DNA from: Eledone cirrhosa
Lineage: Eukaryota
NCBI GenBank assembly: GCA_964016885.1
Contig: OZ024754.1
Coordinates: 37,572,001-37,636,000, forward strand
Direction: 5' to 3'
Length of the DNA stretch: 64,000 nt
Part shown: piece by piece, positions 1 to 64,000 of the stretch
How the letters are laid out: every line of letters begins with the position of its first letter
Numbering within the stretch: the stretch's first letter is position 1
Notes under the pieces: generated by a model
The model's database searches: none
What the model was told of the DNA's origin: nothing
Seen by the model: the letters and a program-made list of their open reading frames with translations, nothing else
Position numbers and translations under genes: made by a program

Positions 1-431
1 ATACTATATGTAGAACAAATATTTGCGCCAGAGGCACAAATATAACATATTTTAATTCAATTTTGATCTCATGTATTAATGTTTGAAATTTTACTGACAA
101 TATTCCATTTTGGTTTTCAAACAAACCTATCTGACTGGATGGTTTGGTGATTACTACAAGTAATAAATGAAATATTTTATTCTTTCTCTCCAGAACCACT
201 TATTTCTTTTCATTGCAGAGCGAGAGTTTTACAAATTAAAATGCTATCTATACTGGCAAGATATCACGCAGTGTAAAGAAAATGTTGCAATTAATTTTGT
301 CATAACACAAAGATATTTCGTTCTTCATGTGACTGTGTGTACGATAAAGCAAAGTGTTTGGTGTATGGTATAATGGTAGATGGTATATTGAGCTTCAACT
401 TCAGTATATACTAACATTCCATCAGCCAATA

Positions 432-479
<48 letters not shown>

Positions 480-560
480 AACATATGTATGCATATATAA
501 GGGCGGTGCCCCAGCATGGCCTCAGCCGGATGGCTGAAACAGGTAAAAGAGCAAAAGAGT

Positions 561-600
<40 letters not shown>

Positions 601-995
601 AACATATGTATGCATATATATACTTCCCTTTTCTTATATATATAGATATATATATACATATTTATATACATATATATATATATATAGTAATAATAATAAA
701 TTTGAAGACTAAAATATATATATATATAAATATATACATATGTATACATATATACATATGTATATATATAGATAGATATATAGATATATATAAATATATA
801 TACATATGTATATATATAGATAGATATATAGATATATATAAACATATATACATATGTATACATATGTTTATGTGTGTGTATATGTGTGTGGTGTGTATAT
901 GTGTGTGCATATATATATATATGTATAAATATATATATTTATATAGACACACACACACACACACGTATACATCTATTTGTGTGTATGTCTGTTCA

Positions 996-1036
<41 letters not shown>

Positions 1037-1679
1037 GTGTGTGTGTGTGTGTGTATTTGTATGTATGTACATATGCATATATACATATATATATATATGG
1101 GGAAAAGCGGACATAAAATGATGATGATGATGATGTGAGTGTGTGTGTGATTGTATGTCTGTATGTATGTATGTATGTATGTATGTATGTATGTATGTAT
1201 GTATGTATGTATGTATCTATGTATGTGTATTCAGCCAGAGAAAACTGGAGTGTAATAAAAATTTTACGAGAGCCGACTCTTCGCTGGTATTTGGCAGTGA
1301 ATTCTTGTGGTGTCATAATTGAAACCCCCTTCCTTTCACAGACCGACTTTCCAATAGATCGATACTGAGGGATGGGTGGGGGATTATGGGCTAAGGGTTG
1401 AGATTTCATAAGCTACTTCTTCTTTATTTATCGATATTGAGAAGAGCAATTTTTTCTATTTGTTCCAAAGGCAAAGCATCTCATTGAAGAATGAAATTTG
1501 TCTTAACCTATTCTGTTGTACCAATGTTTTATCTTTGATATTAATTCACACAAAGTATGTTGGAAAATATTCCATTTGCCTGCCGAGACTAAAGCATCTT
1601 TCTTTGCCTAGCTGCTGTTATCTTCATAAACATATGAATGTCTTAACCTCTTGTATTTTATCATTTTTATTATTTTTGA

Positions 1680-1980
1680 GCGCGATGCGGAAACACGGTG
1701 TCGGTATATGCGGACGACATCACCGTGATGGCGTCGAACACCTTGAAAATTGAGGTGGTCGGCACCTGCTTGGAGGAATATGAAAAGTTGATGGGAGAAA
1801 AACTAAAACCAGGAAACAGTCGGTGGGCTTGCAGCTCGGCACCTGGAGAGGCAAGTCCATGCCGTTCAACAACATTGTAGGGCACTGGACGGACGGACCG
1901 GTAAAGTTGCTCGTGGTCTGTTTCAGACCAGATCTCCAGTTGGATAAGAATTGGGATGAAGTGTCGATCAGGGTGCATGT
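1680..1980 (+). mobile_element. L1/Tx1-like reverse transcriptase fragment, frameshifted
   Basis: SVYADDITVM..., then GLQLGTWRG...GPVKLL..F.PDLQLDKNW in a second frame. Confidence 0.75.
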
Positions 1981-2628
1981 CCAAACCAATTTAGGGCTTT
2001 TTCACTCATGTTTGAGGAACCTCTCCCTGGTTGACCTCCACCACTTTCTGTTTGGTTTTGGTCATGCCAGGGATATATCTATACTCACCACACTTGGCCA
2101 ATTGCAGGTGGGTGAAGCTATTTAACCCATAGTTGGGGTGGATGGTCACTGACTCAGAAGAGTTCATCCATCCTTTTAACAGCTCTTGTTACTGCTGGGG
2201 TTCTATTACCATCATCACCTGACGAGGGTCTGGTGTGGGAACCAGTTTAGTCACTGACCATTAGACCATGAAGCAGGTTGTACTGGGTTACATGGTACCA
2301 GTAACTGACAGAAGCCTGACCTGACCATATATGAGGATGGGGCTGAAATGTTCATAAGTTGACTAAAAAGGAGTGATGCTAGAGCTGTGAAATCTTGCAT
2401 ACATTAATTTCAATTTTCATTAATAACTGCATTGTTTCTTTCCAGAGACTATGTTGAAAAAAATAAAAACTACATTTGGTCATTCCATGAGAGTATCTTG
2501 GTCAGCCTATAAACATTTCACCTGACTATCATATCTGTGCATTTAACCCACATAATTATAGAGTGAATCATTGATTTCAAACATTGTGTGTGTGGTGAAG
2601 AAGTGGGGGGGGAGAGCTATGTGTGTGT

Positions 2629-2680
<52 letters not shown>

Positions 2681-3123
2681 GAGTTTGTGTGTATGTGTGT
2701 GTATGTAGTGGTTATGCAATGTAACTACGGGTTTCCATTTGCAAATGAGGACAAAAATATATTCCCAGATCTAGAAATATGGCAGCCATTAACGCTAGAG
2801 ATGGCCTATATTTATTATGCGTATAAAATTAGCTGTACTCCGTTCTCAACAAATACTACACAGGAAAATAATTGCTATTCATCTCAGTGTTTACTAATGA
2901 ATTACCTCCCTTTCGCGGGAAAGGAAAAAGGAATTAGTATGTAGAAGAGTAGTGATGAAAGGGAAATGTAAAATATGAAATTAATCTCATCTTTTTCTGT
3001 TTACTTGCAAGTGGTAAGTTAATGATTGAAATAACAAAAGATGGCCTCAATCAAAATTCATATGGAATTATTCAACACACACATATATATATGTGTGTGT
3101 ATATATATATTATATATATATAT

Positions 3124-3158
<35 letters not shown>

Positions 3159-3172
3159 ATATATATATATAT

Positions 3173-3203
<31 letters not shown>

Positions 3204-3230
3204 ATATATATATATATTATATATATATAT

Positions 3231-3263
<33 letters not shown>

Positions 3264-3316
3264 ATATATATATATATTATATATATATTATATATATATA
3301 TATTATATATATATAT

Positions 3317-3351
<35 letters not shown>

Positions 3352-3580
3352 ATATATATATATATTATATATATATATTATATATATATAAATGAAAAGT
3401 ATAGAAATTGTTGTAGCGAGAAGCTAACAGTATTCCATAACATATATATATTATATATATATATATATTATATATATATATTATATATATTTATAAATAT
3501 ATATATATTATATATATATATATATATTATATATATATATATATATTATTTATATATATTATATATATATATATATATAT

Positions 3581-3618
<38 letters not shown>

Positions 3619-3671
3619 ATACATATATATATAAATATATACATATATATATATATTATATACAATATGTA

Positions 3672-3863
3672 TAATTGTTTCTACTTTTGGCACAAGGCCA
3701 GCAATTACCCAGTGCATTACTGGTACTTTATTTTATCGACCCCGTAAGGATGAAAGGCAAAGTTAACCTCGGCGGGATTTGAACTCAGAATGGCAAGGGC
3801 CGTAACTCTATGCGTTCAAGCATGGTGTCCGACCCTCTACCTATACTGCCAATCCACTGCCCT
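3672..3863 (-). mobile_element. tRNA-derived SINE family A (~190 bp)
   Basis: B-box GAGTTCAAATCC and core ctttcatccttacggggtcgataaaataaagtaccag. Other copies near 5670, 17861, 19065, 19547, 24295, 28253, 44598, 48967, 51726, 54380, 56110, 56331, 57450, 59743, 60918 and 62680. Confidence 0.9.
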
Positions 3864-4314
3864 TAATATGTATAATATATATATACAATATATATAATAC
3901 ATATATAGTATACATACATTTGTTCTCGGTATGGTGTACTAACTATTGTGGAACTATTTCCATATATATATATATATATACAGGGGCCGGTTGTTGAGGA
4001 AACAACACATTGTATACGGCTGGCCCTCTGCATCATAAAATTTTTTTTTTGGGGGGGGGGGGGATTACTGGATTTTTGCAAATTTAAAGGTTTCTAAGGA
4101 ATTTTCAATGTTTATTTTAGGTTTTGCCATCTGAAGAGCTCAAGCTATCATAACTGATAGTCGTCAGTGAAATATGTATAACAGAGTTTTAAGTAAACCT
4201 GAATAAACTAAATATGGCCTCCGATCTTTTATTAATACATATATATTATATATTAATATTTATTATAATACATATTAATATTTATATATTTATATTTATA
4301 CATATATTCATATT

Positions 4315-4348
<34 letters not shown>

Positions 4349-4352
<4 letters not shown>

Positions 4353-4437
4353 GTCCCAAAAGAATGTATACACTATTCTAATAAATATTGCCTGTACAGG
4401 TAATCAAAGTGTGTATACATTTTTGGGGGACACCCTG
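4349..4437. mobile_element. Tiny Tc1/mariner-type MITE
   Basis: Inverted termini ggtgtcccaaaagaatgtatacac / gtgtatacattttt-gggggacaccctg inside a TA run. Confidence 0.6.
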
Positions 4438-4669
4438 AATATATATCATCATCATCACCATCATCCGTTCTTCCACGCTAGACGGGTTGTCCTGTTGTGG
4501 GCTGTGTCCGGTCGGCTGACCTTGTCTTGCTCATACGGGAACTGATTTGGCTTGATTTCTACAGCTGGATGCCCTTCCTAACACCAACCTCATTTACAGT
4601 GAGTGCTGGGTGCTTTTTTTCCGTGGCGCCTACACGTCCACTTTACAGTGTGGGCTGGGTGCTTTTTGC

Positions 4670-4707
<38 letters not shown>

Positions 4708-4772
4708 TTAAAGTAGAACACTGATGGTTATATCTGTAGTAGTAGAACACTCAGTCCATGGTAGAAGTTTAG

Positions 4773-4922
4773 TAGAAGTAATTCCACAATAGTTGTTTCA
4801 CCATATCCAAGAACAATTGTTTCCCCTTATTCGGACATCATTTTAAACAGAACTGATGATGCAAATAAGGTGAAACAATTGTTCTCGGAAATGGTGAATT
4901 AACTGTTGTGGAACTACTTCTA
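4773..4922. mobile_element. Diverged fold-back element with decayed hammerhead core (CTGATGA...GAAAcaattgTT)
   Basis: Imperfect ~65-bp inverted arms; related fragment at 3918-3962. Confidence 0.55.
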
Positions 4923-4964
4923 TATATATACACATCTATCTATATATATATATATATATATATA

Positions 4965-5340
4965 TGACCTCTGGTGTCATGCTGTAATACAGAAGGCTCG
5001 ACTTCCCACGGGTTCAAGCCGAGGCTAAAACATATAGACAATATGCCCCCACCTCCTTCCATTGCAAAGTGGTTGTGGAGGTGTCACTGTAAAAAAAAAA
5101 CCCCAGCCCACCCTTTAAAGTGGTTGTGTAGGTGTCACGGAAAAAAAGCACCCAGCATTCACTGTAAATGAGGTTGGGGTTAGGAAGGGCATCCAGCTGT
5201 AGAAATCAAGCCAGAATTACTTCCTGTATGAGCAAGACATGGTCAGCCTACCGGGCACTGCCCACAACAGGACAACCCATCAAAACTATGCTAGTGTGGA
5301 AGAATGGACGTAAAACAGTGATGATGATGATGATGATGAT
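4965..5340 (+). mobile_element. RTE-type 3'-end repeat family (ttaggaagggcatccagctgta...; (GAT)n tail)
   Basis: Copies at 4447-4672 (-), 9745-10260 (-, with an internal 48-bp tandem expansion), 22700-23040 (+) and 40900-41480 (+, preceded by RT C-terminal GHVMR...W...IKTDL). Confidence 0.75.
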
Positions 5341-5389
5341 ATATATATATATATATATATAAACGGACATAAAAAGATGATGATGATGA

Positions 5390-5427
<38 letters not shown>

Positions 5428-5971
5428 GGACATAAAAAGATGATGATGATGATATATTCCAAATTATATTGTGGGAGAAAACGAAGAAAGGAAAAAAGGA
5501 AGAAATTATCTAAGTGTATCCTTTATTGCTGCCATGTTTTCCTGTCGCAATAATTCTCAGAGCCGCTAGACTGATTAAAGAGAAAACGAAATCAGCCAAG
5601 TAAAAGTATCAAGAATATAATTATGGAACTAATGAATACAACATTTTACAATCGTTCATTTGTTTCCCATTGGCAGAATTGTTAGAACTTTGAGTAGAAT
5701 GGTTTGTGGTATTTGTTCTGTCTCTCTGACATCGGAGTTCAAATCCTACCAAGGTCAACTTTACCTTTTATCCCTTTGAGGTCGATAAAAAAAAAGTATC
5801 AGTCCAGTATTGGAGCTGATTCTTCCTCTATATCTCTTTCGCACTGCATGTAAGATTTCACAGCTCTAGCAGCACTCATTCATAGTCAGCCAATGAACTT
5901 TTCAGCCAACTCTTGTATAGCAATGGAAATTGAGGCAGCCATCAAGAACAACATTTTTGAAAACTTTCAAA

Positions 5972-6054
<83 letters not shown>

Positions 6055-6060
6055 TTTCTC

Positions 6061-6121
<61 letters not shown>

Positions 6122-7146
6122 ATCTCACTCTCTCTCTCTCTCTCTTTCTCTCCCTCTCTCTCTCTAGAAGACAGGCTGTGTTCAAACTAGGAGAGGTGAT
6201 GAGCTCTATCTGGGGCTACAGGTAGTTAGGTACATATGCAGGTATCTGTGTGTGAATGTTTGTACATACATATTTTTGCAGCGTAAAGAGAAATGTAGTT
6301 CATATGAATGTGTTGAGGAGTTGTGCAGCGCAGTTGAATGTTATTGAGTAGATGTAATGATGGAAGGAACTGGCTTGTGTTTGTTGTGGTTCCTTTGAGT
6401 GTGGCAGAGGTTGTAGGGATATAGTGACTACTTCTTAACTGGTTGAAATCATTTCTGCAACTACCCTCTATTGGCTCTGAAAGCTGCTATTTATCAGAAT
6501 CACTCGTTCTGTCTCCAGAACTTGGAAATAGGCAATGATAGTGGCGATGGTGATGGTAGTGATGGTAGCGATGGTGGTGATGGTGGTGGTGGTGGTGGTG
6601 GTGGCGATGGTGGTGATGGTAGTGGTGATGGTGGTGGTGGTGATGTTGATGGTAGTGATGGTAGCGATGGTGGCGATGGTGGTGGTGATGGTAACGATGG
6701 AAGCAATGGTGGTGATGATGGCAATGGTGGTGATGGTGGTGATGGTGGTGATGGTGGTGACAGTGGCAATGGTGGTGATGGTAGTGACAGTGGCAATGGT
6801 GGTGATGGTGGTGACAGTGGTGATGGTGGTGACAGTGGCAATGGTGGTGACAGTGGTGTTACTGCTGTTTTACTGTACTGTTTGCACAATTTAAAAAAAA
6901 AAATATTTTGAACACTATTTACTTATGTTTTTTATTGTGCAACTGTAAGAGTTTATGCTTAGAGCTCTGTCTGTTTATTTTATTTTCACATTGCTTGTAA
7001 TCATTTTAAGTTTGTTTTGTTAGTGTGTTTCAATATAGCCGGGAGTGTGTTTTTTTGTGTTATTAAAACTACTGTTATCATCACAATGAAGAGCAATTTT
7101 TTACTCTGGTGGCCATCGTTTAGCATAAGTAAATATTACATATAGC

Positions 7147-7182
<36 letters not shown>

Positions 7183-8589
7183 TGTTGTCATAGTTGTTGT
7201 CACCGTCGTTCGTCATGTAACATCTTCTTTCATTTCAAGCAAGCATTGGACGGGTCAACATTGACCAAGTCAGTACTGAAGCAAGGCTACTGACCTCCCA
7301 GATAGGCCAGGATGGAGGAGAGGTTTAGCTAAATAAAATAAGGTCAAGACAAACTTTTTTTTTTCCATTCTAGGGAATTAAGATGGAATTTTTAATTAAT
7401 CAGAAAACTTTTGCCAATATTCCAGAATAAGATTTGGAGAAAAAAACATTTTAGACGTTTAGTGAAAGGTTTTGCTGTATTCTGTATTGGTAGTGGAGAT
7501 TATAACCTTAAAGAAGATAGAGATGTATGGCTGCGGGCTTATGTTTAGTCCTGGTGGAAAGATCAGAGGGCATATTTCAAAACATAATAAAGATTTATTT
7601 TTGCTTGATGTGAACGCATGTAGAAAGGGTGCGAAGTGGTACAGAGATTTTGAGTAACAAAGCTGACATGTAATGGCAAATCTCTGAAAGGCAAGTACTT
7701 TGGAACCAAGTTGTTGGTTACGGTAAATCTCCTAAAAGCCACATAATGAAACTACTCTCATTGTTAGAGAGCAAAATGACAGGAGTAGGGAATCCATTAT
7801 GAGCTGCTAGACGACGACTCCAAAATGCAACTGGTGGGTAGTTTTGAAAGATGGTGTCTTGACTGGGAAAGCTATTTGTAAGTTGCTGGTGTCAACGAAA
7901 TGCAAATCGCAACTGCTAGTTAGAACTGAAAAGAGGCATGAAGCAACTGTTGGGCAGAAGTCGTCTTTTGTATTCATACACCACCAACCCTAAGGGCTGG
8001 CGAGTGACAAAGCATGATAAAATTACTCCACAGCAATAAAATAGTGCCATTGGTTGCTACAGACGTTTTTCAGTCATAGTACAATTAATGTTTCTATAGC
8101 TCCGTGAAATACAACAGTTCACACTAAACAACAATGGCAACAGTGATGACAGTGAAGAAAACAATTACTAGAAATATCTTTTCTAATCTTTATATCCACT
8201 TACATCATTGTGTGAAATGTCATGAAGATATTTCAATTGTTATTTGTTAATATTTATGATAGTTTTTTAAGGCCAATTGCATCTCACAAGAGGTCAGCCT
8301 GTTTGAAAAGGAATATACTATCTGCTGGATCTTTAGGCTAACTACTTCCCATGAGAGATCAGTGTACTGGAAAAGAGGAATACTATGTGCTTGACCTTTA
8401 GAGGCCAATTACAAACAATGTCGATAGAATATATGACCATACATAAGTGAGAAACAGACCCTTCGGCCAGTCTGGGAAGTCAGTAGCCCCACTGCAGTAC
8501 CGGCTTGGTTAACGTATACCTATCTAACTCTTACTAGCAGCGAAAGCGGGTGCTAAACAATGATGATGATGATAGCTTAAAGTAAGCTG

Positions 8590-8875
8590 CTTCAATACCT
8601 CTCTAACCTTGGACCAGACCAAAAAGTATTGGATCCTGTCCAACTTAAGCTTCCAGGTCAGTTCGGAAAGGGCCATGCTTTTCCGTTTATCGATCATATT
8701 AAAGGAGTGGCAGTGATTATGCTACCTGTCCTTGAAGCTTGTCAAAACTGCTCCTATGTATATATACGTCAAGTTGGGAGTAGAGACTCTGCACTGGTAA
8801 ACGAGATTTTTCACCAGGCATTTATTGTCAAGTGGGCATGAGATGGAGTTTCTGCAGTTACATAATTTGGTCGAC
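8590..8875 (-). mobile_element. Penelope-like element GIY-YIG endonuclease fragment (one internal stop)
   Basis: Hand translation LCNCRNSISCPLDNKCLVKNLVYQCRVSTPNLTYIYIGAVLTSFKDR*HNHCHSF...LSELTWKLK...W. Confidence 0.88.
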
Positions 8876-8896
8876 ACCTGTGTATTTACTGCAGCC

Positions 8897-9184
8897 CCAT
8901 GTTGCCACTATTTGAGTCTACATGTGTGTAACTCTAAAGAAAGCACCATGTTGATGCCATTTAAGTCTACATGTGTCTAACTCTAAAGAAAGCACCATGT
9001 TGCCACCATTTGAGTCTACATGTGTCTAACTCTAAAGAAAGCACCATGTTGCCACTATTTAAGTCTACATGTGTCTAACGCTAAAGAAAGCACCATGTTG
9101 GCGTCATTTAAGTCTACATGTGTCTAACTCTAAAGAAAGCACCATGTTGGCATCATTTAAGTCTATATGTGTCTAACTCTAAAG
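8897..9184. repeat. 49-bp tandem repeat, ~6 copies
   Basis: ccatgttgccactatttgagtctacatgtgtctaactctaaagaaagca at 8897, 8946, 8995 and onward. Confidence 0.95.
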
Positions 9185-10810
9185 GTGATATGTGTTCAGA
9201 AGGACATTATTGAGAATACTAAGAACAACAAAACCCAAGTGTTAATGGTTAAAAGGTAAAAAATCTCTAATCTCTAATCTGGCTGAGCTTACACTCCCAA
9301 ATAAGAAGAACCAGGGCTGCTAGGAGCTTTGGATTTGGTGTACTTCATATTTGTTTCTGTTGCTGAATACATGAATACAATCAGGGGTCGCTGCTTCTCC
9401 TGAAGGTCAAAAGTTCTCTTCTAACTCAAGTGGGAGCGCCTTTCCATTCTCAATTTATATTGATCATCTGCAAAGCCGCATTGTTCTCAGAACCACTACA
9501 CCAGTCTTTCGATGTGTGCAGCTGGAACTACTGCCACCCATTGATTTGGCAGGATTTTTTTTTTCTTTCAGATCACATTTTAAGTAGAAAACGAGATGGT
9601 TTGGTCTTGTATCATGACACCATCTAACCATACTTCTAATGAGTATAAACCAATAGGGAAACCTTGTGTGGTCATTAGACATTTTAGAAATAGCAACCAA
9701 ATTTCCCTCAAATCATGCCCCTCTATCTTTAAAAAATGTACACATTCATCATCATCATCATCATTTTCATCGATTAACGTCTATCTTCCACGCTAGCATG
9801 GGTGAGACAGGTCCCATTTAGAGGCAAGTTGGGTCGGGTGACCGTGTCTCGCTCATATAGGAGTGTTTCTGGATGGTTTTCTATGGCTGGATGCCCTTCC
9901 CAATGCCAACCACGCTGACAGTGTGGGCTGGGTGCTTTTTGCTGTGTCTTTTATCCGTCCACTTTACAGTGAGGGCTGGGTGCTTTTTGCCATATATTTT
10001 ACATGTCCACTTTACAGTGAGCGCTGGGTGCTTTTTGCCGTGTCTTTTATACATCCACTTTACAGTGTGGGGTGGGTGCTTTTTGCCATGTCTTTTACAT
10101 GTCCACTTTACAGTGTGGGCTGGGTGCTTTTTGCCATGTCTTTTACATGTCCACTTTACAGTGTGGGCTGAGGGGGTGAGGCATACTATACATATGCTTC
10201 AGCTTGTGCTCATGGGAAGCCGGGTCTTCTGTATTACTGCGTATCACCAGAGATCCCGGTCATGTGTCATCGCCTTTGAGAGGTGCAATTGGGCAAGGTC
10301 GGCTTTTATCACACTCATCCCAAGCCTTCCTGGGTCTCCCCACTCCAAGGCTTCCAACCACTTGCATAATGCAATTCATGCTTCCGTGAAATTTGAGGAA
10401 AAAAGCAAACAGAATAGTTACAACAGTTTTTGATCATATGTCTACATTATCAGGAATGGTTAGTGACTAAACAACAATAATAGAGAATATTTTTTCCCAT
10501 TCTAACCAAATTTCACAAATTTCACAGAATTTGACTTTAGCTTTCTTGACGCTGAGGTCAGTAAATATGAAAATCCGACCAGCTAAATTCCTCATAAATA
10601 AACTTGTACTCGAGTGTTTTTCTATGAAATCAATATATTTTCGTTGCAATGTCGAGTTTTACATATCTAACTACACTAGCATGATGTCAGTTATATGTCG
10701 TGGAAAAACCGATATTGTTGAATATGAAATCTCTATACACAAACATTAATATACACACATATATATACACATATCTTGTAATAAAAACATTACTTTCCAA
10801 TATCATATCT

Positions 10811-10845
<35 letters not shown>

Positions 10846-11141
10846 TAGATAAATAACTATATATATATATATATATATTCATAAATAAATAACTATATAT
10901 ATATAAGTATGCATGTATACGTACATACATATATGTATACAGACGTACAGTAGCATGCACATATATATATATATATACATATATACATACATATGCATAC
11001 AGGTACACATACATATATGCACGTATCAGTTTAGCGGCGCTAACGTCGCTTTGTTCGTTTGTAAACAAACTGAACAGCCTGAATTTATGCCATACGGTGT
11101 TAAGGCAACCACGTCACCTTTTTGTTCAACACTGACACAGG

Positions 11142-11186
11142 AACGATGTACTAGTTTCAAGCTTGTTAGCTATCATCAGCACCGTT
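11142..11186 (-). ncRNA. Type I hammerhead ribozyme (inverted unit)
   Basis: Reverse complement reads AACGGTG CTGATGA tAGCTaacaAGCTt GAAA ctag TA CATCGTT. Confidence 0.85.
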
Positions 11187-11807
11187 TACCCATCTGCCAG
11201 ATAGTTGAACGTTCGAAAGTATATACTTTCCTTATGAAAATTAACGGCTGAGCAGCCTAATTTGCATATTGAGTGAGTTAAATCGGTCAGGCATACCGAA
11301 AACGATAAATTGAAACAAAATGAAAACGAAATTTCATTTCTCACTCTTAGTATGGCACTTACTTAAATGTAAGTATGCATGTATACGTACATACATATAT
11401 GTATACAGACGTACAGTAGCATGCACATATATATATATATATACATATATACATACATATGCATTACAAACGAACAAAGCGACGTTAGCGCCGCTAAACT
11501 GATACGTGCATATATGTATGTGTACCTGTATGCATATGTATGTATATATGTATATATATATATATATGTGCATGCTACTGTACGTCTGTATACATATATG
11601 TATGTACGTATACATGCATACTTACATTTAAGTAAGTGCCATACTAAGAGTGAGAAATGAAATTTCGTTTTCATTTTGTTTCAATTTATCGTTTTCGGTA
11701 TGCCTGACCGATTTAACTCACTCAATATGCAAATTAGGCTGCTCAGCCGTTAATTTTCATAAGGAAAGTATATACTTTCGAACGTTCAACTATCTGGCAG
11801 ATGGGTA

Positions 11808-11852
11808 AACGGTGCTGATGATAGCTAACAAGTTTGAAACTAGTACATCGTT
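11808..11852 (+). ncRNA. Type I hammerhead ribozyme, predicted cleavage after GUA at 11845
   Basis: Stem I aacggtg/catcgtt (7 bp), core CTGATGA...GAAA, palindromic stem III ACTAGT. This copy has a C>T change in stem II that keeps a G-U pair. Confidence 0.85.
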
Positions 11853-12273
11853 CCTGTGTCAGTGTTGAACAAAAAGGTGACGTGGTTGCCTTAACACCGT
11901 ATGGCATAAATTCAGGCTGTTCAGTTTGTTTACAAACGAACAAAGCGACGTTAGCGCCGCTAAACTGATACGTGCATATATGTATGTGTACCTGTATGCA
12001 TATGTATGTATATATGTATATATATATATATATGTGCATGCTACTGTACGTCTGTATACATATATGTATGTACGTATACATGCATACTTACATTTAAGTA
12101 AGTGCCATACTAAGAGTGAGAAATGAAATTTCGTTTTCATTTTGTTTCAATTTATCGTTTTCGGTATGCCTGACCGATTTAACTCACTCAATATGCAAAT
12201 TAGGCTGCTCAGCCGTTAATTTTCATAAGGAAAGTATATACTTTCGAACGTTCAACTATCTGGCAGATGGGTA

Positions 12274-12318
12274 AACGGTGCTGATGATAGCTAACAAGCT
12301 TGAAACTAGTACATCGTT
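12274..12318 (+). ncRNA. Type I hammerhead ribozyme, predicted cleavage after 12311
   Basis: Same motif 466 nt downstream. Confidence 0.85.
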
Positions 12319-12739
12319 CCTGTGTCAGTGTTGAACAAAAAGGTGACGTGGTTGCCTTAACACCGTATGGCATAAATTCAGGCTGTTCAGTTTGTTTACA
12401 AACGAACAAAGCGACGTTAGCGCCGCTAAACTGATACGTGCATATATGTATGTGTACCTGTATGCATATGTATGTATATATGTATATATATATATATATG
12501 TGCATGCTACTGTACGTCTGTATACATATATGTATGTACGTATACATGCATACTTACATTTAAGTAAGTGCCATACTAAGAGTGAGAAATGAAATTTCGT
12601 TTTCATTTTGTTTCAATTTATCGTTTTCGGTATGCCTGACCGATTTAACTCACTCAATATGCAAATTAGGCTGCTCAGCCGTTAATTTTCATAAGGAAAG
12701 TATATACTTTCGAACGTTCAACTATCTGGCAGATGGGTA

Positions 12740-12784
12740 AACGGTGCTGATGATAGCTAACAAGCTTGAAACTAGTACATCGTT
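12740..12784 (+). ncRNA. Type I hammerhead ribozyme, predicted cleavage after 12777
   Basis: Same motif a further 466 nt downstream. Confidence 0.85.
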
Positions 12785-13132
12785 CCTGTGTCAGTGTTGA
12801 ACAAAAAGGTGACGTGGTTGCCTTAACACCGTATGGCATAAATTCAGGCTGTTCAGTTTGTTTACAAACGAACAAAGCGACATTAGCGCCGCTAAACTGA
12901 TACGTGCATATATGTATGTGTACCTGTATGCATATGTATGTATATATGTATATATATATATATATGTGCATGCTACTGTACGTCTGTATACATATATGTA
13001 TGTACGTATACATGCATACTTACATTTAAGTAAGTGCCATACTAAGAGTGAGAAATGAAATTTCGTTTTCATTTTGTTTCAATTTATATATATATATATA
13101 TATATATACATACATAAATAAATAACTATATA

Positions 13133-13167
<35 letters not shown>

Positions 13168-13175
13168 ATTATATG

Positions 13176-13259
<84 letters not shown>

Positions 13260-13329
13260 CAAATAAATAATTATATATATATATATATATATACATATAT
13301 ATATCTGTGTGCGTATGTGTGTGTGTATA

Positions 13330-13386
<57 letters not shown>

Positions 13387-13779
13387 TTATGGAAAAGTTG
13401 ATTAGAAGCCAAATTATAGTAGAAATATTTGGCACCAGAAGCATATGACTATTTCTTTAGTATGGAAATCTAAAAATCTAAAACCCTTTGTAAAATATTT
13501 GATGAATGCGATAAATATGAATTATTTCTCATATCTATCGATCAATGACCAACTTCTGCAGTTTCTCTGCTTTAAACACTTAAATTATGAAACAAATCAA
13601 TGAATATATATAATATCATTTCATAGAATCTTCTTTTTAATTCTTTTTTATTGTTTTATATATTCTTTTTGTCTTTATATATATATATATATATTCACAC
13701 ACATGCATACACACATGCATACATATATGTATATATATGTGTGTGTGTGTGTATGTATGTATATGTGTGTGTGTGTATG

Positions 13780-13865
<86 letters not shown>

Positions 13866-13947
13866 GTGAAGTAAAAAACAAAATACAAGAAAAATAACAA
13901 AGAGTGCAGTACAAACAGTGTTGGTATTAGGTTCACGCATGTATGTA

Positions 13948-14025
<78 letters not shown>

Positions 14026-14030
14026 TACAC

Positions 14031-14082
<52 letters not shown>

Positions 14083-28204: not shown

Positions 28205-28437
28205 TCCGTTGTTTCATTATATATATATATATATATATAATGTATATATAATGGCGGTGGATTGGCAGTATCGGTAGAGGGTTGGACGCCTTGCTTTGAC
28301 GCATAGAGTTACGTCCCTTCCCATTCTGAGTTCAAATCCCGCCAAGGTTAACTTTGCCTTTCATCCTCATGGGGTCGATGAAATAAAGTACCAGTAATGC
28401 ACTGGGTAATTGCTGGCCTTGTGCCTAAAGTAGAAAC

Positions 28438-28476
<39 letters not shown>

Positions 28477-28599
28477 TTTATCCCGGGTTCAATCGGGGGT
28501 AACCACAGTAAGGTACTCAATATAAAGCAGAGTATAAATATTTCATATTGAAAGGCTTCTACGGGACTAGAACTGTTTCATTCCGGAGAAATCATCAGG

Positions 28600-28648
28600 G
28601 CTTCCTGATGATTTCTCCGGAATGAAACAGTTCTAGTCCTGTAGAAGT
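28600..28648 (+). ncRNA. Type I hammerhead (GUA cleavage after 28643) in fold-back 28549-28653; mirror core on the minus strand
   Basis: gcttc CTGATGA tTTCtccgGAAt GAAA CAGttctagtcCTG TA gaagt. Related sequence at 46858-47115. Confidence 0.75.
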
Positions 28649-28674
28649 CTTTCTATATATATATATATATATAT

Positions 28675-29118
28675 ATCACAGAAAAAAGAGAATCAGTGTT
28701 GCGACGAAAGGAATTTATTGGACATATTACAATTGTTTCTCGGGCGACACGATCGATGTGTTGATCAAACCTGACTCTGAAATCGTGCGGTCCTCGGATA
28801 TGTATCGATTCTACGAAGCAGATTCGATCACCACACCGATCGTGCCTCGAGCTGGTCGCCCGAGAAACACTTGTAAAATGTCCAATAAATTCCTTTCGTC
28901 GCAACACTGATTCTCTTTTTTCTGTGATATCATACTCTGCTCTACGAGGGCATCGAGTGCTCATATGGCCTACCGCACACGGACGCTTTAAGCATCCAAC
29001 ACCAATTATATATATATATATACACACATATATATATTAAAGCGTCCGTATGCGGTAGGCCGTATGAGCACTCGATGCCCTCGTAGAGCAGAGTATGATA
29101 TCACAGAAAAAAGAGAAT
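28675..29118. mobile_element. Doubly inverted Penelope-type terminal repeat fragments, same family as 23929-24075
   Basis: 28675-28750 inverted against 28855-28930, and 28912-28991 inverted against 29038-29118. Carries GAAAcacttgTA / GAAAcaattgTA half-hammerheads. Confidence 0.7.
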
Positions 29119-29642
29119 TTTATCGACCCCGTAAGGATGAAAGGCAAAGTCAATCTCGGCGGGATTTGAACTCAGATCGTAAAGGGACGTAACTATGCTG
29201 GAAAGGATGGCGTCCGACCCTCTACCGATACTGCCAATCCACCGCCCTTTACTCCAACATAATTGTTTCTTCTATTGGCACAAGGCCAGCAATTACCCAG
29301 TACATTACTGGTACTTTATTTTATCGACCCCGTAAGGATGAAAGGCAAAGTCAACCTCGGCGGGATTTGAACTCAGATCGTAAAGGGACGTAACTATGCT
29401 GGAAAGCATGGCGTCCGACCCTCTACCGATACTGCCAATCCACCGTCCTTTACTCCAACATAATTGTTTCTTCTATTGGCACAAGGCCAGCAATTACCCA
29501 GTACATTACTGGTACTTTATTTTATCGACCCCGTAAGGATGAGAAGGCAAAGTCAACCTCGGCGGGATTTGAACTCAGAATGGCAAGGGCCGTAACTCTA
29601 TGCGTCAAAGCATGGTGTCCGACCCTCTACCGATACGGCCAA
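29118..29642 (-). repeat. Tandem array of SINE A, 201-bp period, ~2.6 copies
   Basis: tatcgacccc at 29121, 29322 and 29523. Confidence 0.9.
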
Positions 29643-29906
29643 TAACATAATGATATCAATTTAGAAAGAACAGCAAGACAAAGAGAGAATATTTGCCCGA
29701 GAATGTTAATATCTAGTTCACAAGACACGATCATCAAGAAAGTCCAGTGCGAGGACAAGGTTATCATCATAGATAGTCAATTCCTCTGCCCCCTAGATTT
29801 CGCATCCTAATAACTTCACAGAGCGCAATAGTTGGAGGAGATGCTAAATGCCATCAACACTTGGGAAAACAAAGGTCATAAATTGGCAGCATTACTAACA
29901 TAGCAT

Positions 29907-30878
29907 TATGTATATTATTATTATTAATGATATTATTATTACTGGTTTTATAATAGATAAGGCGGTGGATTGGCAGTATTGGTAGAGAGTCGGACGCCAT
30001 GCTTTCCAGCATAGTTACGTCCCTTTACGATCTGAGTTCAAATCCCGCCGAGGTTGACTTTGCCTTTCATCCTTACGGGGTCGATAAAATAAAGTACCAG
30101 TAATGTACTGGGTAATTGCTGGCCTTGTGCCGAAAGTAGAAACAATTATGTATATTATTATTATTAATGATATTATTATTACTGGTTTTATAATAGATAA
30201 GGCGGTGGATTGGCAGTATCGGCAGAGAGTCGGACGCCATGCTTTCCAGCATAGTTACGTCCCTTTACGATCTGAGTTCAAATCCCGCCGAGGTTGACTT
30301 TGCCTTTCATCCTTACGGGGGTCGATAAAATAAAGTACCAGTAATGTACTGGGTAATTGCTGGCCTTGTGCCGAAAGTAGAAACAATTATGTATATTATT
30401 ATTATTAATGATATTATTATTACTGGTTTTATAATAGATAAGGCGGTGGATTGGCAGTATCGGCAGAGAGTCGGACGCCATGCTTTCCAGCATAGTTACG
30501 TCCCTTTACGATCTGAGTTCAAATCCCGCCGAGGTTGACTTTGCCTTTCATCCTTACGGGGGTCGATAAAATAAAGTACCAGTAATGTACTGGGTAATTG
30601 CTGGCCTTGTGCCGAAAGTAGAAACAATTATGTATATTATTATTATTAATGATATTATTATTACTGGTTTTATAATAGATAAGGCGGTGGATTGGCAGTA
30701 TCGGCAGAGAGTCGGACGCCATGCTTTCCAGCATAGTTACGTCCCTTTACGATCTGAGTTCAAATCCCGCCGAGGTTGACTTTGCCTTTCATCCTTACGG
30801 GGGTCGATAAAATAAAGTACCAGTAATGCACTGTGTAATAGCTGGCCTTGTGCCTAAAGTAGAAACAATTATGTATAT
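29907..30878 (+). repeat. Tandem array of SINE A plus flank, 240-241-bp period, 4 copies
   Basis: ggcggtggattgg at 29961, 30201, 30442 and 30683. Confidence 0.95.
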
Positions 30879-32080
30879 GAAGACATATACAATATGTTTA
30901 AGGACAATAACCATACAAGAGTCTCCCTGTGAACATTTCAATCTGTGACCATATCACTGCTATCTCAGTAAATGGTGAGAACATCACACGTTTTCAGCTA
31001 TTTGTTGGTGCTTGGCGACATTTACTCATTCAATACCGAGACAAGAATATCCTAAAGTTTAAATGTTTTTCTGCGTATAAAAGACATCGGCTACTGATGC
31101 TCATTTTCATATAGTGGAAAATAAAACATCATTCAAGGATGCTCATTTGCATATATGCAAATGAGAAGCCCAAGTCGATGTTTCATACGCAACATAAATA
31201 TATAAGTACTAGAATTTTTTTCCCATACGCTAACGCGTATGTGTATATATGTGTGCGTGCGTGTATGTGCATATGCATACCTTTATATGCATGAGTATAT
31301 GAATATATAAACGCACACACGCAGACACACCGACAGAAGTATACGCCCAGAGACATACATTCACACAAACACACACATAGATTCACACAAACACACACGC
31401 ATACATATACACAAACACACACACACACAGTGTAGTTTTTTTTTCACTTTACCCCTTCCTTCCTTTTACACACACATAACATTCACGCAGGCAACAGACG
31501 TAAAGAGAGAGAAAGAGAGAGAGAGGAGGGAGGGGGGAGTAGTATGAGGTAGTCAAACTACTCCTCTCTCTTTACGTGTTGTGACAGAATCGCAAAAATG
31601 TATCTATCGTTGTCTCCGGTTACGGACATATAAATCTATTATATTCGTCGTTTTCTCGATTTCTCATTCAGTTTTGTATTTTCGTTTTATCAGGACACTG
31701 ATAATGATGGCTAAGTTCAGAGGAAAGACTGAAAGGCCGAAGTCTTCTTGACGTTACAGTGATATATGAAATAAAGTTACTTCAAGTCTTTCAAGCAGAA
31801 TAAAATGTAACTTGCAACTAATAAAACATGTGTATGTCTTAACTTTTTCCTCTTGCAAGAAAAAACAACAACAAAAACAAAAAAAAACAAAACAAAAAAA
31901 CAAAAAAACAAAACAAAAAAACAATGGAGGTTTGCCATCTAAAACTTCGCATCTTCCTCATTCTGATTATACACCGCCATTCTTATTTTGAAGAAGTAAC
32001 TTGATGTTGAGTGCTTAAATTGAATTGCATCAATATTTATCGTAAGTATATACACACACACACACACATGTATATATGGA

Positions 32081-32186
<106 letters not shown>

Positions 32187-32476
32187 TCCATATATACATA
32201 GATCCATATATACATAGATCCATATATACATATATATATATATAGTATTAAGTATACTATTTATGGTTATGCAAATACAAAAACCTTTTTGTAGTTATAT
32301 ATATTTTTACAAACCCTAAATAGTGATAGGCAGTAATATATTACTCCCTTATTACCAGTAAGTTAAATAGCTCAATGTAATAACATCAGATGATTTACAG
32401 AGCAGTTATATGCATATGTATCTGTATGTCTCTTGGGTTGAAAAGGAGGTCATATAAATGTTCATTCAATAATAAA

Positions 32477-32525
32477 TTACTCCGAAGAATCCAAACCTCG
32501 GTTTGGAGGAAACAGTTGTAAGCAT
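32477..32525 (+). ncRNA. Hammerhead-like motif with variant core CCGAAGA at a Penelope-like 3' end
   Basis: ttact CCGAAGA aTCCAAACCtcGGTTTGGAg GAAA cagttg TA agcat. Stem I is partly decayed. Confidence 0.5.
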
Positions 32526-32559
32526 AAAAATGTTTTGAACAGTTGTTTGATTCTTATAA

Positions 32560-32610
<51 letters not shown>

Positions 32611-32783
32611 CAGGAGGCTGGACTAGTGTAAATCCTTGAAAGGTTTATTATACTATGATCATTTCAACTACACAAACGAAGACGGGTGAACTGCACTACG
32701 TTGAGTACTCTCCACAATATTACACCAAGATTGACCATACGGAATGATCAAATCTATCCAGTGGTGAACCAACAAACCTAAAG

Positions 32784-32815
<32 letters not shown>

Positions 32816-32832
32816 CATATATATATACATAC

Positions 32833-32863
<31 letters not shown>

Positions 32864-32925
32864 TGTATATATATGTATATACATATATATGTATATATAT
32901 ATATATATGTATATAAATATATATG

Positions 32926-33036
<111 letters not shown>

Positions 33037-33642
33037 ATATGGATCTATATATATATAAATAAATATATATATATATATACATGTATATATGGATCTATAT
33101 ATATATAAATATATATATATATACATGTATATATGGATGTATATATATATAAATATATATATATATACATGTATTCATTAGTTAAGCAAAACAAGACCAC
33201 AAATTTCACAAGGAAGACATTATTAAAAGATTGTCAACATATTTTAGTTTGATGTAAGGAATGTAGAGAATAATAATAATAATATTAATAATAATAATGT
33301 CCGTTTACAATTGTTTCGCTACTCCATATGGATCAGATGACTATATATCATAATTGATCTGGTTCAGTTGAAAATAATTAACATATTTAAAAGACAGAGC
33401 GGCTCATTGGAACTTCAAAGAAATATAAATTAAAATAATGAGAGAATGTTACATAATATAATGTTCCATGTATTGGTTTTTTACATTAAGAACATGCCTT
33501 TACGCTTTGGCTTTTAACTAATTCACCAATCTCTCCTCTCATATCTCCTCTCCTATCTCCATCTCTCTCTTTAAGATTGGTTATCTTGAACTGTGTATAT
33601 ATACATGTATATATAGCCGATTATCCACACAATACAATATAG

Positions 33643-33694
<52 letters not shown>

Positions 33695-33757
33695 CTATAT
33701 TGTATTGTGTGGATAATCGGCTGTATTATTTTATATGAGATATATTAAAATCTCATT

Positions 33758-33881
33758 CTCCATACGATCGTTTCATTATAAGATTTCTACATGGTGGGTG
33801 AAATTTTACCAAGTTATGTAGAAGCTTGCATAAGATCAATGGATTCTTATTCAAGTGGGCACTTATAAATCTTCAGTGGGT
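33758..33881 (-). ncRNA. Type I hammerhead with ~95-nt stem II domain
   Basis: Reverse complement reads cca CTGAAGA tTTATAAG...CTTATAAt GAAA cgatcg TA tgg, with palindromic ACGATCGT. Confidence 0.6.
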
Positions 33882-34304
33882 GCCCAATAATATCAATATT
33901 AATAACTAAATCAACATTAATATTTAGCGATAATCTCCATCAGTGCTAGAAAGAGCTGCCTAGGTTGTATGTCCAGCAGTTCTAAAGAAAATCTCACACT
34001 GTCCCCAAATGGAAGGGGGAGGTCATCGCGAAAAATAAAATAATATACACGCAGGTCATATATATATATTAGTAAAAAGGAAAAGAAAATGCTGACAAAT
34101 TTTTCCCAGTGAAAAATAGTTTAATTAGGAATAAGTATAAATTAGTAATAAGTATTAGTTAGTATTCAGTTTTAGTTTTTACCGGTTGCGCATTTCTAAT
34201 GCTTTTCAAAAATAATTTTGAGATAGAGCGCTCGTGATTTTTGCTCTAGTCTGATCAGTTTTGGAAATTCTTCCTGTTTTATGTGAAAAAAGTGGCTCCA
34301 GAGG

Positions 34305-34470
34305 TAAAGATTTGGTTGGTTGTTGAATGTCACGTGAATAAGCACTATAAATTTCGCGTCAATTCGTGTTGCAAAAATTCTTGTAGTCAAAACAATTTTG
34401 ATTGGTCGATAGAAGTCACGTGAATGTTAAAACTGATTTTAGCGCGAACTGGTTTCGCGCCAAATGTAGG
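34305..34470. promoter_or_regulatory. CpG-containing promoter-like module (CCAAT, two GTCACGTGA, E2F-like sites)
   Basis: gtcacgtga at 34329 and 34415, gattgg at 34400, tttcgcgtcaa at 34352, tttcgcgccaaa at 34453. Confidence 0.35.
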
Positions 34471-35165
34471 TTTGTCGAAGAGTGTCCCTTTCCGCTTGAT
34501 TGAGTTGCAGTCATGTTGAGAAGTCACTGAAAAATATGTCTAGGGAAATTTGACAGTAGAAGTCGCAGTGATAGACACATTTTTCCAATGCAGGTGGGTT
34601 CCATATATTTCATCATGTTTTTCGCTGTGACCATTCTTCTCTCCCCCTTCTACCTACCTAATTCGCCACTTTCTACTCCCCCGCCCCCCTTTCTCCCTAT
34701 CTACTCCTACCCCACTTTCTTCCTCTCCCTTTCTCCCTTTCCCTTTCTCCCTCTCACTTTCACCCCTCGTCTAACCGTTTAGCAGTTCTCTTCTCACTTA
34801 CAGCTGCAGCCATCAGACGTGTGTCTTTTCTCTCGATTACTAGGTCTCGAACTTAAGTTCTTTTATCGAGTGGTCTTGGATTTGCTACCTATAGTTGCTC
34901 GCACATTGTTGGGTTTGTATTTTTTTTTCGCTGTTTTGTTATTGTTTCTCTTTTCTTCCCCTTTCCTTTTGCTTTCCTTCCCTCCTTCCTTCGTTATCCA
35001 GTTATTGACGCCCTGGGGTGAAGTGGTATCTTGTCTTTAAAGCGTAGAAATATCCTCGACCCACATAAGACAACTGATGAGGAAAACTCCCCGCCCCTGT
35101 TCTTGCTTTCTTCGTATTCCCACTGCATTTTAAGTTACCTTAAATAGCAACTACACAGCCATTTC

Positions 35166-35288
<123 letters not shown>

Positions 35289-35378
35289 ACCGACACATTA
35301 TACTAGGTTGTCCACATGCGCCAACAATAAATGACAACACTCATAAAATAAGAACAAAAAACGATTGTTTTGTTACAT

Positions 35379-35384
35379 TTTATT
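35379..35384 (-). promoter_or_regulatory. Candidate polyadenylation signal AATAAA of the SLC46-like gene
   Basis: tttatt on the + strand ~100 nt past the predicted stop codon. Confidence 0.4.
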
Positions 35385-35480
35385 TTTTACGTAACATTAT
35401 TTAATGTCGAAAGTATCAAGAATTACTTGAATCCAGAATTGGTGGGGCATCGTGCTCGTCATTTTATACCATCTAACCAT

Positions 35481-35511
35481 CTAATAATCTTTGTTATAAC
35501 CATATAGAATT
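35481..35511 (-). CDS. SLC46A-like: SLC46-family transporter, candidate terminal exon (..[10 protein letters not shown])
   Basis: Strong acceptor tttttctctgtatctttctccAG. The phase-2 join completes TM12 and ends at TAG 35483-35481, with AATAAA ~100 nt downstream. Total spliced CDS is 1818 nt, a multiple of 3. Confidence 0.6.
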
Positions 35512-35543
35512 CTGGAGAAAGATACAGAGAAAAATATTGACTT

Positions 35544-35701
<158 letters not shown>

Positions 35702-35829
35702 GATAAATCTAACAAAATGTACGGTAGTGTCCAATCCGTATGAAGAACTCAATGTAATCCAAATATCACAAAAAGAGAAGATGTATTCAAAATTTTTTCG
35801 ATGAAAATCGAAGGAAAACAAAGTGAAGA

Positions 35830-36142
35830 TAAATTAATAAAAATAATGAATAAAAACAAAGAAACAGTTCCTTATATTAAAAAATTCAGCATTTTACGAT
35901 CGTTTCTAGGATATATATGTGTGGTTGGTATGTATATCATATAGATCTATGTAAAATTTCTGAGGACAGCATATATATGTGTATGTATGTATATTCCCTC
36001 TGATAGTTTGTAAAAATTTTACATAGATCTATATGATATACATACCAACCACACACATATATATCCTAGAAACGATCGTAAAATGATGAATTTTTTTAAT
36101 TATAAGGAACTGTTTCTTTGTTTTTATTCATTATTTTTATTA

Positions 36143-36150
<8 letters not shown>
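35830..36150. mobile_element. Fold-back element with ~130-bp arms and GAAAcgatcgTA half-hammerheads
   Basis: 35830-35960 is the reverse complement of 36013-36146; flanked by (TA)n. Confidence 0.75.
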
Positions 36151-36180
<30 letters not shown>

Positions 36181-36407
36181 AGAGAATTGGATTCACAATG
36201 TTGAGGTTGTGAGTTCGATTCCTGGACTGGGCGATGCGTTATGTCCTTGAGCAAGACACTTTATTTCACGTTGCTCCTTCTACCTGGAGTTGCGACCGAT
36301 AGATAGTACTAGCAACTGGAAAGACCAACGGAAACATTGTTTCCTCGGTCCGATTTGACGAAAGTCGATCGATGAAAAAAAAAAATATATATATATATAT
36401 GTATGTA

Positions 36408-36483
<76 letters not shown>

Positions 36484-36487
36484 TACA

Positions 36488-37206
36488 TACCAGAGATATA
36501 TGGTCTTTAAAGCGATGAAATACCAATGAAGGCTGGAAGATCACTGATGAAGGACTAAATTTATTCATATGTAACCCATTTGCAACCACGCAGCACGCCA
36601 TGTTTTCGTATATTTATATATTTTCCTCCGCTGTCACCCGTCTGTTTCTTTCTTATTGCTTCCCCTTTCTCCGTATCTCTCACTTCCTTTTACCCTCTCT
36701 GCCAGTCACTCTCTCTGTTAGCCTCTTCCTCACACTTTCACTCACTCACTCTCTGCTACTCCCTCTCCTACTTCCTTCCGTTTGATCTGTGCGAAATTCT
36801 TTCCGCACTCGCATTTCGACCAGGTCGGATGGTCTTTATTCTCTCTCGTCTACGATTTCACAGAACTTATGTTCATCGATTTCAGGAACTTGACTCCTTC
36901 TTCCTCCCGTTTGACCTGTGCGAAATTGTTTCCTCACTTACATTTCGACCAGGTTGGATGGTCTTTATTCTCTCTCGTCTACGATTTCACAGAACTTATG
37001 TTCATCGATTTCTGGGACTTGACTCCTTCTTCCTCACTTTTCGTTGCATTACCGTCTTTGTGTGTTTACTGTCTCGCTCGTTCCCCCTATTTACGTGTCC
37101 CAACGACTTTCTTTAGCCGTTGCTCGCACCTACCAGAGGTATATGGTCTTTAAAGCGATGAAACACCAATGAAGGCTGGAAGATCACTGATGAAGGACTA
37201 AATTTA

Positions 37207-37213
<7 letters not shown>
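36488..37213 (+). mobile_element. Non-coding element with 83-bp direct terminal repeats inserted in (TA)n
   Basis: 36488-36570 matches 37131-37213; internal ~130-bp duplication; related end at 35020-35085. Confidence 0.7.
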
Positions 37214-37273
<60 letters not shown>

Positions 37274-37589
37274 GTATATATATACTTAGGGTAAACATTG
37301 ATGCAATGGCTTTCGACTGACAGCCACTGACGGGATGGGTAGCAGTAAGCTATATTACAAGCCTTGAATGGGTCATTGTTTGGCTGAGAGGGGAACTGAC
37401 TAAGCAAATTTAGTTGAAATCTACAGTAGCTAATGGTCAACTTCCTACGGACCTGCGCCTGCGCAGACCGATGGGGGTGAATTGGTACTCACAGGGGAAT
37501 GGACGAAGAACCTAAGAGCACACACTTCGTCCGTTCCCATGTCGATTCAATTTGGATTGCCTCGGAAACATAACCTTATTATGTAAAAA

Positions 37590-37663
37590 GCTGTCTGACG
37601 ATGTCGCGACACTGGCGCACGGAACAGTGTGACTACTGTCGCCATTGAAATATATATCACAGC
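37590..37663 (+). ncRNA. Type I hammerhead ribozyme (AUC cleavage after 37658)
   Basis: gctgt CTGACGA tgtcGCGACA...TGTCGCcatt GAAA tatata TC acagc. Confidence 0.8.
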
Positions 37664-37744
37664 ATTATTATTAAAAGACTTGAACATCTGAAACTACTTC
37701 GCTTTTCTTTATTATATATATATATATATATATATAAAATAAAG

Positions 37745-37802
<58 letters not shown>

Positions 37803-37878
37803 GTTGCTTCGTTGCCCTTGAAATATATATAATAAAATAAATATGGTTTTATAAATATAGTTTCCATTTATTTAATAT

Positions 37879-37946
<68 letters not shown>

Positions 37947-37985
37947 ATATTAAATAAATGGTAACTATATTTATAAAACCATATT

Positions 37986-38049
37986 TATTTTATTATATAT
38001 ATTTCAAGGGCAACGAAGCAACATTAGTACGCTTTCATCAGATAAAATA
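37986..38049 (-). ncRNA. Type I hammerhead; part of fold-back 37800-38025 centred on a (TA)n loop
   Basis: Reverse complement reads tattttat CTGATGA AAG...CTT GAAA tatata TA ataaaata (8-bp stem I). Confidence 0.8.
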
Positions 38050-38140
38050 CAAAGTTTGTTTTATAAATAGAGACATACCCATGAAAATCATACGTTATCG
38101 GTTGGAAATTTACTGGATAGTGCTCTAAATACCCCTTCTA

Positions 38141-38233
<93 letters not shown>

Positions 38234-38268
38234 GCATATATATATATATGTGTGTATTTATGTATATA

Positions 38269-38325
<57 letters not shown>

Positions 38326-38404
38326 ATGTATATTTATATATATATATGTATATGTATATATATTATATATGTATATATATGTATGTATATATGTATGTAT
38401 GTAT

Positions 38405-39728
<1,324 letters not shown>

Positions 39729-39734
39729 TATATA

Positions 39735-40150
39735 GTGACGAAACATAAGTCAATTGCATGAACTCATAATCCTTTATTTACTGCTATATATATTTCGATG
39801 ATAGTCATTGAATGGCTATGACCTCATCAGGCAGTTAGTCAGTTCTTAGATATGCCAGCTCTGTGTTTATAGTGTTGATGGTATCAGAGCCTTGGGACAT
39901 ATGAGCTTGTTAGGAATAATTTAATGTTGTCAGCAGGAATAGTCTTAATTCTCATTGGTCAGTTTGTAGATGCTAGTAGGTTTGGTATTTGACCTCAAAG
40001 AGGCAAGTGGTGTTGTAAAGTTGAAACCGTCAGGCAAGATGACAATAGTTCCATATGACTGATTTTCACAAAACGCATTCCTAGTCAGATATATATTCAA
40101 TTAAGGTTAATAGTATGAAATAGATACTACAGGTCATTCTTAAATTGAGG
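39735..40150 (-). mobile_element. Decayed Penelope-like 3' end (GIY-YIG C-terminus plus hammerhead)
   Basis: Remnants TLIEYISD / ELLSSC / TCLFEVKYQ upstream of the hammerhead at 39780-39835. Confidence 0.6.
39780..39835 (-). ncRNA. Type I hammerhead at the 3' end of a decayed Penelope-like element
   Basis: Reverse complement reads actgc CTGATGA ggtcatagccattcaatgactatcatc GAAA tatata TA gcagt, followed by AATAAA. Confidence 0.85.
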
Positions 40151-40151
40151 A

Positions 40152-40223
<72 letters not shown>

Positions 40224-41482
40224 TTGGGGAGGGTCATATTTGTGTAATATTGCCAGAATTAATAACAGAACACACTCACTATTTGGTTGGTTTTCGCTTT
40301 TCGCTTCTGTGTCTTTTATATCGGTAATCTAATTTATTCGGTCCTCAATGTTGCCATTGACTGACCAACGGTCAAAAATACAGATACAATATAGACACAA
40401 ACACATATATATAGTTTATGAAAGTTCTTTCGTTGCACATCTGTAACATCATCAGTGGTGCTATTGTTTCCTCCCGTTGCATTCTATTTTCTACGCCATC
40501 TTTATTTAGTCTGTTTATATATTTATTTATTTGTTTATTTTATTTTGTCTTCTTTGCGCATGCGTTTGCATGTGTGTATAGTGTTTTGTTTGATGTGTTT
40601 TCGTGATTGGGCGGCTGTGCATTGGTTAATGTATTCTATCTTTACTAGTGTGTGTTTATATGTGTTTGTTGTTATTGTGCTTGTGTATGTATTTATTTAT
40701 TTATTTATTTATTTATCTATTTATTTATTTATTTATTTATCTATTTATTTATTTATTTATTTATTAATACTTCTCTTAGGTCATATAAAGAAAAAAAGAT
40801 GAAATCGAAAATGCAACTGGAGTCTTATTTTAAAAATATATATATATATTTATTTGGTTCCTTTACCGGTTTCGCAGTTCTGCTTTTCAAAAGTAGAGTT
40901 GAGATGGAGGGTGTGTGGTTTTTCTCATATAAGCGGCCATGTGATGCGTATAAAGGACGACAGCTGTATAAAAAGGTCCAGGGCAATGAAAATTGATGGA
41001 AGCTACGGAGTGGGTAGACGAATAAAAATCTGGGACCAGGTGATAAAAACTGACCTTGCTCATTTACACCTCTCTAAGACAATAACACTGGATCGAGATC
41101 TTTGGCGCCATGCAGTTGTACAGAAGACCCCCTTTCCTTGCATAAAAACCTACAGTCAGAAGGCACCTCTTAACCCAATGTACACCCCACCCCACATACC
41201 GGCCCCATCCTCCCTTTCCCGTTCCGTCCACTGTGTCAATGACACAACAGTCCACAATGTAAGGTGGTCGTGTAGGTGACACGGTAAAAAGGCTCCCAGT
41301 CCACACTGTAAAGGTGGTTGGTGTTAGGAAGGGCATCCAGCTGTACAAAACCTGCCAGAGACACTTTCGTACGAGCGAGACACGGTCTCTTGACCATTCT
41401 CGCATCAAATGGAACAAAACTGCCTAACCCATGCTAGCGTGGAAGATGGACCTTAAACAACGATGATGATGATGATGATGAT

Positions 41483-41553
<71 letters not shown>

Positions 41554-41689
41554 CTTTGATAGGTTTCGGCCAGTAAACACATATATATGTGTGTGTATGT
41601 GTGTGTACGTGTTTGTGTGTCTGTATATGTTTATGTTTGAATGTATGTGCGTGTGTATATATATATATATATATATATCATCATCATTA

Positions 41690-43450
41690 TCATCATTTTA
41701 CGTCCGCTTTTCCCTGCTTGCAAGGGTGGGACGGGTCCTATTCAGCACAGCATCTCTCCACTTGTCACGGTCCTTCTTCCTCTCCTCCGTGAGTTTCAGC
41801 GATCTGCTGTCAGCTCTCACCACCTCCGCCCATGTTTTTTGTGGTCTTCCTCTACTGCGTCTTCTTTCTACTGGGATTCTTAGCACTTCTTTATCCAGCG
41901 GTCATCCTCCATGCGCCTCACATGTCCATACCATGTCAGTCTTCTCTCCTGCATACTACAACTTATGCCCCTTATACCCAGTTTCTCTCTCAACTTGACA
42001 TTGCACATCCAACGGAGCATGCTTTCTTCAATTCTCTCCAGCCGTCGCATATCCTCTGCAGTTGCTGCCCATGTCTCACTACCATGCAGCATCACGCATC
42101 TCACACAAGCACCATATAACCGGCCTTTGGTACGCAGGGATAAACCCTTCTCTGTCAACAGAGGAAGCAGCTCCCTAAACTTCTTCCAACCCGTCCTTAT
42201 TCTAGATACTATGGCCTCGGAACACCCCCTCCCATGCATGCTAATCTGATCACCTAGGTACTGGAAGTTATCATCCACTTTTATAGAACCCACCTGCATT
42301 GGGAAAATGTGTCTATCACTGCAATTACTACTTCCGACTTTCCCTGTACATCTACTGCATACGTAGTTTTCCTTACCTGTTAGTTTGCCTGCTATCCCAC
42401 TACATTTCTTGTGTACCCAAGATCTGTATTGCGTACAATTTATGGAATTTATGCCAGTTCCTTTTCTACATATTGAATATGGCCATTTCTCTGATGGAAT
42501 CAGTGTATCGTCCTCTCTTCTACTTATCAACACCTTTGTCTTAGCTAGGTTCACTCTCAGTTCTCTTGATTCCAACTGCTGTTTCCATAGCCAGAATTTA
42601 TTCTCTAGATCCTCTACTGATTCTGTTGTAAGAACCAGATCATCAGCTTAGAGAAGTTCCCATGGGCATCCAGTCTTAAACCCCTCTGTTATTACTTGGA
42701 GGACTATAATGAACAAGAGCGGGTTGAGGACCGAACCCTGATGTACACCTACTTGTATCTGGAATTCCTCACTAAACTCCATTACTACTCTAACTTTACT
42801 GACAGCACCTCTGTACATAGCTTTCACTGTCCTCACAAGCCATTCCTCAACACCTAGTTCCCTTAGGGACCACCAGATAACAGATCGGGGTAGCCTATCA
42901 AAGGCCTTCTCTAGGTCAACAAAAGCTAAGTATAGTGGCTTATTCTTCTCTAAGAACCTCTCTTGTAGTTGTCTCACTAAGAAGAGGGCATCTGTTGTAC
43001 TTTTCCGAGGAACAAATCCAAACTGCATCTCATCTAATTCGACCCTTTCTCTAATCAGTTGCGCTAATATTCTCTCTGCCACTTTCATAACCTGATCCAT
43101 CAGTTTTATACCCCTATAACTGCTCCTCTCCAGAGCATCCCCTTTACCTTTGTAGCAATTTCTGAGAATACTGCTGCGCCAGTCTTTGTGTATGACACCA
43201 TCATATATAGCTTGATTAATGATGCGTGCAACTAGTTTAGTGCCTAATTCTGATGTCTTCAGCATCTCAGCAACTATCCCCGACGGTCCAGCAGTCTTAC
43301 CATTCTTCATTTCCTTAATTGCCTCTTGTACCCTATATTCGTCAATCTCAATAGCTGGTCCCTCTGTCGGGTCTACTGGGGGTAATTTCTCTCTGTCCCA
43401 TTCGTTCTCCACATTCATCAGTCTCTCATAATGACATTTTCAGGCCTCCT
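41690..43450 (-). mobile_element. 5'-truncated RTE-clade LINE; RT ORF broken by a stop at the YADD tyrosine; PHD-like finger inside ORF2
   Basis: ORFs 42648..43418 and 41880..42575 are in the same frame (KGKGDA..YRGIKL, QFGF, FVDLEKAFD, GVHQGSVL, ELL*ADDL); (GAT) tail. Confidence 0.93.
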
Positions 43451-43694
43451 TTTTTTTTTCATATATAATCACATACCCACATACACAAAAAAATATATTT
43501 TGAACAAAACAAACAGTTTTGGCTCTAAGTAAAATCCAATTTACCATTAACTTGGTAAATGTTAAATAGAAATTGATGCACCGCCACCAGCAACAGAAAT
43601 AGAAGAATTCTGTATAGGAGTATGTGAGGTAAAAAACATTCGCGTAATCATTGGAGGCCATAACGACATAAGAAGATGTCCAAGAAATAAACAG

Positions 43695-44400
43695 GAAGAC
43701 TCCGAGACAAAGGGGCTGGAAATAATGGTTAACATATTTAACAATGAACACATAAGGTGTGGAAGACTCCGAGACATAGGTGCTGGAAATAAGGGTTAAA
43801 ATATTAAACAGGGTCACTTAAGGTGTGGAAGACTCCGAGACAAAGGGGCTGGAAATAATGGTTAACATATTTAACAATGAACACATAAGGTGTGGAAGAC
43901 TCCGAGACATAGGTGTTGGAAATAAGGGTTACAATATTAAACAGGGTCATTTAAGATGTGGAAGACTCCGAGACAAAGGGGCTGGAAATAAGGGTTAACA
44001 TATTTAACAAGGAACACATAAGGTGTGGAAGACTCCGAGACATAGGTGCTGGAAATAAGGGTTAAATATTAAACAGGGTCACTTAAGGTGTGGAAGACTC
44101 CGAGACAAAGGGGCGGGAAATAAGGGTTAACATATTTAACAAGGAACACATAAGGTGTGGAAGACTCCGAGACATAGGTGCTGGAAATAAGGGTTACAAT
44201 ATTAAACAGGGTCACTTAAGGTGTGGAAGACTCCGAGACAAAGGGGCTGGAAATAAGGGTTAAAATATTTAACAGGGTCACTTAAGGTGTGGAAGACTGC
44301 GAGACATAGGTACTGGAAATTATGATTAAAATATTTAACAGGGTCACTTAAGGTGTGGAAGACTCCGAGACAAAGGGGCTGGAAATAAGGGTTAAAATAA
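43695..44400. repeat. 66/67-bp tandem repeat with alternating A/B variants (133-bp higher-order unit), ~11 monomers
   Basis: gaagactcc at 43695, 43762, 43828, 43895, 43961 and onward; acaaagggg and acataggtg variants alternate. Confidence 0.93.
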
Positions 44401-44409
44401 CCGAAACCC

Positions 44410-44495
44410 AATGATTAAGAAACATATACGTTATACAGAAAATAGCTCTTCTAAGCACTGTGCACATGTTCAGAAAAGTACTCTCAATACAACAG
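44410..44495 (+). mobile_element. R4/Dong-like non-LTR C-terminal remnant
   Basis: IQKIALLSTVHMFRKVLSI resembles the QKxxLLGTAxIxRKVL terminus. Confidence 0.5.
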
Positions 44496-44887
44496 AAATA
44501 ACAAAAACCAAAACAATACTGCATATATCCAAGGTGCACATAGCTGTGCTCGGTAATGCAGTGATAACACACAAGGAAAATAGGGCTACTAAGAATAATA
44601 GTTTCTACTTTAGGCACAACGCCAGCAATTTGAAGGGGTCGGGTGGGAGAAAGTCGATCAAATCGACACGAGTGCATTACTGGTACTTTATTTTATCGTA
44701 AGGATGAAAGGCAAAGCTAACCTCGGCGAGATTTGAACTCAGAACGTAAACGGCCGCAACTCTATGCTGCAAAGCATGGTGTCCGATCGCCAAAGCTAAC
44801 CTCGGCGAGATTTAAACTCAGAACATAAACGGCAGCAATTCTATCTATGCTGCAAAGAATGGTGTCCGACCGACGCTCTGCCAATCC

Positions 44888-44923
<36 letters not shown>

Positions 44924-44977
44924 CTGCAACTGCAACAATGCAAATATCAAAATGTAAAAGACAAAGTAATTGCTTAC

Positions 44978-45134
44978 ATTTCATAGGATGTAGCAATTAA
45001 AAATAATCCGGCAGAAATGATAAACATGGCGCCAGGGTTGTCTGTGAAGGTCTTCGTATAGATCATATTAAGCAGAGGTATCATTAGTGTTGTACCAAAC
45101 GAGTTAAGAGTGAACATCACGGCATAAAGATGAC
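44978..45134 (-). CDS. SLC46A-like: SLC46-family transporter exon 5 (157 nt; GHLYAVMFTLNSFGTTLMIPLLNMIYTKTFTDNPGAMFIISAGLFLIATSYE; TM11-12)
   Basis: Acceptor tattttttcAG in phase 1, typical SLC46 NxIYxxT...PGAxF motif, donor GTAAGC in phase 2. Read-through gives M-stop at 44974. Confidence 0.88.
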
Positions 45135-45159
45135 CTGAAAAATAAACAAGAGCCGAAAG

Positions 45160-45190
<31 letters not shown>

Positions 45191-45299
45191 ATTGTTTCTA
45201 CTCTTGGCACAATACCAGCAATTACCCCCAGTTCAGTCAATCCACCAATAGGACACATATATATATAAATATATATGTATATATATATATATAAGGCAC

Positions 45300-45652
45300 A
45301 TATATAAATATTGCAACTTTTTCGTTAAAATCCTGTGGATGGTGCTTCGGGAAACCTCAGGGACCAAAATGCAGAGAGCATCCACAGTGATCCGCCGATC
45401 TTTACGCATGTTTTCCTCGGAAGGAGACCTTACTTTTGGGAGTGCCCTCTATATAATAACTGCGCGAAATTCGCACTTGGCGATAGCGTTAAACGGGAGC
45501 TCCATTCTCAACGGCTGCCAAGCCAAGATTGAGCATCCCAGCGAAGCGCGCGCATGCTTGTTTGGGAGTGAAGGAAGCACCAATAACAACAGTGTTGCCA
45601 ACAGCCGTACGAACAGTTTCTCTACGTCCCCATCGCTTTGGGGATTACCCTC

Positions 45653-45655
<3 letters not shown>
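45300..45655 (-). mobile_element. Mariner transposon fragment (left end and internally deleted HTH region)
   Basis: TA-CGAGGG terminus; [17 protein letters not shown] and ENMRKDRRITVDALCILVPEVSRSTIHRILTKKLQY. Confidence 0.78.
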
Positions 45656-45688
<33 letters not shown>

Positions 45689-45778
45689 CACATATATAAA
45701 TATATATATATATATAAGACACATATATAGATATATATATATATAAGACACATATATAAATATATATATATGAGACAC

Positions 45779-45843
<65 letters not shown>

Positions 45844-45971
45844 ATGTAGGAGGTGAGTTTTATTGTAGTACAATAAAGCAATGCAGATATCGGATAAGAA
45901 GCACTCTACAATTTGTAGGACTGGAGAATACATAATATATAAGATCAAAAGATGGTTAAAGGAGTTCCATG

Positions 45972-46042
45972 TATTTTATTATGCGCATTTCAAAAACAAA
46001 TATCATCATGCAATAAAATTTGTGTTTTCATCAGATAAAATA
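45972..46042 (-). ncRNA. Type I hammerhead, left arm of fold-back 45935-46280
   Basis: Reverse complement reads tattttat CTGATGA aaac...ttttt GAAA tgcgca TA ataaaata. Confidence 0.8.
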
Positions 46043-46172
46043 GGAAGACATGATATGAAGGTTAAAAACACTTGTGGATAGTGCAGTTTATTTAAAACTG
46101 TTTATTTAAAACATATGTTGATTTAAAACTGCACTATCCACAAGTGTTTTTAACCTTCATATCATGTCTTCC

Positions 46173-46243
46173 TATTTTATCTGATGAAAACACAAATGTT
46201 ATTGCATTATGATATTTGTTTTTGAAATGCGCATAATAAAATA
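46173..46243 (+). ncRNA. Type I hammerhead, right arm of fold-back 45935-46280
   Basis: tattttat CTGATGA aaacacaaatgttat...tgatatttgttttt GAAA tgcgca TA ataaaata, with palindromic ATGCGCAT. Confidence 0.8.
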
Positions 46244-46284
46244 CATGGAACTCATTTAACCATCTTTTGATCTTATATATATAT

Positions 46285-46340
<56 letters not shown>

Positions 46341-46379
46341 CATGTATACACATACATACATACATATATATTTATATAT

Positions 46380-46440
<61 letters not shown>

Positions 46441-46535
46441 AATATATATATATATGACACATATATAAATATATATATATATAAGACATATAAATATATA
46501 TATATAAGACATATAAATATATATATATGAGGCAC

Positions 46536-46652
<117 letters not shown>

Positions 46653-46738
46653 ACATATTAATATATATATATGAGGCACATAAATATATATATATATAAC
46701 ATATATAAATATATATAACATATATAAATATATATAAC

Positions 46739-46858
<120 letters not shown>

Positions 46859-47007
46859 GTAGGTCCCGGGTTGAGTCGGGGATAACCACAGTAAGTAAGG
46901 TACTCAATACATGGCAGAGTAAAATATTTTTATTTTATAGAAGGAGCTTCTTCCTGAACATTTCATCTGAATTTAAACAGTACTAGTCCTGTAGAAGCTC
47001 CTTCTAT

Positions 47008-47056
<49 letters not shown>

Positions 47057-47423
47057 TTAATATAGATGAGATTCTACAGGACTAGAACTGTTTCATTCTT
47101 TAGAAATCAACACGAATCTGGGTATCAAAAAATAAATATGGTATTTATAGGTCTCTTCAGGTGGTAGGAGAGGGTAGGGAGTGGGATGGGTAGAGGTCAT
47201 TGGTTGATAGAAAAGGGAATTCATTAAAAGCTAATTCTTTAAAGCTATAATTTATATTTAGAGTAACAAAGGCAGAAAGAATTCTATAAACAAGTTCAGA
47301 ATGGGGTGCCACTCCTTATTTTTAAGTTTCTCTTAAGCTAACAATGCCTAGATTTCAGGTGTCTATAAGATCGTTGGGGGTCAGTCATGGTTGATCGATT
47401 TAAAGAAAAGGGAAATTCTTTAA

Positions 47424-47720
47424 AAGCTCAATAGGAACTCCACCCCCTTCACGCTTAAATGGAAAATACTTCTGAAAGCGCGCTCTTACAACGGAGGACA
47501 CAAAGGCTGCGACCTTTGTATCTCAGAGAGCTATGAAATTTTATTCGCCAAGGGCCCGCTACTGAACAAACTCTCTGAACACCGCCCGAACTGCATGCAC
47601 AAGAACTTTGCAAATTTCAAATACCTTTGCCCGATGGCTAAAAACGACTTCTTCCTTTTACCCCCTCTGCCTCCTTCCCACCCACCCCACCCCTCCTCAA
47701 CCTGAAATACGGCCACTATG
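47424..47720 (+). mobile_element. Penelope-like GIY-YIG C-terminus, joined to an inverted 3' end (46858-47420)
   Basis: LKWKILLKARSYNGGHKGCDLCISESYEILFAKGPLLNKLSEHRPNCMHKNF. Confidence 0.85.
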
Positions 47721-47942
47721 GTTATGTGAGTACCTCTTTCCTATCTGCATTTTCTGCCTGTAGAGCTGTTTTTATGTGCCTGTGTATATGCGTATATTTA
47801 TGAGTACATATTTGTATATATATATATATGTATGTATGTGTATGTATGTGTATGTGTGTGTATATGTATATATACATGTGTATATGTGTATATACATGTG
47901 TATATGTGTATGTATATGTATATATATGTATATGTATATATA

Positions 47943-48031
<89 letters not shown>

Positions 48032-48041
48032 GTGTATGTAT

Positions 48042-48178
<137 letters not shown>

Positions 48179-48274
48179 CGTATATGTGTGTGTGTGTATA
48201 TATATGTATATGTGTGTGTGTGTGTGTATATGTGTATATATATGTATGTGTATGTATATGTGTATATATATGTG

Positions 48275-48318
<44 letters not shown>

Positions 48319-50511
48319 AACAAGTAGGACCCCGACGGCTGAGCTCAAGCCGTTTCGACGGCTAATTCTGGACTGAATGAAAATTTATTCTGGTATTTAA
48401 ATAGCCGAGCTTATCAAGGGGTAATTCCATATATGGTCAAAGAGATAATCACCAGGATTGGTCACATCACAAGTTAGTAGTAAATCTGTGATGGCAAATT
48501 GGTAGGGGAAGGGGTAGCTGAACCTGCCGGTAGGAGAAAACGGGAGAGGGGTTGGAGTAGACCCATTCATGCGTTGGTAGTGCCGGCTACAGCTGGGTGT
48601 GAGGTCAAAGAAGATACTGGGGAGGCGGAGGGGGAGGAAGTCGAAACGGTAAGTAGAACAATGAAGGGTAAAACTATAAAAAGTACTGAGAGAGAGAAAA
48701 AAAAAAAAAATAAGCAAAGTCTGGTTACTAAGACTTAAGCGGAATTAGTCGATCTCGGATTTGCAGAAACCTAGCGTGGCTGTTGTATGTTGTATGTGAT
48801 GTATATCGTATGCTATACGATACGCATTGTATATTGCATTCGGTCTCCGCTCGATGGTACAGGTCAGTCTAAAATCTTTTTCTGAGTCCAACCATTTTCG
48901 TAGCTATGGCAATATATATATAAGACACACATATATATATAACATATATAAATAAAGAAGCATATATAATTGTTTCTATTTTTAGCACAAGGCCAGCAAT
49001 TATCTGAGTGCATTACTGGTACTTTATTTTATCGACTTCGTAAGGATGAAAGGCAAAGTTAACCTCCGCGGGATTTGACCTAAGATCATAAAGGGCCGTA
49101 ACTCTATGCTCCAAAACATGGCGTCCGACCCTCTACCGATACTGCCAATATATAATACAGGCTGAGCGTAAAGTCTTTGATACCACAAAACACACTGAGC
49201 TCTTTGTTTCATAGATGTCCAACCCATGCTAGCGTGGAAGATGGACATTAAACGATGATGATGATGATGATGATGAGATGCCATTTTCTTACTGAAAATT
49301 CTAACTACTTCCTGTAGAAGAGAAAATATAAAATCTGTTCAGAAAAACTTTAAACTTGAAATTTATAAATTAAAACAATGAAAAAGTAAAATCTGAAATA
49401 GTATCCGAGATATAATCAGGGAAAGACTTTACGCTCACCCTGTAGAATATGAGACTCCAATGTTCCTTTTATCATAGACTTAAACCATTACCCTCCTCCT
49501 GAATTTAAAATCATCAATTCTCTTGGGTACTTTTAGAATCTCAATGTTACAAGTATTGTGTGTGACAGCTCACACCTATACAGGTTTAGCTGGCCTCCTC
49601 CAAGGTATATCTCGTTGGAGGTGTCTTGGGTGATTTAATGATAGGGACCCCCTGTCCTATCATCTCATTTCTATAGCTGAATAAACTGGAGCAACGTGAA
49701 ATAAAGTGTCTTGCTCAAGGAAACAACACATCACCTGGTTCGAGAATTGAACTCACAATTTTTCGATTGCAAGCCCAATGCTCTAACCACTAATCCATGC
49801 GCCACCTAACCACTAATCAATGCTCATTAGTTCCTTATCTCCAGACTGAAGATAACTGGAGCGGCCCAAAAGATGGGGTTCCTTCTAACATTTCTTCTAC
49901 CCTCTACCAGTCTTAGAAGCCATAAAAAGAGAATAAAATGGTGGGCATTGCCCTTCCTCTCGCTAAATCATCAACAATATGTTTAACTTGTATATTTATG
50001 ATGGCTAAAAGTCTAAAGTCTATGATGGCTAAAAGTCAAAGCTTATTTGGCTGGTGTTTATCCCGGTTTCATGGCGTGAAGCTACTGAGAGTACGAGCAC
50101 CCCCCCCCCCCCCCCTGGACAGGACGCCAGTCCATTGCAAGGTTAAACCCCCAGCTATTGCTGGTACTCATTTTCAGCTGCGTATACTAGAACGCGAAAT
50201 GAAGTGTTTTGTTGAAGAACACAACACGCCACCCAGGAATCCAACCCACGACATTATGATTCTAAGTCCAACCAACACCCTTACCACTAGGCCACGTGCC
50301 TCCACATATTTATGATGTACGATTATTTATATTACGTTAGCTAAAACTAGTGGCAGTCTGTACCGGCAAAATCTAATGGTGGTCTTAGTCCAGGAGTGTG
50401 CAACATATTCCTTTGGCGGGTCACTTTTGAACATTGGAACAACTATTAGGGCCATTAATATTTATTAAGCACTATTCCAAAGATTCACCACAACTTCTTT
50501 CCATAACATGG

Positions 50512-51287
50512 AACTGGGAAATTATAACAGACATAACCCTATCAGTAAAGTCCTTTAGTTTAAGTCAACTGGGAAATTATAACAGACATAACCCTATCAG
50601 TAAAGTCCTTTAGTTTAAGTCAACTGGGAAATTATAACAGACATAACCCTATCAGTGAAGCCCTTTAGTTTAAGTCAACTGGGAAATTATAACAGACATA
50701 ACCCTATCAGTGAAGCCCTTTAGTTTAAGTCAACTGGGAAATTATAACAGACATAACCCTATCAGTAAAGTCCTTTAGTTTAAGTCAACTGGGAAATTAT
50801 AACAGACATAACCCTATCAGTGAAGCCCTTTAGTTTAAGTCAACTGGGAAATTATAACAGACATAACCCTATCAGTAAAGTCCTTTAGTTTAAGTCAACT
50901 GGGAAATTATAACAGACATAACCCTATCAGTAAAATCCTTTAGTTTAAGTCAACTGGGAAATTATAACAGACATAACCCTATCAGTAAAATCCTTTAGTT
51001 TAAGTCAACTGGGAAATTATAACAGACATAACCCTATCAGTAAAGTCCTTTAGTTTAAGTCAACTGGGAAATTATAACAGACATAACCCTATCAGTGAAG
51101 CCCTTTAGTTTAAGTCAACTGGGAAATTATAACAGACATAACCCTATCAGTAAAGTCCTTTAGTTTAAGTCAACTGGGAAATTATAACAGACATAACCCT
51201 ATCAGTGAAGCCCTTTAGTTTAAGTCAACTGGGAAATTATAACAGACATAACCCTATCAGTGAAGTCCTTTAGTTTAAGTCAACTGG
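50512..51287. repeat. 55-bp tandem repeat, 14 near-identical copies (intron 4 of the SLC46-like gene)
   Basis: aactgggaaattataacagacataaccctatcagtaaagtcctttagtttaagtc. Confidence 0.98.
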
Positions 51288-51415
51288 TAAAGAAACCAAA
51301 TAAATATATTAAAAAAAACAACAACTCCAGTTGCATTTTCGATTTCATCTTTTGTCCTTATACTTTCACTCGTGTAGGACACCTCGTTTTTTTTCATTTT
51401 GTATAAAAACCTCAC

Positions 51416-51508
<93 letters not shown>

Positions 51509-51620
51509 GGGCGGCGAGATAAATAGATAGATAAATAGATAGAGAGAGAGAGAGAGAGAATTAAAAAGTAAAAATGGAAAAGAAAAAGAAAGAAACAGAA
51601 TGAGCGTGAGAAATAGAATG

Positions 51621-51653
<33 letters not shown>

Positions 51654-52018
51654 CATGATTTTGTAAATACAGAGAGTTTCATAGCTATAGGACACATTTT
51701 AAATGCAATTATCTTGAATTATAATAATTGTTTCTACGTTTGGTACAAGGCCAGCAATTACCCAGTGCATTACTGGTACTTTATTTTATCGACCCCGTTA
51801 GGATGAAAGGCAAAGTTAACCTCGGCCGGATTTGAACTCAGAACGTAAAGGACCATAACTCTATGCTGCAAAGCATGGTGTCCAACCCTCTACCGATACT
51901 GCCAATCCACCGCCTTTATTTATTGCATGTATTTATTACATAATAATAACATATGTTTCATCATTATGGTTTATCTCTTATGATATTTCAATAAAAAGAA
52001 AAGAGAAACCAATTTTAC

Positions 52019-52102
52019 CATGCGTGGAAGCGTCAACCGTGTAGAACATCTTTTGTGTGAGGAAAAAAACCATTATATAAACAGCCAGGTGGTTCAACAG
52101 AA
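52019..52102 (-). CDS. SLC46A-like: SLC46-family transporter exon 4 (84 nt; VLLNHLAVYIMVFFLTQKMFYTVDASTHG)
   Basis: Acceptor tttctcttctAG, donor GTAAAA, phase 1-1. The 84-nt length equals the 28-codon exon 3 of vertebrate SLC46A1 (recalled). Confidence 0.85.
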
Positions 52103-52304
52103 CTAGAAGAGAAATTAGACAAAAAATGATGTATGTATGTATGATGTTTGTATGTATGTACGTATGTATGAATGTGTGTATGTATACGTGTATGCATGTA
52201 TACATGTATGTATGCATTTATGTATGTACGTATGTATGTATGTATGTATGTATGTATGTATGTATGTATGTATGTATGTATGTATACATATATGTATGTG
52301 TGAG

Positions 52305-52670
52305 ACAGTCCTTGGAGAATTAGGGCTTTTTCAGTAACGCAAAGCCTGCATCACTTCGATCCATTGATATAGGCCTTAGCTTTCTCAAGCACCCTCTAAT
52401 TGGTATTATAGCGTTGCTTCCCGTCTACAAATGCACATGTATGGTATGCTAAGGCTGCAGAGATTATTATCAGCATGTTTGAACAATGAGGGTACTGTAT
52501 CGCTGCATAAAATTATCTTCATCTAGGCTAGGCCAATATAACGTTTTTCTGTCATCTGTTTGATTTGGCATGATTTAGGTGACGCCAGTCTTAAATACAA
52601 TTGAATTGATACTACATACCTATTTGAACGAGCAGTCACCCTTTTTTTTCTGAAATGATCATCCAGGTTT
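52305..52670 (-). mobile_element. Decayed Penelope-like GIY-YIG fragment
   Basis: YIGLA...VLEKAKAYINGSK*CRLCVTEKALILQG. Confidence 0.75.
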
Positions 52671-53129
52671 TTCTTGTGATATTATATTAGATATAATATT
52701 ATATTAGATATTATGATATTAGATATTATGATATTAGATATTAGATATTATGATATGATATTAGATATTCTTGTGACATTAGATATTATAAACGATTTCA
52801 TATTAAGAGCACAGAAGAAGCTGATCTTAATGGAACTTCTAATGAAGATTTTACTATATCAGTGCTTATGTTTGTTTCGGTGTTTAGTGAAAAAAGGAAG
52901 GAAGACAAACTAGGTGACTTTTCTGGGCTTTTTTCGAAAAACCAAACTGTAGTAGATCAAGTCCTAGTCTAAGTGCAATAGAAAAAGAAGTTGAACACTT
53001 ACTATGTGAATTCTTTTGTTTGGACGCTAGCTAAAAACTCATAAAATAAGAAAAAAGGTGAGGGTGGGGAAGGAGAGGAATAAGAAATACAAAAAGAAAA
53101 AAAAATGAAAGAAAAGAAAGATTTTATAC

Positions 53130-53952
53130 CTGTTTCAATGGGGAATATTTTTGTTGTTCGAGAAAGAATGACGCTGCAGATGAACCCGATTGAAAGACAC
53201 CCAATGAAAATCCTGATACTCATTCCCTTTGTCATAGACAAGAGGTTTGCACATAATTTTGCAAACACACAGATGAGAGCGAAAATAGCTAAACACATTG
53301 AGATCACCACGAAGTTGAAGTTGTATGGTTTGTTAATAAGAAATTGTATAATGAATGTTGACGTCACTCCTATAGGAAAATAAGTAATACTAGTGGCTGT
53401 CAGGAAAAAGAATAAGAAAAAACATTTTCTAATCACTGCTATGTTCCAAAAATATGATGGGATTTCTTTATGAAAGTTCAAATTTAACTTCTGTTCATGT
53501 TGCTTGAAACCGAATATAAGGAAAATTACAGTGATTATAGCCAAAGACAACAAACATAGTGAAGTGGTAAAGTAGCCATAGATTTCCATTATATAACCAA
53601 AAGCAATTATAAAAAAGCCAGATGATCCAGTGGCGTAAAACTGAGCTGCTGAAAATTGCTTGTAGCGGTTCGTATCAGAAATAAGTGACACAAAACCAGC
53701 GATAAAGCATGCGTGTCCTCCAGTGAGGCCATTGATAGCGCTAACCACAAATAAAAAACGCAAAGGCAGATTGAATTTGATCATTGCTGCAATTAAGATA
53801 ATTCTTATGATAGTGCCAGTCATAGACACCAGCATTCCGAGTTTGGGACCATATATTTCACCCATTAAATGTATTGCGAGTATTGAAAAAACACTCAGAA
53901 AAGATTCCAAAGCTATCATATCTGTTAACCATAAAGTTGTCTGCCGTTGCAC
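53130..53952 (-). CDS. SLC46A-like: SLC46-family (PCFT/HCP1-like) MFS transporter, large exon 3 (about TM2-TM9)
   Basis: ORF 53002..53952 has multiple TM helices and SLC46-like motifs (VQRQTTLW, GEIYGPK at the motif A position, INGLTGG, LISDT, YGY, KPYNFN). Acceptor ttttAG at 53954-53953, donor GTATAA at 53129, phase 0 to 1. Confidence 0.9.
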
Positions 53953-54096
53953 CTAAAAAGATTAAGAATAAATGTTTTAGAAATCACCATGAAGACCAAA
54001 GTACATATAGTTACATTATGTAAGGAACAGAATCGAGAACTTTCCCAGCCTCCGGTAAGCGACGGATGACTTTGGCTATAAGGTTTTTGCTTACAC

Positions 54097-54143
<47 letters not shown>

Positions 54144-54160
54144 GAGAGAGAAAGAGAGAG

Positions 54161-54244
<84 letters not shown>

Positions 54245-54555
54245 TGAAAAGGGGAGAGACTGAAAGAAAGAAAGAGAGAGATGGGACGGGAGAGAGAAGA
54301 GGAAGGAGAGAGAAAGAAAGAAAGAAAGAAGAGGAGAGAGAGAGAGTGAGAGAGGGGGAGGGGGGGGGGATCAAGCCCAGCATTGACTGAACTGGTACTT
54401 TTTATCGCCTCGAAAGGAAGGAAGGAGTAAAGATGACCTGGACAGGTTTTGAACTCACAACGCTGAGTCGGAGCCTTCTAACGACTCTGCTATTTCGTCT
54501 CCTCGTAAAATCGGAAACGTAAACAGGGCTTAATATAAGAGAAAGAGAAACCCAC

Positions 54556-55152
54556 CATTTCCGACGTAGAGTGAATCTCTTTGATTCGCGAATTCACATA
54601 GAGATGCAGGAGTATTTGGCCAAACAACATTACAGGTGCATAGATAACGAATAGCAGCTGTACACTTGGTAAGTATATTTTGATCGAGATATCCTTTTCA
54701 CAATCGGATTGTTTTCTTTCTTCTTCTCCTTGTTTTCCTCCACCTACTTCTCTTACTTCTCTTTCTTTTCCGTTTCCTTCTTTTCCGTTTCCTTCTTTTC
54801 CGTTTTCTTCTTTTCTGTTTCCTTCTTTTCCGTTTTCTTCTTTTATGTTTCCTTCTTTTCCGTTTTCTTTTTTTCTGTTTTCTTCTTTTCTGTTTTCTTC
54901 TTTTCCGTTTTCTTCTTTTATGTTTCCTTCTTTTCCGTTTTCTTCTTTTCCGTTTTCTTCTTTTCCGTTTTCTTCTTTTCCGTTTTCTTCTTTTCCGTTT
55001 TCTTCTTTTATGTTTCCTTCTTTTCCGTTTTCTTCTTTTCCGTTTTCTTCTTTTCCGTTTTCTTCTTTTCCGTTTTCTTCTTTTCCGTTTTCTTCTTTTC
55101 CGTTTTCTTTTTCATCTATTTTTCCTTCTCCATTGTCAAAGTCCGGATCTGC
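54556..55152 (-). CDS. SLC46A-like: SLC46-family transporter exon 2: ADPDFDNGEGKIDE-(KEENG)n-...IYLPSVQLLFVIYAPVMLFGQILLHLYVNSRIKEIHSTSEM (charged repeat plus TM1)
   Basis: Acceptor ttcttctttcAG, 597 nt with no stop, hydrophobic TM1-like segment, donor GTGGGT in phase 0 joining VQRQTTLW of the next exon. Confidence 0.8.
54766..55110 (-). repeat. Coding 15-bp tandem repeat (~23 copies) encoding KEENG
   Basis: (ttttccgttttcttc)n, in frame within exon 2. Confidence 0.9.

Positions 55153-64000: not shown

Follow-up and report, generated by a model that had tools for sequence, protein, structure and literature searches.

The array between positions 10904 and 13087 of a 64,000-nucleotide stretch of Eledone cirrhosa DNA (contig OZ024754.1, positions 37,572,001 to 37,636,000; hereafter the window) raises the question of what kind of element a tandem repeat with one hammerhead ribozyme motif per unit represents, and which machinery placed it there. 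The first-pass annotation, made from the letters alone, had read it as a cephalopod retrozyme copied by rolling-circle reverse transcription with the enzyme of a Penelope-like element (PLE). Rolling-circle copying and the PLE link have already been proposed (PMC7229834, PMC4209133, bioRxiv 10.64898/2026.07.22.740005), whereas the insertion of animal retrozymes and the origin of tandem and inverted PLE copies with a tail on one end are stated to be open (PMC7229834, PMC8557442). Statements on published systems refer herein to the consulted parts of the cited papers.

The array consists of two divergent arms built from the same unit. The direct arm (11464–13087, + strand) comprises 3.48 units with a period of 466 bp, and the inverted arm (10904–11464, − strand) comprises 561 bp or 1.2 units, whose sequence matches the direct units; the earlier estimate of about 3.5 and 1.2 copies is thus borne out. 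The direct units differ at exactly the two positions that had been spotted, 11833 (C>T) and 12882 (G>A). The arms meet head-to-head at 11464 with an overlap of 1 nt and without a hairpin. With unit positions m1–m466 numbered from the first base 3′ of the predicted cut, the inner break lies at position 151 in the inverted arm and at position 85 in the direct arm. The outer (3′) end of the inverted arm, termed E1, lies at position 245 and carries no tail, and that of the direct arm, termed E2, at position 310; the 65 nt between E1 and E2 (13023–13087, + strand) form a tail on one end of the insertion only. (TA)n borders the array on both sides, as the annotation had stated, with TA-rich target flanks on the left (10813–10903) and right (13088–13387). 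A target-site duplication is not callable in the window because the flank motif itself is repeated locally. The cut-to-cut monomer (12312–12777, + strand) measures 466 nt between predicted cut sites, and the unit has a G+C content of 36%. It contains an internal (TA/TG/CA) microsatellite (12428–12560, + strand) that is predicted to form a long hairpin and is the source of unit-length variation among insertions. The three unit reading frames scanned have no Pfam match, neither the unit nor the window array contains an ORF with reverse transcriptase (RT) and GIY-YIG endonuclease (EN) between terminal repeats, as expected of an autonomous PLE, and no host gene was found among 128 reading frames of the 64-kb window.

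Four hammerheads match a descriptor of type I topology with a 7-bp helix I. Three lie on the + strand (11808–11852, 12274–12318, and 12740–12784), with predicted cuts after 11845, 12311, and 12777, exactly where the annotation had placed them, and one lies in the inverted arm (11142–11186, − strand) with a predicted cut after 11149. In the first of them, 11833 C>T turns a helix II G-C pair into G.U. The description of each unit as carrying a full type I hammerhead holds for the topology, with two qualifications: at the base of helix II, a U.U mismatch takes the place of the usual pair, and helix III is a stem of 2 bp only (A-U and C-G around UA), within the palindrome ACUAGU that had been described. 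Because of these two features, the monomer ribozyme is predicted to be weak. The Rfam search suggested as a check yields no match at the gathering score; Hammerhead_HH9 reaches 18.5 bits at an E-value of 0.34, where the cut-off is 52, and matches to miRNA families, far under the cut-off, are microsatellite artefacts.

The exact 41-nt hammerhead pattern recurs 10,032 times in the 3.0-Gb genome, whereas the reversed control gives 0 matches; hence, the recurrence is not due to chance. A variant hammerhead, first met by BLAST in unrelated loci, adds 9,371 exact matches genome-wide and marks an older subfamily that is ~80% identical and has units of 420–440 bp. The dispersed copies that the annotation had expected are therefore found, and the genome-wide family supports its assignment to the retrozymes. 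A 31-nt marker of the window's own subfamily, the youngest one, has 4,480 exact matches; all these copy counts stem from exact-pattern searches of the whole genome. Both hammerhead counts would imply at least roughly 9 Mb, or about 0.3% of the assembly. Among the sampled insertions—which are not random, being the first places of each search, mostly on contig 1, with many loci picked for an intact or changed motif—25 of 199 reach an identity of 98% or more with the unit of the window. On a tree, the unit by itself falls into at least five nested haplotype groups, and in the youngest subfamily arrays reach 19 units in one insertion, head to tail and without an ORF. The words of the unit are 88–100% present in six sequencing runs from four organisms. 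The host genome also encodes a multi-unit molluscan hemocyanin, whose best PDB match is a squid entry, ahead of gastropod ones; this makes the cephalopod assignment of the annotation likely. With a short non-coding tandem unit, at least two consecutive type I hammerheads, dispersed multicopy occurrence, and a G+C content below 45%, the repeat is a young high-copy non-coding hammerhead family of the animal non-LTR retrozyme class, and the window array is a recent insertion of this family.

Compared with the non-LTR retrozymes of coral, mussel, and axolotl, the family shows the same non-coding tandem units with one type I hammerhead each (PMC7229834; bioRxiv 10.64898/2026.07.22.740005), and animal members of the class likewise have a G+C content below 45%, thousands of copies, and a weak palindromic helix III (PMC7229834). 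It differs by its larger units, of 466 and up to ~570 nt as opposed to 170–400 nt in invertebrate retrozymes, and by the internal microsatellite hairpin of the 466-nt unit. Expression and circles have been shown for animal non-LTR retrozymes, whereas the present family was studied in genome sequence. The PLE link of animal retrozymes was drawn from shared hammerheads, co-occurrence, and similarity to pLTRs, not from insertion ends; no pLTR sequence link is found in the loci compared here. The literature search returned no description of a cephalopod retrozyme, while supplements, Repbase, or Dfam may already list the family, and the word "ribozyme" is absent from the Octopus vulgaris repeat paper (PMC13282606). 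The class as such is known already; what the family offers is unusually clear footprints of mechanism.

Two further arrangements were met in the survey. Satellite-like arrays of at least 30–50 kb of the 466-bp family unit lie at G000:C3:12.27–12.32 Mb (L270) and C2:60.57–60.60 Mb (L256–L265); they are mosaics of variants, and many of their units have a dead cut-site base. A second, unrelated hammerhead family with 310-bp units and the helix III palindrome ACGCGT occurs at L034:6650–9000 (G000:C1 ~5.544–5.546 Mb), where seven direct copies and one inverted copy sit in (TA)n and adjoin an insertion of the 466-bp family.

The insertion ends follow a regular pattern. Ends were assigned by an anchor method in 190 hammerhead-bearing clusters, with both outer ends detected in 65, one in 94, and none in 31. 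The outer (3′) ends are fixed, E1 at m245–251 and E2 at ~m310, ~65 nt apart, and 63 of the 65 two-ended clusters combine one E1 with one E2. The two exceptions are L214 (E1/E1) and one compound locus (E2/E2); L042 may be a further E1/E1 case after internal deletion. The window insertion obeys this rule, with E1 at 10904 and E2 at 13087, and (TA)4 is reached by 206 of 224 outer ends. A description of the rule was not found in the literature search. The inner breaks, on the other hand, are scattered: in 18 junctions, chosen by eye with microsatellite noise left out, the arms break at unrelated phases and are joined with 0–5 nt of overlap or 3–7 added bases. A fold-back origin of the inversion is not supported in these 18 young junctions, while equal-phase palindromic junctions are present at L037 and L056. 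The inverted terminal copy of the annotation is thus real as an inversion, and it proves to be a second arm that ends at a fixed point of its own rather than a fold-back. The objection that the inversion might be an assembly chimera is countered by dozens of other loci with the same architecture and different junctions, which make a chimera unlikely, the window junction itself being judged from the assembly sequence.

Two divergent arms with fixed ends are the Penelope "tail" signature. Neptune-type EN-bearing PLEs show the same partial tandems with an adjacent inverted, 5′-truncated copy, the same one-end tail, microsatellite targets, and a hammerhead near the 3′ end (PMC8557442, PMC11167929, PMC3846280). 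The 466-bp family shares with PLEs the two fixed 3′ ends (with an optional tail), the variable 5′ truncation, the adjacent inverted copy, and the preference for (TA)n targets seen in the autonomous PLEs of this genome. It is set apart from endonuclease-bearing PLEs by the lack of an ORF and by a tail of ~65 nt, as opposed to 30–40 nt in known EN-bearing elements, although a local PLE family, F1, has about 66 nt. For the PLEs of Adineta, head-to-head inversions were explained by self-priming on an antisense template (PMC3846280); unlike in that model, most junctions here are not palindromic, and it is the ribozyme strand that shows an A>G bias. The same kind of non-coding, multicopy, head-to-tail insertion, made by PLE machinery, is formed by non-autonomous members of the Chlamys group, among them MRC1 of Chlamydomonas (PMC8557442). 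However, Chlamys elements are generally described as being without canonical hammerheads (PMC8557442), and their non-autonomous members generally resemble the autonomous family at the 3′ end, whereas no such likeness is found here.

Candidate enzymes are encoded in the same genome. A first look gives 10,597 GIY-YIG candidates, 150 of which were scored; four long ORFs combine RT with a C-terminal GIY-YIG domain, three of them with a C-x4-C-x2-C linker, the type given for Neptune elements (PMC8557442). The relatives named in the PLE protein search are bivalve. The terminal repeats of these RT+GIY-YIG elements contain type I hammerheads, several with a palindromic helix III. Two ORF-bearing families end at two distances past their own hammerhead, ~76 or 142 nt in F1 and ~122 or 165 nt in F2, nearly all ends lying in (TA)n; by our reading of the end listing, the F1 arms are E1/E2 at four loci and E1/E1 at one. 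The (TA)n targets, the E1/E2 ends, and the same end pattern in RT+GIY-YIG elements support the PLE-type mobilization that the annotation had proposed. That the insertion is made by PLE machinery is the best-supported step and appears highly probable, and Neptune-type Penelope elements are the likely source of this machinery, acting in trans. F1 is only a candidate for the partner, since it matches the unit in tail length (~66 nt) and not in terminal-repeat sequence; a 12-nt pyrimidine word is common to both at a different offset. At L122, a related unit follows a PLE ORF; it was considered as a partner link and rejected, being a separate insertion beyond the end of that PLE. As a side observation, two autonomous families downstream of GIY-YIG ORFs (L111, L112, L081, L105) have a hammerhead in which U3-A8 replaces C3-G8, a core covariation described for Schistosoma PLEs (PMC4209133).

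The units could also be pLTR fragments, the terminal repeats of some autonomous PLE that escaped the search, so that no independent retrozyme exists. A PLE with a homologous terminal repeat is found neither in 50 GIY-YIG loci nor in the variant-hammerhead list, which is a small sample, as the 50 loci stand against thousands of GIY-YIG candidates; in addition, Xenopus retrozymes resemble pLTRs (bioRxiv 10.64898/2026.07.22.740005). Yet the matches to the unit in these 50 loci are separate retrozyme copies only, protein matches do not adjoin the unit in 80 loci compared with PLE proteins, and such fragments would not be expected to follow one another head to tail without an ORF, up to 19 per insertion, or to form five or more nested haplotype groups by themselves. 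This origin is therefore very improbable. Spread as a DNA-level satellite, through unequal crossing-over or circular DNA, with inversions arising by fold-back and the hammerhead as a relic, is less probable still. Long mosaic local arrays, such as those on C3 and C2, speak for it, but it predicts neither fixed one-sided ends, the E1/E2 rule, and (TA)n targeting nor unequal inner breaks and compensatory RNA pairs. For dispersal, it is largely refuted; DNA-level expansion may explain the later growth of a few arrays.

For a PLE-made, non-autonomous insertion, the question becomes which template was copied. Among 61 full units, the mean number of core-variant differences is 1.1 inside an array as opposed to 15.1 across arrays, and the two arms of one insertion differ by a mean of 2.0 as opposed to 12.2 between insertions (19 insertions), the own partner arm being nearest or tied in 15 of 19. 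Each insertion also has a characteristic unit length, which its two arms share: all 6 intervals of L300 measure 476, 6 of 7 in L299 measure 468, and most of those in L266 measure 494–495. A rare variant is present in all covered units of 37 of 141 multi-unit insertions. Copying begins at two internal points, ~245 and ~310 nt downstream of the cut, and neither starts nor stops at the cut itself; breaks fall exactly at the cut site in 2 of 30 loci and at a control position in 5 of 30. A linear cut monomer as the usual template is rejected because its 5′ ends would pile up at the cut.

A Neptune-type RT/EN acting in trans on a one-unit circular RNA is, in our judgement, the probable explanation of the insertion, the template itself probably being a circle. 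In tandem transcripts, the hammerheads would pair via the palindromic helix III and cleave as dimers, after which the cut monomer would be circularized by a host ligase. The Neptune-type enzyme would nick both (TA)n strands, and each nick would serve as a primer for internal reverse transcription on the ribozyme-strand RNA, with E1 as the start of one cDNA and E2 as that of the other. Both cDNAs would pass the sealed cut site and go round the same unit a variable number of times; their head-to-head joining would rely on short stretches of microhomology or on the addition of a few bases. A-to-I edits appear to have been present in a minority of templates before copying. For an anole PLE in vitro, two RT start sites define the tail, and both target strands are cleaved and extended (PMC11167929). 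Insertion of that element is independent of ribozyme cleavage (PMC11167929), and of 9 Xenopus retrozyme dimers a single one underwent cleavage in vitro (bioRxiv 10.64898/2026.07.22.740005), both of which count against this model.

The main competing account is a non-autonomous PLE copied from uncut linear multimers or via template jumps, without a circle, the hammerhead serving another step. It accords with the anole element, which uses unprocessed RNA in vitro and whose hammerhead mutants still insert (PMC11167929), and it would leave the same ends without an accumulation of breaks at the cut. Internally mixed arrays fit a multimeric template as well, namely, L079/L080, with a recurring variant in 3 of 17 units, and L034, with alternating unit types; a dead cut-site base in all units of some insertions (L214, L227/L228) points the same way. 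Uncut multimers are harder to reconcile with lengths and variants that are peculiar to one insertion and recur in each of its units on either arm. The A>G cluster that L214 carries identically in its two arms requires that a single unit was copied twice, and in the youngest subfamily, where an array can reach 19 units, a length-restoring step would be needed. On balance, we consider this account, including template jumping on one uncut unit, unlikely. The mixed arrays, together with the long mosaic satellites, imply an additional contribution from multimeric templates or from later expansion at the DNA level. The rolling-circle proposal of the annotation thus stands in its PLE part, whereas repeated copying of one unit is supported indirectly, by arm haplotypes and lengths. 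With the 63 of 65 clusters that follow the E1/E2 rule, the family provides thousands of natural products of PLE-type insertion, and because the 466-nt substrate and candidate enzymes occur in one genome, the rolling-circle and double-priming models can be tested directly.

Folding predictions bear on the cleavage step of the circular-template model. The circular monomer has a predicted energy of −152 kcal/mol (z −7.7 vs dinucleotide shuffles, n = 60), and the microsatellite-free core a z of −4.7 (60 shuffles). The active helix I register has a predicted probability of ~0.2 in the monomer circle, and the helix III palindrome is able to pair between units. Axolotl HHR_Amex2 has the same U.U at the base of helix II and cuts better as a dimer (PMC7229834); the predicted weak monomer register and inter-unit helix III would fit dimer-dependent cleavage, as for the axolotl motifs. 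A predicted long-range helix (11898–12111, + strand) joins unit positions 53–61 with 258–266, and of 138 insertions, 47 have U-A and 82 have C-G at its pair 57–262, an alternation that is a compensatory change. The helix I pair 433–3 is G.U (93), U.G (26), or A-U (12) among 131 insertions with recurring hammerhead haplotypes, out of 187. Between the subfamilies, 0 of 12 catalytic positions differ, as opposed to 60 of 295 columns overall; taken alone, this conservation is weak (P ~0.07), and the choice of many loci for an intact hammerhead bears on the figure.

The strand and the unit that were copied may also be recorded in A>G changes. At L214, which was reached via a search for a changed cut-site base, A>G changes at m460, 466, 27, 51, and 61 are common to both arms, lie on both sides of the cut, and destroy the hammerhead core. 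A>G-rich segments number 2 of 607 and T>C-rich segments 0 of 607. A24>G arose eight times in a tree of 120 insertion rows, each time common to the units of the insertion, and is present in 11 units of L266, whereas the control T21 in the same helix gives one two-unit T>C cluster among 76 matches. Hand counts on contigs 1–5 yield 34 loci with A24>G vs 15 with T21>C, the transversion loci numbering 27 and 23; the difference has p 0.03 in a binomial and 0.15 in a Fisher test, and position 24 and other sites were noticed post hoc. Tree-wide, A>G exceeds T>C (34 vs 19, p 0.03), and G>A also exceeds C>T; purine and pyrimidine transitions stand at 72:46, as opposed to 261:266 among single-unit mutations (p 0.025). 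Private changes shared within an insertion comprise 10 A>G vs 6 T>C among 55, which is not significant. Judged from such substitution patterns, A-to-I editing of the template RNA is probable at L214, and the overall pattern is suggestive of edited templates in a minority of insertions. General ADAR hyper-editing of templates is not supported, with few A>G changes in the youngest insertions. In the sampled part of L270, 12 units share A>G changes at positions 30 and 64.

If the A>G changes are editing, the ribozyme strand is the template and one physical unit was copied into both arms. Repeats of the cephalopod lineage are heavily edited (PMC9068888), and RNA edits would become heritable in a heavily editing lineage. 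That the insertions record double priming on one ribozyme-made RNA circle, with ADAR edits written into the DNA of every unit, is a tentative proposal that we rate somewhat below an even chance; were it true, host RNA editing would feed the heritable evolution of the element. No description of edited retrozyme templates was found in the literature search.

An octamer motif lies ~75 nt upstream of the hammerhead in every unit (12191–12198 in the window), is kept in both subfamilies, and is a possible promoter element. Newt satellite 2 has an snRNA-type promoter, with an octamer and a proximal element as in host snRNA genes. The full octamer is absent from three host U2 upstream regions, two of which have no non-repetitive match longer than 10 nt with the unit; hence, an snRNA-type promoter is not supported by this comparison. 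About 40 U2 snRNA genes are arranged in tandem with a spacing of 2.2 kb at G000:C3:307.35–307.45 Mb.

Other repeats share the window with the array. Two short divergent arms in (TA)n at 45840–46290, each with a hammerhead-like motif with a long helix II and a palindromic helix III, are probably a truncated terminal-repeat insertion of another Penelope family. Broken reverse-transcriptase frames on the − strand at 41883–43439 (Pfam RVT_1, E 4e-17) likely represent a decayed LINE. Tandem arrays of 201 and 241 bp at 29117–30878 contain what we take to be a SINE-like 3′ segment.
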